DNA from: Candidatus Kaiserbacteria bacterium CG10_big_fil_rev_8_21_14_0_10_45_20
GTDB taxonomy: Bacteria > Patescibacteriota > Minisyncoccia > Phycocordibacterales > Phycocordibacteraceae
DNA: 64,000 nt
Assembly: GCA_002773335.1 (NCBI GenBank)
Contig: PFBH01000014.1
Span: forward strand, 8,023-72,022
Direction of reading: 5' to 3'
In this document: one piece after another, positions 1 to 64,000 of the stretch
How positions within the stretch are numbered: the stretch's first letter is position 1
How the letters are laid out: every line of letters starts with the position of its first letter
Notes under the pieces: model-generated
The model's database searches: none
What the model was told of the DNA's origin: nothing
What the model saw: only the letters and a program-made list of their open reading frames with translations
Made by a program: the position numbers and the translations under genes

Positions 1-1204
1 GTTCAGAGACTTTTTCGGTTTCTTCTGTAGCTGGAACCTCTTCAATAGGAGCTACCGATACGGTGTTTCCGTCAGTTTCTGCCAACTCTTCACCTTGCGT
101 TGAGTGAATATCAATTGACCACCCCGTTAATTTTGCGGCGAGACGAACGTTCTGCCCCCCTCTTCCGATGGCGAGAGACTGCTGGTCGTCGGTAACTTCA
201 ACAATCGCACGACGTTCATCTTCTTCAAGTGTGACTGAAAGAATTTCTGCGGGAGAGAGTGCATCTTCTACAAACTCTGCCGGTGACTCAGACCACTCAA
301 TAATATCAATGCGCTCACCGCCAAGCTCTGACGTTACGGTAGAAACACGCACTCCCCGCTGACCAACAAGAGCGCCTACGGGATCAATACGGTCATCAAC
401 CGATTGCACGGCGATCTTTGACCGGCTACCCGGTTCACGAACGACACCTTTTATAACAATCGTTTCTGCTCCGAGTTCAGGCACCTCCATTTCAAACAAC
501 TTTTCCAAAAACTTAGGGTGCGCACGAGACAATCGAAGAAATACGCCACGTTGCCCTTCTTCTACCGAGAAGAGGTATGCACGAATACGCTCTCCGGGGC
601 GGAATCGCTCTCCGGGAATCTGCTCTTGGTACGGCATAATGCCTGTTGCACGCCCAAGGTCAACGTACAGGTTTCCTCTCTCCATTCGTTGCACCACCCC
701 TGATACGATGTCGCCCTCTTTTCCGCCAAACTCTTGAACAACAGACGCTCGTTCTGCTTCTCGTATTTTTTGCATAATGACCTGCTTCGCTGTTTGAGCG
801 GCGATACGGCCAAAGTCAGTCCTCTTTTCAAGAGGGAAGACAATTTCATCATCAACGGACACGTCTCGTTTAATACGTTTTGCATCCTCAAGAAACATAT
901 GTTGCTCTTCATTATAGAAGGGACGTTCATCGTCACTCTCTACAACAATGATTTCGCCGTTCTCGTCTGTTTCAGGAATGCGAACTGACTCAGGTGTGAC
1001 GACTACCTTTACCTGTGAAAACTCTACATTACCGCTGACCGGGTCAAACTCTGCGCGAACAATTTGTCCACGCTTTCCAAATTCTTTCTTGTATGCGGTT
1101 GCAAGAGCACCTTCTACCGCTTCGAGCATTTTTTCTTTTGGAATACCTCGCTCTTCGGCAAGTTGCTCTATCACTACATGAATACCTTTTAAATCAAATG
1201 TCAT
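1..1204 (-). CDS. nusA: Transcription termination/antitermination factor NusA (3' end runs off the window)
   Basis: Manual translation from ATG at 1204: MTFDLKGIHVVIEQLAEERGIPKEKMLEAVEGALATAYKKE...FGRIAAQTAKQVIMQKIREAER, plus KH-domain REPGSRSKIAV and SLAIGRGGQNVRLAAKLTGWSIDI; frame open to position 1. Confidence 0.96.
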   Translation of the reverse strand, partial: MTFDLKGIHVVIEQLAEERGIPKEKMLEAVEGALATAYKKEFGKRGQIVRAEFDPVSGNVEFSQVKVVVTPESVRIPETDENGEIIVVESDDERPFYNEEQHMFLEDAKRIKRDVSVDDEIVFPLEKRTDFGRIAAQTAKQVIMQKIREAERASVVQEFGGKEGDIVSGVVQRMERGNLYVDLGRATGIMPYQEQIPGERFRPGERIRAYLFSVEEGQRGVFLRLSRAHPKFLEKLFEMEVPELGAETIVIKGVVREPGSRSKIAVQSVDDRIDPVGALVGQRGVRVSTVTSELGGERIDIIEWSESPAEFVEDALSPAEILSVTLEEDERRAIVEVTDDQQSLAIGRGGQNVRLAAKLTGWSIDIHSTQGEELAETDGNTVSVAPIEEVPATEETEKVSE

Positions 1205-1228
1205 ATATTGTATATTAATTCTTCTAAG

Positions 1229-1259
1229 AAAAATCCGATGCTTATGGCATCGGATTTTT
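1229..1259 (-). terminator. Intrinsic terminator-like hairpin in the nusA 5' leader
   Basis: Minus strand AAAAATCCGATGC-CATAA-GCATCGGATTTTTCTT, between the predicted promoter and the nusA ATG. Confidence 0.65.
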
Positions 1260-1282
1260 ACTATCTGTTCGATTATCTTTCT

Positions 1283-1311
1283 ATACTATAGCGTCCTTCC
1301 TTCTACGTCAA
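1283..1311 (-). promoter_or_regulatory. Sigma70-like promoter for nusA
   Basis: Minus strand TTGACG-17 nt-TAGTAT. Confidence 0.6.
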
Positions 1312-1453
1312 GAGGGAGTACAAACTGATTTTTATCTTCAGGTTTCGGTAGCGGTAAGTGAGCCTGCGTAAGGTCTCTCTCACTATCTTCAGTGCGTTGA
1401 GGTGGTGTGTTAAGAGTTCTGCTAAAAAAAGAATCTGAGGATTCAATTGCCAT
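1286..1453 (-). CDS. Possible small hypothetical protein (55 aa)
   Basis: Manual ORF MAIESSDSFFSRTLNTPPQ...EGRTL*, ATG preceded by AT-rich sequence; no recognisable motif. Confidence 0.35.
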   Translation of the reverse strand: MAIESSDSFFSRTLNTPPQRTEDSERDLTQAHLPLPKPEDKNQFVLPLDVEGRTL

Positions 1454-1591
1454 ATAATAGGAAATTATATATTTATAAATATATTCTTACAAGTTCATTA
1501 TACCCCTATTAATTTTTTCAAAAAGATTATTTTCACAGAAAACCAGCACGTTGTAGGCTGAACCGATAATTACGATGCTACTATTGAAGTA

Positions 1592-3331
1592 ATGCATGTT
1601 TCTGATGAACAATTAAAAAAATTTATTGTTGACTCTGGTCTCGTGTCTCGTAAAGACATTGAGGAGGCTCAAACGTTTAGCGAAACACATCCCGGCGGTT
1701 TAGCTGACGCGCTCGTCTCTCTTGGGTCTCTTTCAGAAGACGATATGCGTCGTATGCTTGCGCACATTTTAGGAATCCCCTTCGTTTCTCTGGAAGGAGA
1801 GAAAATAAATCCAGATATTTTGGCACTTATTCCAGAACCGGTAGCTCGACTTCACAATATCGTTGCTTATAAACAGAGCAAAGAGGGCCTTGAGGTTGCC
1901 ATGCTCGACACCAACGACCTTACGGCAATTGATTTTATAAAAAAGAAGGTAGGTGGAAAGATTTTGCCACGATTGACCGACACTTCGTCACTGAAAGACG
2001 TACTGCTCCAGTACCAAAAGTCACTCAAAGATGAATTTGGCGAGATTATTAAAGACGCGTCAAAGCAAATTAAGGTGGTAGATGACCAAGAAGAGGACGC
2101 TGACTTGAAAAAACTGGCAGAAGACGTTCCGGTTGTAAAGATTGTAGACACACTGCTCCGTCACGCCGTCATTCAAGATGCGTCTGACATTCACATTGAG
2201 CCGATGGAGAACTCTTTGTTAATTCGGTATCGCATCGATGGCATTTTGCATGACGCAATGGAGCTTCCCCGTAACGTTGCGTCGGGTATTACTGCGCGCA
2301 TTAAGGTTCTGTCGCGGTTAAAACTTGATGAGAAACGGTTACCGCAAGACGGTAGGTTTAAAATTGAAGCTGACGGAGAAAAGGTTTCGTTCCGTGTGTC
2401 GGTGCTCCCCACCTATTACGGAGAGAAAATTGTGATGCGTCTTTTGCGAGAGGGAGGTGGAGGGTTTACGCTAGAGAGTCTTGGCTTTCATGGTGCCGGT
2501 CTCGAACGTATCCATAATGCAACGCGACAAACGACAGGAATGATTTTAGTAACCGGACCAACCGGATCAGGAAAGACAACAAGCCTCTACACGGTGCTCG
2601 ATATTTTAAACACTCCAAAGGTGAACATTTCCACTATTGAAGATCCTATTGAGTACCAAATGCCACGAGTCAATCAAACGCAGGTTCGCCCTGATATTGG
2701 CTTTACGTTTGTAAATGGTCTTCGGTCTCTGGTTCGTCAAGACCCCGATATTATTATGGTTGGAGAAATTCGTGACACTGAAACCGCCTCGCTCGCCATC
2801 AATGCCGCACTTACCGGACACTTGGTGCTCTCAACACTCCACACCAACTCGGCGGCGGCAACCATACCGCGCTTTATTGATATGGGAGCAGAGCCATTTT
2901 TATTAGTGTCAACGCTCCGCGTTATTGTTGGACAGCGACTGGTACGTCGACTGTGCTCTGAAAAAGAAGAGTACACGCTTTCTGCAGAAGAAATAAAACA
3001 GCTTGAACGTCAGGTTGATATAGAAAAGGTGCTCAATGTCCTAAAAGAAGAAGATCGAATTGAGAAGAAGGCAACCATTGAAACCATTTCTTTTTACCGA
3101 CCAAAACAAACGGACGAGTGCCCCGATGGGTACACCAGTCGTGTGGGCATCCACGAAGTGCTCGCGGTCACGCCTGCAATCAGAGATTTAATTATTAAAG
3201 AGGCGACAGCAGACGAAATTGAAGCGGCGGCAAAGAAAGAAGGAATGCTCAGTATGGTTGAGGACGGTATATTTAAAGCAGCTGCAGGTGTTACCTCGAT
3301 TGAAGAAGTACTTCGCGTTATTAATGAATGA
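1592..3331 (+). CDS. pilB: Type IV pilus assembly ATPase (PilB/GspE family)
   Basis: ASDIHIEP, RLPQDGR, Walker A GPTGSGKT, TIEDPIEY, RQDPDIIMVGEIRD, TGHLVLSTLHTN. Confidence 0.95.
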   Translation: MHVSDEQLKKFIVDSGLVSRKDIEEAQTFSETHPGGLADALVSLGSLSEDDMRRMLAHILGIPFVSLEGEKINPDILALIPEPVARLHNIVAYKQSKEGLEVAMLDTNDLTAIDFIKKKVGGKILPRLTDTSSLKDVLLQYQKSLKDEFGEIIKDASKQIKVVDDQEEDADLKKLAEDVPVVKIVDTLLRHAVIQDASDIHIEPMENSLLIRYRIDGILHDAMELPRNVASGITARIKVLSRLKLDEKRLPQDGRFKIEADGEKVSFRVSVLPTYYGEKIVMRLLREGGGGFTLESLGFHGAGLERIHNATRQTTGMILVTGPTGSGKTTSLYTVLDILNTPKVNISTIEDPIEYQMPRVNQTQVRPDIGFTFVNGLRSLVRQDPDIIMVGEIRDTETASLAINAALTGHLVLSTLHTNSAAATIPRFIDMGAEPFLLVSTLRVIVGQRLVRRLCSEKEEYTLSAEEIKQLERQVDIEKVLNVLKEEDRIEKKATIETISFYRPKQTDECPDGYTSRVGIHEVLAVTPAIRDLIIKEATADEIEAAAKKEGMLSMVEDGIFKAAAGVTSIEEVLRVINE

Positions 3332-4557
3332 GTATGTCAAAATTTAAAGTTAAAGCAATTACGAAAGGAGAGGATTCGTACGAAGAAGTTATTGACGCTG
3401 AAGATAAATTTGCGGCGTACAGGGAAATTCGTGAGCGTGGAGATACGGTTATTTCTCTCAAAGAGACGCAAGGCAAAGGAGGGGGTGGGCTCTCCCTCTC
3501 TTCAATAGATATTTTTTTGAGCAACGTATCTGCAGACGAAAAGGTGATGCTTACACGAAACCTCGCAGCAATGCTTGAAGCGGGATTGACGGCGTCCAGA
3601 GCTCTCGAAGTTATCGAAAAACAAACTAAAAATAAAAAACTAAAGTCAGTACTGCAGTCTATTGTTTCTGATGTAAAAAAGGGGGATCCGTTGTCGTCTG
3701 CGTTTGCTCGGTTTGATACTATATTTTCTCCACTCCTTATCTCTATGGTTCGCGCGGGTGAAGAATCTGGGCAAATGGCAGAGTCTCTCCGTGTCGTGTC
3801 TTCGCAGATGGAGAGTTCGAACAACCTATCAAAGAGAATAAAGGGAGCAATGATGTACCCGTCGATTGTTCTTATTGCGATGGTGATCATCGGTATTTTG
3901 ATGTTGATGTACGTGGTCCCTACGTTAACGCAAACTTTCTCAGAGCTGGGGACGGAATTGCCAATAACAACGCAAATGATTATTGGCGCGTCAAATTTTC
4001 TTGCTTCTAATACCGTTATCGCGCTTCTGGGAATATTTTTGGTTGTTGTGGGCTTTATATATGCACTACGAACAAAGGTTGGAGCGCGTGTATCAAACTT
4101 TATCTTGCTTCGCGTGCCGGTTATCGGAGATTTAATAAAAGAAGTGAACTCTGCCCGAACAACTCGCACCATATCTTCTCTGCTTTCGGCGGGGGTAGAT
4201 ATGGTGCTCGCCATATCTATTACCAAAGATGTGGTGCAAAACTCTTTTTATCAGAAAGTACTTATTGAAGCAGAGGCGTCGGTTGTAAAGGGCGGAAGTT
4301 TGTCTGAAACATTTCGTAAATATCCAAAACTGTATCCGCCACTGGTTCCTGAAATGGCGGCAGTGGGAGAGGAGACAGGGAGGTTGTCAGAAATGCTCAA
4401 TGAGACAGCTCAGTTTTATGAATCATCGGTAGAACGACAGACAAAAGACCTCTCAACAATTATAGAGCCGATTTTGATGTTATTTATCGGTAGCGTTGTG
4501 GGATTCTTTGCGCTCTCTATGATCGCTCCGATTTACTCACTTTCAAGTGCGATCTAA
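3328..4557 (+). CDS. pilC: Type IV pilus platform protein (PilC/GspF family)
   Basis: Two GspF repeats (AGEESGQM, VGEETGRL), AMMYP, IEPILM, three TM segments; follows pilB. Confidence 0.93.
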   Translation: MSMSKFKVKAITKGEDSYEEVIDAEDKFAAYREIRERGDTVISLKETQGKGGGGLSLSSIDIFLSNVSADEKVMLTRNLAAMLEAGLTASRALEVIEKQTKNKKLKSVLQSIVSDVKKGDPLSSAFARFDTIFSPLLISMVRAGEESGQMAESLRVVSSQMESSNNLSKRIKGAMMYPSIVLIAMVIIGILMLMYVVPTLTQTFSELGTELPITTQMIIGASNFLASNTVIALLGIFLVVVGFIYALRTKVGARVSNFILLRVPVIGDLIKEVNSARTTRTISSLLSAGVDMVLAISITKDVVQNSFYQKVLIEAEASVVKGGSLSETFRKYPKLYPPLVPEMAAVGEETGRLSEMLNETAQFYESSVERQTKDLSTIIEPILMLFIGSVVGFFALSMIAPIYSLSSAI

Positions 4558-6308
4558 TGGTAAAGCAAACGCATACATACAGCACGTCTCAGAGGGGAAT
4601 GACCTTGGTTGACGTCGTTGTTGGAACCGCAATTATGCTGATGGTTTTTTTGGGTTTGTTTGGCGCCTTTAAGCTCTCTATTGAGTTGGTTTTTTCTACA
4701 AAAGCGAAAACAGGGGCGGTGTTTTTAGTAGGTGAGAAGTTAGAGCACATTCGTCTCTTGGCATATGACTCGGTAGGAACCGTTGGCGGTATTCCTCAGG
4801 GGTCAATTCCACAAACTGAAGAGGTGGTGCTAAACGGCATTCCGTACACCATTCGTACACTCATTCAGTACGTAGATGATCCGGCAGACGGCTTAGGAGA
4901 GGAAGACGAAAACGGAATTGTTGCTGACTATAAACGGGTAAAGGTAGAAGCAACGTGGAGTATAAAAGAGTCTATTCGGTCGACGTCTGTACTGTCCGAT
5001 ATTGCTCCCGTAGGAGTTGAGAGTGTCTCCGGTGGAGGAACACTGAAAGTTAATGTTTTTAACGCGCAAGCAAGCGCGGTTGCGCAAGCAACTGTGCGAA
5101 TCGTCAATAACACTCTCAATCCAATTGTTGATGTCTCGGCGCAAACCAACGACAGCGGTTCAATTTCTTTCCCCGGCGCGCTTGAGGGGAGCGAGTATGA
5201 AATTACTGTTTCAAAAGCGGGGTACTCAACGGCACGTACGTATGCGACGGATGCTGGTAACCCAAATCCTTCTCCGGGGCACGTTGCGGTGATCTCGGGA
5301 CAAACATCAGCGATGAGCTTCGGCATCGATCAACTCAGCTCTCTATTAGTCTCTACGTTTGAACCGATTAGAGATAACTCGTTTTCTGACTCGTTTATCG
5401 ACACCTCAAAGATTGCCGAGTCTTCAAACACTACCGTCTCTGAAGGAGATCTGATGCTCGCATCAGACGAAGACGGTTTCATACCTTTTGGGTACGCATT
5501 CTCTAATTCTGTCGAGCCAGAGTACCTGCACGCTTGGGATGAAGTGAGGTTTTCTACCGATGCTCCGGAGGGGACTGTTGCATCAATACACCTCTACTAC
5601 TGGGATGGAGAAGCGTACTCTCTTGTTCCTGATAGTGACGTTTCCAACAACAGCACCGGTTTACTAAAAAGCCCTGTTGATATTTCATTTCTGTCGACTG
5701 AAACATACAGCGACCTTCAGCTGTATGCTGGTTTAGAAAGCGCCGACAGTTTGGTAACGGCGCGAGTGCTGGATTGGGAAATTACTTACGAAGAAGGACC
5801 TCTGCCTCTTGCAGATGTTGCTTTCGATATTCACGGAGAGAAAATTATCGGCTCTGACTCAGAGGAAGCGCCGATATATAAGTTTGATGAAAGTTTTGTT
5901 ACTGGTAGTGCAGGAGAAAGAAATATAAGTGACATTGAGTGGGACACCTACGTTATCGGGCTTCCGCCGTCTTCTCCGTATGCGTTGGTTGAGCGTTGCC
6001 CCAACACGTTAGTGGTTACGCCAAATAGCAACAGCTCTATTTCTCTTACCGTCGACACCAAAACGACACACTCTCTACGTGCGGTAGTTGCATTTGCCGG
6101 GGACCCTGTTTCGGGGGCAACAGTAACCCTTTCGGGTGCGGGCGGTGGAACACAAACAACGTCGACGTGCGGACAAGTTTATTTTTCGGGGCTCACGTCT
6201 GGAGACCGTACCATCACCATTAACAAGACGGGGTTTGAACCATACTCTGAAAATGTCACTGTATCTGGAGAGAGTAGCGTATCGGCAATTTTGATTCCTG
6301 TTGAATAA
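4557..6308 (+). CDS. Large minor pilin-like protein with beta-sandwich (carboxypeptidase-regulatory-like) domains
   Basis: Class III signal-like RG|MTLVDVVV followed by a hydrophobic helix; Ser/Thr/Gly-rich beta-type motifs such as YEITVSKAGY and TITINKTGF. Confidence 0.8.
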   Translation: MVKQTHTYSTSQRGMTLVDVVVGTAIMLMVFLGLFGAFKLSIELVFSTKAKTGAVFLVGEKLEHIRLLAYDSVGTVGGIPQGSIPQTEEVVLNGIPYTIRTLIQYVDDPADGLGEEDENGIVADYKRVKVEATWSIKESIRSTSVLSDIAPVGVESVSGGGTLKVNVFNAQASAVAQATVRIVNNTLNPIVDVSAQTNDSGSISFPGALEGSEYEITVSKAGYSTARTYATDAGNPNPSPGHVAVISGQTSAMSFGIDQLSSLLVSTFEPIRDNSFSDSFIDTSKIAESSNTTVSEGDLMLASDEDGFIPFGYAFSNSVEPEYLHAWDEVRFSTDAPEGTVASIHLYYWDGEAYSLVPDSDVSNNSTGLLKSPVDISFLSTETYSDLQLYAGLESADSLVTARVLDWEITYEEGPLPLADVAFDIHGEKIIGSDSEEAPIYKFDESFVTGSAGERNISDIEWDTYVIGLPPSSPYALVERCPNTLVVTPNSNSSISLTVDTKTTHSLRAVVAFAGDPVSGATVTLSGAGGGTQTTSTCGQVYFSGLTSGDRTITINKTGFEPYSENVTVSGESSVSAILIPVE

Positions 6309-6919
6309 TGCATATGCGTATACACAAACAAAAAACAATTCGCGGACTGACACTCGTTGAAATGGTTATTACCATATCAATATTTTCGATCATTATGGTT
6401 GTGTTGGTGCAGTCAATAATCTTTTTTTATCGTTCAAACACATCATCATTAGAGCAGTCGTACCAGGTGAACTCGGCGCGGAAGGGGAGCGCTGTGTTGG
6501 TGAAAAATATCCGAGAGGCAACGTATGGAGACGATGGTTCGTACCCACTTTCAAACATCGGTTCAACGACCGTCGTTTTTTTTAGCGACACTGAAAACGA
6601 TGACAGTGTTGAAAAAATAACGTACTCACTTTCGGGCACCACGCTCATACGAAACGTGCTTGAGTCTTCCGGAACACCTCCTGTATATACGGGCGGAGGA
6701 GTTGATCACCTCGTCTCTACATACGTCAGAAATGAAGAAGAAGGAGTACCTCTCTTTAGATTTTACGATGTGAACGGAACAGAGATAACAGACTACGAGA
6801 ATGTGAGTGACGTTCGCTCTGTTACTATAAACTTAGTTGTAAACGTACAACCAATTAGGGCTCCACAAGAATTTACCCTTCGTTCAAGCGCAACGCTACG
6901 AAACTTAAAGAGTGAATAG
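6308..6919 (+). CDS. Prepilin-type N-terminal cleavage/methylation protein (PilW/PulJ-like minor pilin)
   Basis: RG|LTLVEMVI prepilin motif, hydrophobic helix, C-terminal LRSSATLRN. Confidence 0.85.
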   Translation: MHMRIHKQKTIRGLTLVEMVITISIFSIIMVVLVQSIIFFYRSNTSSLEQSYQVNSARKGSAVLVKNIREATYGDDGSYPLSNIGSTTVVFFSDTENDDSVEKITYSLSGTTLIRNVLESSGTPPVYTGGGVDHLVSTYVRNEEEGVPLFRFYDVNGTEITDYENVSDVRSVTINLVVNVQPIRAPQEFTLRSSATLRNLKSE

Positions 6920-8378
6920 TATGCCTGTACACACAATGGTATTAAAAAAAATGAACAGTACTGCGCGCGGGTCTTTTGTACTTCTGACGTTGGTGTTTTC
7001 AGCAGTGTTTTTGACACTCATTACATCACTCTCAGGGTACATTTTTATCGAAAAACGAGCACAGCTTGCGAAGGAAAACCTAGAAAAGTCACTCCATATT
7101 GCCGAGGCGGGGCTCAATTACTATCGGTGGCGATTAGCACACTTTCCCGGAGATATCACTGATGGCACCGGAAACCCGGGGCCGTATGTGCACACGTTTT
7201 CTGACCCGGAAGAAGGGACGATCGGAAGCTTTTCTCTTGAAATTTCCGGTCAAACTTTCTGTGGTGTAACTTCGGGCATTTCAATTACATCTACCGGGTG
7301 GACAAACGCAGACCCTTCATTAAAACGTTCTGTGCGTGCAGTGTATACAAGGCCATCGGTTGCTGAATATTCACACATTGTAGATGCAAACGTTTGGGCG
7401 GGGAGCGACCGAATAATTTCCGGTCCGTACCACTCTAACGGAGGTGTGCGTATGGACGGTACTCACAACTCGACGGTTTCTTCTGGTGTTTCGTCGTGGT
7501 ACTGCAGTAGTTCGTTTGGCTGTAGCCCTCAACAAAACCAACCCGGAGTTTTTGGTTCAGGGTCAAACCCCGAGTTATGGAGCTACCCCACAACCCCCGT
7601 TGACTTTGGTGGTATTACGGTCGACCTTGCAGAGCTACGGCAGTATGCCATTGATGACGGCGTCTTTATTGAAAACTCTAACCGTTTTGGATGGAGGGTT
7701 GTTTTTAATGGTGATGGTACGTTTGATGTTCGTAAAGTGCAGTCTGCAACTAAAGTGTGGGAGTACTCTACGGAAGACGGGTGGCAACAAGAGCGACGTA
7801 TTGTAGGAAACCAACAGTCAGCGACAACGTACAGTATTCCAGCAGATTGCCCCGTGGTTTTTATTGAAGACGACATATGGGTGGAGGGTGTGGTGAGCGG
7901 AAAGGTTATTTTAGCTTCAGCTGATGTTACCAATCCGGGTGTAGACCATTCAGTGGTACTGAGTGGCAACATTACGTACGCAAACGAATCTGGAGACGGC
8001 ATCACCATTATTGGCGAAGAAAATGTTCTTATTGGTATAGATGTTCCAAACGAGATGACCATACAGGGTGTATTTATTGCGCAAAAAGGGCGGTTTGGCA
8101 GAAACCACTACTGCGATTACGATTGCTCTAGTACAAAAGGCAATCAATCCGTTCCCGGTAGTTTAGACGAATATGTGACGCGCAGTACACTCAACACAAT
8201 AGGTACGGTTGTTTCAAAAGAGAGAGTAGGCACCAAGTGGACATCGGGGGGGGCTTTTTTATCAGGGTTTAATCAAAGAAACGACTCATTCGATAAGGCT
8301 CTTGCTGACAGCCCTCCACCGTTTACCCCGTATGTGTCCGAAGACTACCTCTTCCGTTCGTGGCGTGAGGTGAATTAA
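6912..8378 (+). CDS. PilX-like minor pilin
   Basis: RG|SFVLLTLV N-terminus lacking E5, IAEAG motif, C-terminal WREV; third gene of the minor pilin cluster; start uncertain. Confidence 0.75.
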   Translation: MNSMPVHTMVLKKMNSTARGSFVLLTLVFSAVFLTLITSLSGYIFIEKRAQLAKENLEKSLHIAEAGLNYYRWRLAHFPGDITDGTGNPGPYVHTFSDPEEGTIGSFSLEISGQTFCGVTSGISITSTGWTNADPSLKRSVRAVYTRPSVAEYSHIVDANVWAGSDRIISGPYHSNGGVRMDGTHNSTVSSGVSSWYCSSSFGCSPQQNQPGVFGSGSNPELWSYPTTPVDFGGITVDLAELRQYAIDDGVFIENSNRFGWRVVFNGDGTFDVRKVQSATKVWEYSTEDGWQQERRIVGNQQSATTYSIPADCPVVFIEDDIWVEGVVSGKVILASADVTNPGVDHSVVLSGNITYANESGDGITIIGEENVLIGIDVPNEMTIQGVFIAQKGRFGRNHYCDYDCSSTKGNQSVPGSLDEYVTRSTLNTIGTVVSKERVGTKWTSGGAFLSGFNQRNDSFDKALADSPPPFTPYVSEDYLFRSWREVN

Positions 8379-8417
8379 TCTGTCCTGTAAGTGACGCACT
8401 GATGGTACTATTGTTTT

Positions 8418-9164
8418 ATGAAACCTATTATTGTAGGAAATTGGAAAACATACGTCAGTTCGCAAAAAGACGCAAAGAAACTTTTTAAGGCAATAGATAA
8501 AAATCTTCCTCGTACGGTCCGTTCAGAGGTTGTTGTCTGCCCCCCGGCTCCACTCATTCAACCGCTCCGTGCCTCGTACGTGGGAAAGAGAATTTCTTTT
8601 GGTGCGCAAGACGTCTCGTTTGAAGACGGCACTCCAACAGGTGACATTATGCCGACAGTACTAAAAGACGTGGGGGCACAGTACGTTATTATTGGACACG
8701 CGGACAAACGGCGTGACGGAGATTCAGATCTGATTGTAGGAGAAAAAATCAACGCAGCGCTCGATAAGGGGCTACGACCAATCGTCTCTTTTGGCGAACA
8801 GGTACGAGACAAAGAGGGGATATACCTTTCAGATTTAGAACAAAGTATTCGGGGGTCCCTGTTTAACCTTACTGAGAGCGCACTGAAAAAAGTAATTATC
8901 GCGTATGAACCTGTGTGGGCAATCGGAGCTACCGTGACACCGTCAGCGCGCGAAATACAAGAGACAAATATTTTTATACGAAAGACACTCGCAACAAAAT
9001 ATTCTCGCGGAGTCGCTCTGAAGGCACGCATTATATACGGCGGTTCAGTTGATGATACAAACGCAGATGAATTAATAGCTGATGCCGATATTTCCGGATT
9101 TCTATTGGGGCGAGCAAGTGTTGATGCTGAAGTGTTTACTACTATTGTAAAAGCATGGCAATAA
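8418..9164 (+). CDS. tpiA: Triosephosphate isomerase
   Basis: VGNWK, GAQD, IIGH, IAYEPVWAIG, IYGGSV. Confidence 0.95.
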   Translation: MKPIIVGNWKTYVSSQKDAKKLFKAIDKNLPRTVRSEVVVCPPAPLIQPLRASYVGKRISFGAQDVSFEDGTPTGDIMPTVLKDVGAQYVIIGHADKRRDGDSDLIVGEKINAALDKGLRPIVSFGEQVRDKEGIYLSDLEQSIRGSLFNLTESALKKVIIAYEPVWAIGATVTPSAREIQETNIFIRKTLATKYSRGVALKARIIYGGSVDDTNADELIADADISGFLLGRASVDAEVFTTIVKAWQ

Positions 9165-10282
9165 GAGTTTTGGATTGGTCGCAAAATTTTTCGGGAAAGA
9201 GCGTACTCGTACGAGCGTCTCTTAACGTTCCTATTGAAAACGGAAACGTTACGAACCCCTTTCGGTTTGAAAGAGCTTTACACACCATTGAGGCACTCGC
9301 TGTTCGTGGTGCGCGGGTGGTAGTTGTTGGGCATATTGGGCGGGCGAGTACCGACTCTTTGGAGGTGGTGCATAGAGAGCTGCAAAAAAGAACTACGGTA
9401 CCCATCCATTTTGTTAACGACGTTGTCGGCGCTCAGGCGCAAGAAGCTGTCGCTCGTCTATCGGGTGGCGAAGTATTACTGTTGGAAAATGTGCGACGTG
9501 ATGCACGAGAAATTGAAAATGATGATACGTTTGCTGCCCGCCTTGCGTCGTTCGGAGAGCTTTTTGTAAACGATGCGTTTGCAGACTCTCATCGCGCACA
9601 TGCATCTATTGTGGGAGTTCCTCATTATATAGAGAGCGTAGCCGGGCCTCGCTTTATGGAAGAATACAACGGTATCCTTCCGGCGCTTAATCCACCAAGT
9701 CCGTCGTTTGCCATTATGGGTGGTGCAAAATTTCTGACCAAAGTGCCACTTATAAAAACACTTTTAGAAAAGTATGACACGGTATTTATTGGTGGAGCAC
9801 TCGCAAACGATTTTTTCTCAGCCAAAGGACACGAAGTTGGAGTGTCACTTGTTTCATCGGTGTCTCACGCAGAAGCACTTCTCAAGAACAGTAAGCTTAT
9901 TACCCCTTCTGATGTAACGGTTTGGGATGGAGAAAAAAAGGATATTAAAAAACTTTCCGACATAGCCCCACGAGACGCTATTTACGATATCGGACCCCTT
10001 TCAGTGAAAGCTATTACTCCGTACATACAAAAGGCACGTTTCATTTTATGGAACGGGCCGTTGGGAAATTTTGAGAAAGGTTTTATTGACGGTACCGAGT
10101 CAGTGGCAAAGGTTATTGCGTCCGCCTCAGGGAAGTCTGTGTTGGGTGGAGGAGACACCGTTGCCTCTATTGAACATCTGCAACTCAAAGAAAAAATAAC
10201 TTTTATCTCAACAGCAGGAGGAGCAATGCTTCAATTTATTGCCGAAGGTACACTGCCGGGTATAGAGGTCCTCAGTGAATAG
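9155..10282 (+). CDS. pgk: Phosphoglycerate kinase
   Basis: LLENVR, FVNDAFADSHRAHAS, GGAK, WNGPLG, GGGDT, ISTAGGA. Confidence 0.95.
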   Translation: MAIRVLDWSQNFSGKSVLVRASLNVPIENGNVTNPFRFERALHTIEALAVRGARVVVVGHIGRASTDSLEVVHRELQKRTTVPIHFVNDVVGAQAQEAVARLSGGEVLLLENVRRDAREIENDDTFAARLASFGELFVNDAFADSHRAHASIVGVPHYIESVAGPRFMEEYNGILPALNPPSPSFAIMGGAKFLTKVPLIKTLLEKYDTVFIGGALANDFFSAKGHEVGVSLVSSVSHAEALLKNSKLITPSDVTVWDGEKKDIKKLSDIAPRDAIYDIGPLSVKAITPYIQKARFILWNGPLGNFEKGFIDGTESVAKVIASASGKSVLGGGDTVASIEHLQLKEKITFISTAGGAMLQFIAEGTLPGIEVLSE

Positions 10283-10679
10283 CAGCTTTTATTTTTTGCG
10301 CAAGCTCTGTTGCACGACCTTTTTCGTAGGATCCTTGTGGCCACAGTACCAGAGCATCGTCTCCAAAACGAGGAATTAAGTGTATGTGAAAGTGAAAAAC
10401 AGTTTGCCCTGCCTCCGGTTCACTGTTGCACTGTACATTCACACCCTTTGCACCCAGAGACGTTTGTAGGGAGCGTGCAATTTTTTGTGCCACCAGAAAG
10501 AGATGCTGGAGAGTTGCTTCGTCTGTATCAAAAAAATTACGAGACCATTTTTTTGGTATGACGAGTGTGTGACCTTCTGTTACTGGCGCAATATCTAAAA
10601 ACGCTAATGCGATGTCGTCTTCGTACACAATGTCTGCAGAAACTTCTCGCGAAATAATTTTTGAGAAAATAGTATCCAT
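10272..10679 (-). CDS. HIT family nucleotide hydrolase
   Basis: MDTIFSKII, AFLDIAP, GHTLVIPK, AGQTVFHFHIHLIPR histidine triad; start placed at ATG 10679. Confidence 0.93.
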   Translation of the reverse strand: MDTIFSKIISREVSADIVYEDDIALAFLDIAPVTEGHTLVIPKKWSRNFFDTDEATLQHLFLVAQKIARSLQTSLGAKGVNVQCNSEPEAGQTVFHFHIHLIPRFGDDALVLWPQGSYEKGRATELAQKIKAAIH

Positions 10680-10704
10680 ACGTAAATATGATAGCATTTG
10701 GTAG

Positions 10705-12360
10705 ATGCACAATCTCCACCCCGTAGCGAAAAGTATTTTAGAGGCACGCAGTATTGAAGACGTAGAGGGCTTCATTAACCTCGAGTATGACAAGCGCCCA
10801 GATCCGTTTCTGCTTACCGATATGGATGTTGCTGTGTCGCGCATACTGCAGGCAATACACAGTAATGAAAAAATTTGTGCGTGGACAGACTACGACTGTG
10901 ATGGCATTCCCGCCGGAGCGCTCCTCTCGGATTTTTTTGAAATGATTCATTACCCCCTCCGTTCGTACATACCTGAACGGAGCGAAGGGTACGCACTCAA
11001 CGAGCAAGGTATACAGAAATTAAAAGACGAAGGCGTTTCACTCATTATCACTGCCGACGCCGGCATTACCAGTAATAAAGAAGTGGCGTTTGCGCAGTCA
11101 TTAGGAATTGACGTCATTGTGACTGATCACCACCTCCCGAGCGAGACGCTCCCGCCGGCAGTCGCGATCATTAACCCGCATCGTGCAGACGACACGTACC
11201 CATTCAAAGACCTCTGTGGAACAGGGGTTGCCTTTAAGCTCGTTGAAGCACTCCTCTCAAAAGGAAGCTTTGACGTTGTTGCCGGAAACGAGAAGTGGTT
11301 GCTCGATTTGGTTGCACTCGCAACGGTTGCCGATATGGTCTCTCTGACAGGCGAAAATAGAACACTCGTTTCTTACGGGTTGCTCGTTGCAAGAAAAGGA
11401 AGAAGAAAGGGAATGCGGGTACTGTTAGAAAAAATGCGCGTTCCATACCGTACTATCACTGAAGATGATTTTGCTTTTTCCATTGCTCCTAAAATAAACG
11501 CGTCATCAAGAATGGAGAGTCCGCTCTTGGGTCTTGAACTGTTAACCACGACGAGCACTGAACGCGCAAATGAGTTGGCAAAACATTTAGTTAATTTAAA
11601 TAATGCTCGAAAGCTTGAGGGTGCGAGAGTTTCAAAAGAAGTAAAGAAAAGGTTAGACGGGTCTCAGTTATCACGGGTCATTGTTATGGGTCGGTCTTCT
11701 TGGAACCCCGCGCTCCTTGGTATTGCAGCGACGGGTATTGTTGAGATGTACGAGCGACCTGTGTGCCTGTGGGGTAAGGACGGAAGTTTAATAAAGGGGT
11801 CGTGTCGTTCCGATGGAACGGTAAACATTGTTTCGTTAATGAAAGAGGCAGAAGATTTGTTTGAAGATTTTGGTGGGCACGAGCTGTCCGGTGGATTTTC
11901 TTTAAAAGAAGGGGCGATACACCAACTGCCGGAGGCACTGGAGAAAGCGTACGCGTCGGTAACATCAGGAGAAAAAAAAGATGAACCAATGCAGATTGAC
12001 GGAACGTTAACGCTCTCTGAAGTGGGAAAGTCTTTGTACACATCTCTGCGACATCTCGCTCCCTTTGGTGTGGAAAACCCAAAACCTATCTTTCAATTTT
12101 CTAACGTACGAGTAGAGAGGGTGCTCTATTTTGGAAAACATAAAGAACATACGCGCGTTACCATTAGTGACGATACCGGCAGGGCAATTGACGCAATTGT
12201 GTTTTTTAGCGACAGGTCGTCTTTTAAAAACGAGCTCGCGTTGCTGTCAAAAGGGGACAGGGTAAGCGTCTGTGCGTGCGTGGAAGAGTCTTCGTTTGGC
12301 AACAAAACCGAGCTCCGTTTGCGAATTGAAAATATAGAAATTAAAACTACGGTACAATAA
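10705..12360 (+). CDS. recJ: Single-stranded DNA exonuclease RecJ
   Basis: DYDCDG, ITADAG, TDHH (DHH motif), ATVADMV, GSCRS, FGGH, PFGVENPKP. Confidence 0.95.
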   Translation: MHNLHPVAKSILEARSIEDVEGFINLEYDKRPDPFLLTDMDVAVSRILQAIHSNEKICAWTDYDCDGIPAGALLSDFFEMIHYPLRSYIPERSEGYALNEQGIQKLKDEGVSLIITADAGITSNKEVAFAQSLGIDVIVTDHHLPSETLPPAVAIINPHRADDTYPFKDLCGTGVAFKLVEALLSKGSFDVVAGNEKWLLDLVALATVADMVSLTGENRTLVSYGLLVARKGRRKGMRVLLEKMRVPYRTITEDDFAFSIAPKINASSRMESPLLGLELLTTTSTERANELAKHLVNLNNARKLEGARVSKEVKKRLDGSQLSRVIVMGRSSWNPALLGIAATGIVEMYERPVCLWGKDGSLIKGSCRSDGTVNIVSLMKEAEDLFEDFGGHELSGGFSLKEGAIHQLPEALEKAYASVTSGEKKDEPMQIDGTLTLSEVGKSLYTSLRHLAPFGVENPKPIFQFSNVRVERVLYFGKHKEHTRVTISDDTGRAIDAIVFFSDRSSFKNELALLSKGDRVSVCACVEESSFGNKTELRLRIENIEIKTTVQ

Positions 12361-12365
12361 CCGCA

Positions 12366-12779
12366 ATGACAATTCGTGTTTTTACTGATGGAGGTGCGCG
12401 AGGCAACCCCGGACCTGCCGGCGCAGGAGCAATTATTTACAACAATGACACAGTGGTGGGGACTGTATCTGAGTATTTAGGACGACAAACAAACAATGTC
12501 GCCGAATACGAAGCGCTTATTTTGGCGCTTACAAAGGCACGAGAGCTACACAAGAATATTTCAGACGAAGAGGTACATGTTTTTATGGACTCTGAACTTA
12601 TTGTGAAGCAGATGAAAAAAGAGTACAAAGTGAAAGACGCAAAACTAAAACAGCAGTATGCGAAGGTAGAGAGCATTATTGCCGAATCGTTTCCTTCTAT
12701 TTCGTTTATGCATATACGGCGAGAGCAAAACGTTGAGGCCGATGCACTGGCAAACGACGCGATGGATAGGGGGGTGTAA
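12366..12779 (+). CDS. rnhA: Ribonuclease HI
   Basis: FTDGGARGNPGPAG, TNNVAEYEA, DSELIVKQ, REQNVEADALAN. Confidence 0.93.
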   Translation: MTIRVFTDGGARGNPGPAGAGAIIYNNDTVVGTVSEYLGRQTNNVAEYEALILALTKARELHKNISDEEVHVFMDSELIVKQMKKEYKVKDAKLKQQYAKVESIIAESFPSISFMHIRREQNVEADALANDAMDRGV

Positions 12780-12794
12780 CGTAATGTAAAGACA

Positions 12795-14174
12795 GTGAAG
12801 GAGAAACATTTCTTTGAGCAACTATTTGGAAAAGAAAATGTTCTTATAACGATTTGCATTGCAATTATTGCCGGAGTCGGCGTCTGGTCGTTGTTTATTG
12901 AAACGCCGTCACTCCCTTCGTTTGAAAGGTATGAAGGTTCGCGGGTGATTATAGGGGGAGTGGTTTCTCGGGACCCCGAACACAAAGAGCACTCTTTGCG
13001 TTTAGTGGTTACCGTGCACGAACTTAATAGCGAAACACTTCAAAACGAGAAAACAAACGTTACTGTATCAACAGATAGGTTTTTAGATATACACTACGGA
13101 GACAGGGTTCGTGTGACAGGTGTGTTGCGTTCTCCTGAAGCGTTTGAAACAGAATCAGGAAGAACGTTTAATTACCCACGCTACTTGCTGGCGCACCGTA
13201 TTACACATTCAATTTCTTTTGCCGAGACAGAAGTGTTCGAGTCCGGCAAAGGAAATGTTTTTGTCGCGTCACTGCTTTCGGTAAAGCACACATTGCTGAG
13301 AGGGATGCAAAAAGCGCTTCCTGAACCGGAAGGAGCGCTCCTTGCAGGGCTATTGTTAGGAGAAAAGCAGTCTCTCGGAGACACCATTACTGATGCGTTT
13401 AGAAACTCGGGGGTCGTACACATTATTGTTCTTTCGGGGTATAACGTCGCACTGGTAATTAACTCTGTTTTGTTTGTCGCAGTACGAATATTTCCGCGCC
13501 TTGTTGCGTACAGCTTTGCCGGAGTTTTTGTTTTGGGGTTTGCGGTAATGACAGGAGGGTCAGAAACTACCGTACGAGCAACCATTATGGCAATACTGAT
13601 GATGATAGCGACAGTACTGCACCGCCCCTCTGTTGCACTGCGCGCCTTAGCTGTAGCAGGAGCAAGTATGGCAGTGTGGAACCCCCTGCTTGTTTTGTAC
13701 GACCTCTCGTATCAGCTTTCAATGGTGGCAACGCTAGGTCTCATTATATTTTCACCATACATTCAATCTAAAATTCGGTTTGTGCCGGCATCGTTTGGGT
13801 TGAGAGAGATTGTTGCAACGACGCTCGCGACACAAATTACAGTACTCCCGATTCTTATCCTTTCAATAGGGGTGGTGTCGCTAGTTTTTTTGCCGGCCAA
13901 TGTTCTAGTTTTGCCACTGGTTCCCATAGCTATGTTTGTGGGGTTTGTTGCCTCGGTTGTGGCGTTAGCCTCTCCGCTCGTCGCCCTCCCTTTTTCAGCT
14001 TTGGCGTACGTGCTCCTCAAGGGCATTATCGCAACAGCATTATTTTTTGGATCTCTACCACTCTCAACTCTTGTTATTCCTCCGCAGTGGTTATGGGTAT
14101 CACTTGCCGTTCTGGTGGTTGCATACGTTTTTGTGTGGTGGTACGTAAGACGGTTTCTTACGAGCGGTGTTTAG
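12795..14174 (+). CDS. comEC: ComEC/Rec2 competence channel, membrane part (OB + Competence domains)
   Basis: HIIVLSGYNV, RATIMA, SYQLSMVAT, many TM helices; no MBL domain. Confidence 0.88.
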   Translation: MKEKHFFEQLFGKENVLITICIAIIAGVGVWSLFIETPSLPSFERYEGSRVIIGGVVSRDPEHKEHSLRLVVTVHELNSETLQNEKTNVTVSTDRFLDIHYGDRVRVTGVLRSPEAFETESGRTFNYPRYLLAHRITHSISFAETEVFESGKGNVFVASLLSVKHTLLRGMQKALPEPEGALLAGLLLGEKQSLGDTITDAFRNSGVVHIIVLSGYNVALVINSVLFVAVRIFPRLVAYSFAGVFVLGFAVMTGGSETTVRATIMAILMMIATVLHRPSVALRALAVAGASMAVWNPLLVLYDLSYQLSMVATLGLIIFSPYIQSKIRFVPASFGLREIVATTLATQITVLPILILSIGVVSLVFLPANVLVLPLVPIAMFVGFVASVVALASPLVALPFSALAYVLLKGIIATALFFGSLPLSTLVIPPQWLWVSLAVLVVAYVFVWWYVRRFLTSGV

Positions 14175-14749
14175 GAAACGCGGTTTTCTATCACAGACCA
14201 ATTGAGGTTATTAAAAAAAGCTTCGACGTACTCGTTTTTCTTTGCGGGGCGATAGTCAACCATAAACGCATGCTCCCACATATCGAGCGCCAAAATTACT
14301 TTTGCTCCACCCAACTGCCCAAGCTCGTGATCTGAGACCCACACTGTTTGGAGCGAATCTGCTGTTTCGTCTAAAGAGACTACTACCCACCCAATACCCC
14401 GGCTTCCGGCAACCTCTTTTATATGCGCTATAAAGTTGTCCCACGAACCGTACTTTTTTTCTGCGTGCTTTTGTAAAAGTGAGTCTGCTGTCGGGTTTTG
14501 TGGACCCCCTTCAAATTGCGTAAAGTAGTATTCGTGCATTCGGGCTCCGTTCCACTCGAAAGAAAACCTCCGTCGAAGTTCGTTAATGACGTACTGGTTT
14601 GCTCCCTGCTCTTTTAATTTTTCTAATTCTTCGGATATAACATTCATATGTTTTACGTATCCTTCGTACAGAGCAAGGTGCACGGATACCTGCTCTTCTG
14701 ATAATCCTTCCAGTGTCGGAAGGGTAAATGTTTTTGCTGTATATGTCAT
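14171..14749 (-). CDS. Fe/Mn superoxide dismutase
   Basis: HLALYEGYV, MHEYYF, GIGWVV, LALDMWEHAF, NLNWSVI. Confidence 0.92.
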   Translation of the reverse strand: MTYTAKTFTLPTLEGLSEEQVSVHLALYEGYVKHMNVISEELEKLKEQGANQYVINELRRRFSFEWNGARMHEYYFTQFEGGPQNPTADSLLQKHAEKKYGSWDNFIAHIKEVAGSRGIGWVVVSLDETADSLQTVWVSDHELGQLGGAKVILALDMWEHAFMVDYRPAKKNEYVEAFFNNLNWSVIENRVS

Positions 14750-14787
14750 TTCACTATAGTACCAAATGATGTGCGAAAATACTCTCA

Positions 14788-15615
14788 GTGATTCGGTTAG
14801 CCATACTCGGAGCCTTTCTTGTAAGCACCGCTATTGCCGGGGTGTTTGCGTTTCCTACAAGCCACCTTTCGGTGTCGTTTTTAGATGTCGGGCAGGGTGA
14901 TGCCATACTTATTCAAGGCCCAACGGGGGTGCAGGTATTAGTTGACGGAGGGGTGAATCAAGCGGTTTTGCGTCAGCTTGGTAGAGAATTACCGTTCTAC
15001 GATAGAAGTATTGATGCGGTTATTGCCACACACTCTGACCAAGATCACATTGGGGGACTGCGAGACGTCGTTGAAAGGTACTCGGTAGAGTATTTTTTTG
15101 AATCGGGGGCACAGAGCAACACATCTGCAGAAAGGGTGCTTCATACTGCTTTGGAAAAGAAAGGCGTTTCTCGTACTCTGGCTCGAAAGGGGATGCGAAT
15201 GCTTCTTGGCGGTGGTGCGTACATTGATATTCTGTTTCCTGACAGAGATGTGTCTGGATTAGAAACAAACACCGCCTCAATCGTTGCTCGGGTTGTATAT
15301 GGAGATGCAGAGTTTTTACTTACCGGAGACTCTCCGCAAAGTATTGAAAGGTTTTTAGTTGCCAGTGTTGGCGACACCCTAGAGAGTGATGTATTAAAGG
15401 CGGGGCACCATGGCTCTAAAACGTCGTCTTCTTTAGAATTTGTCCGTACGGTACGCCCTCAGTATGTGGTTATTTCTGCGGGAAAAGATAATTCGTACGG
15501 ACACCCCCACCAAGAGGTTATAGATACCATACGTTCTGTTGGCGCAACTATACTGGGGACGCACACACATGGAACCGTCAAATTTTTTTCTGATGGACGT
15601 CGTGTGTGGCGTTGA
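14788..15615 (+). CDS. ComEC-type metallo-beta-lactamase fold protein (stand-alone C-terminal ComEC domain)
   Basis: FLDVGQGDA, THSDQDHIGG, LLTGD, KAGHHGSKTSS, ISAGKDNSYGHPH. Confidence 0.9.
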   Translation: MIRLAILGAFLVSTAIAGVFAFPTSHLSVSFLDVGQGDAILIQGPTGVQVLVDGGVNQAVLRQLGRELPFYDRSIDAVIATHSDQDHIGGLRDVVERYSVEYFFESGAQSNTSAERVLHTALEKKGVSRTLARKGMRMLLGGGAYIDILFPDRDVSGLETNTASIVARVVYGDAEFLLTGDSPQSIERFLVASVGDTLESDVLKAGHHGSKTSSSLEFVRTVRPQYVVISAGKDNSYGHPHQEVIDTIRSVGATILGTHTHGTVKFFSDGRRVWR

Positions 15616-15627
15616 TAGACTGTGCGT

Positions 15628-15807
15628 ATGTTTGGAATAAAAAAAGAAAGACCGTACGATGGAAAAATTAATTTTTGCTTTGTTCATCGTGAAGGGGGTC
15701 CTAAAGGTACACTTACCGCTACATGGTGGGACACCAGAGACTTAACGCGTAAGTGGGGTGGAAAAATAAGGACGACATCATCGCGTTCGGCTTATTTTAA
15801 TAATTAA
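15628..15807 (+). CDS. Possible small hypothetical protein
   Basis: Fills the gap between the MBL gene and the rpmB terminator; no motif. Confidence 0.3.
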   Translation: MFGIKKERPYDGKINFCFVHREGGPKGTLTATWWDTRDLTRKWGGKIRTTSSRSAYFNN

Positions 15808-15833
15808 ACATCCCTCCATACTGAGGGATGTTA
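15808..15833. terminator. Hairpin between convergent genes, overlapping the rpmB stop
   Basis: AACATCCCTC-CATACT-GAGGGATGTT. Confidence 0.55.
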
Positions 15834-16073
15834 CACAACACCTGCTTTTTTGAGTGTTTTGTACGCTCCGCGCTTTGCAATTGTCTTCATTGCTTTTGTA
15901 GAAACAGTAACGGTAACGTGCTTATCAAGTTCGGGGACGTACACCTTCTTTTTGTGGAGGTTTGCTTTCTTGCGAGAAGTACCACACGGATTAAACTGTG
16001 TCGCACGAGTACGGTTTGAGTACTTTCCTCCCATTTGAGAGGTCTTGCCTGTTACTGCGCATTGCTTTGCCAT
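15831..16073 (-). CDS. rpmB: 50S ribosomal protein L28
   Basis: MAKQCAVTGK...RKKANLHKKKVYVPE...VSTKAMKTI. Confidence 0.9.
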   Translation of the reverse strand: MAKQCAVTGKTSQMGGKYSNRTRATQFNPCGTSRKKANLHKKKVYVPELDKHVTVTVSTKAMKTIAKRGAYKTLKKAGVV

Positions 16074-16148
16074 AGTGAACGTGAGTATAAATGATATTGC
16101 TTAAAGTATCAAGCCCAACAAAAAGACTTATTGGTATGTGAGTAGGTG

Positions 16149-16874
16149 TTATTTTGATTTTTCCAAATACAGGGTAATGGTTCGGCGCTTCCAAGCAGAG
16201 CCGTCTTTTTTAGTATGTTTGTGCGATTTTTCAACTTTATGTACGGCAAAGTGTGTTTCAAAAAAAGATACAGCCCCCTCTTCTGTCCATACATACTCTG
16301 GAATGCCGATTTCAGGGTGAATGTACATACCTTTTTCAGGTCCCGGATGCTCTTGGAGTAGGCGATGTGCGTTTTGGTCTTCTTCAAGGAGAAACGATTT
16401 AAAGAAGAGCCACCCGCCCGGCTTGAGTACCCGATACACCTCTTCTTTTAATTGTTCGCGCTCTGCCTTACGAAGGACGTGTGATGACATCATATCCAGC
16501 GCTATGGTTATTGAAGAGTCCGGAAGGGGGATGGTTTCGGCGAGTGAGTGTACAAAAAACTCTACGGGCAAATCACCCGAAGCCTTTTGCGCCTCTTGTA
16601 TGGCAACCTCTGAAGTGTCGTACCCAACCCCACGCATACCAAAGTCGGAGGCAAGAAACAGGAGGTTTCTTCCGTTACCACACCCAAGATCAACCGCCTT
16701 TGTGGTCACGTTCAGGTGAACCTTTCCATGGTGGCGCATTAAAAATCGAGTGAACTTTTTTAAATCTTCAGAAGGTTCTGTTGAAAGTGCAAGGTGAGCG
16801 TCTTGACCGCCAATGCCACCCCTTCTTTTAGCGTACTCTTTGTTCCAAAAGTCTTTGTGTTTCTTTTTTGCCAT
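16149..16874 (-). CDS. Class I SAM-dependent methyltransferase
   Basis: VDLGCGNGRN, GYDTS, RVLKPGG. Confidence 0.88.
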   Translation of the reverse strand: MAKKKHKDFWNKEYAKRRGGIGGQDAHLALSTEPSEDLKKFTRFLMRHHGKVHLNVTTKAVDLGCGNGRNLLFLASDFGMRGVGYDTSEVAIQEAQKASGDLPVEFFVHSLAETIPLPDSSITIALDMMSSHVLRKAEREQLKEEVYRVLKPGGWLFFKSFLLEEDQNAHRLLQEHPGPEKGMYIHPEIGIPEYVWTEEGAVSFFETHFAVHKVEKSHKHTKKDGSAWKRRTITLYLEKSK

Positions 16875-16879
16875 ACTTT

Positions 16880-16957
16880 TAGCTGTTAGGAGGATTAGGG
16901 TATTAGGATGTTAGCCTTTTGGTCGTGTTTTTAAGCTAACCTCCTAATCATCCTAAG
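16880..16957. repeat. Degenerate ~9-nt periodic TTAGG repeats facing their inverted CCTAA copies
   Basis: TGTTAGGAGGATTAGGGTATTAGGATGTTAGC ... GCTAACCTCCTAATCATCCTAA. Confidence 0.6.
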
Positions 16958-17702
16958 GCCTATTTTGCTTGTTATTTGTTTTGGCCCATTCATAAAATAC
17001 GATTGCCGCCGAGACAGAGGCATTGAGTGACTCAACATTTTCAGAAATAGGAACCTTAAGAAGTACGTCGCAGTTCTCTTCGGTCTTTTCTCGTATGCCT
17101 TTTCCTTCGTTGCCAATAACAAATACACTCGGCTCGTCAAACACTTCTTGATCCAGTATTTTTGTTGCTTCCCCGGCAAGTCCGTATGTCCAAAACCCGC
17201 TTGTCTTGAGGCGCTCAAGCGTTCTGTTTACGTTCCCGATCTCTACGAGTGGGATACGAAATGCCATACCTGCTGATGCTTTGATTACCGATCCGGTAAT
17301 GGGTACCTGTCGGTGTTCAGGAATAAGAACTCCGCTTATACCAAACGCTGTCGCAGAGCGAATAATCGCGCCAACATTGTGAGGGTCGTGCAGTTCTCCC
17401 AACAGTACCAACGCGGGCTTTTTTGAAAGATCAAGAGAAGAGAGAAAGTCTTCAAGGGGGGTGACGAGCTTGTTTATCTGTATAAACGCGGCGACTCGCT
17501 GATGCACAGCATCTTTTCCTATATATCGCGTAAGATCTTTCATTGAAAACTGCGTACGCGTTACCTTTTTCTTTTCTACCAAGGCGTACACCTCTGGGTT
17601 GGTGTCAGAGTCAACGAACACACGGTCTATGATGTGAGGTGCGTATCGTAAGGCTTCTTCTACGGGATGTTTTCCGTATATACAAACAATATCGTTTTTC
17701 AT
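16953..17702 (-). CDS. rlmB: 23S rRNA Gm2251 methyltransferase RlmB (TrmH/SpoU family)
   Basis: YGKHPV, HQRV, DPHNVGAIIRSA, KASAG, IGNEGKGIR, ESLNASVSA. Confidence 0.88.
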   Translation of the reverse strand: MKNDIVCIYGKHPVEEALRYAPHIIDRVFVDSDTNPEVYALVEKKKVTRTQFSMKDLTRYIGKDAVHQRVAAFIQINKLVTPLEDFLSSLDLSKKPALVLLGELHDPHNVGAIIRSATAFGISGVLIPEHRQVPITGSVIKASAGMAFRIPLVEIGNVNRTLERLKTSGFWTYGLAGEATKILDQEVFDEPSVFVIGNEGKGIREKTEENCDVLLKVPISENVESLNASVSAAIVFYEWAKTNNKQNRP

Positions 17703-17747
17703 ACCCCTACTCTATACTTTATACTCAATACTGTATACTCTACTAAT

Positions 17748-18386
17748 ATGGAACCTACTATTTTTGTCCCCGTTATCGTTCTCGTTATATTTTCAATTAT
17801 CTTGCACGAAGTGGCACACGGATTTGTAGCACACCTTTTGGGTGACCCTACCGCGCGCCTTGCAGGGCGCCTTACCTTAAACCCAATTCCACACTTAGAC
17901 CCTATCGGATCAATTTTGTTGCCCGGAATCCTCGCGCTTTCACAAACACCGTTTCTTATTGGGTGGGCAAAACCGGTTCCGTATAACCCATACAATTTTA
18001 AAAACCAGCGATGGGGAGAAGCGCTGGTTTCGGCGGCCGGACCCGCCACAAACATTCTTATCGCTGTTGTTATCGCGATGGCAATGCGATTTGGTATGCT
18101 CACCAACCCTGAGCTGTTTCAGATTGGAGCCTTTGTTATTCTTGCAAATATTGTATTGGCAATCATTAACCTTATCCCTATACCGCCACTTGATGGGTCA
18201 AAGATTCTCCGGTCGCTTTTGCCGTATTCTATGAACAGTTTTTTTGTCCGTATAGAGACGCTCACGTACGCACTCGGCCCTTTTGGCCTTATTGCCGCCT
18301 TATTGCTGATTGTGTACGTATTTAACGATATTATCTTTGCTTTTGTGCGCGCGATCTTCTCTCTCCTTACGGGAATGGCACTGTAA
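17748..18386 (+). CDS. Site-2 protease (peptidase M50 family)
   Basis: HEVAHG, GRLTLNP, GWAKPVP, AAGP, NLIPIPPLDG; start placed at ATG 17748. Confidence 0.92.
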   Translation: MEPTIFVPVIVLVIFSIILHEVAHGFVAHLLGDPTARLAGRLTLNPIPHLDPIGSILLPGILALSQTPFLIGWAKPVPYNPYNFKNQRWGEALVSAAGPATNILIAVVIAMAMRFGMLTNPELFQIGAFVILANIVLAIINLIPIPPLDGSKILRSLLPYSMNSFFVRIETLTYALGPFGLIAALLLIVYVFNDIIFAFVRAIFSLLTGMAL

Positions 18387-18393
18387 GAACTAC

Positions 18394-18492
18394 AGTACGT
18401 TAGTAGTTAGTATATTGGTATATTGAGCTATGGAATATGATATTTGAGTATTGTTCTCAATACTGTATACAGAATACTAAATACCCTATACT
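18394..18492. repeat. Degenerate heptamer tandem repeats in inverted arrangement
   Basis: AGTACGT-TAGTAGT-TAGTATA-TTGGTAT... followed by AATACTG-TATACAG-AATACTA-AATACCC-TATACT; similar run at 17701-17745. Confidence 0.55.
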
Positions 18493-18576
18493 GTTTTACC
18501 CTTCCGCTCGCAACCATTGCGTTTTTGAGAGCTTTTGTATATAGTAAGACCTGCCCTCTGTGGGCGTTTTTAATTC

Positions 18577-18984
18577 ATGGCAACAATCAACCAATTGCGA
18601 AGAAAACCACGCCGTCCCCTTCAAAAGAAGATTAAAACGGTGGCTCTTTCTCGTGGTTTTAATACCATTAAAAACAAACCCACATTTTACCCTTCTCCAT
18701 TTAAGCGAGGCGTGTGCGTTAAGGTGACAACTAAAACACCTCGTAAACCAAACTCGGCTATCCGAAAAATTGCCCGTATTCGTCTTTCAAACCAACAAGA
18801 AGTAACCGCCTACATTCCTGCTGAGGGGCACAACCTTCAAGAGCACTCGGTGGTGGTTATCCGTGGTGGGCGAGTGAAAGACGTTTCGCTCCGCTACCAA
18901 GTGGTTCGCGGGCGACTTGACGCTGCAGGTGTTGAAAAGAGACGCCGTGGACGATCAAAATATGGCGCAAAACGACCTAAATAA
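18577..18984 (+). CDS. rpsL: 30S ribosomal protein S12
   Basis: [47 protein letters not shown]. Confidence 0.97.
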
Positions 18985-19000
18985 TTTTTAATATCGCATT

Positions 19001-19471
19001 ATGAGACGACCAATTAAAAGCAAGCACGACATTCTCCCTGACGAAAAGTACGATTCAGAGCTTTTGTCGCGATTTATAAATGCCATCATGCTTGATGGTA
19101 AAAAATCTACCGCCCGAACGGTGGTATACGATGCCCTTGATGAAATAAAAAACCGAGATAACACCGCAGATCCAATTGCTGTGTTTGAAATGGCAATACA
19201 AAATATCTCTCCGTCTGTTGAGGTACGCTCTCGACGAGTGGGAGGGGCTAACTACCAAGTGCCTCGCGAAGTTCGTGCCGAGCGCCGTCGCTCTCTCTCG
19301 TTTCGATGGATTATCGCTGCCGCGCGCGGGGCAAAAGGAAAGGCAATGTCTAAAAAACTTGCTGACGAGCTTGTTCTTGCATCTAAAAACGAAGGCTCGG
19401 CAATAAAGAAGAAAGAAGATGTCCACCGTATGGCAGAGTCAAACCGAGCGTTTGCCCACCTTGCGTGGTAG
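19001..19471 (+). CDS. rpsG: 30S ribosomal protein S7
   Basis: DGKKSTA, EVRSRRVGGANYQVP, HRMAESNRAFAH. Confidence 0.97.
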   Translation: MRRPIKSKHDILPDEKYDSELLSRFINAIMLDGKKSTARTVVYDALDEIKNRDNTADPIAVFEMAIQNISPSVEVRSRRVGGANYQVPREVRAERRRSLSFRWIIAAARGAKGKAMSKKLADELVLASKNEGSAIKKKEDVHRMAESNRAFAHLAW

Positions 19472-19554
19472 TTACAAAGCAATAGGCAGGTTCACGCTCG
19501 TTGTTTTTTTGTTTTATACTAATCATTAACCACTACTAATTAAGCACTATACCT

Positions 19555-21705
19555 ATGGCCCGAGCATACCCACTAGACAGAGTAAGAAACTTTGGAATCA
19601 TCGCGCACATTGATGCGGGGAAAACAACGACGTCAGAACGTGTTCTTTTTTACACGGGTATGAGTCACAAAATCGGAGAAGTGCACGACGGCGAGACTAC
19701 TACAGACTGGATGGAGCAAGAGCGAGAACGAGGTATTACCATTACCGCGGCCGCAGTTTCTTGTACGTGGGCTCCAACATACGAAGAGGATCAGGTAGAT
19801 AAAAAGAAACGATTTTCATTTAATATTATTGACACTCCGGGCCACATTGACTTTACCGTAGAGGTGAAGCGCTCGCTCCGTGTGCTTGACGGCGCGGTTG
19901 TTGTGTTTGACGGCGTTGCCGGTGTAGAGCCACAATCAGAAACAAACTGGCGTTACGCTGACGAAGGGAAGGTGCCCCGTATCTGTTTTATTAACAAGCT
20001 TGACCGAACCGGCGCTTCTTTTGAACGTTCGTTTCAATCAATCATTAACCGTCTTACCAAAGATGCGGTACGTGCAAACCTTCCTATAGGCGAAGAAGAG
20101 AATCACGAAGGAGTCGTAGACTTGTTAACACGAAAAGCTGTCTATTTTGAAGGAGTTCTTGGAAAAGACGTCCGTTTTTCAGACGAAATTCCTGAAGCTA
20201 TGAAAGCCGACGTTGAAAAATACCGTGGAGAATTAATTGAAAAAATCGTGCAGGAAGATGAAGCAATGATGAATGCATATCTTGAAGGAAACGAGCCATC
20301 AGTAGCCGAGTTAAAACAAGCGCTTCGCAAGGGTGTTATTAATAACACCATCGTTCCTGTTTTTGCCGGCTCGGCGCTTAAAAATAAAGGTGTTCAGCTT
20401 GTGCTCGATGCAGTTGTTGACTACCTTCCGTCTCCGCTCGATGTCCCCCCAGTTAAAGGCATTAACCCTAAGACAGAAGACGAGATTGAACGCCATGCGT
20501 CAGACGAAGAGCCTTTCTGTGCACTTGCCTTTAAGCTTCAAACAGATCCGTTTGTTGGTGCATTAACATTCTTCCGTGTCTACTCGGGAACCATTAAAGC
20601 CGGAAGCTACATTTACAACTCAACAACAGGGGAAAAGGAGCGCCTAGGTCGCATTGTGCGTCTCCAGGCAGATAAACGAGAAGAGATTGAAGAAGTGTAT
20701 GCAGGAGAAATTGCCGCTGCGGTAGGCTTGAAAGATGCGCGAACCTCACACACATTCTCAGACGAGCAAAACCCAATTATTCTTGAACAGATTGTCTTTC
20801 CTGAACCGGTGGTGTCGATGCGTATTGAACCTAAAACAAAAGCCGATCAAGAAAAGCTTGGTCTCGCCCTCCGAAAACTTGCTGATGAAGACCCAACCTT
20901 CCGCGTTTCGTCTGATGACGAGACAATGGAGACAATCATCGCCGGTATGGGAGAGCTCCACTTGGATATTTTAGTGGACAGAATGAAGCGCGAGTTTAAC
21001 GTTGAGGCAAACACCGGAAGGCCACAGGTTGCGTATCGAGAGACTATTCAAAAAGAAGCAGAGGCAAACCATAAATACGTGAAGCAGACAGGAGGGAAAG
21101 GTCAATACGGACACGTTGTGCTTAAAATTAAACCTCTCGAACCTGTTGACGCTGAAGCAAAAGTAAAAAATAATGTCACTCGCGAAGACCACTTTGAATT
21201 TATTAACAACATCAAAGGAGGAGCCATCCCCGGCGAATATATCCCCGCAGTTGAAAAGGGCGTGCGTGAGGCAATGGAGAGGGGTATCGTTGCCGGATAC
21301 AAAATGGAAGACATCTCTGTTGATTTGGTTGACGGTTCGTACCACGATGTCGACTCTTCAGAAATCGCCTTTAAACTTGCTGCTCTCAACGCGTTTAAAG
21401 AGGCTGCGCAACGAGCAAACCCCGTCCTCCTTGAGCCGGTAATGAAAGTAGAGGTGGTGATGCCAGAGCAATTTATGGGAGACATTACCGGATCGCTTAC
21501 TTCGAAACGGGGAACCATTGAAAGTATGGAGGACAGAGGAATGGCAAAAGCAGTTCACTCGATGGTTCCGTTGTCAGAAATGTTTGGGTATACAACACAG
21601 CTTCGATCAATGACGGAAGGCCGCGGATCAATGACGATGGAGTTTGATCACTACGCAGTGGTACCGCCAAACGTTGCCGAAGAAATTAAATCTTCTCGAA
21701 GTTAA
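19555..21705 (+). CDS. fusA: Elongation factor G
   Basis: [50 protein letters not shown]. Confidence 0.98.
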
Positions 21706-21725
21706 CCATTTTTATTGAAGAGCAT

Positions 21726-21754
21726 TAAAAAAGCATCATAACGATGCTTTTTTA
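21726..21754. terminator. Bidirectional intrinsic terminator after fusA
   Basis: AAAAAAGCATC-ATAAC-GATGCTTTTTT. Confidence 0.8.
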
Positions 21755-22168
21755 ATTTGGTGAACGTAACCATTCAAGAAGTACCATTCTTGAAATTCGG
21801 CCTTCTTTTTTCTTAATTCCCTTTTTTCTACAGAGACGATCTGCAAGAGACACTAACCCATTCTTAGAAAAGCCTTTTTTTGATGAGAAGGCGGAAGTCA
21901 GTGCTTTCGTAGCGTCTCCAAAAGAGCCACCGTTTTCTAGTACTTCAATGACGATACGCCGGCAGTCTGGGTTATTGAGCAGTAACTTTCGTACACTCCG
22001 CCTCTTTCTCTTAGGTTTCTTTTCCTTTCTTTCTGGTTCCTTTGGTGGTTGTAATGATTGAAGGTGTAGCCCTTGTGGGCGCTGTTGCATTCTCTTTAAA
22101 ATCTCTCTCGCGCCGGGCGATATACTTAATGTGTCAATGGGGTTTTGGACAGGGCGTTCTTTAGACAT
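21752..22168 (-). CDS. Hypothetical basic protein, apparent paralog of 22179-22643
   Basis: Start placed at ATG 22168 (MSKERPVQ); shares motif blocks with the neighbouring ORF. Confidence 0.7.
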   Translation of the reverse strand: MSKERPVQNPIDTLSISPGAREILKRMQQRPQGLHLQSLQPPKEPERKEKKPKRKRRSVRKLLLNNPDCRRIVIEVLENGGSFGDATKALTSAFSSKKGFSKNGLVSLADRLCRKKGIKKKEGRISRMVLLEWLRSPN

Positions 22169-22178
22169 AAAGACAATG

Positions 22179-22643
22179 TTATTTAATGTGAGTAAGCCAC
22201 CAGATAAAAAAAGCTTGTAAGCTTTCTTTCTGAGAAGGGTCGTGATTTGGCCTGAAGGTGTTGCTTCGTAAGAAGGAAACCCAAGCACGTAATTTTGGCT
22301 CATCAGTATGAAAGTTGATGCCCTGGGGAGTCGCTTTATTAAGCGCCTCAGCTACGTCGTCCCAACTACCACCTGAATTAAATGTATTCAAAATAACTTC
22401 TCGACAACCTCTGTTACTTTTTAAAATAGGTTCCAATGGGGGGTTTTGCGGGCCACGGACTTTACATTTACGAGCGGGTTTTACTGATGCCTCAATTTTG
22501 CTAGTGCGCGGTTCCATACAGGCAATTTTAGTTCCGTTGGCTCGCATCCCTTCCAGTAAACCAAGCACTCCTGCAGAGACCTTTAAAGGCGGTACTTCTG
22601 GTGGGATTCCCGAGTCTCTCTTAGCTGATTCCTCTTTTGCCAT
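22179..22643 (-). CDS. Hypothetical protein, apparent paralog of 21752-22168
   Basis: 154-aa ORF with operon-like spacing; NRGCREVILNTFNSGGSWDDVAEAL block. Confidence 0.7.
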   Translation of the reverse strand: MAKEESAKRDSGIPPEVPPLKVSAGVLGLLEGMRANGTKIACMEPRTSKIEASVKPARKCKVRGPQNPPLEPILKSNRGCREVILNTFNSGGSWDDVAEALNKATPQGINFHTDEPKLRAWVSFLRSNTFRPNHDPSQKESLQAFFIWWLTHIK

Positions 22644-22651
22644 AAATATAT

Positions 22652-23740
22652 CTACAGTAAATTATAGTTAACAATTTCGTTTCCCGTACCTTCTGGTGAT
22701 ATAAAGTACTTTTCATTGACTAGTATTTCTCTTGAAAGCCCCCTTCCTTTGCGCGCTGACTTTTTCTCATTCCAGTAGAGAGACATTTTCAGTGTCGTAT
22801 GACCCTTTCTAAATTGAGGAGTATCTAAAAAGATTTTAGAATTTTTTAACTGGCTCATAATATCTTTTAGTATGCTTCGGTAGTCTTCTAGAGGAATAGA
22901 ATCTTGAATATCACGAGTAGGATTTCTTTCTATATGAATCGCAATAGTGGGAACGAGATAATGTCCGCCCTCTGGTGCAGGCTCCGCTGTCTTTAAATGA
23001 CTAATGCGGGTGATTTGTGAAAGAAAGAAACCTGTATTTTCATGTGATGGGGCATCCGTATTTTTTAAGTTTTCAACTAATTGGGTTATGTAATTATGCA
23101 GTTTCTCGCCTTCATTTTTAAGAGGAGAGTTTTTGGGGAGTGCACCCGCCTCATTTATAAGCTTTAGCTCTTGTGCGTTCTCTTTTGCAATTCGCGCCTG
23201 TCGGATTCTGTGTGCTTGAGCATTACGGAGCCTTTCCTTTCTTGCTACTTTCTCTGAAACATCGGAGAGTCTTTGGGGGGTTACTATTTCATACTGTCGG
23301 ACACTTTGTGGTGGTCTAACAACAAGCTCTCTCTCGCTACCCTGTGTTTTTATTGTTTTTGAGCATGCTCTGGTGTGTCCTGTGTGTTGTGATTCGGCGC
23401 CACTAGACGACGTGGCTTTTACGTTCTCTTGGAATTGCAACTGATCTTTTCTGACGCGGAATGCTTCTTCTAAGGTTTTAAGAAATTCGGTATACGTAAG
23501 GTTCTGTAGAGACTCGTTTTGGTGGGTAATTGAAATAAGAAATGTTCCATTCGTGTCTCGTGCGTATCTAATTATGCACTCTCTCGGAACCAGTCTTCCT
23601 TTTTTCTTTTTTAAAACAACAAAACTTCGAGATGAAGATTGCCCTGGTTTTGTCGCAAAAATTATCTTTCGGAACTCCTTTAGGTCAAGAGGTCTTTCCA
23701 TTGATTCAGGGGCACCTTCTATTGTTTTACTTGAGTCCAT
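22652..23740 (-). CDS. Hypothetical protein (362 aa)
   Basis: Long ORF, first of a three-gene minus-strand unit; no recognised motif. Confidence 0.7.
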   Translation of the reverse strand: MDSSKTIEGAPESMERPLDLKEFRKIIFATKPGQSSSRSFVVLKKKKGRLVPRECIIRYARDTNGTFLISITHQNESLQNLTYTEFLKTLEEAFRVRKDQLQFQENVKATSSSGAESQHTGHTRACSKTIKTQGSERELVVRPPQSVRQYEIVTPQRLSDVSEKVARKERLRNAQAHRIRQARIAKENAQELKLINEAGALPKNSPLKNEGEKLHNYITQLVENLKNTDAPSHENTGFFLSQITRISHLKTAEPAPEGGHYLVPTIAIHIERNPTRDIQDSIPLEDYRSILKDIMSQLKNSKIFLDTPQFRKGHTTLKMSLYWNEKKSARKGRGLSREILVNEKYFISPEGTGNEIVNYNLL

Positions 23741-23781
23741 ATACGGGAGTGCTTACCTAGAAAACCTCTGCAGTGTTTTGC

Positions 23782-23829
23782 ACTATAAACTAAAAAGGGT
23801 AAATATACAAAAAGTATTTTTGTTGTATA
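23782..23829 (-). promoter_or_regulatory. Candidate promoter of the three-gene island with overlapping inverted repeat
   Basis: Minus strand TTGTAT-17-TATAGT; TATACAA-N12-TTGTATA at 23804-23829. Confidence 0.45.
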
Positions 23830-23890
23830 ATTTTTTGCTGTCATTACAGACGTCGAGATACAGCCTTCTATGTAATGAATATTGAAAAGC

Positions 23891-23918
23891 TTGACTCTTT
23901 TTTGTTTTCCGATAGTAT
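23891..23918 (+). promoter_or_regulatory. Candidate promoter for tuf-S10 genes
   Basis: TTGACT-16-TAGTAT. Confidence 0.5.
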
Positions 23919-24038
23919 AGGCGGTAACGCATCACGCGTGTTTTTCTTCTGTGAATCTTGTGATTTTCAGACGAATTGGGGCGGACGCCCTTTTACAACG
24001 TTAGAAATTTAACCGCTTAATTACTAAGTAATACGCAT

Positions 24039-25235
24039 ATGGCAGACTTTGATCGTTCTAAAGCTCACGTTAACGTCGGTACTATTGGCCACGTTGACCA
24101 TGGAAAAACAACATTAACCGCCGCTATTCTTTCTGTGCTTGGAAAGGCAGGAAATGGCTACAACGCTTCCTTAAAGGACGTTGGAGAAATTGACAAAGCC
24201 CCAGAAGAGAAGGCGCGTGGTATTACTATCTCTCTTTCTCACTCTGAGTATGAGACTCCTACTCGTCACTACGCTCACATCGACGCTCCGGGACACGCCG
24301 ACTACATCAAAAACATGATTACCGGTGCGGCTCAAATGGATGGCGCCGTATTGGTGGTAGCTGCGACAGACGGAGTGATGCCACAGACTCGTGAACACAT
24401 CTTGCTTGCTCGCCAAGTGGGTGTTCCAAAAATCATCGTATTCCTCAACAAGGTGGATATGGTTGATGATAAAGATCTCGTGGATCTCGTGGAAGAAGAA
24501 GTGCGTGAACTCCTTACAAAATACGAATTTGATGGTGCAAATGCTCCTATTATCAAAGGGTCAGGTTTGAAAGCTCTTGAAAACCCAGAACCAGGAAATG
24601 AGTGGTCTGACAAGGTTATGGAGCTTGCAAAGGCGCTGGATGAGTACATCCCAATGCCTGAGCGTGATACTGAGAAGCCCTTCCTTATGCCAATTGAAGA
24701 CATCTTCTCAATTGAAGGCCGAGGAACGGTGGTTACCGGAAAGATTGAACGTGGCGTTGTAAACGTTGGTGAAGAAATTGAGATTGTTGGAATCAAAGAC
24801 ACTACAAAGACGACCGTTACTGGTGTTGAAATGTTCAACAAGTCGTTGCAACAAGGTATGGCCGGCGACAACGCAGGTATCCTTTTGCGTGGCTTGAAGA
24901 AAGACGATGTGCACCGTGGTCAAGTGCTTTCAAAACCAGGTACCGTAACACCACACACAGAGTTTGACGCAGAAGTCTACATCCTTTCAAAGGAAGAAGG
25001 TGGACGACACACACCATTCTTTACTGGCTATAAACCTCAATTCTATATCCGTACGACGGATGTAACGGGAGACGTTGCTCTTCCAGAAGGTGTTGAGATG
25101 GTTATGCCAGGTGACACAGTAACCTTTAAGGTTAAGTTGGTGGCTCCCGTGGCACTTGAAGAGCAGCAACGCTTTGCTATCCGTGAAGGTGGTAAGACCG
25201 TTGGTGCCGGTGTGGTAACTAAAATTAACGCGTAA
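24039..25235 (+). CDS. tuf: Elongation factor Tu
   Basis: [46 protein letters not shown]. Confidence 0.98.
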
Positions 25236-25261
25236 GGAACATTCCGTTTCGGGAGACTTGT

Positions 25262-25624
25262 ATGGTTGAAAAAAAGAAAAAAACAGCGTCTCCCCGAGAG
25301 ACACCGACCCCGGAGGCAACGAGTAAGCTCCGTCTTCGTATTCGTGGCTATGACCACAAGCTGGTTGATAGTTCGGTAAAGCAGATCATTGACACTGCGC
25401 TTCGCTTTGAGGCGCAGGTTGTTGGTCCTGTTCCGCTTCCAACCGATATCAAAAAGTTTACTGTGAACAGATCGCCGTTCATCGACAAAGACTCTCGTGA
25501 ACAGTTTGAGATGCGAACCCACAAGAGAATTTTGGATATTGTAAATCCAAATCCAAAAATTGTGGACGCTCTGACTAACATTTCTCTTCCTTCAGGTGTT
25601 TCAGTTGACGTGAAAATGACATAA
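25262..25624 (+). CDS. rpsJ: 30S ribosomal protein S10
   Basis: GPVPLPT, RSPF, SREQFEMRTHKR. Confidence 0.97.
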   Translation: MVEKKKKTASPRETPTPEATSKLRLRIRGYDHKLVDSSVKQIIDTALRFEAQVVGPVPLPTDIKKFTVNRSPFIDKDSREQFEMRTHKRILDIVNPNPKIVDALTNISLPSGVSVDVKMT

Positions 25625-25635
25625 GAGGTACGTGT

Positions 25636-26271
25636 ATGAAATTCATCATTGGAACAAAAAAAGGAATGACTCAGGTTTTTGACGCAGAAGGCCGCGTGCA
25701 CCCTGTGACTGTTTTGTCTGTGGGCAAAGTTGCGGTAACGCAGGTTAAAACTCCTGATGTTGATGGATACGCATCCGTACAGGTTGGCTTTGGCGAAAAA
25801 GCGGAAAAGAACATTGCAAAAGCGCAACGTCCAAAAGGAAACTTTGCTCGCTACAAAGAGTTTATTGTTTCCGAGATAGCATCTTTCTCTGTCGGAGACG
25901 TTATTGAACCTTCAGTTTTCTCAGAGGGCGATATGGTATCTGCTACAGCGCTCTCTAAAGGAAAGGGTTTTCAAGGCGTGGTAAAGCGTCACGGCTTTCA
26001 CGGAGGACGCAGGACTCATGGTCAAAAGCACTCTGAGCGAGAACCTGGATCAATTGGTGGTGGACCTGGTCGTGCGGGAGGGCGTGTGGTAAAAGGGATG
26101 CGTATGGGCGGACGTATGGGCGGAGATCGCGTATACGTTAAAAATCTTCCTATCGTTCGTGTTGATAGTGACGCAGGAGAGATATACGTTCGCGGAGCAG
26201 TTCCGGGTAGACGAGGGGCGTACGTTGAAGTGTGCGAAATTCCTCCAAACAAAGAGAAGAAAACAAAGTAA
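25636..26271 (+). CDS. rplC: 50S ribosomal protein L3
   Basis: KKGMTQVF, SKGKGFQGVVKRHGF, PGSIG, GRMGG. Confidence 0.97.
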   Translation: MKFIIGTKKGMTQVFDAEGRVHPVTVLSVGKVAVTQVKTPDVDGYASVQVGFGEKAEKNIAKAQRPKGNFARYKEFIVSEIASFSVGDVIEPSVFSEGDMVSATALSKGKGFQGVVKRHGFHGGRRTHGQKHSEREPGSIGGGPGRAGGRVVKGMRMGGRMGGDRVYVKNLPIVRVDSDAGEIYVRGAVPGRRGAYVEVCEIPPNKEKKTK

Positions 26272-26274
26272 TAT

Positions 26275-27021
26275 ATGGCAACTGAAAAGAAAACAACGGT
26301 AAAAAAGAAAGCTCCTTCTCAGAAGGTGGCTCCGAAAACACCAAAAGCAACAAGGACACTTTCAGCAAAGGTGTATTCGGTTGCGGGGAAAGAGGTTTCA
26401 ACCATTACACTGCCAGAAAATATTTTTGGTTTGCCAAAAAACGACGCGCTTGTGCATCAGGTACTCGTCTCGACTGAGGCAAACGCACGAACAAATGTCG
26501 CGCACACAAAAGGACGAGGTGAGGTTCGGGGTGGTGGTAAAAAGCCATGGAAGCAAAAAGGAACGGGGCGTGCACGTCACGGATCAATCCGCTCTCCAAT
26601 CTGGAGAGGGGGAGGAACGACGTTTGGTCCTACAAACGAGAGAGACTTTTCGCAAAAGATAAATAAAAAAATGCGAGTAAAGGCTCTGACCACTGTTCTT
26701 TCTGGTAAGTTTTCTGACGAAGAAGTTGTGTTTGTTGACTCACTGTCATTCAGCGAACCAAAGACAAAAGATGCGAAGGCGTTACTTGGCGCCCTTGCGA
26801 AGGCAACAGGCGTTGAGGCACTCGCAACGCGCCGTAAGAACGCAGCGTTGGTGGTTATTCCATCCGCTGATGAAAACGCAAAGAAGAGCTTTAAGAATAT
26901 GGGCAACGTTGAGGTTATTGTTTCTCGCAATCTAAACATCTCTTCATTGCTGACGTATCGATATATAGTGATAGTAAATCCAGAGGTCTCTTTTGAGTCT
27001 CTCCCCGTTAACGTGAAGTAA
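26275..27021 (+). CDS. rplD: 50S ribosomal protein L4
   Basis: TKGRGEVRGGGKKPWKQKGTGRARHGSIRSP. Confidence 0.97.
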   Translation: MATEKKTTVKKKAPSQKVAPKTPKATRTLSAKVYSVAGKEVSTITLPENIFGLPKNDALVHQVLVSTEANARTNVAHTKGRGEVRGGGKKPWKQKGTGRARHGSIRSPIWRGGGTTFGPTNERDFSQKINKKMRVKALTTVLSGKFSDEEVVFVDSLSFSEPKTKDAKALLGALAKATGVEALATRRKNAALVVIPSADENAKKSFKNMGNVEVIVSRNLNISSLLTYRYIVIVNPEVSFESLPVNVK

Positions 27022-27024
27022 TAT

Positions 27025-27420
27025 ATGGCACTATTTGGATCAAAAAAAGACGAGGCACCTAAGAAAGCGGTAAAAAAATCGACACCGGCTCCTAAGAAGG
27101 TTTCTTCAAAAAAAGGAACAGTAAAATCAAGTTCGCTTTCAGTGAACGAGGTTTTGATAAGTCCGCGCATTACAGAGAAATCTGCTCACTTAACCGCGCA
27201 GCGAGTGTATACGTTTAATATTTCAGTGCGCGCCAATAAGGGAGACGTTGCGAAGGCGATCTATTCGGTGTACAAAGTAAGACCAACAAAGATTCGGGTG
27301 GTAAAGAATGTTGGCAAGAAAGTTCGTCTTCGAACACGTCGTGGAGAGGGAACTAAGCCAGCTTCAAAGAAAGCGTACGTGTACCTTAAAGAAGGGGACA
27401 GAATAGAATTTTCATCATAA
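27025..27420 (+). CDS. rplW: 50S ribosomal protein L23
   Basis: PRITEKS, YTF, KKAYVYL; operon position. Confidence 0.95.
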   Translation: MALFGSKKDEAPKKAVKKSTPAPKKVSSKKGTVKSSSLSVNEVLISPRITEKSAHLTAQRVYTFNISVRANKGDVAKAIYSVYKVRPTKIRVVKNVGKKVRLRTRRGEGTKPASKKAYVYLKEGDRIEFSS

Positions 27421-27427
27421 GTAGTAT

Positions 27428-28285
27428 ATGGCATTAAAAAAACGAAAACCAAGGACACCTGGAACACGCGGCATGACCTCGATTATGTACCGTGGCGTGG
27501 TCACGACCAACAAGCCTCTCAAGTCGCTTACAAAAGGTAAGGCGGCTCGTGCCGGACGGAACTCGTTTGGACGAATTACAACTCGCCACCAAGGTGCGGG
27601 AAATAAAAAGAAGTTTCGTGATATAGACTTTTTGTTTAATAAAAAAGATGTACCCGGACGAGTTGAGCACATTGAATACGACCCATACCGATCAGGATTT
27701 ATCGCCCGTGTTGTATACCGTGACGGTGAGAGACGATACATTCTTGCTCCACAAAAACTTGGTGTTGATGACACAGTCGTCACATCGGTTGACGCTCCGT
27801 TAAAACCGGGAAATCGACGTCCTCTCAAAAATATTCCCGTAGGAACCTTTGTGTTCAATGTCGAGATTAAAGAGAATGGCGGTGCCAAAATTGCTCGTTC
27901 AGCAGGTAATTACGCCGAGCTCTCTGCTCTTGATGGTGGGTACGCACTTCTCAAGATGCCATCGGGTGAAATACGAAAGGTTGTCGATGGTGCATGGGCA
28001 TCTATTGGTGAAGTTTCAAATCCAGAGTACAGACTGGTAAACAGAGGAAAGGCTGGACGCTCTCGACACTTGGGTATTAGACCTACCGTTCGCGGTACTG
28101 CAATGAACCCGGTTGACCACCCACACGGAGGAGGTGAAGGAAGGCAAGGGAGAGGCACGAAACGAGCAAAGACTGCATGGGGTAAACCATCAGGAAAGGG
28201 TCAAAAGACACGCGCACCAAAGAAATACTCAAACGTCTTTATTGTCTCGAGACGAAAAGTCGGAAAGAGACGCAAGGGAAATTAA
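27428..28285 (+). CDS. rplB: 50S ribosomal protein L2
   Basis: IEYDPYRS, ARSAG, RPTVRGTAMNPVDHPHGGGEG. Confidence 0.98.
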   Translation: MALKKRKPRTPGTRGMTSIMYRGVVTTNKPLKSLTKGKAARAGRNSFGRITTRHQGAGNKKKFRDIDFLFNKKDVPGRVEHIEYDPYRSGFIARVVYRDGERRYILAPQKLGVDDTVVTSVDAPLKPGNRRPLKNIPVGTFVFNVEIKENGGAKIARSAGNYAELSALDGGYALLKMPSGEIRKVVDGAWASIGEVSNPEYRLVNRGKAGRSRHLGIRPTVRGTAMNPVDHPHGGGEGRQGRGTKRAKTAWGKPSGKGQKTRAPKKYSNVFIVSRRKVGKRRKGN

Positions 28286-28286
28286 C

Positions 28287-28317
28287 AAAAAAGACCCTCT
28301 CTTTAGGGTCTTTTTTA
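28287..28317. terminator. Bidirectional terminator between rplB and the transposase-like gene
   Basis: AAAAAAGACCCT-CTCTTT-AGGGTCTTTTTT. Confidence 0.8.
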
Positions 28318-29001
28318 ATATGGGTACTGTTCTGTGTCAGAAAGCTCTTCCTCTAATATTTTTGCTGTTGATGTATTTACAAAGTCTTTGTAGTTGCTAT
28401 TTGGAGTTGTTTCAAATTGTTCGGCGATAATATCTGACTCAAGAAGTCCTCCCCACCGGTTTGCTTCGGTAAGGTCTTGAAGAGAAGACCAAGGATATGA
28501 AAACTCTTTATTTTTCCAAGCAGACAGTTCACGGGGGTTTCTATGAATATATGCTGAAAGGTAGAGTAACTGTTTATTATCTTTTACGTGCACCGATTTA
28601 AAACGGCCTTGAAACACATGACCAGAAAGATGGTGACGTGTATTCATATACATCGTGTGAGCAACGAGGATTCGTTGCATATAGGCACTGATTCCTCCCG
28701 GGATCTTTTCGCGAACAAGGAGGTGGAAGTGGTTAGGCATAAGACAAAAAGAGGTAAGCTCAACAAAACGTGACTGCAAAACCTCAGAAAGCTTTTTTTC
28801 TGAAACGGGAAACCCAGTGAGCGCGTTGTAATTTTTTATATACCGCGTGACATTTTCAAACTGAATTGGTGACTGGAAGTAGAGGATGGAGAATAAAAAA
28901 CGCCGGCGATCAATATCATCTTTAAAAATATTTCCTCTACGCGAACCTCTATTGAAAATGTGGTAGTACTCGCCTTCAGCAATATTGCGTTTCTGAGTCA
29001 T
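28315..29001 (-). CDS. REP-associated tyrosine transposase-like protein (RAYT, Y1/HUH family)
   Basis: YYHIFNRG, IFKDD, FCLMPNHFHLL (HUH), GHVFQGRFKS, YIHRNP, YPWSS; start placed at ATG 29001. Confidence 0.9.
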   Translation of the reverse strand: MTQKRNIAEGEYYHIFNRGSRRGNIFKDDIDRRRFLFSILYFQSPIQFENVTRYIKNYNALTGFPVSEKKLSEVLQSRFVELTSFCLMPNHFHLLVREKIPGGISAYMQRILVAHTMYMNTRHHLSGHVFQGRFKSVHVKDNKQLLYLSAYIHRNPRELSAWKNKEFSYPWSSLQDLTEANRWGGLLESDIIAEQFETTPNSNYKDFVNTSTAKILEEELSDTEQYPY

Positions 29002-29016
29002 ATCTTTTTTGAGTGT

Positions 29017-29056
29017 AACACAAATGTTGGAGACCCGGGTCTCCAACATTTGTGTT
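29017..29056. repeat. Perfect 40-bp palindrome (REP-like) directly upstream of the RAYT
   Basis: AACACAAATGTTGGAGACCC|GGGTCTCCAACATTTGTGTT. Confidence 0.9.
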
Positions 29057-29083
29057 GACAGTGTTCATTCACTTGTGTATTCT
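29055..29083 (+). promoter_or_regulatory. Sigma70-like promoter restarting the S10 operon at rpsS
   Basis: TTGACA-17-TATTCT. Confidence 0.7.
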
Positions 29084-29153
29084 GTGCATCAAGCTCGTGT
29101 GGGCTCGTGTATAGCGAGCTTTTTTCATTCGGGTACAAATTTATTGCACAATC

Positions 29154-29489
29154 ATGGCACGATCAGTCAAAAAAGGTCCATACATTTTTCACAAACTTAT
29201 TAAAAAAGTGAGTGGCAAAACACCAAAAGAAACTGGTCCTATTAAGACGTGGGCGCGTGCATCACAAATCAGTCCGGACATGGTTGGTTTTACCTTTTTG
29301 GTACACACCGGTAAAGATTTTGCAGAAGTATTTGTATCTGAAGAGATGGTAGGTCACCGACTGGGTGAATTTGCTCCTACAAAGAAATTCCTCCGACACG
29401 GCGGTAAGATGCAGAAGGAGCTTGAGCAGAAGAAGAAAGAGTCTGAAATTGCAGCAGCAAAAGCAGCAAAAGCACCAGCAACAAAATAG
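29154..29489 (+). CDS. rpsS: 30S ribosomal protein S19
   Basis: [29 protein letters not shown]. Confidence 0.97.
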
Positions 29490-29492
29490 TAT

Positions 29493-29870
29493 ATGAAAGC
29501 AACACTTAGCAACTATCGTCAGTCTCCCCGTAAAGTTCGCCTCATAACCGAACTTGTAAAGGGTAAGAGTATAGCAGATGCGTTCACAGCGCTTACGTTT
29601 AGCGATAAGCGAGCGTCAGCCCCTATTGAAAAACTCCTTCGTTCTGCGGTTGCAAATGCAGAGCAAGCAGGAGAGAGTCTTAACGAGCTGGTTGTAGAGA
29701 ATATTGCCGTTGATAAGGGTCGCGTGGCAAAGACATATATGCCTCGTGCGTTTGGTCGAGCATCAACCATTCGTAAGCGATCGAGCCACGTAACCGTTAC
29801 CCTCGGAAAGGCAAAGCCAAAGACAGCCCGACACACTAAAGCACCGTCTGCGGGCCAGAAGAAAGCATAA
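29493..29870 (+). CDS. rplV: 50S ribosomal protein L22
   Basis: SPRKVRL, SAVANA, PRAFGRA, SHVTV. Confidence 0.97.
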   Translation: MKATLSNYRQSPRKVRLITELVKGKSIADAFTALTFSDKRASAPIEKLLRSAVANAEQAGESLNELVVENIAVDKGRVAKTYMPRAFGRASTIRKRSSHVTVTLGKAKPKTARHTKAPSAGQKKA

Positions 29871-29880
29871 ATTTTTATAT

Positions 29881-30558
29881 ATGACACACACAGTACACCC
29901 ATACTCACACAGATTAGGAATTCTCCGAGACTGGAAAAGTCGTTGGTTTACCGCTGATCCTAAAAAGTACCGACAGTATGTTCGGGCTGACGCAACCATC
30001 CGAGAGTTTCTTGCAAAGCGCCTCAAAGGGAACTACGTTTCTCATATTGAAATTGAACGATCACAGAAAGACTTGCGTATCTCTGTTCATACTGCTCGCC
30101 CCGGAATGGTTATTGGTCGCTCGGGAGAAAACGCGATAAAGATTAAGTCTGAACTTGCTAACCTGCTAAAGAAGGTGTCTCCGCTTGATACCGCACAACT
30201 TCATTTCGATATTATTGAAATTCGTTCTCCTGAATCAAACGCGGCGGTGGTGGCGGCAATGGTTATTGAAGGTTTGGAGAAACGTTTTCCTTTTAGACGA
30301 GTGATGAAGCAAACCATGGACAAAGTAATGGCGAACCGTGATGTGCAAGGAGTAAAAATAAGCCTCTCGGGTATGCTTGGCGGGGCTTCTATGTCTCGTA
30401 CAGAGTCTCTTAAAAAAGGACGTATTCCGCTTCAGACATTCCGTGCTGACATTGATTACGCTCACCAAGAGGCAAGGTTGCCACTTGGCCAAATTGGTGT
30501 AAAAGTATGGATCTACAAAGGAGACGTTTTTAAGGACGAAACTGGCGCACAGTCATAA
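29881..30558 (+). CDS. rpsC: 30S ribosomal protein S3
   Basis: [38 protein letters not shown]. Confidence 0.97.
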
Positions 30559-30575
30559 TCAGTAAAAGAATTTTT

Positions 30576-30995
30576 ATGTTATTTCCTAAAAAAGTAAAAT
30601 ACAGAAAGTGGAGCTCGGCTCGCTCAAATCCTGAAAAAAAGACGGTAGCAACACGGGGTACGACTGTTGCGTTTGGATCCCACGGCCTTAAGGCGCTGAC
30701 TCCATACCGCATTACATCAAACCAGATTGAAGCGGCTCGCCGAGTTATCTCTCGTTCAATGGGAAAGACGGGACGTATTTGGATCCGTATCTTTCCTGAT
30801 CGTCCGTTTACCCGTAAGGGGGCAGAGACCCCGATGGGTTCCGGAAAGGGAGAACCACAAGGATTTGTGGTTGAGGTAAAGCCGGGGCGGGTAATGTTTG
30901 AAATTGACGGCGTATCTGACGCTGCTGCGCGTGAAGCGTTTCGTCGTGCCACTGCCAAGCTTCCGGTAAAGACGCTCGTCGTAACAAGAACATAA
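30576..30995 (+). CDS. rplP: 50S ribosomal protein L16
   Basis: QIEAAR, WIRIFPD, MGSGKG, KLPVK. Confidence 0.97.
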
Positions 30996-31005
30996 TAATT
31001 TGCAT

Positions 31006-31191
31006 ATGAAGACTAAGGATGTTAGGAAGAAGAGCGAAGAGGAACTAAAGAAGCAACTGGCAGAGCTTCAGGAAGAGCTTCGCACGATCAGATTTGGGAT
31101 GGCCGGATCTGTGAAGCAGAATGTGCGAAAGCCGTCGCACCTAAAGAGTGACATTGCCAGAATTAAAACCATCCTCGCGGAAAAACAATAA
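31006..31191 (+). CDS. rpmC: 50S ribosomal protein L29
   Basis: Helical protein, IARIKT; operon position. Confidence 0.93.
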   Translation: MKTKDVRKKSEEELKKQLAELQEELRTIRFGMAGSVKQNVRKPSHLKSDIARIKTILAEKQ

Positions 31192-31195
31192 ACGT

Positions 31196-31447
31196 ATGAC
31201 TGATCAAACACCAACAAAAACTTCTAAACCAAAAACGCTTCGCGGGGTGGTTACGTCTGCAAAAATGAAAGACACCGTAACGGTTTCTGTTACGCGGTTT
31301 GTAAAAGACCCAAAGTACAAAAAGTACGCAACTGTTTCGAAGAAGTACCTCGCGCACGATCCCGGAAACACAAAAGCGGAGGGCGACAAGGTAACGATAG
31401 AAGAGTGTCGACCGCTCTCTAAGAGAAAGTCATTTAAAGTTATATGA
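31196..31447 (+). CDS. rpsQ: 30S ribosomal protein S17
   Basis: GVVTSAKMKDTV, PKYKK, AHD, ECRPLSK. Confidence 0.96.
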   Translation: MTDQTPTKTSKPKTLRGVVTSAKMKDTVTVSVTRFVKDPKYKKYATVSKKYLAHDPGNTKAEGDKVTIEECRPLSKRKSFKVI

Positions 31448-31824
31448 TACAACCACAATCAATTGTTACGATAACTGATAACAGCGGAGGAAAGATCGGA
31501 CGCGTCTTTAAGGTGCTTGGTGGATCAAAGCGCCGTTATGCTGAGCTGGGCGACAAAGTTGTTCTTTCGGTACAAATTGCCGAGCCCCGTAAGGGAGTAA
31601 AGAAAAAGGATGTCCTCCACGCAGTTGTAGTGCGCCAAAGAAAGGCATTTCGCAGACAAGACGGTTCGTACATTCGCTTTGATGATAACGCGGTCGTCAT
31701 TCTTGCTAAGAACGAAAAAGATCCGTTTGAGCCAAAAGCAAACCGAGTGTTTGGACCAATCCCCCGAGAAATTGTAGAGCGCGGATATCAAAAAATAGGT
31801 TCATTAGCCCCTGAGGTTGTATAA
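31444..31824 (+). CDS. rplN: 50S ribosomal protein L14
   Basis: DNSG, AVVVR, IRFDDNA, RVFGPI, SLAPEV. Confidence 0.97.
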   Translation: MIQPQSIVTITDNSGGKIGRVFKVLGGSKRRYAELGDKVVLSVQIAEPRKGVKKKDVLHAVVVRQRKAFRRQDGSYIRFDDNAVVILAKNEKDPFEPKANRVFGPIPREIVERGYQKIGSLAPEVV

Positions 31825-31829
31825 TGTAT

Positions 31830-32132
31830 ATGAAAATAAAAAAAGGAGACAAGGTAGTGGTTATTTCAGGAAAAGACAAGGGTAAAGCCGGCGTAGTTTC
31901 TCGCGCGCTTCCGTTAGATCAAAAAGTTATTGTGGGCGGAGTGAATGTCCGTAAAAAGCACAAGAAGCCACAGCGTGGCGTGAAGGGGACTATTATCAGC
32001 ATTGAGATGCCTATCGCTGTTTCAAATGTTATGCTTGTTGATCCAAAAAGCGGTAAGAGGACTCGCGTTGGCATTGTGCGAAAGGACGGGGTACGAACAC
32101 GCGTCACCAAGAAGGGGAATCAAGAAATATAA
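31830..32132 (+). CDS. rplX: 50S ribosomal protein L24
   Basis: KIKKGDKVVVISGKDKGK, PIAVSNVML. Confidence 0.96.
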   Translation: MKIKKGDKVVVISGKDKGKAGVVSRALPLDQKVIVGGVNVRKKHKKPQRGVKGTIISIEMPIAVSNVMLVDPKSGKRTRVGIVRKDGVRTRVTKKGNQEI

Positions 32133-32143
32133 TATAAAAATAT

Positions 32144-32680
32144 ATGAGCATTGTTCAAGAAAGACAAAAAGAAGGATTTAAGACACTCAAAGATACATTT
32201 GGATACTCTAATGTATTTCAGTCGCCACGCTTGATAAAGGTGGTTGTTTCAACAGGTATCGGCAAAATAAAAGACAAGAACAAAATTCAAACCATTCAAG
32301 ACAAACTTGCCCTCATTACGGGTCAAAAGGTTGCACCACGCGGAGCAAAGAAATCTATCGCTTCTTTTAAGGTTCGCGAGGGAGACATTGTGGGGTATCA
32401 GGTAACGCTCCGTGGAAAGAGAATGTACGACTTTCTCGACAAAGTTATTCATATCGCGCTTCCCCGAACTCGGGACTTCAGAGGCCTTAAGCCAACGGCT
32501 ATTGATGAAATGGGCAATATGACACTTGGAATCAAAGAGAATACCATCTTTCCTGAAACGACTGACGAAGACTTGAGAGATGTGTTCGGCATTGCGATTA
32601 CCGTTGTTTCAACGGCAAAAGACAAAAAAGAGGCAGAGGCATTTTACCGGCACCTCGGCTTTCCGCTCCAGAACGATTAA
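32144..32680 (+). CDS. rplE: 50S ribosomal protein L5
   Basis: ITGQK, KKSIASFKVREG, VTLRG, PRTRDFRG. Confidence 0.97.
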   Translation: MSIVQERQKEGFKTLKDTFGYSNVFQSPRLIKVVVSTGIGKIKDKNKIQTIQDKLALITGQKVAPRGAKKSIASFKVREGDIVGYQVTLRGKRMYDFLDKVIHIALPRTRDFRGLKPTAIDEMGNMTLGIKENTIFPETTDEDLRDVFGIAITVVSTAKDKKEAEAFYRHLGFPLQND

Positions 32681-32700
32681 CTCTTATCGTCTCTATTTTT

Positions 32701-32739
32701 AAAAACCCCGCCAATCTATTTTTGATTGGCGGGGTTTTT
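32701..32739 (+). terminator. Intrinsic terminator after rplE
   Basis: AAAAACCCCGCCAATC-TATTTTT-GATTGGCGGGGTTTTT. Confidence 0.8.
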
Positions 32740-32789
32740 GCGACTCTAGCGAGGTTTTATGGTAAGAAGTGGCTTAATAAAAAGCCCTC

Positions 32790-32973
32790 AATCGCCTAAA
32801 ATGCGTAGCGTTTTAGGCGATTAGGCATTAAAAAACCTGCCCTTTTTGCCCTTGTCCCCTTAAAACTCCCCGCATGCGGTGAGTTTTTTAATAATAAAGA
32901 AATAAATACAGAACCGAATTCCTCAACAGAATCTCGTCATTTTAGGTGCGACCGCATCTAAAATGACGAGATT
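32790..32973. repeat. Cluster of three long palindromes in the rplE-rpsN spacer
   Basis: 32790-32822 AATCGCCTAAAATGC-GTA-GCGTTTTAGGCGATT; 32862-32887; 32930-32973 AATCTCGTCATTTTAGGTGCG-AC-CGCATCTAAAATGACGAGATT. Confidence 0.75.
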
Positions 32974-33203
32974 GAGGATAGGTTTCAGTGAGGGCGTGTT
33001 TGAAAATCCACCCGAAAAATTTCAACTGTTTTATTTGTGCTCTGGTCCCTGTGCTTTGTGTTTTATTTGGTTTTTTGGACTTCTGTGTTTTGCGCTTTCT
33101 CTTTCTAAGCACTAATAACTAATTTTCTCATAACTCATACATCGTATTTCATTTCCCCCAGCTAATCCCTAATTCCCTAACAACCTAAAATCCTAGTTTT
33201 TCC

Positions 33204-33232
33204 TTGACTCTCTACCCCTTGGCTGTTACTAT
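33204..33232 (+). promoter_or_regulatory. Sigma70-like promoter for the rpsN-rpsH-...-secY segment
   Basis: TTGACT-17-TACTAT with TG at the extended -10 position. Confidence 0.7.
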
Positions 33233-33237
33233 GCCCC

Positions 33238-33402
33238 CAGCTTTATAAGCGCCTCTTTTTTGCTCTCTATGGGCGGAAGAGCGCTCAAAGGCTGAAAACC
33301 CTCCTGATTCGTCGGGAAAGGTTCACCGAAAGTGAGTAAACCTTCTGGTTGTATGGGGCTTAAGCCTCACTGCTCACGTTTCGCTCGATACATTAATTTA
33401 CA
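33238..33402 (+). promoter_or_regulatory. Candidate structured 5' leader RNA of rpsN
   Basis: Multiple nested stems, including a UUCG-capped hairpin (CCTGA-TTCG-TCGGG) and AAGGTT..AACCTT. Confidence 0.5.
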
Positions 33403-33672
33403 ATGGCAAAAAAATCACAAATTGCACGAAATGCAAAACGCGTTCGCCTTTCGAAACGGTTTGCAGAAAAAAGAGAAACGCTAAAGAAAGCTGGAGACTA
33501 CGAAGGTCTGCAGAAGCTTCCACGTAACGCAAGTCCGGTGCGTATTAAAAACCGTTGCGCAATCACCGGTCGTTCTCGTGGGTATATGCGCCTCTTTGGC
33601 CTTTCACGAATCCAGTTCAGAGAGATGGCAAACCGTGGCGAGATTCCGGGCATTAAAAAAGCATCATGGTAA
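33403..33672 (+). CDS. rpsN: 30S ribosomal protein S14 (89 aa, zinc-ribbon-less type)
   Basis: [39 protein letters not shown]. Confidence 0.96.
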
Positions 33673-34061
33673 CAGATCCAATCGGAGATTTTATAACGCG
33701 TCTTAAAAACGCAGGAGCGGTGCGAAAAGCATCAGTCTCTATTCCGTACTCTAAATTAAAAGAGTCTGTGGCGCTCGCACTTAAAAAGTGTGGGTACGTC
33801 GGTGAGGTTTCAGACACAGGCAAGGGAGTTGAGAAACAGTTGGTGGTAACGCTTTTGTACCACAAAGACGGATCACCTAAAATTACTGATGTAAAACGCA
33901 TTTCAAAGCCGGGCCGTCGTCTGTACGCACAAGTAAAAGACGTTCACCCTGTTCGGTACGGTAAGGGGGTGATGATTCTCTCAACACCGCGAGGAATCCT
34001 TACTGATTCAGAGGCGCGCAAAGTGCGCGCCGGAGGCGAAACCCTCTTTACGATGTGGTAA
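33666..34061 (+). CDS. rpsH: 30S ribosomal protein S8
   Basis: [33 protein letters not shown]. Confidence 0.97.
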
Positions 34062-34071
34062 TAAAACGTAT

Positions 34072-34608
34072 ATGTCTAAAATAGGAAAAAACCCAATTGC
34101 TATCCCTGATAAAACCGACGTATCTGTTACTGACGGCGTTCTTTCGGTAAAGGGCCCATTGGGTGTTCTTGAAAAACAGCTTCCGGACGCAGTCACTGTT
34201 TCTGTAGAAAATAAAGAAGTGAAAGTTTCTCCTGCCAACCAATCAAAACTTTCTCGCTCTCTGTGGGGTACGTTTGGATCACACATTAAAAATATGATTG
34301 CCGGCGTAAACAAAAAGTACGAAAAGAAGCTTGAATTACAAGGTGTTGGCTATAAGGTTGAGTTGCAGGGCAAGGTACTCAAGCTCAATGTTGGGTTTTC
34401 ACACCCGGTTATGGTCGCTATCCCTGACGAGCTTGATGTCGCGGTAGAAAAAAACACCATCACCGTTTTGGGGATTAACAAAGACCTCGTCGGTCAATTT
34501 TCTGCTAACGTGCGCGCGGTAAAGAAGCCTGAGCCGTACAAAGGTAAAGGTATTCGTTACGAAGGTGAGTACGTGCGCCAAAAGCAAGGTAAGAAAGCAG
34601 CTGGATAA
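34072..34608 (+). CDS. rplF: 50S ribosomal protein L6
   Basis: MSKIGK, VKGPLG, GVGY, GFSHP, PEPYKGKGIRY. Confidence 0.97.
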   Translation: MSKIGKNPIAIPDKTDVSVTDGVLSVKGPLGVLEKQLPDAVTVSVENKEVKVSPANQSKLSRSLWGTFGSHIKNMIAGVNKKYEKKLELQGVGYKVELQGKVLKLNVGFSHPVMVAIPDELDVAVEKNTITVLGINKDLVGQFSANVRAVKKPEPYKGKGIRYEGEYVRQKQGKKAAG

Positions 34609-34611
34609 TAT

Positions 34612-34968
34612 ATGTCTAAAACTACACCAACAACAAAGAAAGAGTTTCGTAAAAGACGGCACGCTCGTGTGCGGGCACGTGCCATTGGCACTGAAAGCCG
34701 TCCTCGACTCTCAGTGTTCCGTTCTTCAACGCATATTTACGCGCAAGTCATTAATGACGAGCTTGGGGCAACGCTTGCAAACGCAGACTCTCGATCTTTC
34801 GAAAAAAAGAAGCCAATGGACGCAGCTGTTGAAGTGGGCAAGATGATTGCAACAGAGGCAAAAAAGAAAGGTATCGAAAAGGTGGTGTTTGACCGTGGCG
34901 GTTTTGAGTACGCTGGAAGAGTAAAGGCGCTCGCGGACTCTGCGCGCGATAATGGACTTATTTTTTAA
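34612..34968 (+). CDS. rplR: 50S ribosomal protein L18
   Basis: [22 protein letters not shown]. Confidence 0.97.
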
Positions 34969-34978
34969 TTTATAGACT

Positions 34979-35578
34979 ATGACTGACGATCACAAAGAAG
35001 AAAAGAAAGCACCAGAAGGAGAGGGGGTAACTCCAAAGCCTGCTTCTGCAAGACCGCCTGCAAAACGAGGAGGCGGAAGAGACGCGCAATCCGGTGATCG
35101 TCGTCAACGAAGATCAAACAGACGAGGGCGCGAAGAGCGCGCACGTTCTGAGTTTGATCAAAAAATAATCAGCTTGCGACGGGTGGCCCGCGTGGTTGCA
35201 GGAGGACGCCGATTCAGTTTCAGTGCGGCCATTGTTGCCGGAGACAGAAAGGGGCGAGTTGGTATTGGGCTCGGAAAAGGTATTGATACCGCACTCGCTA
35301 TGGATAAAGCATTCCGTGATGCAAAGAAGAATATGATTCGGGTAAACCTTACTGACACAAAAAGCATCCCTCACGACATTGAAACAAAGTACTCGTCTTC
35401 GCACGTCGCAATTCGTCCCGCTCCTACTCGCGGTATTGTTGCTGGGTCTTCAATCCGCACCGTGCTTGAGCTTGCTGGCGTAACCGACGTTACTGCAAAA
35501 ATTCACTCGCGCTCTCGTAACAAATTGAACAACGCGCGTGCGGCGGTTCAGGCGCTTTCACAACTTCACGCAAAGTAA
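34979..35578 (+). CDS. rpsE: 30S ribosomal protein S5
   Basis: RVARVVAGGRRFSF, GIGLGK, VLELAGV. Confidence 0.97.
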   Translation: MTDDHKEEKKAPEGEGVTPKPASARPPAKRGGGRDAQSGDRRQRRSNRRGREERARSEFDQKIISLRRVARVVAGGRRFSFSAAIVAGDRKGRVGIGLGKGIDTALAMDKAFRDAKKNMIRVNLTDTKSIPHDIETKYSSSHVAIRPAPTRGIVAGSSIRTVLELAGVTDVTAKIHSRSRNKLNNARAAVQALSQLHAK

Positions 35579-35584
35579 ACGTAT

Positions 35585-36037
35585 ATGCAAAAACACAACA
35601 TTTTACACTCATCAGGAAAAGCTTCACGTCCGGCTCGTAGAGTGGGTCGCGGAGGAAAACGCGGAAAGACATCAGGCAGAGGTATGAAGGGTGCCGGAGC
35701 TCGCGCGGGCAACAAGGGTCGACCAGAGTTGAGAGACATCATAAAAAAGATTCCAAAACGACGTGGGTACGGTAAAAACCGTGCTCGAACCGTCGTTCCG
35801 GGGCGAGACCGTTCAGTGGTCAACCTCAGTGCATTAGAAAAAGCGTTTAATGCGGGAGAAACAGTAACTCCTAAGGTGCTCATTGGCTTAAAACTTATTC
35901 GTCGTGTTGGTGGAAAAGCTCCTAAAACGAAGATTTTAGGACAGGGAACCCTTACAAAGAAACTCATTCTCTCTGGTCTCGAGGTATCTGAATCGGCTCG
36001 TACGGCAATACAAAACGCCGGAGGAGAGGTACAATAA
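35585..36037 (+). CDS. rplO: 50S ribosomal protein L15
   Basis: RVGRGGKRGKTSGRGMKG, PKRRG, KILGQG. Confidence 0.96.
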   Translation: MQKHNILHSSGKASRPARRVGRGGKRGKTSGRGMKGAGARAGNKGRPELRDIIKKIPKRRGYGKNRARTVVPGRDRSVVNLSALEKAFNAGETVTPKVLIGLKLIRRVGGKAPKTKILGQGTLTKKLILSGLEVSESARTAIQNAGGEVQ

Positions 36038-36046
36038 ACGAGAACT

Positions 36047-37318
36047 ATGGCAGTATTTTTTAAAAAATTAGGACTTGTATTTACCGACGGTAAACTACTG
36101 CGACGCTTAGGGTTTGTCTTTCTCGCACTCTTGGCATTTCGTGTTTTAGCTTCAATCCCCATTCCGGGTGTTGACGCTGTTCAACTTGAACAGTTTTTCT
36201 CGAGCAACCAACTCTTTGGATTTCTCAACATCTTCTCTGGAGGAGGACTCTCAGCGCTCTCTATTGTAATGCTTGGTGTTGGTCCGTACATTACGGCGTC
36301 TATTATCTTGCAGGTGCTCACCATTGTGTTTCCTGCTCTGAAGTCTATGTACCAAGAGGAGGGAGAAATTGGTCGTAAAAAGTTTAACCAGTACGGCAGA
36401 CTCCTTACGGTACCGCTCGCATTTATACAAGGGTTCAGCTTCCTCTTTCTTCTTGAAAGCCAGGGTGTTGTAACATCGCTCTCTGTTTTTGATTTTGCAA
36501 TGAACTTGATCGTTATTGTTTCAGGTTCACTCCTCTTGATGTGGATAGGAGAGCTTATTACCGAGTTTGGTATCGGTAACGGTATTTCGCTCATCATCTT
36601 TGCAGGAATTATCTCTTCATTGCCATCTGTAGTGGCACAGTTGGTGCTATCGTTTGATCCGTCACAGATTCCACTGTACGTATCGTTTGCGGTTGCAGCG
36701 CTCCTTGTTATATACGGCGTGGTATTGATGACTGAGGCAGAGCGACCAGTTCCAGTTACGTACGCAAACCGTTCTCGCGGTGGTAGTAGCCAAAACAGCG
36801 TGGCAACGTACCTCCCGCTTCGACTCAACCAAGCAGGGGTTATTCCGATTATATTTGCACTCTCCATACTGCTCTTCCCGGGACTCATTTTAAACTTTAT
36901 TGCACAGGCAAATATTGCGGTAGTTTCAGGTGTCGCGCAAACACTCCTTACCATCCATGGCGGAGCGATTATCTACGGTATCTTTTACTTCCTCTTAGTG
37001 TTTGCGTTTACCTTTTTCTATACGGCCGTTACCTTTGACCCAAATCAAATGGCAAACAACCTCCAAAAAGGAGGAGCCTTTGTTCCCGGTGTTCGACCAG
37101 GCGGTCAAACATCAGAGTACTTAGGAAGAATTATCACCAGAATTACTTTTGTTGGAGCGATCTTTCTCGGTTCGGTTGCGGTATTGCCACTCATTATGCA
37201 ATCGCTCACCGGCATAACGACACTTGCTATTGGCGGAACAGCTCTCCTTATTGCAGTTTCTGTGATCCTTGATTTGGTGCGAAAAATTGATGCTCAAATC
37301 TCTCTCCGTGAATACTAA
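36047..37318 (+). CDS. secY: Preprotein translocase subunit SecY
   Basis: LGVGPYITASII, GIGNGISLIIF, AGVIPIIFA, PGVRPG, GGTALLI. Confidence 0.97.
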   Translation: MAVFFKKLGLVFTDGKLLRRLGFVFLALLAFRVLASIPIPGVDAVQLEQFFSSNQLFGFLNIFSGGGLSALSIVMLGVGPYITASIILQVLTIVFPALKSMYQEEGEIGRKKFNQYGRLLTVPLAFIQGFSFLFLLESQGVVTSLSVFDFAMNLIVIVSGSLLLMWIGELITEFGIGNGISLIIFAGIISSLPSVVAQLVLSFDPSQIPLYVSFAVAALLVIYGVVLMTEAERPVPVTYANRSRGGSSQNSVATYLPLRLNQAGVIPIIFALSILLFPGLILNFIAQANIAVVSGVAQTLLTIHGGAIIYGIFYFLLVFAFTFFYTAVTFDPNQMANNLQKGGAFVPGVRPGGQTSEYLGRIITRITFVGAIFLGSVAVLPLIMQSLTGITTLAIGGTALLIAVSVILDLVRKIDAQISLREY

Positions 37319-37340
37319 TTTTTTGTTACACTAAAGATAT

Positions 37341-37907
37341 ATGAGGGGACGTTTTGTTATCGTTGTGGGGCCATCAGGCGCTGGTAAGGGGACGTTGGTT
37401 CGGTATGTGCTTGAGGCGGTCCCTGCCATTTCATACGCGCAGTCATTTGTTACGAGAGGTATGCGTCCCGGAGAGGTCAATGGCGAAATGTACCATTTCG
37501 TCTCTCAAGAAGAGTTTGATAAAAAAATACAGCAAGGAGATTTTTTAGAATGGGCGGAATTTGGTGGTAATTATTACGGAACAGCGCTTTCAAGCGTTAT
37601 GCCTGAGCTTGAAAAAGGCAACATCATTCTCAAAGAGGTTGAGGTGCAGGGGGCTCGTCAAATATTAGAAAAAATTCCACGCAAATCACTCTTTATTATA
37701 TTTATACACGCGGGATCTTGGGGTGCTCTTGAAAAGAGAATTAGGGGGAGAGCGCCTATTTCTGAAGAAGAGGTGGCGAAACGGAAGGGTCGATACGACG
37801 ACGAAATGAGTTTTATACAGAAAGCAGACGTTATTATTGAAAACAATGACGGGTCTATAGAGGTTGCAAAAAAGAAGATACAAGAGGCGGTAGAGTCACT
37901 GCTTTGA
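37341..37907 (+). CDS. gmk: Guanylate kinase
   Basis: GPSGAGKGT, TRGMRPGEVNG, YHFVS, FLEWA, YYGT. Confidence 0.93.
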   Translation: MRGRFVIVVGPSGAGKGTLVRYVLEAVPAISYAQSFVTRGMRPGEVNGEMYHFVSQEEFDKKIQQGDFLEWAEFGGNYYGTALSSVMPELEKGNIILKEVEVQGARQILEKIPRKSLFIIFIHAGSWGALEKRIRGRAPISEEEVAKRKGRYDDEMSFIQKADVIIENNDGSIEVAKKKIQEAVESLL

Positions 37908-37940
37908 TTTTCATACCGACTTCGGGTATTGTATTGATAT

Positions 37941-38522
37941 ATGAGTACGCCTAAAAGGCTTTTTTTGTTTGTCGGCAGAACCGCATCTGGTAAAGAAACG
38001 CAAAGCCGAAAACTTGCTGAAAAAATAAACGCACCTGTCTTTATGACAGGAGAGCGGTTTCGTGAAATTATCCGTTCCGGAAGCCCATTAGGAGAGAAAA
38101 TCAAAGACGACTACGAAAAGGGGCTTTTGATGCCATCGTGGGTTGCTGATTATATGTTTCAGGACTTCGTATTTAACTTGCGGTACGATAAGAGCGCCGT
38201 TTTTGAGGGGTCCGGTCGAGACAAAAAGCAAGCAGAAGTAGTCGAGGCGGTTACCGAGTGGCTTGGCAGAGAGTACGTTGTTTTTAACCTAGAGGTTTCT
38301 CCAGAGACAGTTATTGCCCGATCGCTCTCTCGACAGCGCGATGCTACTGACGAAGAAGAGGTGATAAAGACGCGCCTTGCAGAGTACGAACGCCTCACTG
38401 CCCCGGCTATTGAGCATTTTCGATCGCTCGGAAAGCTTGTTGATATTGACGGAGAGAATTCACCCGAAGAGGTTCACAGCGAGGTAATGAAGCACATTTC
38501 AGACGATGATTATTCAAACTGA
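37941..38522 (+). CDS. adk: Nucleoside monophosphate kinase (adenylate kinase family, divergent, LID-less)
   Basis: GRTASGKETQ P-loop, TGERFR, RLAEY; position before map. Confidence 0.78.
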   Translation: MSTPKRLFLFVGRTASGKETQSRKLAEKINAPVFMTGERFREIIRSGSPLGEKIKDDYEKGLLMPSWVADYMFQDFVFNLRYDKSAVFEGSGRDKKQAEVVEAVTEWLGREYVVFNLEVSPETVIARSLSRQRDATDEEEVIKTRLAEYERLTAPAIEHFRSLGKLVDIDGENSPEEVHSEVMKHISDDDYSN

Positions 38523-39276
38523 AGAAGAGAGAGCAATTTTAAGAGAGGGAGGTAAACACCTCGCCTCTATTTTAAAGACGCTCGAGAGTGAACTAAAGCC
38601 CGGTATGAACACGCGAGACATTAACCTCCGTGCCGAAGCGTTGATTGCTCAGTATGGAGACACTCCGGCGCTTAAGGGGTACCACCCACAATTTGCAGAG
38701 CGCGCGTACCCGTCTTCCATATGTGTTTCGGTAAACGATGAGGTGGTGCATGGCATTCCTTCTGAAAATAATATTGTGCTACAAGACGGTGATATTGTCA
38801 GTCTTGACTTGGTCATTATTCACAATGGGTTATTTGTAGACTCTGCCCTGACTGCTCCTGTTGGAGAAATCGACAGCGCCACAAAGCGATTGCTCTCAGC
38901 AACAGAAGAGGCGCTTTTGTTAGGTATACGCCAAGCTCGGACAGGGGCGCGTATGGGCGATATTTCAAGTGCTATTGAAAACAAGGGGTACGAGTGCGGG
39001 TATGGCGTTGTGTATGACTACGGTGGGCACGGTGTCGGGAACGCGGTTCACGAAGAGCCGTCTGTCCCCAACGTAGGCGATCCAGGAAGAGGAATAGTGC
39101 TCCGCGAAGGAATGGTGCTTGCCATAGAGCCAATGTTTAACGAAGGGTCTCCTGAGGTTGTACTGGAGCCTGATGGATACACAATAAAAACCGCTGACGG
39201 AAAAAGAAGCGCGCACTTTGAACACACAATTATTGTTGGAAAGGACGGAGCGGAAATTTTGACACTGCGCGATTAG
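38506..39276 (+). CDS. map: Methionine aminopeptidase type I
   Basis: SVNDEVVHGIP, GHGVG, HEEP, AIEPM, SAHFEHT. Confidence 0.96.
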   Translation: MIIQTEEERAILREGGKHLASILKTLESELKPGMNTRDINLRAEALIAQYGDTPALKGYHPQFAERAYPSSICVSVNDEVVHGIPSENNIVLQDGDIVSLDLVIIHNGLFVDSALTAPVGEIDSATKRLLSATEEALLLGIRQARTGARMGDISSAIENKGYECGYGVVYDYGGHGVGNAVHEEPSVPNVGDPGRGIVLREGMVLAIEPMFNEGSPEVVLEPDGYTIKTADGKRSAHFEHTIIVGKDGAEILTLRD

Positions 39277-39443
39277 CGTTAACTATTAAAGTATTTTTTG
39301 CCCCTTCTTTGAAATACTCTTTGCCTAAATTACGAGGCATTTGATTACACGACAACACCTCTCAGCCTTCAAAACACTAAGCACTAACAGCTAAGTACTA
39401 ATGACTCATTTTCATACCTCGCATACTGTATACTTTAAGAAGT

Positions 39444-42311
39444 ATGAAATCGCCAGACGGAGGCAAGCAGTCGCCAGAACATCAACTTAATAAACTGCGA
39501 GAGCAGGCGCGTTCCGGAGGAGGGGGCGGTGGATACAGACCTCAAAAAGTAGGAGGGAGCGATTTTTCAATTACCCCACAGGCAGAGCCAAAACAGGAGA
39601 CCTCGCTTTCACCGGAAGGAGGCGAGGGTGTGGTGTTGGATTTGGTGCCTGATGCTAACGACAAGGATATGGAAGAGCTCCTCGATATCCTCAACACACA
39701 GGGATTCTCGGCGGTAATGAAAGAGCTGGACAGGATAGACAATCCCCATTTAGAGGACGACTTTCACCGACTGCTCGTGCAATACAAGTCCGAGGGGCAC
39801 CCCATCCCCGGATTGAACCCCAAAGACCCGCTTGCAAAAGCACTCGATTTTATATTGCTTGAGGTTTCTGTCCCCGTGATAGCAAAAGAGAAAGGAGGCT
39901 CACTGAAAGACATACTGCAACAAATGGAGCAGTTTTACTTGGCAGTCACCCCGTTTGTGTACCACCCCGACCCAATCTTTTTTAAAGATTTTGCAAAACG
40001 AAAGGTAAATCACCAAGACCACTTTACGGTTGAGGTTGCGGTAACACAGGGTGGAGAAGAGGCGGTTTTTTATATTGCGACCCACCGCGCTCGGAGAGAG
40101 AATGTTGAAAAGCAGTTGCTCTCGGTATTCCCTTCGGCGCGTATCGTAGAAGAGAAGAACGACAACAACATATTCAATCAGTTTGGCTCTGTTTCTTTTT
40201 CATATGGGACACTATTTCGTCCTCCGCCATACCCACTCAAAACAGAAGGGTTTGACTACGACCCAATGAACCTCATACTAGCAGCGCTTGCCAAGGTGTC
40301 AAAAGAAGGAGAGGGGGCTGCGATACAGATATCGGTTGCCGGGGCTGGTGAGTATCACCTCAAGCGTTTTCGAGAAATGTTGAACGAAATCAAAAAGGGA
40401 AAGGTGAAGGCAACCAAGCTGTTTCAAAAACATAAGTACCTCAAAAAGCACCCACTGTGGCGACGTCTCCTCCCTATGTTCAGAGATGATTTTCAGAATT
40501 TTTTAAAATCGGCAGAACAAAAGAAAAAAGAGGGTGAAAAAACTGAGGTGGATGCTGATACCGTGGCGCAGATACAAAAAAAGATGAAGTCGGTTATATT
40601 CGGCGTCAATATCCGACTGGTTACCTCGGCGCGAACAAAAGAACGTTCTGAAGCATTATTGAAAGACCTCGAGGCGTCGTTTGGTCAATTTGAGGATCCG
40701 GTTGGAAACGTTTTCAAGTTTAGACGCCCTAAAACAAAAAAAGCCGAGAGAGACTTTATCCGCTCGTTTATATTTCGTACTTTTGATAGGGCTTCCGACG
40801 AACGCTTTTGGCCACAAATGTGGCGCGAGTTTATTGAAGCTCCGTTGTTTGGAAAGATGCCGGTTGAGATGTCGTACGGCTCTCCCGTTAACCTGCTCAA
40901 CGCTCCAGAGTTGGCGACGGTGCTCCACTTGGCAATATCTGGCTCAACCTCTTCGCGTGAAGCAAAAACCACCAGTGCAAAGCTCGCCCCTGCGCCGGTT
41001 GGACTACCGCAAGAGGGGATACTTTTGGGGCGCAACAAATACGCAAACTCGGTCACCGACATCCACCTCTCTCCTGAGGACCGCTTGCGACACTTCTATA
41101 CCATCGGTCAAACCGGTACCGGTAAAACAAACTTCTTGAAGCAAATGATTATTCAAGACATTGAAAATGGTGACGGCGTCTGCTTCATTGACCCGCACGG
41201 CGTTGACGTACTTGATATTCTTTCGCGCATTCCAAAAGATCGCATTGACGATTTGATTTACTTTGACCCGGCGCATATGGACCGCCCTATGGGTCTCAAT
41301 ATGCTCGAGTACGACCCACGGTTTCCTGAACAGAAAACGTTTGTTGTGGACGAGATGTTTAAGATCTTTAAAAAGCTGTATGGCGATGTTCCCGAAGCGT
41401 TTGGGCCTATTTTTGAGCAGTATTTTAGAAACGCAACGCTCCTTGTTCTTGAAGACCCTGAGACAGGGTCCACCTTACTTGATATATCACGAGTCCTTTC
41501 TGATGAAGATTTCAGAGCGTTAAAGTTGTCTCGCTCTCGAAACCAGGTGGTCAATCACTTCTGGGAAGACATCGCAGAGAACGTGCGTGGAGAGGGTGAT
41601 ATAAGAAACGTGGTGCCATACATTACCTCTAAGTTTGATATCTTTTTGGCAAACGAAATTATGCGCCCTATTGTTGGGCAACAAAGAAGTGCCTTTAATT
41701 TCCAAGACATAATGGATAATAAAAAGATTCTTCTCGTAAACCTCTCAAAGGGGAGGCTCGGCGATTTGAACGCTAACCTCATCGGTTTGGTACTGGTAGG
41801 AAAGATAATGATGACCGCGCTTGCTCGTGCAAGTTACCTACACACAAACCCACCACCGTTTTATCTGTATATGGATGAGTTCCAAAACATTACCACCGAT
41901 ACCGTGTCAACCATTCTCTCTGAAGCGCGAAAGTACCGCCTCTCTCTTACCATGGCGCATCAATTTATTAAACAGTTGCAAGATGGTATATCAAACGCGG
42001 TGTTCGGTAACGTTGGCTCGATGGCGGTATTCCGTGTCGGACCTGATGACGCCGCGTTCTTAGAAAAAATGTATGTTCCAAAATTTGACTCTTCTGATAT
42101 GTTGAACGTTGATAACTATAATGCGTACATCAAAATGCTCGCGAACGGTAAACCAACATCACCATTTTCTATGGAAACAATCGCCTTTCGTTCCGGTGAT
42201 TTTGCACAGATAGATGCGTTAAAACAATTGTCATATCAACGGTATGGAAGGCCACGCAACGCCGTTGATGCTGAAATTGAAGAGAAATACAGAGGTATGC
42301 GGGGTAAGTAA
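39444..42311 (+). CDS. VirD4/TraG/TrwB-like (HerA-FtsK superfamily) ATPase with long N-terminal region
   Basis: RLRHFYTIGQTGTGKT (Walker A), IDPHG, LYMDEFQN (Walker B), SEARKYRLSLTMAHQ, AVFGNVGS. Confidence 0.88.
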   Translation: MKSPDGGKQSPEHQLNKLREQARSGGGGGGYRPQKVGGSDFSITPQAEPKQETSLSPEGGEGVVLDLVPDANDKDMEELLDILNTQGFSAVMKELDRIDNPHLEDDFHRLLVQYKSEGHPIPGLNPKDPLAKALDFILLEVSVPVIAKEKGGSLKDILQQMEQFYLAVTPFVYHPDPIFFKDFAKRKVNHQDHFTVEVAVTQGGEEAVFYIATHRARRENVEKQLLSVFPSARIVEEKNDNNIFNQFGSVSFSYGTLFRPPPYPLKTEGFDYDPMNLILAALAKVSKEGEGAAIQISVAGAGEYHLKRFREMLNEIKKGKVKATKLFQKHKYLKKHPLWRRLLPMFRDDFQNFLKSAEQKKKEGEKTEVDADTVAQIQKKMKSVIFGVNIRLVTSARTKERSEALLKDLEASFGQFEDPVGNVFKFRRPKTKKAERDFIRSFIFRTFDRASDERFWPQMWREFIEAPLFGKMPVEMSYGSPVNLLNAPELATVLHLAISGSTSSREAKTTSAKLAPAPVGLPQEGILLGRNKYANSVTDIHLSPEDRLRHFYTIGQTGTGKTNFLKQMIIQDIENGDGVCFIDPHGVDVLDILSRIPKDRIDDLIYFDPAHMDRPMGLNMLEYDPRFPEQKTFVVDEMFKIFKKLYGDVPEAFGPIFEQYFRNATLLVLEDPETGSTLLDISRVLSDEDFRALKLSRSRNQVVNHFWEDIAENVRGEGDIRNVVPYITSKFDIFLANEIMRPIVGQQRSAFNFQDIMDNKKILLVNLSKGRLGDLNANLIGLVLVGKIMMTALARASYLHTNPPPFYLYMDEFQNITTDTVSTILSEARKYRLSLTMAHQFIKQLQDGISNAVFGNVGSMAVFRVGPDDAAFLEKMYVPKFDSSDMLNVDNYNAYIKMLANGKPTSPFSMETIAFRSGDFAQIDALKQLSYQRYGRPRNAVDAEIEEKYRGMRGK

Positions 42312-42540
42312 AAACGTCTGCTCCTCCCATCTCCATAGCAGAGCTGTGAGGCGTTGGGCGAGCAGAACCGGGCGTTTTTGCTGGGATAGGTGCGTCCCGC
42401 CTGCGCTACGCCGTCGGCTTTGGCAGGGCGAGCCGGACGCACTCACCGAACCCGCATACCACTCTCAAGAGCGGTGCGGGATTCAGGGCGACAATTCACC
42501 CTCTTCGCCTTGCTTCGGGCGCTCTTGTCGTCCACCAGTA
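42311..42540. other. GC-rich multi-hairpin intergenic element
   Basis: Four consecutive imperfect stem-loops, e.g. GTGCGTCC..GGACGCAC, CCCGCA..TGCGGG, GGGCGACAA..TTGTCGTCC. Confidence 0.5.
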
Positions 42541-42557
42541 GATACGTGCTACACTAG

Positions 42558-43169
42558 ATGGCGATGGATATAAAAATAGAACAATCTCTGGTTATTATAA
42601 AGCCAGATGGAGTACAGCGATCGCTTATAGGTGAAATTATTAAACGGTATGAACGTGTTGGCTTAAAAATGGTCGCGCTCAAAATGGTTATTCCATCTGA
42701 AGAGCAGTCAAAAGCTCACTATATGGTGGGAGGAGAAGAGTGGCTTGTTGCGGTAGGAGAAAAGGCCGCCGCCGCGTACGCAAAAAAGGGAGAGAAGTCT
42801 CCATACGCGACCCCTCGTGAAAACGGGCTCGCTATTTTGGCCGCAAATACAAAATATTTAGCCTCTGGTCCGGTTATTGCAATGGTGTGGCAGGGGCATC
42901 AGGCGATAGGGCTCATTCGCAAGATAACAGGAAGCACAGAACCTCTTTCAAGCGACGTAGGGACTATTCGGGGAGACTTTACCCTCGACTCGTACCAACT
43001 TGCCGATACGGGAGACAGGTCTATCCGAAATCTTATTCACGCGTCAGGCGAAGTAGAAGAAGCAAAGAAAGAAATTGCTATCTGGTTTTCTCCGGAAGAA
43101 ATTTTAAGTTACCGCTTGATTGCAGAGCAAATTTTGTACGACGTGAACCTTGACGGCATCTTAGAGTAG
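42558..43169 (+). CDS. ndk: Nucleoside diphosphate kinase
   Basis: IIKPDGVQR, SGPV, GTIRGDF, NLIHAS. Confidence 0.95.
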   Translation: MAMDIKIEQSLVIIKPDGVQRSLIGEIIKRYERVGLKMVALKMVIPSEEQSKAHYMVGGEEWLVAVGEKAAAAYAKKGEKSPYATPRENGLAILAANTKYLASGPVIAMVWQGHQAIGLIRKITGSTEPLSSDVGTIRGDFTLDSYQLADTGDRSIRNLIHASGEVEEAKKEIAIWFSPEEILSYRLIAEQILYDVNLDGILE

Positions 43170-43213
43170 TGTTCGGTTTTATCTTATACACAAAGAATGT
43201 GTATAGTCTGGCT

Positions 43214-43420
43214 GATGCAGGTGGTACTCTTTAAGTAGGGTTATTGGCATCATTAACTCTAATTAAAGTTCTTAAAAGGGAGTCTTACATCGTCTGCATT
43301 TGGGGAATTTCCGTTTACGGAATACCGATAGTGACAGATTGCGGACACCCACCTAAATATTTTTAGGTTAATGAGAACCCGGTAACCCTCCTAAAAAACC
43401 CCGCTCCGGCGGGATTTTTT
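43214..43420 (+). ncRNA. Candidate ~200-nt structured non-coding RNA or attenuator leader
   Basis: TATAGT -10 box at 43202-43207, long irregular stem 43215-43299, further hairpins, terminator AAAAAACCCCGC-TCCG-GCGGGATTTTTT at 43393-43420. Confidence 0.4.
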
Positions 43421-43437
43421 AATGGTTAAATGTAGGT

Positions 43438-43818
43438 ATGAAAAGAGACCGAATAGTAAGTGGTGTGAGCATACTTGCCTTGGCAGTCGTTATGACAGCT
43501 CTGCACCTCGGTGCTTATCGTTACTCGCTTTACTTCACGGTTGAGTGGTTTGATATGATGATGCACTTCTTAGGAGGGTTTCTTGTTGGCTCAAGTATTG
43601 GCTGGCTTCTGCGCTTTGAAGTACCGATTGGTTTGCGTTCACTACTGCCAACATTTTGGATAATTATTATCGGGGTTTTAAGTGTGGCGCTTGCGTGGGA
43701 GGCGTTTGAACTTGTAGCAGGAATTGCGCCATCAATCGGGTATCAAAAAGACACTATTGAAGATATAATGTTAGGGCTTATAGGAGCTGTTGTTGCATAT
43801 GGGATATTCAAAAAATAA
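43438..43818 (+). CDS. Hypothetical integral membrane protein (VanZ/DUF2238-like pattern)
   Basis: Four hydrophobic segments; WFDMMMHFLGG, AWEAFE, DTIEDI. Confidence 0.75.
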   Translation: MKRDRIVSGVSILALAVVMTALHLGAYRYSLYFTVEWFDMMMHFLGGFLVGSSIGWLLRFEVPIGLRSLLPTFWIIIIGVLSVALAWEAFELVAGIAPSIGYQKDTIEDIMLGLIGAVVAYGIFKK

Positions 43819-45196
43819 ATCAGCGTCAATTACGTTTGTGCGAGGAGCACGTCAGGTAACGGGCTCTAATTTTTTACTCACCGTGCAGGCTCAAAATGGA
43901 AAGAAGGTAAACGTTCTTGTTGATTGCGGACTGACGCAAGGTGCCCGTTTTTGTGAATCCAAAAACAGTGTACCGTTTCCGTACACTGCATCAGAGATTG
44001 ACGCAGTGTTTGTTACACACGCGCATGCCGACCATATAGGACTGCTTCCAAAGTTACTTAAAGAGGGATTTGACGGACCTATCTACACAACAGCACCCAC
44101 AAAAGACCTCATTCCGATAATGTTAGAAGACAGCGTAACCCTCATTAACAGAGAGGCGAAGTCGTGCAACGAAGATCCTCCGTACTCAAAAGAGGACGTG
44201 GTAAATGTAAGCAAAAAGCTTACTGAAGTTGCGTACAGGCAAACAGTAGATATCGCTCCAGAGTTTTCGTGTACCGTATACAATGCAGGGCACATTGTCG
44301 GCTCTGCCACGTTTCTTTTTGATATTTCAGGAACTCGTATACTTTTTACGGGTGATTTAGGTCGGCGTGACGCCATACTGGTGCCCGAGAGAGATATTCC
44401 ACCGCACCCGATTCATTACTTGGTCACCGAGAGTGTGTATGGAAACAGAGTGCACGAAGACGGCGAGGCGAGTGAAATTGATCTTCAGAACGCTATTTCG
44501 TGGGTTCATAAAAAAAACGGAGTGCTCCTCATTCCGGCATTCTCGCTTGAACGGACCCAAATTATTTTAAGCCTCCTTCAAAAACTGATAGAGACAAAAA
44601 AAGTTCCACCAATTCCGGTGTATATGGACTCTCCCTTGGCAGCTAAGGTGACCGAGGTGTATCGGTCTCACCCAGATTTTTTAATTGACGAAGTAAAGCA
44701 AGATATACAGAAAGGAGGTGATCCGTTCTCGTTCCCTTTACTTACCGTTACGCAAAGCAAAGAAGAGTCTGAAGAGGCCCTTCGTGCCTCTACCCCAAAG
44801 GTTATTATCGCCGGCGCCGGTATGAGCCATGGAGGAAGGATTCGAACCCATGAGGCCGAGTTTTTGCCTGATGACACCACATTACTGCTCTTGGTAGGGT
44901 ACCAAACCCCCGGATCTTTAGGGCGTCGACTGAAAGATGGTGCAAAGAAGGTAAAAATAAACTGGAAAGACGTCAAGGTGCGGGCAGTCGTGCGTTCAAC
45001 GGGAGGTTTTTCTGCCCACGCCGACAGAGATGACTTGGTAAGTTTCGCGGAGGCGGTTGCCCCTCAAAAAGCATTTGTTGTATTAGGAGAGATGGAATCT
45101 GCTTCATTTCTTGCGCAACGCATTTCTGGGTTTTTAGGTATTGAAGCCGACATACCGCAAGAGGGAGAGGTGGTAGATATTCCACTTATTGGATAA
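43799..45196 (+). CDS. MBL-fold beta-CASP ribonuclease
   Basis: VTGS, VDCG, THAHADHIG, AGHIVGS, FTGDLG, ESVYG, PAFSLERTQ, FSAHAD. Confidence 0.92.
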   Translation: MGYSKNKSASITFVRGARQVTGSNFLLTVQAQNGKKVNVLVDCGLTQGARFCESKNSVPFPYTASEIDAVFVTHAHADHIGLLPKLLKEGFDGPIYTTAPTKDLIPIMLEDSVTLINREAKSCNEDPPYSKEDVVNVSKKLTEVAYRQTVDIAPEFSCTVYNAGHIVGSATFLFDISGTRILFTGDLGRRDAILVPERDIPPHPIHYLVTESVYGNRVHEDGEASEIDLQNAISWVHKKNGVLLIPAFSLERTQIILSLLQKLIETKKVPPIPVYMDSPLAAKVTEVYRSHPDFLIDEVKQDIQKGGDPFSFPLLTVTQSKEESEEALRASTPKVIIAGAGMSHGGRIRTHEAEFLPDDTTLLLLVGYQTPGSLGRRLKDGAKKVKINWKDVKVRAVVRSTGGFSAHADRDDLVSFAEAVAPQKAFVVLGEMESASFLAQRISGFLGIEADIPQEGEVVDIPLIG

Positions 45197-45229
45197 AATA
45201 AAAAAACCGAGCAGTACTCGGTTTTATTT
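45195..45229. terminator. Bidirectional terminator between convergent genes
   Basis: AAAACCGAG-CAGTA-CTCGGTTTT flanked by A/T runs. Confidence 0.7.
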
Positions 45230-45238
45230 ACGGGTTTC

Positions 45239-45586
45239 TTAAGAGACTTTCTTTACAAGTCTTTCAAACGCGTCGGGGTTTTCTTTTGCAAGATCAGCAA
45301 GCACTTTTCTGTTAAGCGCAATACCTGCCTTTTTTAGTGTATCGATAAAGGTGCTGTAGTTTTTAAAACCAAGCGCGCGAACACCTGCATTAACCGAGAT
45401 AATCGCGTCAGAGCGCATAACACGCTTCTTTGCCTTTCGGTCACGAAACGCGTACTTACCTGCGTGCACAATTGCCTCTTTCGCAGCTTTCTTCTTTTTA
45501 GATCGTGCAAAACGGTACCCCTTTGTCATTGAAAGGATGTTCTTTCGTCGTTTGATTGCTTTTGGTCCTCCTTTTACGCGTGCCAT
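45239..45586 (-). CDS. rplT: 50S ribosomal protein L20
   Basis: [28 protein letters not shown]. Confidence 0.96.
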
Positions 45587-45626
45587 ATGTCAGTTATTAG
45601 TTGTTAGAAAAAAGTAGAATATATTA

Positions 45627-45818
45627 CTATGCTCCTGATCCGGCAAGAAATCGTGCTCGGTCTTTTGGTTTCATTTCGATTACTCGAGATCGTCGCTTTA
45701 CCGTTTTGGTTTTACGAGATTCTTTTGCGTTAAAGTGATTCTGCCCTGATTTTCGGGCAATAATCTTTCCCTTTCGAGTAACGCGTAATCGTTTTGTATA
45801 TGATTTATTTGTTTTCAT
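45627..45818 (-). CDS. rpmI: 50S ribosomal protein L35
   Basis: MKTNKSYTKRLRVT, GQNHFNAK; between infC and rplT. Confidence 0.93.
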   Translation of the reverse strand: MKTNKSYTKRLRVTRKGKIIARKSGQNHFNAKESRKTKTVKRRSRVIEMKPKDRARFLAGSGA

Positions 45819-45885
45819 ATGCTCAACATCAGGGGAGTGGTGTGCTCGAAACGAGCAAAAACCCTCTCTACTCCAGATTGGAGAT

Positions 45886-46452
45886 TTATACCATATCTGT
45901 AGGTTTTATGCCAGTTTTCTTCTCTTTTGGCGCCTTCTTTTTTCCTTCGCGCTCAAGAACGAGGTAAAAGCCTTTTGGACCCTTCTTTATATCTTCGGCA
46001 ATTTTGTATTCTTCAGGAACAAGGAGCACAAAGCGCATAAGCCGTTCTTTGAGGAAATTTTGGTCCATATACTTATATCGACCCTTCAAAAAGAGCTCTA
46101 CCTTTACTCGGTGCCCCTCACGAAGCCACTCTGCCGATTGACGAGCCTTACGGGTAAGGTCATGTTCGCCGGTCACTACCTCTACCTGTACCGCCTTTGT
46201 CTCTGTGTGGTGCGCTTTTGCTTTTACATCACGCTCTTTCTTTTTTTCTTGGTATTGAAATTTTCCATAGTCCATAATTTTGGCTATAGGAGGCTTCGCT
46301 TTAGGAGATATTTCTATAAGGTCGAGAGACGACTCTTTGGCACGACGAAGCGCCTCTTCAAGAGAGACAATGCCAATATTGTCTCCGGTGGGACCAATAA
46401 CACGAAGTTCTTGGGCTCGGATTTGTTCGTTTATTCTGGTTCTCTGTTTCAA
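45886..46452 (-). CDS. infC: Translation initiation factor IF-3 (TTG start)
   Basis: RINEQIRA, LDLIEISP, PPIAKIMDYGKFQY, GEHDL. Confidence 0.96.
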   Translation of the reverse strand: MKQRTRINEQIRAQELRVIGPTGDNIGIVSLEEALRRAKESSLDLIEISPKAKPPIAKIMDYGKFQYQEKKKERDVKAKAHHTETKAVQVEVVTGEHDLTRKARQSAEWLREGHRVKVELFLKGRYKYMDQNFLKERLMRFVLLVPEEYKIAEDIKKGPKGFYLVLEREGKKKAPKEKKTGIKPTDMV

Positions 46453-46466
46453 AGCGTTGTAGCGGT

Positions 46467-46495
46467 ATTCTAACGCGTGATTGACTCTTTTACAA
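46467..46495 (-). promoter_or_regulatory. Candidate infC promoter
   Basis: Minus strand TTGTAA-17-TAGAAT. Confidence 0.5.
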
Positions 46496-46869
46496 CCACC
46501 TCCACAATCACAAATACCCCTTGCGGGGTATTTGTGATTGTGGAGGTGGAAGGTGGCGTCAGCTCACTCAGTATTTTGTTTCGCTCGATAGTTCGCTCAC
46601 AAAATACTGAGTGGCTCCTGCCCGGGCTCGTCCGTCGCAGGGCGGCATGACTCCGCCTTTCATTCCCCCACGAAAGCCAAGCAGTTGGCTTTCTCCACTG
46701 CGTTTGAAATCTGTTAAGCGCTCGCGACCCCGGCTCGGCTTTTCTCTTTCGCAGGAAAATACAACGAAAGAGAAATATACCTCCGCCCGGTTCATTCCCC
46801 ACGCACAGTGCGCAGGCACTGTGCTCCCACCACCCAATAAAAATACCCCTTGCGGGGTATTTGTGATTG
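46496..46869 (-). repeat. Modular structured trailer downstream of tmRNA containing direct and inverted copies of the tmRNA 3' end
   Basis: AAATACCCCTTGCGGGGTATTTGTGATTGTGGAGGTGG at 46512-46549 and 46841-46878; inverted T-arm copies at 46659-46698 and 46789-46834. Confidence 0.85.
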
Positions 46870-47257
46870 TGGAGGTGGGGGGGAATGAACCCCCGTCCGA
46901 AAAGGGTCTTTGGGACGACTCTACAAAGCGTAGTTCTTTTTTTCACCGTGAAGTGAATTTAAGTATTAGTGTATAAAACGAACAAAAGAAGCTAATACCG
47001 AGCTCTCAATTTTCGAGAAGTTGTACGAGCAAAAAACTTCCTTATTCCGACTATATTACACCGGGTATCTCACTGTCAGAAAGAGTGAGATTCGATGCTG
47101 CTTAGGCTAAAGCGTAAGCAGGAGCACCTACGAACTGAGCGTAAGGGCTCTTAACAAGTGATTTTACACTTTGGGTTACTCGAGATTTTAGGTGTTCTCG
47201 AGCATTCACCGCTTTGCACGAAACAAAGGTGACCTTCCGTCAAAACTAGTCACCCCC
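46870..47257 (-). ncRNA. ssrA: tmRNA
   Basis: 5' GGGGGTGACTAGTTTTGAC, 3' GACGGGGGTTCATTCCCCCCCACCTCCA (G3-U pair), internal tag frame ending ...GAPAYALA*; adjacent to smpB. Confidence 0.95.
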
Positions 47258-47354
47258 CCACAGTATGTCCGCGTACGAACCTGTTCGTACAAGAGCTGGT
47301 ATGAAATATTCATAACAACTCTTGGCGGATATACTGTGGCCGAGCGACTAGTGC

Positions 47355-47798
47355 TTATTCTCCTTTCAATGTTCTGTCTATGTGGCGTTTCGTATCTTTT
47401 GCTTTCAATAGCGCACGTTTATCATACCTCTTTTTGTGTCGCGCTACAGCAAATTCCAACTTTACCTTCCTGTTACCATTATACCACTTTATCGGGATAA
47501 TTGTCAACCCTCTCTTCCCGTCTTGTTCTGCAAGTTCAAGAATCTCTTTTTTTGAAAGAAGCAGTCGGCGTGCCCGTTCAGGGTCGTATGATGCAGGCGT
47601 GTTCTTTTCTTGATATGGAGATATCGAAGCTCCAACCAGAAACACTTCACCTCCTCGCACTAATACACGAGCTCCAAGCAAAGAAGCTTTTCCTGCACGA
47701 ATGGCTTTTACTTCATACCCAAAAAGCTCTGCTCCTGCAGAGTACGTTTCAAGAAATTCATAGTCAAAATGCGCCTTTTTGTTTTCTACAAATGCCAT
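47355..47798 (-). CDS. smpB: SsrA-binding protein SmpB
   Basis: NKKAHFDY, AGAELFGYEVKAIR, RRLLL, GLTIIP, YDKR. Confidence 0.96.
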   Translation of the reverse strand: MAFVENKKAHFDYEFLETYSAGAELFGYEVKAIRAGKASLLGARVLVRGGEVFLVGASISPYQEKNTPASYDPERARRLLLSKKEILELAEQDGKRGLTIIPIKWYNGNRKVKLEFAVARHKKRYDKRALLKAKDTKRHIDRTLKGE

Positions 47799-47894
47799 AC
47801 CAAACAGTGTACAACGTCATACCTGTTTACGCATTTGCCACACGCCACTGCAGTAGTTTTGGAGTTGCGCTAAATGACAGGTATACTACGAAGA

Positions 47895-49853
47895 ATGAAT
47901 AACGCATCGTCTGGGAAAGGCTCTAAAAAACCTACATCACCAAAAAAAACACCGCCTGGTTTTGGAAAACGAGGTCCTCGTATTAAACGTCCACAAAATA
48001 AATATGGAGGAAACTTTACACTTTCGTTAATCGCAGCGCTCATTGTGTTAACGATCTACTCGTTTATGACTAGTCAGTCGGGCGATGTTGAGGATATCTC
48101 ACTCTCTACACTCGCGTCAGATATTAAGTCTGAGCTGGTAGAAGAAATTACCGTGCAAGGAGATACACTGACCATCGTGTATACAGACGAGACAAAAAAG
48201 AAGGCAAAAAAAGAACCAGACAGCTCGCTTTCAACAACGCTCGTAAACTATGGACTCACCCCAGACGAGTTTGCGTCAGTCTCTATACTTGTTGAAAACG
48301 AAGGAGGGTTTCGTTTTTGGTTCTTCTCACTCGCTCCAATTCTCGTTCCGCTACTCTTGATTGTTGTGTTTATTTGGTACCTCTCGCGACAGGTAAAGGG
48401 GGCGGGAGTGCAAGCCTTCACGTTTGGGCAGTCAAAAGCGCGTCTCATTGATCCGAAAGATAAGGTGCAACGAGTAACGTTTGCTGATGTTGCTGGCGCA
48501 AAAGAGGCGAAAGAAGAGCTAACAGAGATTGTAGATTTTCTAAAGAACCCAAAAAAATTCTTAGATATTGGAGCCACCATTCCAAAGGGTGTGTTAATGA
48601 TGGGTGCGCCGGGTACCGGAAAGACTCTCTTAGGGCGAGCTGTTGCCGGAGAGGCGGGAGTGCCTTTCTTCTCTATATCGGGTTCAGAGTTTGTAGAAAT
48701 GTTTGTAGGAGTTGGGGCAAGCCGTGTTCGCGACCTCTTTAAAATGGCGAAAGCATCGGCACCTGCAATTATATTTGTTGACGAAATTGACGCGGTGGGG
48801 CGCGTACGTGGAACCGGCGTTGGCGGTGGAAACGATGAACGCGAGCAGACACTGAACCAAATCTTGGTTGAGATGGACGGGTTTGAGCCAACAGAAAAGG
48901 TGATTGTGATGGCTGCGACAAACAGACCAGACGTACTTGACCCTGCGCTGTTGCGACCGGGGCGTTTTGACAGAAGGGTCACCATTGACCTGCCTGACCG
49001 TGATGGTAGAGAAGAGATACTCAAGATCCACGCCCGCAAAAAGCCACTCGCCGAAGACGTAAACCTGCGCGTCATTGCCGAGAGAACTCCAGGATTTTCT
49101 GGGGCTGACTTGCAGTCACTAATGAACGAAGGGGCTATCCTTGCCGCGCGAGAAGACCGCAAAAAGGTGTCGCAGTTTGACTTGGTGCGTTCAATTGAAA
49201 AGGTTATGCTCGGGCCTGAACGTAAAACACACTTGCTGAACAAGAAAGAAAAAGAAGTGACGGCATACCACGAAGCAGGTCATGCGCTCATTGCCTCGGT
49301 GTTGCCGTACGCTGATCCGGTTCACAAGATATCTATTATTTCTCGCGGTCGGGCAGCGGGGTACACACTAAAACTTCCTCTCGAAGATAAGAAGATGCAA
49401 TCTAAAAAAGAGTTCTTGGACGACATTGCTGTTTCTCTTGGCGGATACGTGGCAGAGAGAATGGTATTTGGTGATCTCACCACCGGCCCTTCAAATGACC
49501 TGCAAGTACTTACGTCACTGGCGCGCGATATGGTAACAAAGTATGGTATGTCGGATAAAATGGGACCGGTTGCGCTTGAAGGAGAGGGAGGCAAGGCGCT
49601 GTTTGGAAGGGGAGTAAATGAAAAAGAGTACTCAGAGCGCGTGTCGGCAGAAATTGACGCTGAGGTAAAACAGATTGTTGACGAAGCCTACGCAAAAGCA
49701 ACCACCATTCTGACCGACCACCGAAAGGCACTTGATGCCATCTCTGCAAAACTTATGGAAGTAGAAACGCTTGAGCGCGATGAATTTGAGAAGCTTTTGG
49801 TGGTTCACGGTATTGAGCCAAAGAAAAAACAAGACATAGAGCACCAAACGTAG
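47895..49853 (+). CDS. ftsH: ATP-dependent zinc metalloprotease FtsH
   Basis: Two TM segments, [42 protein letters not shown]. Confidence 0.97.
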
Positions 49854-49886
49854 AGGGAAAGCGCTGAGTCGTTAGAGATCTATAAT

Positions 49887-49922
49887 AAAAAACACCTTCC
49901 GTTGTGCTCGGAAGGTGTTTTT
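49887..49922 (+). terminator. Intrinsic terminator after ftsH
   Basis: AAAAACACCTTCCG-TTGTGCT-CGGAAGGTGTTTTT. Confidence 0.8.
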
Positions 49923-50041
49923 GGTGAAACATTCTTGCAAAAACTCACTGCTTTTGTTGGGTTGTATATCCACATGGTGTGTGGATAGTATTTGTACGTT
50001 TAAACTATAATATAAAAGAGATAGTTTAAATGTTCGGTATT

Positions 50042-50734
50042 ATGTCAAAGTTTTCAAAACGAGACCTAGCGATTCGGATGCGAGAAAAAGGAATGAGTTA
50101 TTCTCAAATAAAAGAGCATTTGCAAGTCAGTAAAAGCACCCTTAGTTTATGGCTTCGTCATATGCCCCTCTCGGAACAGAGAATACGAGAACTGCGAGAT
50201 CACTCTGAGCAACGAATAGAGAAAACAAGGGAAACAAAACGAAAGAAAAAGTTACAGCGTATACGCAGTGTTTACTCTGAGGCTGTAAAAGATATTGGTA
50301 AAGTTTCAAAAAGAGAACTGTATATAGCGGGGTTTTTTCTCTATTGGGGGGAGGGGGTAAAAGCTGATCCGTATACAACGATGTTTACGAATACTGACCC
50401 TGCTATGGTGAAGTGTTTCATTCAGTGGATCGCTCTTTTAGGAGTAAAAAAATCTGACTTGAAAGTATATCTACACGTTTATAGTGATATGGACATTCCC
50501 CAAATAATTACATTCTGGTCTAATGAATTAAATATCCCTCAATCGTCGTTTCGGAAACCATACGTTAAAAAAAGTGTTGCTGGTAAACAAAAAAATTATA
50601 AGGGTCGTTTTGGTTTTGGTACCTGTAATATATATGTGCGTAATAGAGACATACGTGAAAAAATAATTATGTCTATTGCCAGGATACGAGAAGTCTATGG
50701 GGGTATTGCTTTTGACCCTGAAAAAGAGATATAG
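50042..50734 (+). CDS. tRNA-adjacent protein with N-terminal HTH and LAGLIDADG-like C-terminal domain
   Basis: KGMSYSQIKEHLQVSKSTLSLWLR (HTH); IAGFFLYWGEG followed by FTNTDP; ends 7 nt before a tRNA. Confidence 0.7.
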   Translation: MSKFSKRDLAIRMREKGMSYSQIKEHLQVSKSTLSLWLRHMPLSEQRIRELRDHSEQRIEKTRETKRKKKLQRIRSVYSEAVKDIGKVSKRELYIAGFFLYWGEGVKADPYTTMFTNTDPAMVKCFIQWIALLGVKKSDLKVYLHVYSDMDIPQIITFWSNELNIPQSSFRKPYVKKSVAGKQKNYKGRFGFGTCNIYVRNRDIREKIIMSIARIREVYGGIAFDPEKEI

Positions 50735-50741
50735 TTTAAAT

Positions 50742-50816
50742 CCGCCCTTAGCTCAATTGGTTAGAGCATCTAGCTTATACCTAGAAGGTTTCCTGGTTCG
50801 AGTCCAGGAGGGCGGA
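50742..50816 (+). tRNA. tRNA-Ile(UAU)
   Basis: Cloverleaf: CCGCCCT/AGGGCGG acceptor, GCTC/GAGC D stem, TCTAG-CT TAT AC-CTAGA anticodon arm, CCTGG-TTCGAGT-CCAGG T arm; CCA not encoded. Confidence 0.93.
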
Positions 50817-51220
50817 CATGATAGAGAAAAGCAAACTGCTTTGCTTTTCTCGATACATGTCCGAGCCGGAGCCATGTTTTTCCAGCAGGAAAAACAGGCG
50901 AGGCGGGGTCGCGGAATTTTGCGAGTGACTGACGAGCAAAATATCCGTGACGACCAGACAGAAATATCCCGCCTGCGCGGGATTTTCTGCGTCAGTCCGA
51001 GGCACAGGGTTGTGTGAGTTTGAGCGAAGCGAAAGGCGAACACCCCGAGCCGGGGTCACCACAAGAGTACTTCTATTTCTCTAATTCGATGACTCATAAG
51101 AGAAATTGGTCGCGCGAAAAATTTCCGTTAGGAAATTTATTTGTGACGACCAGATACAAATATCCCGCCTGCGCACTGTTTTTGTTTACATGTCCGAGCC
51201 GTACCACACGGGCACTTCAC
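50817..51220 (+). repeat. Modular structured trailer downstream of tRNA-Ile
   Basis: Blocks shared with the tRNA-Ser and tmRNA trailers; internal direct repeats GTGACGACCAGA..AAATATCCCGCCTGCGC (50947, 51143) and TACATGTCCGAGCCG (50854, 51187). Confidence 0.85.
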
Positions 51221-51282
51221 AAACGTGTGCAAAAAATCATTGTAGTGGCAATAACACATAACATCCTATATCATAGCTGTAT

Positions 51283-51675
51283 ATGGCAAAGGTAATACAA
51301 TTTCCCGGTAGCCCAGAGAAGCGAAGACGAATGGCTCAGGAAAGAAAATTAAGGGAAGATAGGGATTATTTTGATAAAAACAGAGCAAAGGTGCGCGTTG
51401 CCCTTGATCGACAAAAGGCATTTTCTCAACAAGTTTTTACAGAAGATATGCAAGGTAAAAAGAAAACACTCTTTGCTCACGAAAAAGACGCCTTTTCTCA
51501 AATGTCACTTGAAGACTTAATTCACGAAGCGTGGAATATTGACGAGACGGTATGGAGCGGTACACCAGCGCGAGCAAAGGCTTTCCTTTCTGCTCTGGGT
51601 GCTCGAATTGTTCGATGTGGTGGCTTTAGTGATGTTATTTCTGACCCTTCAGAGTATCCAGATGATATTGGATAA
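51283..51675 (+). CDS. Hypothetical protein (130 aa)
   Basis: ORF filling the gap between the tRNA trailer and recG; no recognised motif. Confidence 0.6.
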   Translation: MAKVIQFPGSPEKRRRMAQERKLREDRDYFDKNRAKVRVALDRQKAFSQQVFTEDMQGKKKTLFAHEKDAFSQMSLEDLIHEAWNIDETVWSGTPARAKAFLSALGARIVRCGGFSDVISDPSEYPDDIG

Positions 51676-51682
51676 GCTGACA

Positions 51683-53812
51683 CTATTCAAAGTGGAGGCT
51701 CCGAGCTTTCTTTTGAGACATCTCGCCAAGCGCGGGATGTTTTTTTAATATCGGATCTTTGGCAACCAATGCAAACGCTTCAGTGCGTGCCGCTTCAACC
51801 AGCTTAAGGTTTTTGAGTGCCTCCATTCCAATATCGGAGAGGCCGGATTGGTGCCTTCCGTATAATTCTCCAGCCCCCCTGATAGATAAATCTTTTTCGG
51901 CAAGCTCAAACCCATTCTTTGCTGTTTGTATTGCTTTTAATCGGGACGATTCGCTTTTGGCAGACGATTCAACCATTAAAAAACAGTATGGCTGGTGACT
52001 TGAGCGCATTACGCGCCCACGAAGTTGGTGGAGTTGTGCCAACCCAAACCTGTCAGCTCCCTCTATCATAATCACGGTAGCGTTTGGAACGTTTACACCA
52101 ACCTCAACGACAGAGGTTGCTACTAAAATATCTATCTCTCCGTTAGCGAACGAGTTCATCACGTCTTCTTTTTCTTTCGGAGTCATTTTGCTGTGCAATT
52201 TTTCAATACGCCACTCTGGAAACACGCTCTCTTTGAGGCGTTTTGTCTCTGACGCAACACTCCTCGTTTGAAGAGCCATATACTTTGTTGGATCAGGCTC
52301 ATCAATGCGCGGGCAAATAACGTATGCTTGATGACCCTCTTTCAGAAGTTCTAACACTTTTTTATACGCGGTGTCTCTTTTTGGAGGTGTAATGATATCG
52401 GTAACAATGGCCTTTCTTCCAAGAGGCATCTGCTCAAGTACCGTTAAATCAAGGTCTCCGTAGAGTGTGAGCGCAAGCGTGCGGGGTATTGGTGTTGCGG
52501 TCATTGAAAGGAGGTGGGGCGACGCACCGTCTTTTTTTGCAATTTCTTTTCTTTGCGCGGTACCAAATCGATGCTGTTCGTCGATAATAACGTAGGCGAG
52601 GTGTTTAAAATTAACTGTCTTCTGTATAAGAGAGTGCGTTCCAATAAGAATTGGAATTTCTCCATTTGCCACCCACTTTAGTAGTTGAGTGCGAGAAATA
52701 GGCGTCGCGTCTTTTTTATTTACCTTTGATGGAAACTTGTAACAACCGCTTGATGTTATAAGCCCGATATTGATAGGGTGATCGATAAAAAAATCGGTAA
52801 ATGTTTTAAAGTGTTGCTTTGCCAAAATCTCAGTCGGTACCATATAGGCAACCTGAAGGTTGCCAAAATCCTGCCCGTGGGGGCGCGAAGTCACTACACT
52901 GTAGGCGGTTGCAGCAGCGACAGCCGTCTTTCCGCTTCCTACGTCTCCTTCAAGGAGGCGGTGCATAGGGTAACTATTTTCAAAATCTTTCAAAATGTCA
53001 CTGATAGAGTCCACCTGCCCTTTTGTGGGGGTAAACGGAAACGAGTCAATAAACGTCTGAAGCTTTTTTTTGTCTGTGTCTATAACGTACGACTTCTCGT
53101 TTTTATTTCGCTCTCGTTCTTTTGCACGGTCAACTTGAATAAGAAACACCTCTTCAAATGCAAACCGTTTTCGCGCTGTTTCTGCGTCTTTTTCTTTTTT
53201 GGGTTGGTGCGCAAAGACAAACGAGTCTCTGAGTGATGGCAGGTTATATTTTTTTAAAATGGTAGGAGGTATAACGTCTTCAATAAAATCAAGCACATCA
53301 CTGCGCAGTACTTTTTGGATGGTGTGGTACAGCCACAGAGACGAGACGCCGGCTGACTCTGGGTACACCGGAAAGAGCCCTTCGTATCCCTCAAGAATGG
53401 GAATGCATGTTGCTTTCTCAACAACGGGGTTGGCGACATACTTCTTTCCGTTTCGTTCGGTTACTTTTCCACGAATACGAACGAGCTCTCCTTCTTGAAT
53501 CATTTTTGCCAGATACGGTTGATGAAACCACACAACACGGAGGGTATGAGATCCGTCAGAAAACGAACCTTCTGCCATCGGTACTTTTGTGCGGAATGAT
53601 TTTTTTATTTCTAATTTAGAAAACTGACCATATATAACCACTGTTTCATTTGGCTCTGCGGTTGCAATGCGCCTAATATCGGCAGAAGACTCGTACCGAG
53701 AGGGGATGTGGTACAAAAGGTCCAGCACCGTTTCTATACCAAGCTTTGTGAGGGCAACAGCTTGCTGTTTCTGTATCCTAAAATGAGAAGAGAGCGTATC
53801 GTGTGGCTTCAT
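51683..53812 (-). CDS. recG: ATP-dependent DNA helicase RecG
   Basis: RLLEGDVGSGKT, PTEILAKQH, IIDEQHRFG, MTATPIPRTL, QLHQLRGRV; start placed at ATG 53812. Confidence 0.96.
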   Translation of the reverse strand: MKPHDTLSSHFRIQKQQAVALTKLGIETVLDLLYHIPSRYESSADIRRIATAEPNETVVIYGQFSKLEIKKSFRTKVPMAEGSFSDGSHTLRVVWFHQPYLAKMIQEGELVRIRGKVTERNGKKYVANPVVEKATCIPILEGYEGLFPVYPESAGVSSLWLYHTIQKVLRSDVLDFIEDVIPPTILKKYNLPSLRDSFVFAHQPKKEKDAETARKRFAFEEVFLIQVDRAKERERNKNEKSYVIDTDKKKLQTFIDSFPFTPTKGQVDSISDILKDFENSYPMHRLLEGDVGSGKTAVAAATAYSVVTSRPHGQDFGNLQVAYMVPTEILAKQHFKTFTDFFIDHPINIGLITSSGCYKFPSKVNKKDATPISRTQLLKWVANGEIPILIGTHSLIQKTVNFKHLAYVIIDEQHRFGTAQRKEIAKKDGASPHLLSMTATPIPRTLALTLYGDLDLTVLEQMPLGRKAIVTDIITPPKRDTAYKKVLELLKEGHQAYVICPRIDEPDPTKYMALQTRSVASETKRLKESVFPEWRIEKLHSKMTPKEKEDVMNSFANGEIDILVATSVVEVGVNVPNATVIMIEGADRFGLAQLHQLRGRVMRSSHQPYCFLMVESSAKSESSRLKAIQTAKNGFELAEKDLSIRGAGELYGRHQSGLSDIGMEALKNLKLVEAARTEAFALVAKDPILKKHPALGEMSQKKARSLHFE

Positions 53813-53844
53813 GCTAAATTGTTTCAAGTATACCTCTCTTATAT

Positions 53845-55005
53845 ATGACACGAAAGAAAAAGTATATCGGCGCCCACTCCCTCTCTGAGCACAAGAAATT
53901 AAAAGGGAAGATCGAGGTTGTAGGAAAAGTGCACCTTAAAACACTTGAAGACTGGTCAACTTTTTACACGCCGGGGGTAGGGGCCGTTTCAACGCACCTT
54001 GGCAAAACTCCGGAAGATGCTCGTGTCTACACCATTAAACGAAACACGGTGGCAGTTGTCTCGGACGGCTCTGCTGTACTCGGCTTAGGAAACATCGGCC
54101 CTTATGGAGCACTGCCGGTGATGGAAGGTAAAGCACTTATCTTTAAAGATAGGGCGAACATTGATGCGTTTCCGATTGTGCTTGATACGCAAGACCCCGA
54201 CGAGATTATTGAGACGGTAGTGCGTATTGCCCCTGCCTTTGGAGGCATCAACCTTGAGGATATTGCCGCTCCACAGTGTTTTTATATTGAAGAAGAGTTA
54301 AAGAAACGACTACCAATACCGGTAATGCATGACGACCAACACGGCACCGCGATTGTCGTTTTAGCAGGGTTAATAAACGCACTAACGGTGGTAAAGAAAA
54401 AGTTGTCAGCAGTCTCTATTACTGTCGTTGGAGCAGGGGCCGCCGGTTTTGCCATCGCTCAATTATTAAAAAAAGCGGGAGCGTCTGACATTCGCGTCAC
54501 TGATCGAGTGGGGGTTATTGGAAAACATCGCGCAGGTCTTGCACCCCACAAAACCGTTTTGGCAAACCTCCCTACAAAACGTCCAAGAGCGGTAACACTA
54601 CTAGACGCGACGACTGACTCTGACGTCTTAATTGCGGTATCGGGCCCCGGTACGGTAACTGCTGAGCACATTATCGCGATGAATAGTAATGCCATTGTGT
54701 TTGCGCTCGCAAACCCGACTCCGGAAATTATGCCAAACATTGCAACGCAGGCGGGGGCAACAGTGGTCGCAACGGGGCGGTCCGATTTTCCGAACCAGAT
54801 AAACAACGCACTCGTCTTCCCGGGTATTTTTAGAGGGGCGCTTGATAGCGGTGTTTCCGATATTACTGAGGATATGAAACTAAAGGCCGCGTACGCGCTG
54901 GCACGGTTAGTGAAGGCTCCTCACAAAGATAATATTGTGCCGTCTGTCCTTGACGGTAAGGTGGCAAAGGCGGTGGCACGAGCGGTGAGCGGTTTTAAAA
55001 AATAA
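53845..55005 (+). CDS. NAD(P)-dependent malic enzyme
   Basis: YTPGV, VVSDGSAVLGLGNIG, PVMEGKA, INLEDI, HDDQHGTA, GAGAAG, ANPTPEI, NQINN. Confidence 0.94.
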   Translation: MTRKKKYIGAHSLSEHKKLKGKIEVVGKVHLKTLEDWSTFYTPGVGAVSTHLGKTPEDARVYTIKRNTVAVVSDGSAVLGLGNIGPYGALPVMEGKALIFKDRANIDAFPIVLDTQDPDEIIETVVRIAPAFGGINLEDIAAPQCFYIEEELKKRLPIPVMHDDQHGTAIVVLAGLINALTVVKKKLSAVSITVVGAGAAGFAIAQLLKKAGASDIRVTDRVGVIGKHRAGLAPHKTVLANLPTKRPRAVTLLDATTDSDVLIAVSGPGTVTAEHIIAMNSNAIVFALANPTPEIMPNIATQAGATVVATGRSDFPNQINNALVFPGIFRGALDSGVSDITEDMKLKAAYALARLVKAPHKDNIVPSVLDGKVAKAVARAVSGFKK

Positions 55006-55006
55006 T

Positions 55007-55663
55007 ATGTCGGCAGAGTCATTTAAGAGAGCAAGAGATCGTTGGCAAATTGAAAGAGAGGCTAAGATTTTTCTTTCAAAAAAAGGTATTGCAAAGTGGA
55101 AAGAGAGGTTAGAGCAAGAAGGGCTCCGTAAATTTCATGACGCGATTATTGATACTCGGTGGGTACGGGTTCCTGATATACGCGGTCGATTTGTGAGCGC
55201 TCGCCTCCGTACCGCGACAGAGAAAAAAGACCCGAAGCAGTTTTTATGGGCAATTAAGGTTCGTACATCAGCGCACTCTGAGGCAAAGCACATTAAAGAG
55301 TGTTACGAACTCGAAGGAAGTGGAGATTCAATGAAATCAGTACGAAAAGAACTCAAGAAACACTTAAGGGCGGTGCTCGGCAAAGAAACTCCAGACAAGT
55401 TGATAGAAGATAGGCGTCTTATAAAACGACGAGTGTCGTACGAAACGCAAGATCTTAACCACTCACTTTTTGGCGTACGGTTTGATATAGATACACTTGA
55501 GACTGTGAACGGTAAAAAAATAGACCCTCCCATCCACATTCTCGAACTAGAGGGGCTTTCGGAAACGTTGATACTCTCAGCGACTAAACACTTGGGGATA
55601 GATCCGCAAAAACTTTCTTCTATATCAGGCAAGGTATTGCTGAAAGAGACGGGGTATTTGTAG
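55007..55663 (+). CDS. Hypothetical protein, possible CYTH/triphosphate-tunnel family
   Basis: N-terminal IEREAK (ExExK), RLR, YELE, KRRVSY, FDID, LELEG pattern. Confidence 0.6.
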   Translation: MSAESFKRARDRWQIEREAKIFLSKKGIAKWKERLEQEGLRKFHDAIIDTRWVRVPDIRGRFVSARLRTATEKKDPKQFLWAIKVRTSAHSEAKHIKECYELEGSGDSMKSVRKELKKHLRAVLGKETPDKLIEDRRLIKRRVSYETQDLNHSLFGVRFDIDTLETVNGKKIDPPIHILELEGLSETLILSATKHLGIDPQKLSSISGKVLLKETGYL

Positions 55664-56232
55664 AGAGTGCGGGATGTGTCTTCGCTACGCTCGCACGCAT
55701 CGGTCACAGATATTTTGTTCGCCGTCGCTCACAAAATTCCGCGCGACCAATTTCTCTTACGAGTCTGCGAGTTAGAGAAATGGAAGTACTCTTGTGGTGA
55801 CCCTGTCTCGCGACCCATTCTGCTGAATGGGTACCCTGCTCCGGCTTTCGCGACTTTGTTTTGTTACGAACGAAGTGAGTTAGAAAACAAGAAGTGCCCG
55901 TGTGGTACGACTTTGTTTTGTTACGAACGAAGTGAGTTAGAAAACAAGAAGTGCCCGTGTGGTGAATCCCGACGTAAAGCACGCAGGTGCTTTACTCACT
56001 CTCCGCAGTATACTCACTGCGCTCGAATCTGCGGAGAGTGCGGGATGTGTCTTCGCTACGCTCGCACGCATCGGTCAGGAATAATTTGCTCGTCAGTCAC
56101 TCGCAAATTTTCACGACCCTGGCTCGTCTGTTTTTTCTGCTGAAAAAACATGACTGCGCCTTTCGAATCCCGACGTAAAGCACGCAGGTGCTTTACTCAC
56201 TCTCCGCAGTATACTCACTGCGCTCGAATCTG
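55663..56232 (-). repeat. Modular structured trailer downstream of tRNA-Ser with duplicated tRNA 3' ends
   Basis: 83-bp direct repeat 55964-56046/56165-56247; 44-bp repeat 55663-55706/56034-56077; 56-bp tandem 55851-55906/55908-55963. Confidence 0.9.
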
Positions 56233-56319
56233 CGGAGAGTGCGGGATTCGAACCCGCGAGGGCGGTTAAGCCCTACCTCGTTAGCAGTGAGGCGCTTTCG
56301 ACCACTCAGCCAACTCTCC
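56233..56319 (-). tRNA. tRNA-Ser(GCU)
   Basis: GGAGAGT/ACTCTCC acceptor, CCTCA-CT GCT AA-CGAGG anticodon arm, long variable arm AGGGC-TTAACC-GCCCT, GCGGG-TTCGAAT-CCCGC, discriminator G. Confidence 0.95.
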
Positions 56320-56410
56320 GTGTTATACACAATGAAGCGATGACTTCTATCTATCTTTCGACAGATGTTCCCGTCATATTGGGACAGGCAGCCAACTCTC
56401 CGTAAGGTGA

Positions 56411-56439
56411 ACTATATTGCATTTTCTTGTTAGTTGCAA
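56411..56439 (-). promoter_or_regulatory. Candidate tRNA-Ser promoter
   Basis: Minus strand TTGCAA-17-TATAGT. Confidence 0.6.
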
Positions 56440-56445
56440 AAACTA

Positions 56446-57102
56446 TTAGTGCGCTAGCGCTATTCCGATAACTTCTTTTGCGCCTGCCTCAAGGAGGGCA
56501 CGACGCGCGTCTTTTAGTGTCGCGCCGGTTTCTGACACGTCGTCTACCACAATACAGCACTCACCCGAGACGAGCTGTCTTTGCGCTTCATCGTTCGTGA
56601 CAAAAAATGCACGAGACACATTCTCGACACGTTTTTTCTTTTCGGTGCGAAGTTGGCTTGGTCTCTCTTTTCTCTTTAATACATTGGGCGTGTATCGTAC
56701 CGACGTTTCTATAAAGGGAAGTGCGTACTCAACTATTCTTTCAACTTGATTATACCCGCGCTTTCTCTTGCGTTTTGCTGAAGAAGGGATAGGAACGAGA
56801 AGCGGTCGTCGCCACTCAAGGTCAAGCGCGCGTTCTTCAAGGGCGTTCAGCACCATATCGGACATACACAGACCAAGAATCTGAGACGCTTTCTTTGTTC
56901 CATAAAATTTGTTTGCACGGATGAGCGATTGAATATCTTGGTCGCGGTATGAAAATCCGACAAAAATCCACGGGAGAGGCTTGGCACGCACAATCAGTTT
57001 TTCTCGTACCGTATCGATGGTAATGGCGCGAATACGTACCACATCTTTTGGTGGAGGAAAAAAGAAGTCTATAATGGAAGAGACGAGTGTAGGTGCGTGC
57101 AT
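56446..57102 (-). CDS. comF: ComF family phosphoribosyltransferase-like competence protein
   Basis: LVPIP, RKRGYNQ, VVDDVSETGATL. Confidence 0.88.
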   Translation of the reverse strand: MHAPTLVSSIIDFFFPPPKDVVRIRAITIDTVREKLIVRAKPLPWIFVGFSYRDQDIQSLIRANKFYGTKKASQILGLCMSDMVLNALEERALDLEWRRPLLVPIPSSAKRKRKRGYNQVERIVEYALPFIETSVRYTPNVLKRKERPSQLRTEKKKRVENVSRAFFVTNDEAQRQLVSGECCIVVDDVSETGATLKDARRALLEAGAKEVIGIALAH

Positions 57103-57127
57103 GGTATACTCGTCTTATTCTACGCCC

Positions 57128-58237
57128 ATGGCATCCTTTCTTTCAGGTTTTTCACAATCACTTAGTAATCTTGCCGGTGCATTTGCAAAAAAAGACGGCG
57201 AGAGCGTTTTTGGTATTGATATAGGAACATCATCTATAAAAGTAGTGCAGTTGGTTGAAAAGAAGGGGGTGGCGGTACTAGAGACCTATGGCGAAATCTC
57301 GCTTGGTCCGTACGCAGAGGCAGAAGTGGGGCAGTCAGTAAACCCACCACTTGAAAAGGCGTCTGAAGCGTTGGTTGACCTGCTTCGCGAAGCAAACGTA
57401 ACGGCAAAAACCGGCGGTGTCTCTATCCCACTTTCATCAAGTCTTATTAGTGTTATCAGTCTTCCTACAAGAAACGAAGAAGATTTGGCGACAATGATCC
57501 CCATAGAGGCACGAAAGTACATCCCCGTCCCCGTGTCTGAGGTAACGCTTGACTGGTTTGTTATCCCCGAAGCAGAAGCAGAGTTTTTGAGCGCCGCGGG
57601 TAGTGAACGCGCAAAAAATGCCACCGACGTGTTGCTTGTTGCTATCCACAACGCCGCGTTAGAGCGGTACCAGTCTATTGTTTCAGGAGCAAAACTGTCG
57701 CCTCGGTTTTTTGAAATTGAACCGTTTAGTATTTCACGGTCTGCCTACGAACACAGCACCGCTCCGGTGATGATTGTTGACTTGGGAGCGTCAAGTACCC
57801 GTGTGTACATTATAGAGTTTGGCATTGTCGATGTTTCGCACACCATTAGTCGCGGTTCACAAGACATTACCCGTTCTCTGGCGCAGTCAAAAAATTTGAC
57901 GTTTCTTGAAGCAGAAAAACAAAAAAGACGGACCGGTGTTTCTGAAACTGAAGCGGGGCTCTCTACACTCGAGTATGTGTTTTCAGAAGCAAAGCGAATC
58001 TTTTTAACGTACCAAAGAAAAGAGGGGAAGGCGGTCTCTGAGATGGTGCTCGTTGGAGGAGGAGCGTCTCTGAAAGGAATTGAAGACATCGCTAAGAAAT
58101 ATTTTGACGCGCCGGTTTCAATATCAAACCCATTTGATAAAACGTCAGCCCCAGCGTTTGTTATTGATGTACTGAAAGACGCAGGACCTTCGTTTGCTCC
58201 GGCGGTGGGGCTCGCGCTTCGCGCGTTGAAGCAATAA
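57128..58237 (+). CDS. pilM: Type IV pilus assembly protein PilM
   Basis: GIDIGTSSIKVVQL, EARKYIP, VDLGA, LVGGGA, AVGLALR; start placed at ATG 57128. Confidence 0.93.
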   Translation: MASFLSGFSQSLSNLAGAFAKKDGESVFGIDIGTSSIKVVQLVEKKGVAVLETYGEISLGPYAEAEVGQSVNPPLEKASEALVDLLREANVTAKTGGVSIPLSSSLISVISLPTRNEEDLATMIPIEARKYIPVPVSEVTLDWFVIPEAEAEFLSAAGSERAKNATDVLLVAIHNAALERYQSIVSGAKLSPRFFEIEPFSISRSAYEHSTAPVMIVDLGASSTRVYIIEFGIVDVSHTISRGSQDITRSLAQSKNLTFLEAEKQKRRTGVSETEAGLSTLEYVFSEAKRIFLTYQRKEGKAVSEMVLVGGGASLKGIEDIAKKYFDAPVSISNPFDKTSAPAFVIDVLKDAGPSFAPAVGLALRALKQ

Positions 58238-58314
58238 TAAAAACTATTAAGTCTTTTCCACTGCCACCGTGGCACAACAGGAAACAGAGTTTTCTATAGT
58301 GATACACTTACCAT

Positions 58315-59028
58315 ATGCAAGAACGTGTTAAAACGTCGTTCATTCCCAAAGCGTCTCTTAAAAGTGAGCGCGCGAGGACACCAAGTAAATCCCCGATGGG
58401 GCTCTTAAACTTGATCTCAGTCATTCTTTTAATTCTCGCCATTGTCGGAGGGGTTGGAGCATTTCTGTTTCAGCAGTTTGTGACACAAAGTATCGTGAGC
58501 AAAAAAGCATCTCTTGAAAAAGCACGAGCAGCGTTTGAGCCCGCAACAATAAAAGAGCTTTCTCGTCTCAATGCGCGGTTGCTTATCGGCCAAAATTTAC
58601 TCGACGGGCATGTAAGTTTTTCAAACTTATTTAATGAGATTGAAGTACTCACGCTCGAAAATGTTCGTTTCAGAGAGTTTACCCTTGAAGAAACATCACC
58701 GGGGAATATGAAGGTATCAATGGACGGAACTGCAAGTAGCTTTAACGCACTTGCGGGACAAGCAGATGCGTTTGGGAAGAGTAGGATTTTGCAAGAATCA
58801 GTCTTTGCCGACTTTAACGTAGACGCGTTTGGCGCGGTAGTATTTACGTACACTGCGACGGTTAACCTTGACGAGTTGAAGTATACGCCATCGTCTTCTT
58901 CTGCCCCTGCTCCAGAGCCGATTGAAACAACACCTCCTGCCGAGCAGGGTGGAGAGGCATCCTCAGTAGATACTCAACCTGAACCAACTCAACCTGAACC
59001 AACTCAACCTGAAGAAACAACACCATGA
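58315..59028 (+). CDS. PilN-like pilus alignment protein
   Basis: Single N-terminal TM, position after pilM, Pro/Glu-rich tail. Confidence 0.7.
   Translation: MQERVKTSFIPKASLKSERARTPSKSPMGLLNLISVILLILAIVGGVGAFLFQQFVTQSIVSKKASLEKARAAFEPATIKELSRLNARLLIGQNLLDGHVSFSNLFNEIEVLTLENVRFREFTLEETSPGNMKVSMDGTASSFNALAGQADAFGKSRILQESVFADFNVDAFGAVVFTYTATVNLDELKYTPSSSSAPAPEPIETTPPAEQGGEASSVDTQPEPTQPEPTQPEETTP
58972..59013 (+). repeat. 15-bp coding tandem repeat (TQPEP, about 3 copies)
   Basis: ACTCAACCTGAACCA x2 plus ACTCAACCTGAA. Confidence 0.8.
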
Positions 59029-59567
59029 AAACACTCTTTCCAATTCTCTTTATTCTTGTTGCCGGAGGTATTCTCTTTGGCTTTATAAACCCGACATGGA
59101 GCGAGATTAAAGTGCTCCGCGAAGAAGAAGAGAAGTATAACTCTGCCCTTGATAGGTCGCGCTTGTTACAAGAAACGCGAGACCAACTGCTTTCGCGGTA
59201 CAACACATTCTCTCCTGCAGAGTTGGCACGTCTCGAAAAGTTTTTGCCAGATAACGTTGACAATGTGCGGCTTATCTTAGACATAGACTCTATCGCAGGG
59301 AGGTACGGTATGCGCATCCGAGACGTGATCCTCAGCTCTGACACATCGCGAACGGACCTCGGTCAGCTTGGACCTGACGAAAACAGGTTTGACTCACGCA
59401 TACTCTCTTTCTCGGTGACAGGTTCGTACACCGAGTTTAGAGCATTCCTTGAAGATCTTGAGCAGAGCCTCCGTTTGGTTGATGTAATGAAAATTACATT
59501 TAGCTCGACGGACTCGGGCGTGTATGATTATTCGCTTTCTATAAAAACGTATTGGCTAAAACCATGA
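59025..59567 (+). CDS. pilO: PilO-like pilus alignment protein
   Basis: TM + coiled coil, FLP, GSYTEFRAFLEDLEQSLRLVDV, KTY. Confidence 0.8.
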   Translation: MKTLFPILFILVAGGILFGFINPTWSEIKVLREEEEKYNSALDRSRLLQETRDQLLSRYNTFSPAELARLEKFLPDNVDNVRLILDIDSIAGRYGMRIRDVILSSDTSRTDLGQLGPDENRFDSRILSFSVTGSYTEFRAFLEDLEQSLRLVDVMKITFSSTDSGVYDYSLSIKTYWLKP

Positions 59568-59869
59568 ATAAACTATTCCAACAGTATAAAAATGTCATCA
59601 TCGTCTTTGTCGTTGTGATAGGGCTCTTTGTCGCATACTCGATATTTTTTGGCGAAGAGGACACTGACACACTATCAGTAACAAATGTTGCCACCGAGCA
59701 AACCGTGGTAGAGCAAGAGCTTCTGTCTCTCTTGCTAGAGTTGCGCTCCATTACTCTTGATACGTCGCTCTTTGACGACCCACGTTTTAAATCTCTGAAA
59801 GATTTTAGCCAAGAGTTAACGTCTGAACCTGTTGGTCGCCCCAACCCATTCTCTCCTCTTGGTGAATAG
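59564..59869 (+). CDS. Small membrane-anchored pilus-cluster protein (PilP position)
   Basis: N-terminal TM, C-terminal GRPNPF motif. Confidence 0.65.
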   Translation: MNKLFQQYKNVIIVFVVVIGLFVAYSIFFGEEDTDTLSVTNVATEQTVVEQELLSLLLELRSITLDTSLFDDPRFKSLKDFSQELTSEPVGRPNPFSPLGE

Positions 59870-59932
59870 GGGTCGTGCGAGGTGGATGAAATACCTCACG
59901 CAATCTTCATTAGTCTAGTATTATAAAAACAA

Positions 59933-61690
59933 ATGGATACGCTATCACTACTTGAAGAAAAAGGACTCATCGACAAGAGCGCCGTTGCCTCTATTAGAGA
60001 AGAGGTTGATGTGCAGGGTAAAAATCTCGAGCAAGCACTTCTTTCTCGAGGTGTCTCTCAATCAGATATTCTCTCTGCGTTAGGCAACTACTACCAAGTG
60101 CCAACAAAAATATTGGATAAAGGCTCTGCGATTCCGGAAGCAATCCTGAAATATATCCCCGAAGAGTCTGCGCGACACTACGGCTTTGTTCCTATTGGTA
60201 TTGAAGACGATATTCTTGAGATAGGAACCATTGACCCCGATAACCTCGAGGCAACTGAGGCGCTCAATTTTATTACCGCTCGCACCAACATTCCGTATAA
60301 GATATTCCTTATCTCAAACGAAGATTTTGAATCGGTGCTCAATATGTATAAAGGACTCAGCGGAGAGGTGGGGAAGGCGTTAACCGAGTTGCAGTCAACC
60401 ATTTCTGAAGACGACATTTCTGCTGCCGTTTCGTCGGGTGGAGAAGGTGAAACAACACCATCTTCAGAGAATAATAAAGCAATAAAAGAAGATGCTCCGG
60501 TTACCAAGATCGTCGCTTCAATTTTGCGTCACGCTGTTGATGGTCGTGCATCCGACATTCATATAGAGCCGACTCGTGAAGAGCTTCGTGTTCGGTTTCG
60601 TGTTGATGGTGTCCTCCATACGTCGCTCCGTTTACCAAAAAATGTTGAACGCGCGGTGTCTGCCCGTATTAAAGTACTCGCGTCATTGAAACTTGACGAA
60701 AGAAGAAAACCACAAGACGGACGCTTTTCAGCGACAATTGATAATCGGCGTATAGATTTTCGTGTTTCAACGTTTCCTACATACCATGGTGAAAAGGTGG
60801 TTATGCGTATCTTAGATCGCTCAAGTACACTTTTGACGCTTCAAGATATCGGACTCACCGCTGGCAATATTGAAAAAGTGCGAGAAGCAATTCGTCGACC
60901 ATACGGAATTATTATTATTTCCGGACCAACAGGCTCAGGTAAATCAACGACGCTGTATACGATGTTGCAAGAGTTGGAACGTACCGAACTTAACGTTGTT
61001 TCACTTGAAGACCCTGTTGAGTACGATGTTGAGGGTGTTTCGCAGTCGCAAGTTAGACCAGAGATTGGCTATACCTTCGCAGCCGGACTCCGTTCAATTT
61101 TGCGACAAGACCCCGACATTATTATGGTGGGAGAGATTCGTGACAAAGAGACCGCACAACTTGCGATTCAAGCCGCTCTTACCGGACACCTCGTTCTCTC
61201 TACGCTCCACACTAATAACGCCATTGGCGTAGTGCCTCGGCTCATTGATATGGGCATTGACCCATACTTGATCGCGCCAACACTTGTTCTTTCTATGGCG
61301 CAACGATTGGTGCGTAAGCGTTGCGAGGGGGCTGGAAAGCCAATGCCGGTTGAGGGTGCAGTGCAGTCGTTTATTAATAAAGAGTTCCAAGGAGTTCCTG
61401 AAGAGGTAATGAAAACAATTCCTCAGCCGAAAGAGGTATTTGGTATTGCTCCAAGCGATGGGTGTCCAAACGGTACGCGCGGACGAGTCGGTGTTTTTGA
61501 ATTTCTTCCTACTTCAAAAGAATTGGAGCGAGTTATTTTAGAGAACCCTGTCGAAGAAGAGATTTTCAAGATAGCCCGTGCGCAAGGTATGTTGACGATG
61601 AAAGAGGATGCTATTATTAAAATGTTAGAAGGAACGATTCCATTTGAAGAAGTGACGACACTTGGTGGAGACGTTGCCCTTGAATCTTAA
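59933..61690 (+). CDS. pilB: Second PilB/GspE family ATPase
   Basis: ASDIHIEP, PQDGR, GPTGSGKST, LEDPVEY, RQDPDIIMVGEIRD, TGHLVLSTLHTN. Confidence 0.94.
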   Translation: MDTLSLLEEKGLIDKSAVASIREEVDVQGKNLEQALLSRGVSQSDILSALGNYYQVPTKILDKGSAIPEAILKYIPEESARHYGFVPIGIEDDILEIGTIDPDNLEATEALNFITARTNIPYKIFLISNEDFESVLNMYKGLSGEVGKALTELQSTISEDDISAAVSSGGEGETTPSSENNKAIKEDAPVTKIVASILRHAVDGRASDIHIEPTREELRVRFRVDGVLHTSLRLPKNVERAVSARIKVLASLKLDERRKPQDGRFSATIDNRRIDFRVSTFPTYHGEKVVMRILDRSSTLLTLQDIGLTAGNIEKVREAIRRPYGIIIISGPTGSGKSTTLYTMLQELERTELNVVSLEDPVEYDVEGVSQSQVRPEIGYTFAAGLRSILRQDPDIIMVGEIRDKETAQLAIQAALTGHLVLSTLHTNNAIGVVPRLIDMGIDPYLIAPTLVLSMAQRLVRKRCEGAGKPMPVEGAVQSFINKEFQGVPEEVMKTIPQPKEVFGIAPSDGCPNGTRGRVGVFEFLPTSKELERVILENPVEEEIFKIARAQGMLTMKEDAIIKMLEGTIPFEEVTTLGGDVALES

Positions 61691-61696
61691 AACTGT

Positions 61697-62104
61697 ATGG
61701 ATACACAAAAAAACACAAAAGACATCTCCATTATGCTCGTTGACGATGATAGGTTTCTTCTTGATATGTATGCGCTCAAATTTAAAGAGCATGGGTGCGC
61801 AGTAGAGGCGATTGCTGATTCAGAAAAAGCACTCGAGCGTATCCGTGGGGGAGCACACCCCGATATTATTCTCCTTGATATTATTATGCCGGGTATTGAC
61901 GGGTTCCAGTTTCTTGAAGCCCTTAAAAAAGAAGGACTTACGGGAAACACAATTGTTATCGTACTTTCAAATCAGGGAGTAAAAGAAGACATTGATAAAG
62001 CGCTCTCTCTTGGAGCGGAAGGGTTTATCGTAAAGGCAAGTGCTATTCCTTCTGAAGTGCTTCAGAAGACATTAGAGTTTGCAGAAAAAGCACATAAAGC
62101 ATAA
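61697..62104 (+). CDS. Single-domain response regulator (receiver only)
   Basis: LVDDD, PDIILLDIIMPGIDG, VLSN, FIVK. Confidence 0.92.
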   Translation: MDTQKNTKDISIMLVDDDRFLLDMYALKFKEHGCAVEAIADSEKALERIRGGAHPDIILLDIIMPGIDGFQFLEALKKEGLTGNTIVIVLSNQGVKEDIDKALSLGAEGFIVKASAIPSEVLQKTLEFAEKAHKA

Positions 62105-62110
62105 GTACCT

Positions 62111-63178
62111 ATGGCAATAGATTATAAAACAGAAATAGATTCTCTTTTTGAAACGGTAATCGCCGAAGGCGCCTCAGATTTACACCTTTCATCAGATATG
62201 AATCCGATTATCCGCGTATCGGGTTCATTGATTCCGTTAGTAAAAAGACAAAAATTTACTTCAAACGATATCTCTGCGTTTTTGGATGTAATGACAACGC
62301 CAGAGAAAAAGAAGCTGTTTTTAGAAACACAAGAACTTGATTTTTCTGTACAGTATAAAGACCTCGCCCGCTTTCGGGGCAACGCATTTTTTGAACGAGG
62401 GACCATCTCAATTGCCCTCAGAATGATTCCCCGTGAGATAAAGACACTTGACCAACTTCAACTACCGCCAATTTTAGAAACGTTTACGCAACTGCAACAG
62501 GGATTCTTTTTGGTGGTCGGTCCCGTGGGACAAGGTAAATCAACAACACTCGCCGCAATGATTGAGATGATAAATCAGACACGCACCGAGCACATTATTA
62601 CCATTGAGAATCCTATAGAATATTTGTTTGAATCAAAGCGTTCAATTGTCGCGCAACGCGAAGTAAAAGTTGATACCCAAAGTTTTCGTAACGCACTTAC
62701 CTCTGCCTTTCGAGAAGACGTAGACGTTATTATGGTCGGAGAGATGCGAGGCCCAGACACGATGGCTGCCGCGGTAACCGCAGCCGAAACAGGGCACTTA
62801 GTGCTCTCAACACTGCACACAAACAATGCCGCGCAGACAATTGACCGTATTATTGATACGTTTCCACCGGGGCAACAAGATCAAATTCGTATCCAGCTTG
62901 CCGCATCACTCGCCGGTATCTTTTCACAGAGACTGATTCCTCGTATTTCGGGAGGACTTATCCCTGCGTACGAGCTTCTGATAAACAACGAAGCAATCGC
63001 AAATCTTATTCGCGATAAGCGCACGCACGAAATTAACTCTGTTATAGAGACGGGTATGGAGTCTGGCATGATTGATATGAACCGATCTCTTGCAGAGTTG
63101 GTGCGACGAGGTGAAATTACACCAGAGAATGCACTCTCTCGTTCATTAAATCCAAAGGCGTTCAGTAAGATACTATAA
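62111..63178 (+). CDS. pilT: Type IV pilus retraction ATPase PilT
   Basis: ASDLHL, GPVGQGKSTTLAAMI, VGEMR, AAETGHLVLSTLHT, TIDRII, AIANLIRD. Confidence 0.94.
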   Translation: MAIDYKTEIDSLFETVIAEGASDLHLSSDMNPIIRVSGSLIPLVKRQKFTSNDISAFLDVMTTPEKKKLFLETQELDFSVQYKDLARFRGNAFFERGTISIALRMIPREIKTLDQLQLPPILETFTQLQQGFFLVVGPVGQGKSTTLAAMIEMINQTRTEHIITIENPIEYLFESKRSIVAQREVKVDTQSFRNALTSAFREDVDVIMVGEMRGPDTMAAAVTAAETGHLVLSTLHTNNAAQTIDRIIDTFPPGQQDQIRIQLAASLAGIFSQRLIPRISGGLIPAYELLINNEAIANLIRDKRTHEINSVIETGMESGMIDMNRSLAELVRRGEITPENALSRSLNPKAFSKIL

Positions 63179-63187
63179 AGATACTCT

Positions 63188-64000
63188 ATGTTATTTAAAT
63201 ACAAAGCAGTTGATAAAAATGGTACAGCACAAGAAAGCACGATTGATGCTGTCTCTCGTGATATTGCCATTAACTCACTCCAGTCACGAGGCTTCATTGT
63301 CTCTTCTGTTGAGCCGGTAGACGAAGGAGGCGACGGTTTATTTAAAAACATTGTCTTGTTTGAAAGTGTTTCAAACAAAGACATCGTGCTGTTGTCGCGA
63401 CAAATCTCTACGCTCTTTGAAGCACAGGTTTCGGCACTTCGAATTTTCCGATTACTTGCCTCTGAGGCAGATACTCCTTTGATGCAAAGAATACTGACGG
63501 CTGTTGCCGATGATTTGCAGGCAGGTAGTCCAATATCAAAAGCACTTTCTAAACACCCAAAGGCGTTCAGTGACTTTTACGTCAATATGATTAAGGCAGG
63601 TGAGGAGGCGGGAAAGCTCGACGAAACCTTCTTGTACCTTGCAGACTATATGGATAGATCGTACGCGGTTTCATCTAAAGCACGAAACGCACTTATTTAT
63701 CCGGCCTTTGTTATCTCGACATTCTTTATCGTGATGATTCTGATGATGACAATGGTTATTCCACGAATTTCTCAAATTTTGATTGACTCGGGGCAAGAAA
63801 TACCGGTCTACACGCAAGTTGTTATTGCAATTAGTAACTTTTTTGTTGATTTTGGCCTCTTCTTATTGGTGTTGGTAGTTGTTGGTGGCTTTTTCTTCTT
63901 CCGGTATGTAACAACCGGTGCGGGGAAGGGCGCACTTGATCGGCTCCAGCTTGGTTTGCCGTACGTGGGCGACCTGTTTAGAAAATTGTACCTTTCTCGT
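63188..64000 (+). CDS. pilC: Second PilC/GspF family protein (runs off the window)
   Basis: Manual translation MLFKYKAVDKNG...SRQISTLFEA...MIKAGEEAGKLDE...NALIYP. Confidence 0.92.
   Translation, partial: MLFKYKAVDKNGTAQESTIDAVSRDIAINSLQSRGFIVSSVEPVDEGGDGLFKNIVLFESVSNKDIVLLSRQISTLFEAQVSALRIFRLLASEADTPLMQRILTAVADDLQAGSPISKALSKHPKAFSDFYVNMIKAGEEAGKLDETFLYLADYMDRSYAVSSKARNALIYPAFVISTFFIVMILMMTMVIPRISQILIDSGQEIPVYTQVVIAISNFFVDFGLFLLVLVVVGGFFFFRYVTTGAGKGALDRLQLGLPYVGDLFRKLYLSR

Follow-up and report, generated by a model that had tools for sequence, protein, structure and literature searches.

Modular structured non-coding cassettes bearing copies of host gene ends behind tRNA, tmRNA and other genes across a bacterial order

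The analysis of a 64,000-nucleotide stretch (the window) of contig PFBH01000014.1 (GCA_002773335.1), from the draft metagenome-assembled genome of the tiny groundwater bacterium Candidatus Kaiserbacteria bacterium CG10_big_fil_rev_8_21_14_0_10_45_20, reveals modular, non-coding cassettes in gene trailers that form an order-wide family. The family is marked by a covarying fold, strand specificity, a position and orientation set relative to the host gene, flanks with fixed boundaries and CTGC-loop hairpins specific to it. Our preferred reading, to which we give a probability of roughly 45%, is that these cassettes are likely inserted independently of any transposase, transcribed together with their hosts and propagated when copying duplicates the terminal hairpin of the host.

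Three host genes of the window and their trailers were mapped part by part:

46867-47257, minus strand: tmRNA gene (host 1; Rfam RF00023, 94.3 bits)
46829-46878, minus strand: tmRNA host hairpin H, with the tmRNA 3' end, a terminator-like hairpin and the start of the inverted 3'-end copy (sequence and fold; contains the D5 copy 46841-46878; bounds by eye)
46710-46788, minus strand: divergent core copy of the tmRNA trailer (weak model match G000:C3:54732-54810(-), E 0.26)
46558-46667, minus strand: second core-like unit of the tmRNA trailer, with junction motif, short first hairpin and long second hairpin (by eye and minimum-energy fold; bounds approximate; no covariance-model match)
46496-46549, minus strand: distal copy of the tmRNA 3' end and terminator, extended into a perfect 25-bp palindrome (inverted repeat I4, direct repeat D5)
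50742-50816, plus strand: tRNA-Ile(TAT) gene (host 2; Rfam and ARAGORN)
50811-50864, plus strand: long CTGC-loop hairpin of the Ile trailer (loop 50836-50839), its outer stem formed by the tRNA's last bases paired with their complement (inverted repeat I23 and fold; bounds by eye)
50864-50954, plus strand: core copy Ile-1, with P0, P1 hairpin and P2 hairpin (model R1, 107.7 bits; pair counts)
50962-50988, plus strand: small CTGC-loop hairpin between the two Ile cores (sequence and fold; bounds by eye)
50993-51151, plus strand: core-like unit Ile-2, in which P2 opens with an additional, inserted hairpin at 51046-51119 (fold, and inverted repeat I2 at 89% with the Ser locus; bounds by eye; no R1 match in window searches)
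51138-51220, plus strand: partial repeat of earlier Ile-trailer segments, together with part of the 57-nt module (direct repeats D6 and D12; inverted repeats I5 and I13)
56233-56319, minus strand: tRNA-Ser(GCT) gene (host 3; Rfam and ARAGORN)
56165-56247, minus strand: Ser host hairpin H copy 1, which joins the tRNA's terminal 15-16 nt, a hairpin and the inverted 3'-end copy split by a 25-nt CTGC-loop hairpin (direct repeat D1)
56071-56161, minus strand: core copy Ser-1 (model R1, 104.3 bits)
55964-56046, minus strand: second copy of Ser host hairpin H, matching copy 1 at 100% (83/83; direct repeat D1)
55851-55963, minus strand: two tandem copies of the 57-nt module (direct repeat D3)
55700-55846, minus strand: core copy Ser-2, interrupted by the inserted hairpin also seen in Ile-2 (R1 half-matches 55794-55846 and 55700-55772; inverted repeat I2)
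55656-55721, minus strand: small hairpin, with the array then closed by one more copy (the third, 13 nt) of the tRNA-Ser 3' end (direct repeat D2)

ARAGORN, which found both tRNAs of the window, did not report the tmRNA. The original prediction had held that the three trailers use the same blocks in the transcription direction of their hosts, and this is what the comparison returned. An 88-nt block is 84% alike between the Ile (50864-50951) and Ser (56074-56161) trailers, its orientation opposite in the genome and the same relative to the host gene, and a 74-nt block (51046-51119 against 55737-55810) is 89% alike; the tmRNA trailer, rightly placed in the same block family, shares shorter blocks. 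Repeated host ends, as claimed for the Ser and tmRNA loci, are present as an 83-nt unit with the last 15-16 nt of tRNA-Ser (55964-56046, 56165-56247) and a 38-nt unit with the tmRNA 3' end (46512-46549, 46841-46878), each in two copies at 100%; the shared blocks are real, but the exact order and number of identical units per array are provisional in a draft genome that breaks at these repeats, both in the assembly's own contigs and in those of four public runs. The sharing extends beyond the window, with the divergent tmRNA-trailer core 82% identical over 112 nt to the tRNA-Trp trailer, the 57-nt Ser module present in four other trailers of the genome, and blocks of 40-110 nt common to different loci at 80-100%, so that modules are shuffled between loci. 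As had also been noted, all three host genes continue with CA after the discriminator and do not encode CCA; the same is seen in most listed tRNA genes of the genome, cassette or not, so this looks like a general feature of the genome and not a cassette property.

The core common to the three trailers, which contain further modules besides, is about 90 nt long and forms two hairpins. In pair counts from alignments that were fitted to the covariance model and are thereby biased towards structure, both partners have changed in 21 of 32 pairs among eight core copies of this genome (92.8% of cells paired); for 34 distinct copies, drawn from 20 genomes or more, compensatory changes are seen in 27 of 31 base pairs (93.6% paired). 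None of 500 shuffles reached the covariation level of the eight copies, which bears out the compensatory changes first proposed from a few differences between loci. One core G.U pair is retained in 30 of 31 copies, and the helix wobble counts (G.U:A.C) are 59:4 and 89:8, or 29:4 and 50:5 without the invariant pair; this excess of G.U over A.C indicates a fold maintained on the host-sense strand. All 15 perfect CTGC-loop hairpins of the genome lie within the 0.95% of the sequence that the family occupies, and the orientation of such loops points the same way as the wobble counts, with CTGC 27 times and GCAG never across 47 host-oriented trailers. Selection of the core fold on the transcript-sense strand is thus supported, in agreement with the earlier suggestion of a structured RNA selected for its fold. 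Core sequences are divergent (mean identity 0.55-0.64 within genomes and 0.56-0.62 between families), with no sign of recent bursts of copying in within-genome similarity.

Covariance-model searches at E <= 0.01 recovered the core from 33 of 41 order genomes and 12 of 17 genera, at 0 to 21 copies per genome; the eight order genomes with no match at this threshold include G034 (100% complete) and G040 (99%), and outside the order weak matches alone were obtained, in 4 of 149 genomes of the same phylum. Within this genome, 14 of 19 matches follow a tRNA or tmRNA gene of the same strand at a distance of no more than 600 nt, where chance would give 1.6% (binomial P ~6e-22); the 14 fall in 10 loci, and matches within one array are not independent. 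Among relatives, 31 of 46 loci examined stand immediately behind a tRNA or tmRNA gene and in its orientation; the same position was recorded for 11 of the 19 best loci in relatives and for 22 of 29 loci in three genomes. Plus and minus copies are interleaved in the one-contig genome G013, where orientation tracks the host gene and not the replication arm. The proposed link to tRNA genes therefore stood as a strong bias in position and orientation but not as exclusivity, since efp and rplK also serve as hosts and about half of the tRNA genes carry a cassette, with recognisably related cores behind more than 20 different tRNA species. The core is present at 3 of 18 efp loci, with a remnant kept in G004, and 4 of 14 rplK loci looked at are occupied, the cassettes there lying between the stop codon and a canonical terminator as judged by eye. 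Cassettes behind rplK and tmRNA occur in two different families and could be old, conserved placements. The set of occupied tRNAs varies from genome to genome, which demonstrates turnover of occupied sites; G000 and G013 have 3 in common, close to the 3.75 expected by chance (own tally).

The flanks of the cassettes carry host sequence: the last 15-25 bases of the gene recur beside the cassette as an inverted copy and often also as a direct one. At tRNA hosts the inverted copy extends inward to T54, and at 22 of 27 loci its inner boundary reads TTCG or TTCA. Compared with mismatched controls, the inverted copy exceeds the 99th percentile in 10 of 31 loci and the direct copy in 14 of 31, the latter staying below it in 17. 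The direct copy begins at C56 in 13 of 35 loci, and in 8 of these 13 it stops no more than 3 nt from the 3' terminus of the tRNA. Host and inverted copy form 618 Watson-Crick, 10 G.U, 14 A.C and 21 other pairs, an absence of wobble bias that makes the inverted copy look templated. By eye, no inverted copy was seen at cassette-free tRNA, efp and rplK sites. Whole hairpins are duplicated with full identity (83/83, 74/74 and 51/51), and the rplK array repeats an identical 28-nt host-derived hairpin three times. The earlier reading of a tRNA-3'-targeted insertable family is thereby supported, given duplicated host ends, shuffled modules and an occupancy that differs between genomes (3 of 18 at efp).

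On the preferred reading, the 3' hairpin of the host would be the site of insertion or duplication, through template switching or recombination; in tRNA and tmRNA hosts this hairpin would be the T arm, the loop of which holds the palindrome TTCGAA. The inverted copy would then be a templated DNA copy rather than an RNA-pairing partner under selection, and the cassette would be read through with its host as part of the 3' trailer. Its fold may be kept because it makes the trailer self-contained, and harmless or useful, in a lineage without detected Rho or canonical RNase Z. Against this reading, host gene and core are often separated by a terminator-like hairpin and its T run, which would limit read-through. 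A 22-26-nt hairpin sits within the inverted copy at 13 of 27 loci, in 10 of the 13 within 1 nt of the T-stem/acceptor boundary; template switching alone leaves this recurrent hairpin of about 25 nt, at the same place in many independent loci, unexplained.

The same features can be read as a cis-acting RNA of benefit to the host, that is, a 3'-end processing, exonuclease-stop or back-up termination element of highly expressed translation-apparatus genes, with mobility reduced to occasional duplication or loss. Such a function would suit the hosts (tRNA, tmRNA, efp and rplK), the recurrence of rplK and tmRNA in two families, the retention of cassettes across an order of strongly reduced genomes, the placement ahead of the rplK terminator and the lack of association with transposases, and both Rho and above-cut-off RNase Z were found in 0 of 5 genomes searched. 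Divergence within genomes together with strand-specific compensatory change in every copy, in place of burst-like similarity, also fits long-term selection on each copy. We nevertheless hold this reading to be possible but rather unlikely, as complete or nearly complete genomes such as G034 and G040 are among the 8 of 41 without a match, occupancy reaches only about half of the tRNAs in a varying set with near-chance overlap, and efp (3/18), rplK (4/14) and copy number (0-21) are just as uneven. Independent small RNA genes capped by tRNA-like ends, in which inverted and direct copies pair as an acceptor/T-arm-like helix, a 25-nt hairpin replaces the D and anticodon arms and tRNA enzymes release the modules, would account for the split of the inverted copy near the T-stem/acceptor boundary, for direct copies that run from C56 and stop at most 3 nt from the end of the tRNA, and for the tRNA-like order of 5'-strand mimic, module, 3' strand and CA. 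This is improbable: of 34 positions that differ between tRNA and direct copy, the inverted copy agrees with the tRNA at 31 and with the direct copy at 3, which leaves no compensatory signal for the capped helix, the direct copy falls below the 99th percentile in 17 of 31 loci, and efp and rplK have no tRNA-like end.

A known family or mobiliser was sought in the same genomes. Rfam holds no family that matches the cassettes, in line with the original failure to recognise a named one. Mobilisation as REP/REPIN-type repeats by the resident RAYT-like Y1 transposase (28315-29049 of the window; Pfam Y1_Tnp, E 1.3e-10) gains from a second, weaker homologue in the genome and from the extragenic, hairpin-built, multi-copy and modular character of the cassettes, as in REP/BIME clusters. 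But the gene scores 37 bits against the NCBIfam REP-associated tyrosine transposase, under the cut-off of 80, the palindrome next to it occurs once and bears no relation to the cassettes, a GTAG head is missing from the core consensus, and inverted cassette pairs were never seen, orientation following host transcription and not the replication strand. Cassette and Y1 occur together in 28 of 41 genomes, cassette only in 5, Y1 only in 6 and neither in 2, which shows that cassette presence is not associated with Y1 transposases; PF01797 is absent from all five cassette-only genomes, one of them with 15 copies and 99% complete. This cross-table and the missing PF01797 largely refute the proposal, to which we accord little credence. 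Other enzymes were equally scarce, with a reverse transcriptase in 1 of 5 genomes searched, TnpB and Cas1 in 0 of 5 and an IS110 enzyme above cut-off in 0 of 41. The tyrosine recombinase, exactly one in each of five genomes including a cassette-free one, speaks against decayed integrase-borne islands that once integrated in the T loop of tRNA or tmRNA genes and left att duplications; direct repeats from T loop to 3' end are indeed the classical footprint of such integration, but the same structured core of about 90 nt behind more than 20 tRNA species and protein genes, and an inverted host-end copy foreign to that footprint, render this origin very improbable. An assembly artefact, which contig breaks at repeats, several tRNA genes at contig ends and N runs inside two arrays might suggest, is scarcely credible when internal pieces are reproduced exactly by short contigs of four public runs and the architecture recurs in dozens of independent genomes, the one-contig genome included.

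Several known systems invite comparison with these cassettes. In CRISPR arrays the repeat is duplicated on spacer insertion, and casposons target the 3' ends of tRNA and elongation-factor genes; the cassettes resemble both in that modules alternate with host-derived hairpins that are identical to one another (two of 83 nt at tRNA-Ser, three of 28 nt at rplK) and in hosts that are tRNA and translation-factor gene ends, yet Cas1 was found in none of the five genomes searched, the "repeat" is the host's own gene end and conserved structured modules take the place of the "spacers". Integron attC sites likewise conserve structure over sequence, with a strand-specific fold, a bulged base, a fixed mismatch (G.U/G.T) and co-oriented arrays, whereas no GTTRRRY-like box was seen in the cassette consensus, the units hold no open reading frames and each genome has a single tyrosine recombinase. 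The distal repeats of E. coli tyrT, 178-bp units each with the tRNA-Tyr 3' end, also place copies of a tRNA 3' end in the gene's own trailer, but they form a single locus without an inverted copy or a structured core common to many tRNAs.

Elements that integrate at tRNA and tmRNA genes, with att duplications that start in the T loop and continue to the 3' end, have in common with the cassettes the direct repeat from the T loop, the tmRNA target and the tandem arrays. The cassettes differ in their non-coding units of ~130-250 nt without an element-borne integrase (one tyrosine recombinase per genome), in related cores behind more than 20 tRNA species, in efp and rplK hosts and in the added inverted copy of the host end, which to our knowledge is no part of an att footprint. 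REP, BIME and REPIN sequences with their RAYT proteins are similarly short, hairpin-forming, multi-copy, extragenic, mosaic and found at gene 3' ends, and a RAYT-like gene is present in the genome. In contrast to them, the cassettes are untied to Y1, lack the GTAG head and never form inverted doublets; their core is much larger, with two conserved hairpins and order-wide covariation, and they carry host-specific inverted and direct copies of gene ends with a strong bias towards tRNA and tmRNA genes.

Hairpin-built non-coding sequence of 370-570 nt lies 3' of each of the three tRNA-like genes of the window, in the gene's own direction.

46867-47257, minus strand: tmRNA gene (Rfam, 94.3 bits; missed by ARAGORN)
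50742-50816, plus strand: tRNA-Ile(TAT) gene (Rfam and ARAGORN)
56233-56319, minus strand: tRNA-Ser(GCT) gene (Rfam and ARAGORN)

The common blocks that the original prediction had placed in these trailers are present: the Ile and Ser trailers have an 88-nt block that is 84% alike and a 74-nt block that is 89% alike, and the tmRNA trailer has shorter pieces in common with the others. The repeated host 3' ends described for two of the loci are equally real, with an 83-nt unit at the tRNA-Ser locus (including the last 15-16 nt of the tRNA) and a 38-nt unit at the tmRNA locus (including the tmRNA 3' end) each present twice at 100% identity. None of the cassette trailers that were read holds a long open reading frame, and a promoter/terminator scan found no strong promoter-like site within the three trailers, in a scan whose counts did not exceed those of shuffles and which overlooked a terminator behind rplK that is plain by eye. 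About 220 nt upstream of the tmRNA gene, at 47507-47478 (minus strand), stands a perfect promoter-like site, TTGACA-18-TATAAT with TG. The anticodon TAT in tRNA-Ile is unusual for bacteria; a cassette-bearing tRNA-Ile(TAT) also occurs in the relative G017 (locus L017).

The shared part is a core built from a 3-bp helix, P0, around an internal loop (GGA / GA) and a hairpin, P1, whose loop is often AGCA; a short G-rich junction follows, and then a long hairpin, P2, that carries a bulged A, tandem G-A pairs near its tip, and a variable tip. Across eight core copies of the same length, aligned by coordinates, 92.8% of cells are paired and both sides have changed in 21 of 32 pairs, with none of 500 shuffles as high, and sliding the partners out of register lowers pairing to 38-50%. 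In a larger set of 34 distinct copies, drawn from 20 or more genomes, whose alignment was fitted to the model and is hence biased towards structure, 93.6% of cells pair, compensatory changes occur in 27 of 31 pairs, and one G.U pair is retained in 30 of 31 copies. The compensatory differences claimed for the core are thus borne out by both sets. Since an A.C mismatch here would be a G.U pair on the other strand, the excess of G.U over A.C (59:4 and 89:8, or 29:4 and 50:5 without the invariant pair) indicates that the host-sense strand, whether as RNA or as DNA, is the one on which the core fold is maintained.

Mean core identity within a genome (0.55-0.64) is hardly higher than between families (0.56-0.62), and the few near-identical pairs reach 0.93 in the relative G029 and 0.98 in the relative G035, where the two copies occupy different contig ends and possibly represent a single locus. 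Hand-made descriptor scripts for the core proved too noisy and were dropped in favor of nhmmer seeds and a covariance model, R1. An ATG after GGAG is common in P1; a small peptide there was rejected because it is not conserved and the copies differ by single-base gaps and compensatory stem changes. At gathering thresholds, Rfam 15 recognizes in the window the tmRNA and two tRNAs and nothing else, and at E ≤ 1 over 15 cassette loci (29,081 nt) tRNAs alone rise above threshold, the rest being scattered sub-threshold chance matches. This agrees with the earlier impression that the element is not a named family, and a full-text literature search turned up no account of elements of this kind in these bacteria. 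As a candidate for a new RNA family, the core is well supported.

The window's own genome (G000) comprises 608,577 nt in 22 contigs with 31 tRNA genes. BLAST searches seeded with the three trailers and extended match by match to exhaustion gathered about 3.9 kb of related sequence in about 17 loci, and trailers of this kind were recognized by eye behind no fewer than 16 of the 32 tRNA and tmRNA genes. R1 yields 19 matches at E ≤ 1, of which 14 have a same-strand tRNA or tmRNA gene no more than 600 nt upstream (1.6% expected; binomial P about 6e-22); these 14 sit in 10 loci, so that the P value overstates independence. The predicted bias of the blocks towards tRNA genes and their orientation consequently holds genome-wide. 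The proposed link to tRNA-like genes stands as this bias of position and not as a restriction, as the family also occurs behind efp, rplK, and the end of another open reading frame.

R1 matches were found in 33 of 41 genomes of the order and 12 of its 17 genera, with up to 21 per genome. Eight of the 41 have no match at E ≤ 0.01, five of them being 97-100% complete. Outside the order, weak matches appeared in 4 of 149 genomes drawn evenly from the phylum, and none in five genomes of the same class that belong to other orders. Of the 19 best loci in relatives, 11 directly follow a tRNA or tmRNA gene of the same strand, and a copy-by-copy reading of three relatives gave 10/12 linked copies in G013, 8/11 in G029, and 4/6 in G035 (22/29 in sum); taken as a union, the two sets give 31 of 46 loci. 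Two short core matches in G029 (L062 and L064) lie upstream of, not behind, tRNA-Ile(GAT) and tRNA-Asn, and may themselves be preceded by a ribosomal RNA gene. The occupied tRNAs vary between genomes, with three in common between G000 and G013 where about 3.75 would be expected by chance (own tally). In the single contig of G013, plus- and minus-strand copies interleave at 225-400 kb, always behind a host gene. The nearest genome compared has an EF-P 70% identical, a distance at which intergenic DNA is unalignable.

Besides the core, two further module types recur in the trailers (C-numbers denote contigs of G000, L-numbers extracted loci).

Window 55851-55963, minus strand: 57-nt module, tandem pairs, 93-100% identity over five trailers
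G000 C3:1-118, C12:93214-93385, C15:9018-9106, and C22:10704-10759: 57-nt module, other trailers
L088:930-1010, minus strand; L015 (tRNA-Lys trailer); L018; L103; L106: second module type

The hairpin tip of the 57-nt module resembles the tip motif of long-P2 cores, on the opposite strand. The second module type consists of a long A/U-rich hairpin and then a short hairpin with a CTGTAAGG-like string, lies between the inverted (reverse-complement) and direct (same-sense) copies of the host end behind rplK, tRNA-Lys, and tRNA-Tyr, and recurs across two families of the order. Upstream of one cassette that has no adjoining tRNA gene is a SLATT_4-domain open reading frame (E 4e-9; L014:180-695, plus strand, equal to G000 C22:2179-2694). 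Contigs of G000 end inside cassettes or just behind tRNA genes (the starts of C3, C6, C11, and C15 and the end of C12), and two arrays are interrupted by runs of N. The repeat family is a likely cause of this fragmented assembly and would explain assembly breaks at tRNA genes in these genomes. Contigs of four public DNA runs also break at the repeats, with no array bridged; the sides of their joints measure only 20-39 nt, indistinguishable from other loci or organisms, and no filled-versus-empty alleles were taken from them.

The protein-gene hosts follow a comparable plan. Behind efp, a CTGC hairpin begins immediately past the stop codon, followed by the core and by a fragment that repeats the hairpin's first arm in direct orientation. 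Of 18 efp loci, three (in G000 and the relatives G007 and G009) have an R1 core behind the gene, and inspection by eye covered the 11 loci of the genus. At efp of G004 the hairpin and leader are retained and the core is missing; in the closest relative, G001, there is nothing. The rplK hairpin is formed by the last four codons, the stop codon, and an 8-nt complement, and is present in three copies; between them stand a small core and the second module type, and downstream of the final copy comes a canonical terminator. This arrangement was seen in 4 of 14 inspected loci (of 20 found), namely in G000, G001, G011, and, in another family, G029, and was absent in 10. The complement in the rplK hairpin fits each genome's own codons.

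Copies of the host end in the flanks were assessed against mismatched controls. Over 32 genes of G000, an inverted copy of the last 22 nt exceeded the 95th percentile of controls in 10 and a direct copy in 9; over 31 tRNA-linked loci in 12 other genomes, the 99th percentile was exceeded by an inverted copy in 10 and by a direct copy in 14. Position-by-position alignment of 27 loci shows the inverted copy extending inward from a few bases beyond the tRNA 3' end and ending at the first T-loop base (TTCG/TTCA) in 22. A hairpin of 22-26 nt lies within the inverted copy in 13 of the 27, and in 10 of those 13 it is at most 1 nt from the boundary of T stem and acceptor stem. Between the host end and the inverted copy we counted 618 Watson-Crick pairs, 10 G.U, 14 A.C, and 21 others. 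Unlike the core, the inverted copy thus has no wobble bias, and we read it as a templated DNA copy, not a selected RNA partner. In 13 of 35 loci the direct copy begins at T-loop base C56, and in 8 of those 13 it ends within 3 nt of the tRNA 3' end; the whole host hairpin is exactly duplicated in three loci (83/83, 74/74, and 51/51). At the 34 positions where the direct copy departs from the tRNA, the inverted copy agrees with the tRNA in 31 cases and with the direct copy in the other 3. Cassette-free tRNA genes of G000 have no inverted copy. The tRNA 3' ends of this genome mostly continue with C-A after the discriminator, not CCA, with or without a cassette; a few encode CCA.

Many hairpins adjoining the core display a CTGC loop on unrelated stems. 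Among 153 perfect hairpins in G000 (7-bp stem, 4-nt loop), 15 have this loop, and all 15 lie inside the 5,796 nt occupied by the family (0.95% of the genome). Furthermore, 47 host-oriented trailers contain 27 CTGC hairpins and no GCAG hairpins. Given this confinement and the 27:0 orientation, the CTGC hairpins are therefore parts of the cassette system, not ordinary host terminators.

The cassettes turn over between sites and are independent of any recognizable transposase. Our leading reading, to which we assign a probability of roughly 0.45, is that they are non-autonomous insertion cassettes, which would be copied through template switching or recombination at the terminal hairpin of the host, would be read through together with the host gene, and may have their fold kept by selection; we infer the insertion step, the transcription, and any function of the cassettes. 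The main rival is a 3'-end element that benefits the host and moves only incidentally. Copies that have diverged and yet remain compensated, together with conserved host sites, favor such an element, but eight genomes manage without a cassette and occupancy is patchy, and we consider this explanation rather unlikely. An improbable proposal, drawn by analogy with CRISPR adaptation, is that a novel insertion process duplicates a hairpin "repeat" for each added module. That repeat would be built from the host gene's own 3' end and its mirror copy; at tRNA/tmRNA genes, mirror and direct copies would cap each module in the manner of an acceptor/T arm, a 25-nt hairpin would replace the D and anticodon arms, and tRNA-processing enzymes might free the tRNA-capped modules as a new class of small RNAs.

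Genomes of the candidate phyla radiation considered here measure 0.5-1 Mb and hold very little spare DNA. Despite such tiny genomes, most of the order retains 5-20 cassette copies where tRNA, tmRNA, and translation genes end. Mobile cassettes would spread without the usual enzymes and with the host end copied in two orientations, which would point to an insertion mechanism of a new kind; functional ones would have implications for tRNA 3'-end formation and transcription ending in bacteria where Rho and canonical RNase Z were not found: among five genomes of the order, Rho was not detected and no RNase Z exceeded the cut-off, and RNase III was found in four, G000 being the exception.

Several known RNAs and mobile systems were weighed against the cassettes. 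A hammerhead ribozyme (CUGANGA and GAAA on three helices) was rejected, the CUGACGA seen in some P2 tips being replaced in others, and the 15 cassette loci have no Rfam ribozyme match at E ≤ 1. A K-turn bound by L7Ae was likewise set aside: in place of a three-base bulge, the GGA/GA internal loop shows a single extra base, and the L7Ae family (PF01248) is absent from all 41 genomes. The bridge-RNA recombinase system of IS110/IS1111 lacks its DEDD transposase (PF01548) over the cut-off in all 41 genomes. Retroelement-derived repeats (group II intron, retron) were discarded, a reverse transcriptase (PF00078) occurring in just one of five genomes searched and in none of G000, G013, G029, and G035. 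A CRISPR array or casposon was dismissed because the five genomes have no Cas1-family integrase (PF01867). The window does contain one candidate mobilizer.

28315-29049, minus strand: Y1 (IS200-like/RAYT-like) transposase gene, 244 aa, between rplB and rpsS (Pfam E 1.3e-10)

This gene scores 37 bits against a REP-associated model with a cut-off of 80. Of the 41 genomes of the order, 34 carry a homologue, among them every one of the 24 in the genus; cassette and Y1 gene are both present in 28 genomes, the cassette alone in 5, Y1 alone in 6, and neither in 2, and the five cassette-only genomes have no PF01797 (Y1) match. PATE elements (IS200/IS605-derived) and TnpB guide RNAs were rejected on this missing Y1 link, on the absence of TnpB (PF07282) from five genomes, and on the G013 copies, which are not tied to the replication strand.

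In REP/REPIN-RAYT systems, the RAYT gene is flanked by its repeats, which are GTAG-headed palindromes. The cassettes are without these features: the palindrome at the 5' side of the Y1 gene occurs once in the genome and does not resemble the cassettes, the 28-copy core consensus has no GTAG head, and inverted REPIN doublets are missing, all modules being co-oriented with the host. With their presence also unlinked to Y1, the REP/REPIN-RAYT assignment was rejected. A tyrosine recombinase (PF00589) is encoded by one gene in each of five genomes, the cassette-free G034 included. Integrative elements that target tRNA genes have an element-borne or dedicated integrase, whereas the cassettes are without one; like those elements, the cassettes are bounded at part of the loci by a direct repeat of the tRNA 3' part.

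Follow-up and report, generated by a model that had tools for sequence, protein, structure and literature searches.

A single-hairpin DNA module of Candidatus Kaiserbacteria, a likely REP/IS200-like miniature mobile element

Behind two tRNA genes of a Candidatus Kaiserbacteria genome the same short sequence recurs, once as an exact tandem pair, and places of the same kind can be seen without it. What is this sequence, by which rule is it placed, and what might have moved it? CPR genomes are tiny (about 0.6 Mb here) and usually called streamlined. This one carries layered selfish DNA: structured cassettes stand behind its tRNA genes, and a second, smaller element stands inside the cassettes. 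Our answer is that the smaller module is a real and likely mobile, REP/IS200-like miniature element.

The window analysed is a stretch of 64,000 nt, positions 8023-72022 of contig C3 of the source genome, here called G000 (608,577 bp, 22 contigs, 45% GC). The proteins of G000 are bacterial by their matches, e.g., FtsH, RecG, PilM and SecY.

The module and its hairpin

Five copies of the module had been listed in the initial annotation, and all of them were found in the sequence of the window. They lie behind two tRNA genes (vertical bars mark insertion junctions):

50742..50817, plus strand: tRNA-Ile(UAU), by ARAGORN and Rfam tRNA; trailer with one copy and the stub
51057..51112, plus strand: module A2 in the tRNA-Ile trailer; 74.2 bits; site GGGGT|CGCG
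51202..51218, plus strand: 17-nt 5' stub, A1-type, after TACATGTCCGAGCCG; pattern match with 0 mismatches
55744..55799, minus strand: module A2; 73 bits; site GGGT|CGCGG; stem with compensatory changes versus A1
55851..55907, minus strand: module A1, second of the tandem pair, spacer-free; 84.4 bits; CGAAAG comes next
55908..55964, minus strand: module A1, first of the tandem pair; 85.1 bits, E 1.1e-18 (covariance model); inserted at GGGATT|
56232..56319, minus strand: tRNA-Ser(GCU), by ARAGORN and Rfam tRNA; 570-nt trailer field with three module copies

The tandem pair is an exact 56-nt direct repeat (D3) with 57-nt spacing. Scored with the covariance model described below, the four full copies reach 73-85 bits (E 1e-15 to 1e-18). 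The 5' motif ACCACANGRGYACTTC, allowing up to 2 mismatches, has 5 matches in the window, all of them at the copies just listed, where 0.37 would be expected; a count of 5 was reached by none of 100 shuffles. A chance origin of these copies is excluded. A scan of 50500-56500 against Rfam 15, with E up to 1, recovered the two tRNAs and some weak chance hits, but nothing that covers the module.

The module measures 55-60 nt, and the nine full copies of G000 align over 57 nt with a mean column identity of 84%. It begins with a conserved 5' arm of 17 nt, YACCACANGRGYACTTC, and ends in (A/T/G)GTCG. Its hairpin is single and two-tiered, spanning model positions 14-56. The basal stem is wholly different in two types of module, yet complementary in both (TTGTTTT/AAAACAA versus ATTTCTCT/AGAGAAAT). 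The internal-loop motifs CTAAYTC ... TCRTAA are conserved, and a short apical stem stands above them.

Taken one by one, module sequences fold weakly as DNA (z-scores -1.8 to +0.2), and the case for a structure therefore rests on covariation. The covariance model was built from the G000 copies and gave 86 hits in 63 sources; with this training set, distant subfamilies score low. Over the 86 aligned hits 93.4% of the cells pair, versus 34-56% with the partners slid, in an alignment that is fitted to the model and favours pairing, but not Watson-Crick over wobble pairs. Changes on both sides were seen in 10 of the 13 pairs, and in the six pairs of the main helix one-sided changes of the G-U type number 0. 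This almost pure Watson-Crick covariation suggests that the hairpin matters at the level of DNA.

Sites with and without the module

That empty sites paralogous to the filled ones exist had been claimed for two places. Both are real; the position given for one of them, about 50896-50910, was some 10 nt off, its junction lying at 50909/50910. The empty sites of the window, the first recognised by repeat D18 and the others read from the sequence, are:

50854..50876, plus strand: site of the stub in its empty form, GAGCCG|GAGCC; junction 50868/50869
50900..50919, plus strand: empty paralogous site GGGGT|CGCGGAATTT (GGGGT|CGCGG); junction 50909/50910
56111..56120, minus strand: another empty site like the preceding one, AGGGT|CGTGA; junction 56116/56115
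56160..56171, minus strand: empty paralogous site GGGATT|CGAAAG; junction 56166/56165

The last of these closes an exact 83-nt repeat, D1, the other copy of which is followed by the tandem pair. Similarly, the 15-nt left flank of the stub recurs unfilled at 50854-50868, and the sequence of this counterpart implies that not all sites of the window are of the T|CG kind. Comparisons of filled with empty sites revealed neither terminal inverted repeats nor a target-site duplication.

The relatives of G000 provide further cases. A module is nested in the apical loop of another one, with the halves of the host on both sides, at L014 (in G012) and L020 (in G039), and at L072 (in G037) the model spans two nested composites of 110 nt. 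Spacer-free head-to-tail arrays of 2-3 copies account for 8 of 76 sites; the remaining 68 hold single copies. A composite repeat of G058 occurs with the module (L053, L056) and without it (L059), at ACTCG|CTCTACG.

Orthologous sites tell the same story. The start of parB is filled in G010 (two copies), G028 and G003 and is empty in 27 of 30 loci of the genus, that of G000 included. In other relatives the starts of the genes for L33, ATP synthase gamma and transketolase and of one unnamed gene are filled. G000 is empty at all five of these gene starts, four of them reading ATGTCA|C and that of transketolase ATG|GCT. The trailer of tRNA-Ser(GCU), in turn, carries modules in G000 only, among 14 loci of the genus, and is short and plain in the four nearest relatives read. 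That the module is a discrete unit, inserted with precision and leaving no target duplication, had been proposed from the window and is thereby borne out by nesting, arrays, orthologous filled and empty sites, and by the clustering and patchy spread reported below. Miniature mobile behaviour, too, has withstood the comparison, empty alleles being present at orthologous sites. It should be added that contigs from 4 sequencing runs are interrupted at repeats and yielded neither a clean empty allele nor a variant in copy number, and that their joints may derive from other organisms.

The target was tallied over 66 unique sites; left out were 4 duplicates and 6 sites interrupted by N or by the end of a contig. 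Immediately before the junction (-1) stands G in 44 and T in 15 of these; C is found at -2 in 31, at +1 in 55 and at +3 in 39. The resulting consensus, (T)CG|C(T/A)C, is the module's own end-to-start junction, GTCG|CAC, which explains the spacer-free arrays. Insertion at T|CG, the rule first derived from the window, is correct for the window's A2 sites and its tandem A1 site. Over the whole collection such sites are a minority of about a dozen in 66, the general target being (T)CG|C. We also tried to derive the T|CG sites from an exchange within a shared GGTCG core; the junctions predicted in this way disagree with the sequence.

The left flank matches the module's 3' end in 2.94 of 8 positions, versus 1.81 for a control 8-mer lying 32 nt farther. 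Pairing each site with the 3' end of its own module does not differ significantly from pairings permuted over all sites (2.94 vs 2.85 +/- 0.10).

A subfamily of modules ends in ATGTCG. At its sites an ATG often occupies positions -6 to -4 of the left flank (7 of 15, versus 1 of 51 among the others), and its modules directly follow ATG-TCR at the starts of the genes for ParB, L33, ATP synthase gamma and transketolase. There the module's ATGTCG takes over as a Met-Ser start, and the start codon is restored. The ParB reading frame, identified by Pfam, begins at L025:1609, within the module, and the Pfam profiles of the module-fused genes already align at the very first residues. The subfamily's end may be copied by the target, or else insertions of this sort may be the only ones tolerated.

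The 5' CACCA of the module invites a comparison with the CCA end of tRNAs. As an explanation of placement, such mimicry was rejected, since most sites lack this context. In G027 one module copy abuts the real 3' end of a tRNA-Gly, and in G037 some modules stand behind copied tRNA ends. We treat the resemblance of CACCA to tRNA ends as a by-product of the G|C target.

Spread, mobilising enzyme and rival explanations

In G000 the covariance model finds 11 hits, and nhmmer 13 plus the stub. Several copies are cut by contig ends or N runs, and the true length of the arrays therefore probably exceeds that in the assembly. Of the 11 model hits, nine belong to tRNA trailers, all in tRNA orientation (Ser-GCU, Ile-UAU, Gly-UCC, Trp, Lys-UUU); the other two stand at the end of contig C12, with no tRNA within 600 nt. 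The trailers are mosaics: the tRNA is followed by a terminator hairpin, by its own 3' end in inverted copy, by shared hairpin modules and then by the 3' end again, now in direct copy, a pattern present for Ser, Gly, Glu, His and Lys. The module occupies three positions of these cassettes: GGGAWT|CGAAAG, GCCG|GAGC and GGGGT|CG.

The initial view of the module as a unit of tRNA trailers had to be given up when relatives were included. The 86 hits divide into 32 in trailers in the same orientation, 14 in trailers in the opposite orientation and 40 without a tRNA within 600 nt. Any hit at all was obtained in 30 of 61 genomes (G000 plus 60 relatives), a full-length one in 19 of 61, these belonging to 9 of 27 genera and several families. 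In an even sample of the class, 7 of another 150 genomes gave hits at E <= 1e-5. An identity of about 90% is possible even between families, as between a copy of G040 and the A1 type of G000. A metagenome scan with the neighbouring 218-aa protein returned no relative. The two matches on viral contigs were weak (21-22 bits), one lying within an ORF, and we treated both as chance.

All genomes are metagenome assemblies with contigs that break at repeats, and related genomes are dependent samples. Within this material the nearest neighbour belongs to the copy's own genome in 44 of 73 cases, versus 8.2 expected and a maximum of 22 in 500 label shuffles; 7 of the 86 rows, containing N or being of odd length, were left out. 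G001 contains three identical copies, each in a trailer of its own, and their flanks have diverged. The identical copies of G037 mostly share their flanks as well, and may have spread along with the cassettes.

What, then, is the module? We consider it a non-autonomous, single-hairpin mobile DNA element that moves by cut-and-paste of single-stranded DNA without target duplication and lands by mimics of its own 3' end; we would put the probability of this reading at roughly 0.55. A nuclease or recombinase recognising the hairpin and the ...TCG|C junction would cleave both ends of the module and release it, and the released unit would be rejoined at another TCG|C, in a hairpin loop or other single-stranded DNA. 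There being one hairpin, one recognition would serve both module ends, and the donor end as well as the target. This would account for the target's likeness to the element's end, for the new target that every inserted module makes behind itself, hence the arrays, and for the place of the ATGTCG-ended subfamily behind ATG-TCR at gene starts. The enzyme would be supplied in trans, and in G000 the module would live almost only within the structured tRNA-trailer cassettes, as their parasite.

What is seen directly are asymmetric ends, one conserved hairpin that stops a few bases short of the 3' cut, insertions into hairpin loops and an orientation set by the asymmetric short target. Such features are the style of single-stranded 'peel and paste' elements like those of the IS200/IS605 and REP types. 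Against our reading it counts that a single fixed cleavage rule leaves the dozen or so T|CG sites unexplained. The gene-start cases, moreover, could reflect the survival of harmless insertions and not a choice of target.

An obvious candidate for the driving enzyme lies in the window itself:

28315..29049, minus strand: RAYT-like Y1 (HUH) gene; Pfam Y1_Tnp, E 1.3e-10; HFH and Y-IHRNP motifs present

By its sequence the gene is intact, and a second Y1 gene of G000 is found on contig C6 at 9046-9369. The module might be a REP-like substrate of one of the two, its hairpin being bound and its GTCG nicked. HUH enzymes of the Y1 type work on one strand and a hairpin, need no inverted ends, make no target duplication and insert 3' of a short motif, which fits the element; the window's gene retains the HFH motif and that of the catalytic tyrosine. 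Y1 genes are present in 15 of the 19 module-bearing genomes, but are equally frequent in module-free ones (33 of 42). Neither gene of G000 has a module beside it, by model as well as motif searches. G037, with 16 hits (100% complete, 4 contigs), and G108, with 10 hits (98% complete), have no Y1 by Pfam, and the RAYT-like protein of the window, used as query, found no match in G035, G037, G040 and G055. Nor does the number of Y1 genes follow that of the modules: G017 has 8 Y1 matches and G026 has 5, both with 0 full-length modules. Within the genus Y1 is present in 32 of 32 genomes, yet 14 of the 32 relatives are without a full-length module. The link to the RAYT-like gene suggested in the initial annotation is abandoned on these grounds: no flanking, no co-occurrence and two module-rich genomes without Y1. 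Judged by the refutation named there, a module common in genomes lacking any HUH transposase, the link fails. The copies of Y1-free genomes could be relics or could have spread with cassettes, and we consider a resident Y1 enzyme an improbable driver.

Other enzymes were searched in five module-rich genomes. Relaxases and the Nop family were found in 0 of 5, as were TnpB domains and IS110 above the cut-off; IS110 left sub-threshold matches in G001 and G108. Large serine recombinases occur in 4 of the 5. Reverse transcriptase (RVT_1), encoded by 11 of the 61 genomes, is absent from G000, G001, G025, G027 and G058; a retroelement spreading by reverse-transcribed copies was dismissed, G000 being without RVT_1. 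An autonomous partner with the module's ends did not show up in the 61 genomes: there the 5' motif is confined to modules, whether full or truncated, and the two orphan motifs that were inspected are stubs.

A single Xer-like tyrosine recombinase is present in all 5 module-rich genomes. It could integrate a folded single-stranded or circular module over a short shared core, as in integron attC or the hairpin attP of CTX phage, and the target does share up to 8 nt with the module junction (ATGTCG|CA). The same family, however, is found in 14 of 14 control genomes, which makes its presence uninformative; an exchange over a shared core cannot yield the T|CG class, and recombinase cores are much longer and less varied than the sites seen here. 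This explanation is highly improbable.

Two further readings do without mobility. The module could be a functional structured RNA of tRNA trailers or 5' leaders, binding a protein or directing processing, and multiplied by duplication. The conserved single-stranded arm, the CTAA...TAA loop motifs and a stem that covaries across several families would suit an RNA, as would the common orientation of all 9 trailer hits in G000; at gene starts the module sits between the -10 box and a working start codon and would be transcribed. Rfam, though, has no matching family at E up to 1, in trailers 14 copies run opposite to the tRNA, 40 hits have no tRNA nearby, and the main helix is without any G-U pair. 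Nesting, arrays and the patchy distribution likewise speak against it, as does the fact that the same loci function module-free in most relatives. We hold an RNA to be just as improbable as a Y1 substrate. Alternatively, the module might not move by itself at all, being an optional arm of tRNA-trailer cassettes and composite repeats that spreads along with these and is homogenised by gene conversion and replication slippage. Most copies of G000 and G001 do stand at the same cassette positions, identical copies in G037 and G058 share near-identical flanks, and slippage can extend tandem arrays. It is the copies in unique contexts outside cassettes, five different gene starts among them, that disagree with such an arm, together with the occurrence of both orientations inside cassettes, the nesting of copies within copies and the three identical copies of G001 with their diverged flanks. 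An immobile arm is quite improbable.

We return to the mobile single-hairpin element. The module-rich genomes without a known Y1/RAYT are the reason to propose a driver of another kind. A minimal one-hairpin transposon of an undescribed sort, characterised by self-terminus targeting, arrays, parasitism on cassettes, donation of start codons and an enzyme other than Y1/RAYT, is a bolder proposal, and we rate it as unlikely. Be that as it may, the findings point to a mobilising activity other than the expected RAYT, and the enzyme, if found, would be a compact sequence- and structure-specific nuclease/ligase for single-stranded DNA. The 66 unique sites, with nesting and orthologous empty sites, are a natural data set on how a hairpin element chooses its target, and here housekeeping genes (parB, L33, ATP synthase gamma, transketolase) receive their start codon from an element. 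There is also a practical side: module arrays break metagenome-assembled genomes at tRNA loci.

Relation to known systems

Within the literature covered, we found no account of such repeats in CPR, Patescibacteria or Kaiserbacteria. The comparison therefore has to be made with systems described elsewhere.

Elements of the IS200/IS605 type have neither inverted ends nor a target duplication, insert strand-specifically 3' of a short motif and carry a hairpin near the cleaved end. The module shares the absence of inverted ends and target duplication and the hairpin close to the cut, and perhaps the oriented insertion. It differs in having one hairpin instead of subterminal hairpins at both ends. 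A fixed target of 4-5 nt, in the style of IS200/IS605, would here read (T)CG|; 44 of the 66 sites have G at -1, but there are also the T|CG class and a strong C at +1. In IS608 the target is not known to equal the element's own end; that of the module does, and its preference for C at +1 extends beyond the cut. Nor did the 61 genomes contain an autonomous, TnpA-encoding relative with the same ends.

REP/REPIN-RAYT systems come close in other respects: short extragenic hairpins in many copies, an unpaired conserved tag by the stem, lack of autonomy, a presumed movement as single-stranded DNA and the presence of RAYT-like genes in the lineage of the module. In PMC3733652, REPs are described as palindromes of 20-40 nt with an unpaired GTAG (or CGTC) tag, mainly arranged as inverted dimers, head-to-tail dimers being negligible. 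The module, in contrast, has 55-60 nt, a 17-nt conserved 5' arm, a two-tier stem and the tags YACCAC and GTCG. Its arrays are head-to-tail (8 of 76 sites); G000 has no inverted pairs, and the two convergent pairs seen are both from G037. By size, tag, type of dimer, RAYT flanking and RAYT co-occurrence it falls outside the definitions of a REP. Also close are the CGTC-tagged REPs (Di Nocera et al. 2013), for which no dedicated transposase was found (PMC3733652). The reverse strand of the module has a similar layout, CGAC and then the stem, but its tag is CGAC, it is larger, its copies are in tandem and not head-to-head, and its target mimics its own end.

The TIGR guide-RNA arrays of CPR bacteria and phages (PMC12045711), reported in CPR genomes, consist of small units in tandem that carry stem-loops and the motifs CCA and UG. 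In the module the region that would correspond to the 'spacer' is conserved, not variable, and 68 of 76 sites hold a single copy. A TIGR-Tas guide array was discarded for this conserved 'spacer' and 5' arm and for the Nop count of 0 in 5 module-rich genomes.

MIRUs, finally, are small repeats that stand in tandem at gene boundaries or within genes and keep reading frames or start and stop signals intact. Palindromic elements of Rickettsia occur inside genes (PMC3733652). Like these, the module is a small repeat that, at a gene boundary, keeps the signals usable; the likeness drawn here is one of layout. What sets the module apart from both is that it restores the start codon with its own ATGTCG end and that it also lives in the repeats of tRNA trailers.

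Modules in tRNA trailers

The tRNA trailers are built to a common plan. Each unit carries an inverted copy of its own tRNA 3' end first and a direct copy second, and the space between the two is filled by the hairpin modules that are common to the trailers. Trailers of this build are:

window 55666-56231
window 50818-51220
L001, L004, L006 and L009 (extracted loci around module copies)

An 83-nt exact repeat (window 55964-56046 and 56165-56247) includes the 3' end of tRNA-Ser. The 5' end of this tRNA is likewise repeated, as 15 exact nucleotides at 56307-56321 and 56389-56403; the extra copy is found 82 nt ahead of the gene on its upstream side. The tRNA-Ile at 50742-50817 has the anticodon UAU, which is unusual among bacteria; it is also present in two relatives, G001 and G039.

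In the relative G037, module arrays begin immediately behind direct copies of tRNA 3' ends. In G027, a real tRNA-Gly(UCC) gene is directly adjoined at its 3' end by a module (L057:708-764), and the gene thus reads ...CCCGCA-CCA, i.e., CCA is encoded.

Modules at gene starts of relatives

At the starts of the genes for ParB, L33, ATP synthase gamma and transketolase, some relatives have the ATGTCG-ended module subfamily immediately 3' of ATG-TCR. The final six bases of the module are the start codon plus Ser at these filled sites:

L025:1495-1614 (G010)
L091 (G028)
L095 (G003)
also L060, L066 and L029

In genomes with the empty site, a -10-like TAnAAT box is found about 7 nt upstream of the ATG, which suggests that mRNAs of empty gene starts are leaderless and that a filled site would add a leader of 57-114 nt.

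Arrays, assembly and inverted pairs

Module arrays break the assembly of the source genome. Contig ends and N runs lie inside them (C12:93214-93388, C15:9018-9111), and the arrays are, therefore, probably longer than assembled. Self-comparison of this 0.6-Mb genome also revealed a separate repeat family, distinct from the module, whose copy number per position reaches about 17:

C2:593-1109
C9:1-560
C10:1543-2149
C5:33818-34242
others

Downstream of tRNA-Leu genes in G037, two module pairs are convergent, with about 40 nt between the partners:

L049:731-878
L050:701-850

These pairs are the only inverted doublets seen that resemble REPINs, i.e., inverted doublets of REP hairpins.

What the first reader, a model, noticed from the sequence alone, without database searches (positions are those of the whole stretch)
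56162..56247. Antisense copy of the tRNA's own T-arm/acceptor end, interrupted by a 25-nt CUGC-loop hairpin with fully covarying stems
Seen: just downstream of tRNA-Ser and of tmRNA is an inverted copy of that RNA's 3' end, split by an insert of constant design (plus strand AC-9 bp stem-GCAG-stem-T; CUGC loop on the transcript). Ser: TTCGAATCCCG|AC GTAAAGCAC GCAG GTGCTTTAC T|CACTCTCCGCAG (56162-56209, again at 55964). tmRNA unit 1: GGTTCATTCCCC|AC GCACAGTGC GCAG GCACTGTGC T|CCCACC (46789-46831). tmRNA unit 2: TTCATTCCCCC|AC GAAAGCCAA GCAG TTGGCTTTC T|CCAC (46659-46698). Removing the insert restores the host sequence, including the 7-C run of tmRNA. The three stems differ in sequence but keep length, loop and flanks. 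CUGC-loop hairpins also occur in the Ile trailer (50824-50851, 50966-50983). Inference: the precursor could fold into an alternative three-way junction that sequesters the T arm and acceptor stem (a maturation switch or protein-binding site), or this is an ssDNA hairpin recognised by the enzyme that builds these loci.
Basis: partly seen in the sequence, partly recalled or inferred. Interest (0 to 1): 0.85.

Follow-up and report, generated by a model that had tools for sequence, protein, structure and literature searches.

The report
Target-copying structured module behind tRNA genes
The mirror-image copy of the tRNA's end, split by a small hairpin, is real and forms the front arm of a protein-less, tightly folded ~93-base module that sits behind tRNA, tmRNA and a few other busy genes across one order of tiny uncultured bacteria; it likely marks an undescribed small mobile element that carries a copy and an inverted copy of whatever gene end it sits in.

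Summary
Observation confirmed. All three split antisense copies are in the sequence as described, and removing the 25-nt insert restores the host sequence.

The copy is not a stand-alone motif. It is the 5' arm of a conserved ~93-nt structured core, modelled here as R1. The core matches no Rfam family.
- It gave about 20 hits in this 0.6-Mb genome.
- It was found in 73 of 101 related genomes.
- Its fold is strongly supported: 97.4% of cells paired, 29 of 30 pairs compensatory, and 193 G.U-type against 19 A.C-type mismatches.

The arm tracks the neighbouring tRNA. An exact antisense block of at least 10 nt occurs in 41 of 69 loci, against 33 of 1358 mismatched pairings. A direct repeat of the tRNA 3' part, running from T-loop C56 to the gene end, follows the core and often decays.

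The 9-bp hairpin (A-stem-CUGC-stem-GU) is an optional branch. It lies at the acceptor/T-stem boundary in about 15 of 69 loci, and the stem sequences are unrelated between loci.

Best reading (inferred, 0.4): a protein-less insertion module whose direct and inverted target copies fold into a target-mimicking stem. The main rival is an RNA-level role in the pre-tRNA. No enzyme was identified and no RNA data were available.

The scan had already noted this family twice, on other DNA of this genome and on the tmRNA stretch of this window.

The parts
56233..56319 (-). tRNA-Ser(GCU), the host gene. Its 3' part from the T loop onward is called X1 in this report.
   Evidence: ARAGORN; Rfam tRNA, 58 bits
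56210..56232 (-). Trailer and 20-nt loop between the tRNA end and its antisense copy. It has no U-tract terminator.
   Evidence: Sequence; fold
56198..56209 (-). Arm part a: antisense of the acceptor 3' strand, the discriminator and 3 trailer bases.
56173..56197 (-). 25-nt branch hairpin A-GUAAAGCAC-CUGC-GUGCUUUAC-GU (sense strand), inserted one base inside the acceptor/T-stem boundary.
56162..56172 (-). Arm part b: antisense of the T-stem 3' strand and the whole T loop, ending exactly opposite T54.
56071..56164 (-). Conserved structured core, copy U1: stem A with a tandem G.A internal loop, GG linker, long stem B with a conserved G.U.
   Evidence: Model R1, 104.9 bits; alignment and fold
56047..56070 (-). 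Optional tail module between the core and the direct repeat. It is shared with the copies at tRNA-Gly(UCC) and at contig C22.
55964..56046 (-). Second copy of the block (tRNA 3' part from the T loop, loop, arm a, hairpin, arm b), identical to 56164-56246. The arm is cut in its anti-T-loop by two 57-nt mini-elements.
55700..55850 (-). Second core copy U2. It carries a nested ~54-nt insertion and is followed by the tail module and a truncated third copy of the tRNA 3' part (to about 55662).
46867..47257 (-). tmRNA (ssrA), the second host.
   Evidence: Rfam RF00023, 94.3 bits
46789..46831 (-). tmRNA unit 1: antisense of the tmRNA T arm and acceptor end, split by a 9-bp CUGC hairpin.
46659..46698 (-). 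tmRNA unit 2: the same design with an unrelated stem.
46562..46791 (-). Two decayed or divergent core copies behind the tmRNA arms.
   Evidence: R1 hits with E 0.096 and 0.18: weak
46495..46550 (-). Direct repeat of the tmRNA 3' end plus its terminator.
50742..50817 (+). tRNA-Ile(UAU), host of a '3'-end class' copy.
50824..50851 (+). 12-bp CUGC-loop hairpin directly behind tRNA-Ile. It is followed by ATGTCCG, the antisense of the tRNA's last 5 nt plus 2 trailer nt.
50861..50954 (+). Core copy behind tRNA-Ile.
   Evidence: R1, 101.2 bits
50966..50983 (+). 7-bp CUGC hairpin heading the next, divergent unit of the Ile trailer.

Best explanation
The split antisense copy is the target-complementary arm of a conserved, protein-less, ~93-nt structured module. 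The module sits in or just behind the 3' end of tRNA, tmRNA and a few other highly expressed genes. It is likely a small mobile insertion element, and its direct copy plus inverted copy of the target end would fold, as a single strand, into a stem that mimics the target site.

Shown:
- The layout is [host 3' part X1] - [spacer hairpin, often with a CUGC loop] - [inverted copy X'] - [core U] - [second direct copy X2].
- X' tracks the neighbouring gene.
- U has a strand-specific, strongly covarying fold.
- X2 runs from T-loop C56 to the tRNA end and decays, while X' stays matched.
- Copy number and occupied tRNAs differ between genomes.
- There are two junction classes, one in the T loop and one at the 3' end.

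Inferred:
- The unit [X1-hairpin-X'-U] would be what was inserted, at T-loop position 55/56. It brings a replacement tRNA 3' end and displaces the original (X2).
- The X1:X' stem would be its attachment structure, as in elements that integrate as folded single strands.
- The 9-bp hairpin would be an accessory branch at the acceptor/T-stem boundary of that stem.

The enzyme, the physical form of the intermediate (ssDNA or RNA) and the way new targets are acquired are unknown.
For: Architecture and tracking:
- 12 or more tRNAs plus the tmRNA in this genome carry the layout.
- In 69 of 93 full-length cores from 60 or more genomes, a same-strand tRNA or tmRNA lies within 450 nt upstream.
- The longest exact antisense block is at least 10 nt in 41 of 69 loci, against 33 of 1358 mismatched pairings.

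Direct repeat:
- X2 is at least 15/18 identical to the tRNA in 19 of 38 T-loop-class loci.
- Over positions 56-65 the arm has a mean of 0.66 mismatches and X2 has 2.84. The arm is better in 25 loci, equal in 6 and worse in 7.
- The last bases of the core covary with T-loop positions 56-58: GACCGA against GACCAA.

Mobility-type behaviour:
- 73 of 101 relatives have the core, with 1-32 hits each.
- tRNA-Ser(GCU) is occupied here but followed by a plain terminator in G004.
- Cores at different tRNAs of one genome are more alike (0.73, n=42) than cores at the same tRNA type in different genomes (0.68, n=152; background 0.67).
- Tandem and nested copies occur.

Strand-specific fold: 97.4% of cells paired, 29 of 30 pairs with compensatory change, 0 of 500 shuffles reaching this. 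G.U-type mismatches number 193 against 19 A.C-type.

The same front end (arm, CUGC branch, direct repeat) is used by at least two unrelated cores.

The complementarity runs across the discriminator into the genomic trailer, so the copy comes from the gene or the primary transcript, not from mature tRNA.
Against: - No enzyme was found. This genome has no RVT_1 and no IS110 DEDD domain, and only one Xer-like tyrosine recombinase.
- RAYT-like genes are missing from 12 of 73 element-bearing genomes, including G048 (23 hits), G088 (20) and G065 (15). This is my tally.
- The tRNA-linked nuclease-like ORF shows no association: 41 of 73 against 16 of 28.
- The model does not explain how an element acquires the direct and inverted copies of a new target.
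- Order-wide structural conservation with a conserved G.U and conserved junction bases is what a functional RNA would show.
- Some copies, such as those behind efp in four genomes, sit at what appears to be the same site, because all four follow recognisably homologous efp C-terminal coding sequence, so they look vertically kept.
- The two Ser blocks are identical although their cores differ. Simple independent insertions do not predict this.
- No empty or filled site within one population, and no circular junction, was seen.
Confidence: 0.4

Rival explanations
1. RNA-level function. The module is co-transcribed as the tRNA trailer, and the arm pairs with the T arm and acceptor 3' strand of the pre-tRNA or with the downstream repeat. 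It could act as a maturation or quality switch, as a T-loop 'intron-like' insert with a spare 3' half, as a ribozyme, or as a 3'-end processing or stabilising structure.
For: - The core has RNA-like conservation: compensatory pairs, a G.U kept in 100 of 112 sequences, conserved junction bases, and 193 G.U-type against 19 A.C-type mismatches.
- It is always on the host's sense strand.
- Many loci have no terminator before the arm and a canonical terminator after X2.
- The arm is kept complementary while X2 decays.
- Predicted folds: the trailer outcompetes the cloverleaf (-72.0 against -37.5 kcal/mol). In the full unit the MFE (-130.6) builds the cloverleaf with X2 and leaves the element as a T-loop insert. 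The alternative of tRNA plus a closed module sums to -124.7.
- The branch hairpin sits where the tRNA body leaves the acceptor/T helix and is about as long as the stacked D and anticodon stems. That comparison is my own inference.
Against: - Terminator-like hairpins with U tracts stand between the tRNA and the arm in most copies of this genome.
- Arm:tRNA mismatches show no G.U bias (3, 3 and 11).
- Pairing extends over the discriminator and trailer, which is unlike a processable tRNA mimic.
- Direct repeats, tandem and nested copies and variable occupancy need a DNA-level process anyway.
- No Rfam ribozyme or other family matches.
- No RNA data were available.
Confidence: 0.3
2. REP/REPIN-like extragenic palindromes, moved in trans by the resident RAYT-like Y1 (HUH) transposase as single-stranded DNA.
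For: - A RAYT-like ORF with HUH and Y motifs lies at window 28315-29049 (-).
- 61 of 73 element-bearing genomes have a RAYT-like match, against 10 of 28 genomes without the element. This is my tally and is confounded by relatedness.
- The elements lie at 3' ends of genes, as REPs do.
- Near-identical 57-nt mini-elements nested in these fields show that small hairpin elements have moved recently.
Against: - 12 element-bearing genomes lack any RAYT-like match, including G048 (99% complete, 3 contigs, 23 hits).
- The palindrome flanking the RAYT gene (about 29019-29058) is unrelated to the CUGC hairpins or to the core.
- REPs do not carry copies of their target.
Confidence: 0.12
3. Passive by-product. 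The antisense arm arises from extension of the terminator palindrome by replication template switching, and the repeats arise from unequal crossing-over. The arm then has no function.
For: - The arm, spacer hairpin and host end form one continuous palindrome that includes trailer bases.
- Arm length varies from 5 to 27 nt.
- Arm mismatches are not wobble-biased.
Against: - The arm ends at a fixed place: opposite T54, or 5-8 nt into the 3' end, always 5 nt before the core's CGGAG.
- The arm decays more slowly than X2.
- The 9-bp branch is conserved in design across families.
- The trailers after X1 and X2 usually differ, so the copy is not simply templated from local downstream DNA.
Confidence: 0.1
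4. Guide RNA of an RNA-guided recombinase or nuclease, of the IS110 bridge RNA type, with the protein encoded elsewhere.
For: A structured non-coding unit of about 100-200 nt has a segment that covaries with the flanking target.
Against: - This 99%-complete genome has no DEDD IS110 domain.
- Both arm halves are antisense to the same target strand and are contiguous, unlike the split-strand guides of bridge RNAs. That comparison is recalled, not tested here.
- I did not search TnpB or IscB families.
Confidence: 0.05

Closest known systems
Integrative elements and genomic islands that target tRNA/tmRNA genes at the T-loop or 3'-end sublocation, with tyrosine integrases
   Same: - A direct repeat of the tRNA 3' part starts in the T loop or at the 3' end.
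- The intact tRNA is restored by element-borne sequence.
- Tandem arrays occur at one tRNA, and tmRNA is also a target.
   Different: - The unit is only about 100-250 nt, has no ORF and no integrase.
- It carries an additional inverted copy of the target and a conserved folded core.
- It also sits behind protein genes.
CTX-phage-type IMEX elements and integron attC sites (folded single-stranded recombination sites)
   Same: - Two inverted target-like sequences, separated by a spacer, can fold into a stem that imitates the double-stranded target.
- Structure is conserved more than sequence.
- Extra-helical features occur in the stem. This comparison is from recall of that literature.
   Different: - The target is a tRNA end, not dif or attI.
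- No link to Xer or IntI was shown.
- The stem sequence changes with every target.
REP/REPIN sequences with RAYT transposases
   Same: - Small, multi-copy, extragenic hairpin elements at gene 3' ends.
- A RAYT-like gene is present in this genome.
   Different: - There is no shared REP sequence and no link to the RAYT-flanking palindrome.
- 12 of 73 carrier genomes lack the gene.
- The arms are derived from the target.
IS110/IS1111 bridge (seek) RNAs, and the guide-tetranucleotide target pairing of IS200/IS605
   Same: Target choice is written as nucleic-acid complementarity inside the element.
   Different: - No cognate transposase is present in the element or, for IS110, in the genome.
- The arm is much longer.
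- The arm is a literal inverted copy that includes trailer bases.
Retroviral/LTR primer-binding site
   Same: A stretch is antisense to the acceptor and T arm of a specific tRNA.
   Different: - It matches the genomic trailer instead of CCA.
- No reverse transcriptase is present in the genome.

Membership tests
REP/REPIN-RAYT | A RAYT (Y1 HUH) gene is present wherever the repeats persist. | tested here: not met
   12 of 73 element-bearing genomes have no match at E<=1e-5 with the window's RAYT-like protein, including G048 with 23 element hits. This was a single-protein query, not a family profile.
REP/REPIN-RAYT | The repeats share the palindrome that flanks the RAYT gene. | tested here: not met
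   The palindrome next to the ORF has no CUGC loop and shows no similarity to the core or the hairpins, judged by eye.
tRNA-targeting integrative elements | A direct repeat of the tRNA 3' segment bounds the insert, with the crossover in the T loop or at the 3' end. | tested here: met
   X2 is at least 15/18 identical in 19 of 38 T-loop-class loci. The repeat starts at C56 and ends at the tRNA end.
tRNA-targeting integrative elements | The element encodes its own integrase. | tested here: not met
   Units are about 100-250 nt and non-coding. No distant second repeat bounding a larger island was found within the 0.5-1.5 kb available.
IMEX / folded-ssDNA attachment sites | Inverted target-like sites fold into the recombination substrate. 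| tested here: inconclusive
   The inverted and direct copies are present and the predicted stem forms. No evidence exists for an ssDNA form.
IMEX / folded-ssDNA attachment sites | Recombination by XerCD at dif. | not testable with these tools
   One Xer-like gene is present. The target here is a tRNA end, not dif.
IS110 bridge-RNA elements | A DEDD/Tnp recombinase partner. | tested here: not met
   PF01548 is not found in the own genome, which is 99% complete. It was not searched in relatives.
Known RNA families, including self-cleaving ribozymes (Rfam 15) | A match to a curated covariance model. | tested here: not met
   Only tRNA and tmRNA reach the gathering score. Nothing credible over the element appears at E<=10.
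Intrinsic terminator (for the 25-nt hairpin) | A GC-rich stem followed by a U tract. | tested here: not met
   The insert is followed by GU and then the antisense T stem. By contrast, many spacer hairpins between the tRNA and the arm do have U tracts.
tRNA-like minihelix mimic | A 12-bp acceptor/T helix with a free single-stranded discriminator-CCA end. | tested here: not met
   Complementarity continues over the discriminator and 3-6 trailer bases. The T loop is paired rather than looped.

The most novel reading that the evidence does not exclude
A protein-less mobile nucleic acid that writes its own address. On insertion the conserved core becomes flanked by a direct and an inverted copy of the target's 3' end, and that self-made guide directs or stabilises further integration. 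Alternatively, the core is a new ribozyme that exchanges tRNA 3' halves at T-loop position 55/56. Either would be a new principle of target recognition in bacteria with minimal genomes.
Probability: 0.15. Interest if true: 0.92.

Novelty: new variant of a known kind. Interest (0 to 1): 0.75.

Why it matters
- If the module is mobile, it is a non-autonomous element whose specificity lies in a literal copy and inverted copy of each target, not in a fixed end sequence. It thrives in 0.6-Mb genomes that have almost no recombination enzymes.
- If it acts as RNA, it is a widespread, undescribed structured RNA class wired to the T arm and acceptor end of many tRNAs.
- Either way it affects how tRNA loci of CPR bacteria are annotated. 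The loci contain pseudo 3' halves, false tRNA fragments and assembly breaks at these repeats.
- It offers a defined 93-nt fold for experiments.

Tried and rejected
- RNA evidence: no RNA holder was listed for window 46400-56390, so expression could not be examined.
- Metagenome scan for strain variants of the tRNA-Ser locus: 0 matches.
- IMG/VR scan with a degenerate core motif: 16 loci, none of which matched model R1, so these were chance hits. A single motif is a weak probe.
- Synteny route to empty sites: 30 loci around the neighbouring gene's homologues. Only 3 kept tRNA-Ser(GCU) nearby, and their flanks were too diverged to align.
- Retro-element origin: no RVT_1 domain in the genome, and the arm matches the genomic trailer rather than CCA.
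- Decayed 5' half of a duplicated tRNA: rejected, because the T-loop part is the reverse complement and not the sense sequence (for example AATCGAA for TTCGATT, ATTTGCA for TGCAAAT) and the arm continues into the trailer.
- Closing helix between the arm and the downstream repeat as the selected pairing: weakened, because the repeat decays faster than the arm. In distant lineages, however, all 9 repeats examined are intact or have a single mismatch to the tRNA end.
- Fold-back copying of local downstream DNA at a T-loop nick: rejected as a general model, because the trailers after the two direct copies usually differ.
- Literature: five full-text searches found no description of such elements. 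I saw only listings and abstract starts.
Full report
**1. The observation**

The window is contig C3:8023-72022 of a 608,577-bp assembly in 22 contigs, 99% complete. Earlier notes of this scan call it a Kaiserbacteria-like CPR bacterium.

tRNA-Ser(GCU) lies at 56233-56319 (-), tRNA-Ile(UAU) at 50742-50817 (+) and the tmRNA at 46867-47257 (-). ARAGORN misses the tmRNA.

On the tRNA's sense strand the Ser trailer has four parts:
- a 20-nt loop;
- CUGCGGAGAGUG, the antisense of the acceptor 3' strand, the discriminator and 3 trailer bases;
- A-GUAAAGCAC-CUGC-GUGCUUUAC-GU;
- CGGGAUUCGAA, the antisense of the T-stem 3' strand and the whole T loop.

Deleting the 25 nt gives a perfect antisense of the tRNA end. 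The two tmRNA units do the same and restore the run of seven C.

This is not chance. The genome holds 78 perfect hairpins with a stem of at least 9 bp and a tetraloop, against 1-4 in five block shuffles. GCAG and CTGC are the two commonest loops, with 8 and 6 instances. As I read the contexts, all 15 GCAG/CTGC hairpins with a stem of at least 7 bp lie in the fields described below.

**2. What it belongs to**

Printing the 420 nt behind every tRNA shows one layout behind at least 12 tRNAs and the tmRNA. In order, it consists of:
- the host 3' end (X1);
- a spacer hairpin, often terminator-like and often with a CUGC loop;
- an inverted copy of the host end (X');
- a conserved core;
- a second direct copy of the host 3' part (X2).

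Eight clear cores align well. RNAalifold gives 30 pairs, 19 of them with compensatory changes. I built covariance model R1 from this alignment.
- R1 finds 20 hits at E<=1 in the own genome.
- It finds hits in 73 of 101 genomes of the same order, G000 included, with 1-32 hits each, in 33 of 43 genera.
- In an even sample of the phylum, only 5 of 149 genomes outside the own genus have hits, all of them weaker.
- Rfam has nothing for it, either at gathering scores or at E<=10.

**3. The core is a real, strand-specific fold**

On 115 cores aligned to the model (112 distinct rows):
- 97.4% of cells pair;
- 29 of 30 pairs show changes on both sides;
- 730 cells are compensatory, against 181 in shuffles, with 0 of 500 shuffles as high;
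- slid controls fall to 32-46% paired.

The alignment was fitted to the model, which favours the structure, but the margin is large.

One G.U is kept in 100 of 112 sequences. In total there are 193 G.U-type against 19 A.C-type non-Watson-Crick cells, or 63 against 18 without the two G.U-rich columns. The fold is therefore read on the tRNA-sense strand, as RNA or as sense single-stranded DNA. It is not a double-stranded protein site.

The fold has a short basal helix, a GGA/GA internal loop (tandem G.A), stem A with a C-AGCA-G tip, a GG linker, and a roughly 20-bp stem B. Its conserved unpaired bases are G.CGGAG, GAG, GGGUCG and UGACC.

**4. The arm tracks the neighbour**

I collected 93 full-length cores: the best-scoring hits, fetched, plus the own genome. 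This set is biased towards high scores.
- 69 of the 93 have a same-strand tRNA or tmRNA within 450 nt upstream.
- Of the other 24, several follow tRNA/tmRNA-like ends that ARAGORN missed, another core, an unidentified RNA-like end, or protein genes. Four follow efp at the same position in four genomes.
- The longest exact antisense block between the pre-core stretch and the own tRNA tail is at least 10 nt in 41 of 69 loci (mean 10.0). When tails are swapped between loci it is at least 10 nt in 33 of 1358 pairings (mean 3.4).
- T-loop variants are followed exactly: TGCAAAT gives ATTTGCA, TCCGATT gives AATCGGA, TTCAAGT gives ACTTGAA.

There are two junction classes. In both, the arm stops 5 nt before the core's CGGAG.
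- T-loop class, about 34 loci. The arm ends exactly opposite T54.
- 3'-end class, about 15 loci. The arm is the antisense of only the last 5-8 nt plus trailer and directly follows a CUGC hairpin. tRNA-Ile in this window belongs here.

**5. The direct repeat**

In the T-loop class the core's last bases covary with T-loop positions 56-58 (GACCGA against GACCAA). The repeat runs from C56 to the tRNA's end, including CCA where it is encoded, and stops there.

It decays. Identity is at least 15/18 in 19 of 38 loci. Over positions 56-65 the repeat has a mean of 2.84 mismatches and the arm has 0.66. The arm is better in 25 loci, equal in 6 and worse in 7. Ungapped matching inflates some repeat mismatches where an extra module sits between the core and the repeat.

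In nine loci from distant lineages the repeats are intact or have a single mismatch to the tRNA end, and the arms are short, about 6-7 nt.

**6. The 25-nt hairpin itself**

Split arms occur in about 15 distinct loci of the 69. In the own genome they occur at Ser (twice), tmRNA (twice), Asp, Lys, Gly(UCC) copy 2, Cys and Arg(UCG).

The design is constant:
- one A before the stem;
- a 9-bp stem, in 11 of the 19 rows (8 bp in one and 10 bp in another);
- a tetraloop;
- GU after the stem.

Stem sequences are unrelated between loci, and some contain G.U pairs. The loop is CUGC in about half of the foreign cases and in 7 of 9 own cases. Otherwise it is CUGA, UUGA, GGGU, CUAU, UAGU, AGUA or CGAC.

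The insert always sits within one base of the acceptor/T-stem boundary of the antisense strand.

The same arm exists with and without the hairpin in one genome: tRNA-Gly(UCC) copy 1 against copy 2. The same split-arm front end is used by a second, unrelated core (the second unit behind tRNA-Lys, and L030 behind tRNA-Tyr). A third core type with arm and repeat follows tRNA-Ser in G017.

The hairpin is therefore an optional but selected branch of the arm, not part of the core.

**7. Mobile or resident?**

Evidence for turnover:
- Copy numbers range from 0 to 32.
- tRNA-Ser(GCU) in G004 has a plain terminator.
- Cores are more alike within a genome across tRNAs (0.73, n=42) than across genomes at the same tRNA type (0.68, n=152; background 0.67, n=2010). 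tRNA type was defined by amino acid only, and related genomes are not independent samples.
- Tandem arrays and nested insertions occur.

Evidence for residence and constraint:
- Structure is conserved across the whole order.
- The efp copies sit at the same position in four genomes.
- tRNA-Cys copies in two genomes show compensatory changes in the spacer hairpin.

**8. Partner enzymes**

The own genome has no reverse transcriptase domain, no IS110 DEDD domain, and one tyrosine recombinase whose sequence looks Xer-like. I named it from its motifs and did not scan it against a family library.

The RAYT-like Y1 gene at window 28315-29049 has homologues in 71 of 101 genomes. My tally against one search is 61 genomes with both, 12 with the element only (G041, G048, G060, G064, G065, G066, G071, G079, G081, G084, G088, G092), 10 with the gene only, and 18 with neither. 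That is an association without obligation, and it is confounded by phylogeny.

The tRNA-linked nuclease-like ORF (window 50030-50734) shows none: 41 of 73 against 16 of 28.

**9.

| Construct | MFE (kcal/mol) | Predicted structure |
|---|---|---|
| tRNA-Ser alone | -37.5 | cloverleaf |
| tRNA plus trailer to the end of the arm | -72.0 | T arm and acceptor 3' strand paired to the arm, hairpin as the third branch |
| Full unit through X2 | -130.6 | cloverleaf rebuilt with X2, element left as a structured insert in the T loop |
| tRNA plus self-closed module | -124.7 (sum) | alternative to the row above |

They are thermodynamic predictions only.

In this genome most other copies have a U-tract hairpin before the arm, so the arm may often not be transcribed with the tRNA. 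Internal mismatches of the arm:tRNA helix are not wobble-biased (3 G.U-type, 3 A.C-type, 11 other; small numbers).

**10. Reading**

The evidence that bears on the reading is:
- a direct repeat bounded by the tRNA end;
- an intact tRNA completed by the proximal copy;
- decay of the distal copy;
- tandem accretion;
- two sublocations, the T loop and the 3' end.

Together these are the signature of tRNA-targeting integrative elements, here shrunk to a non-coding unit. The added inverted copy, kept complementary to the proximal copy and separated from it by a spacer hairpin, is what elements that integrate as folded single strands carry (CTX phage attP, integron attC; recalled, not tested).

I therefore favour, at 0.4, a miniature insertion module whose X1:X' stem is its attachment structure, with the 9-bp hairpin as an extra-helical branch.

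Three things remain unexplained:
- how new targets are copied in both orientations;
- who catalyses the insertion;
- why the two Ser blocks are identical while their cores differ.

An RNA-level role (0.3) fits the conservation pattern at least as well. It would be favoured by any evidence of a processed core RNA.

**11. Novelty**

I found no Rfam family and no paper in five full-text searches (I saw only listings and abstract starts). The element also fails defining features of REP/RAYT, integrase-bearing islands, IS110 and known ribozymes.

Two earlier follow-ups of this scan reached the general 'undescribed structured mobile repeat behind tRNA genes' reading, on another piece of this genome and on the tmRNA stretch of this window. 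This report adds:
- the two junction classes;
- the exact T54 and C56 boundaries;
- the position and design rules of the branch hairpin;
- the contrast in decay between the arm and the repeat;
- the strand-specific wobble statistics;
- the negative partner-gene tallies.

Noticed in passing
window 55851-55963 (-), two tandem copies. Also behind tRNA-Trp, Lys, Gly(UCC) and Ile and on contig C12.: A near-identical ~57-nt mini-element (ACCACACGGGCACUUC...AAAGUCG, with an internal hairpin) is inserted into the anti-T-loop of the arm or into the core's 5' CCG|GAG. It often occurs in tandem and looks recently mobile.
   Followed up: partly
window about 55747-55800 (-) and 51056-51110 (+): A related ~54-nt element (ACCACAAGAGUACUUC...AAAUUGGUC) is nested inside stem B of two cores, right after GGGUC. 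It ends in a copy of GGUC, which looks like a target duplication.
   Followed up: no
G000 contig C22 about 10800-10920 (-), locus L012; also L030 (G001, behind tRNA-Tyr): A second, unrelated core type (GGUUGAG...GAAACCC...CCUGUAAGG) uses the same split arm with a CUGC hairpin and the same direct repeat.
   Followed up: partly
L053 (G017), behind tRNA-Ser(GCU): A third core type, with an antisense T-arm arm and a decayed direct repeat.
   Followed up: no
G000 C20:10868-11001; L106, L135, L098: Core copies sit directly behind efp in four genomes, headed by a hairpin (with a CUGC loop in three of them) whose foot pairs with the end of the efp reading frame.
   Followed up: partly
L097, L110, L139 (G100, G006, G010): Cores follow an unidentified RNA-like 3' end (…GGUCGUGGGGUCAGCACCCAUCAGCCGCGC) with a matching antisense arm. 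The host gene was not identified.
   Followed up: no
window 56047-56070 (-), 55676-55699 (-); C3 Gly(UCC); C22:3195-3220: An optional tail module (UGCGUGCGAGCGUAGCGAAGACAC) lies between the core and the direct repeat. Many stem-B tips and this tail contain GCGAAGC-like motifs.
   Followed up: no
window 28315-29049 (-) and 29019-29058: A RAYT-like Y1 HUH gene between rplB and rpsS, with its own 40-nt palindrome that is unrelated to the CUGC hairpins.
   Followed up: partly
window 46867-47257 (-): ARAGORN does not call this tmRNA, although Rfam scores it at 94 bits. It also missed several tmRNA and tRNA ends in relatives.
   Followed up: no
G000 contigs C8, C11, C15, C17 (ends): Several contigs begin or end within a tRNA or in an element field, and N runs interrupt the 57-nt repeats. 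These repeats probably break the assembly.
   Followed up: no
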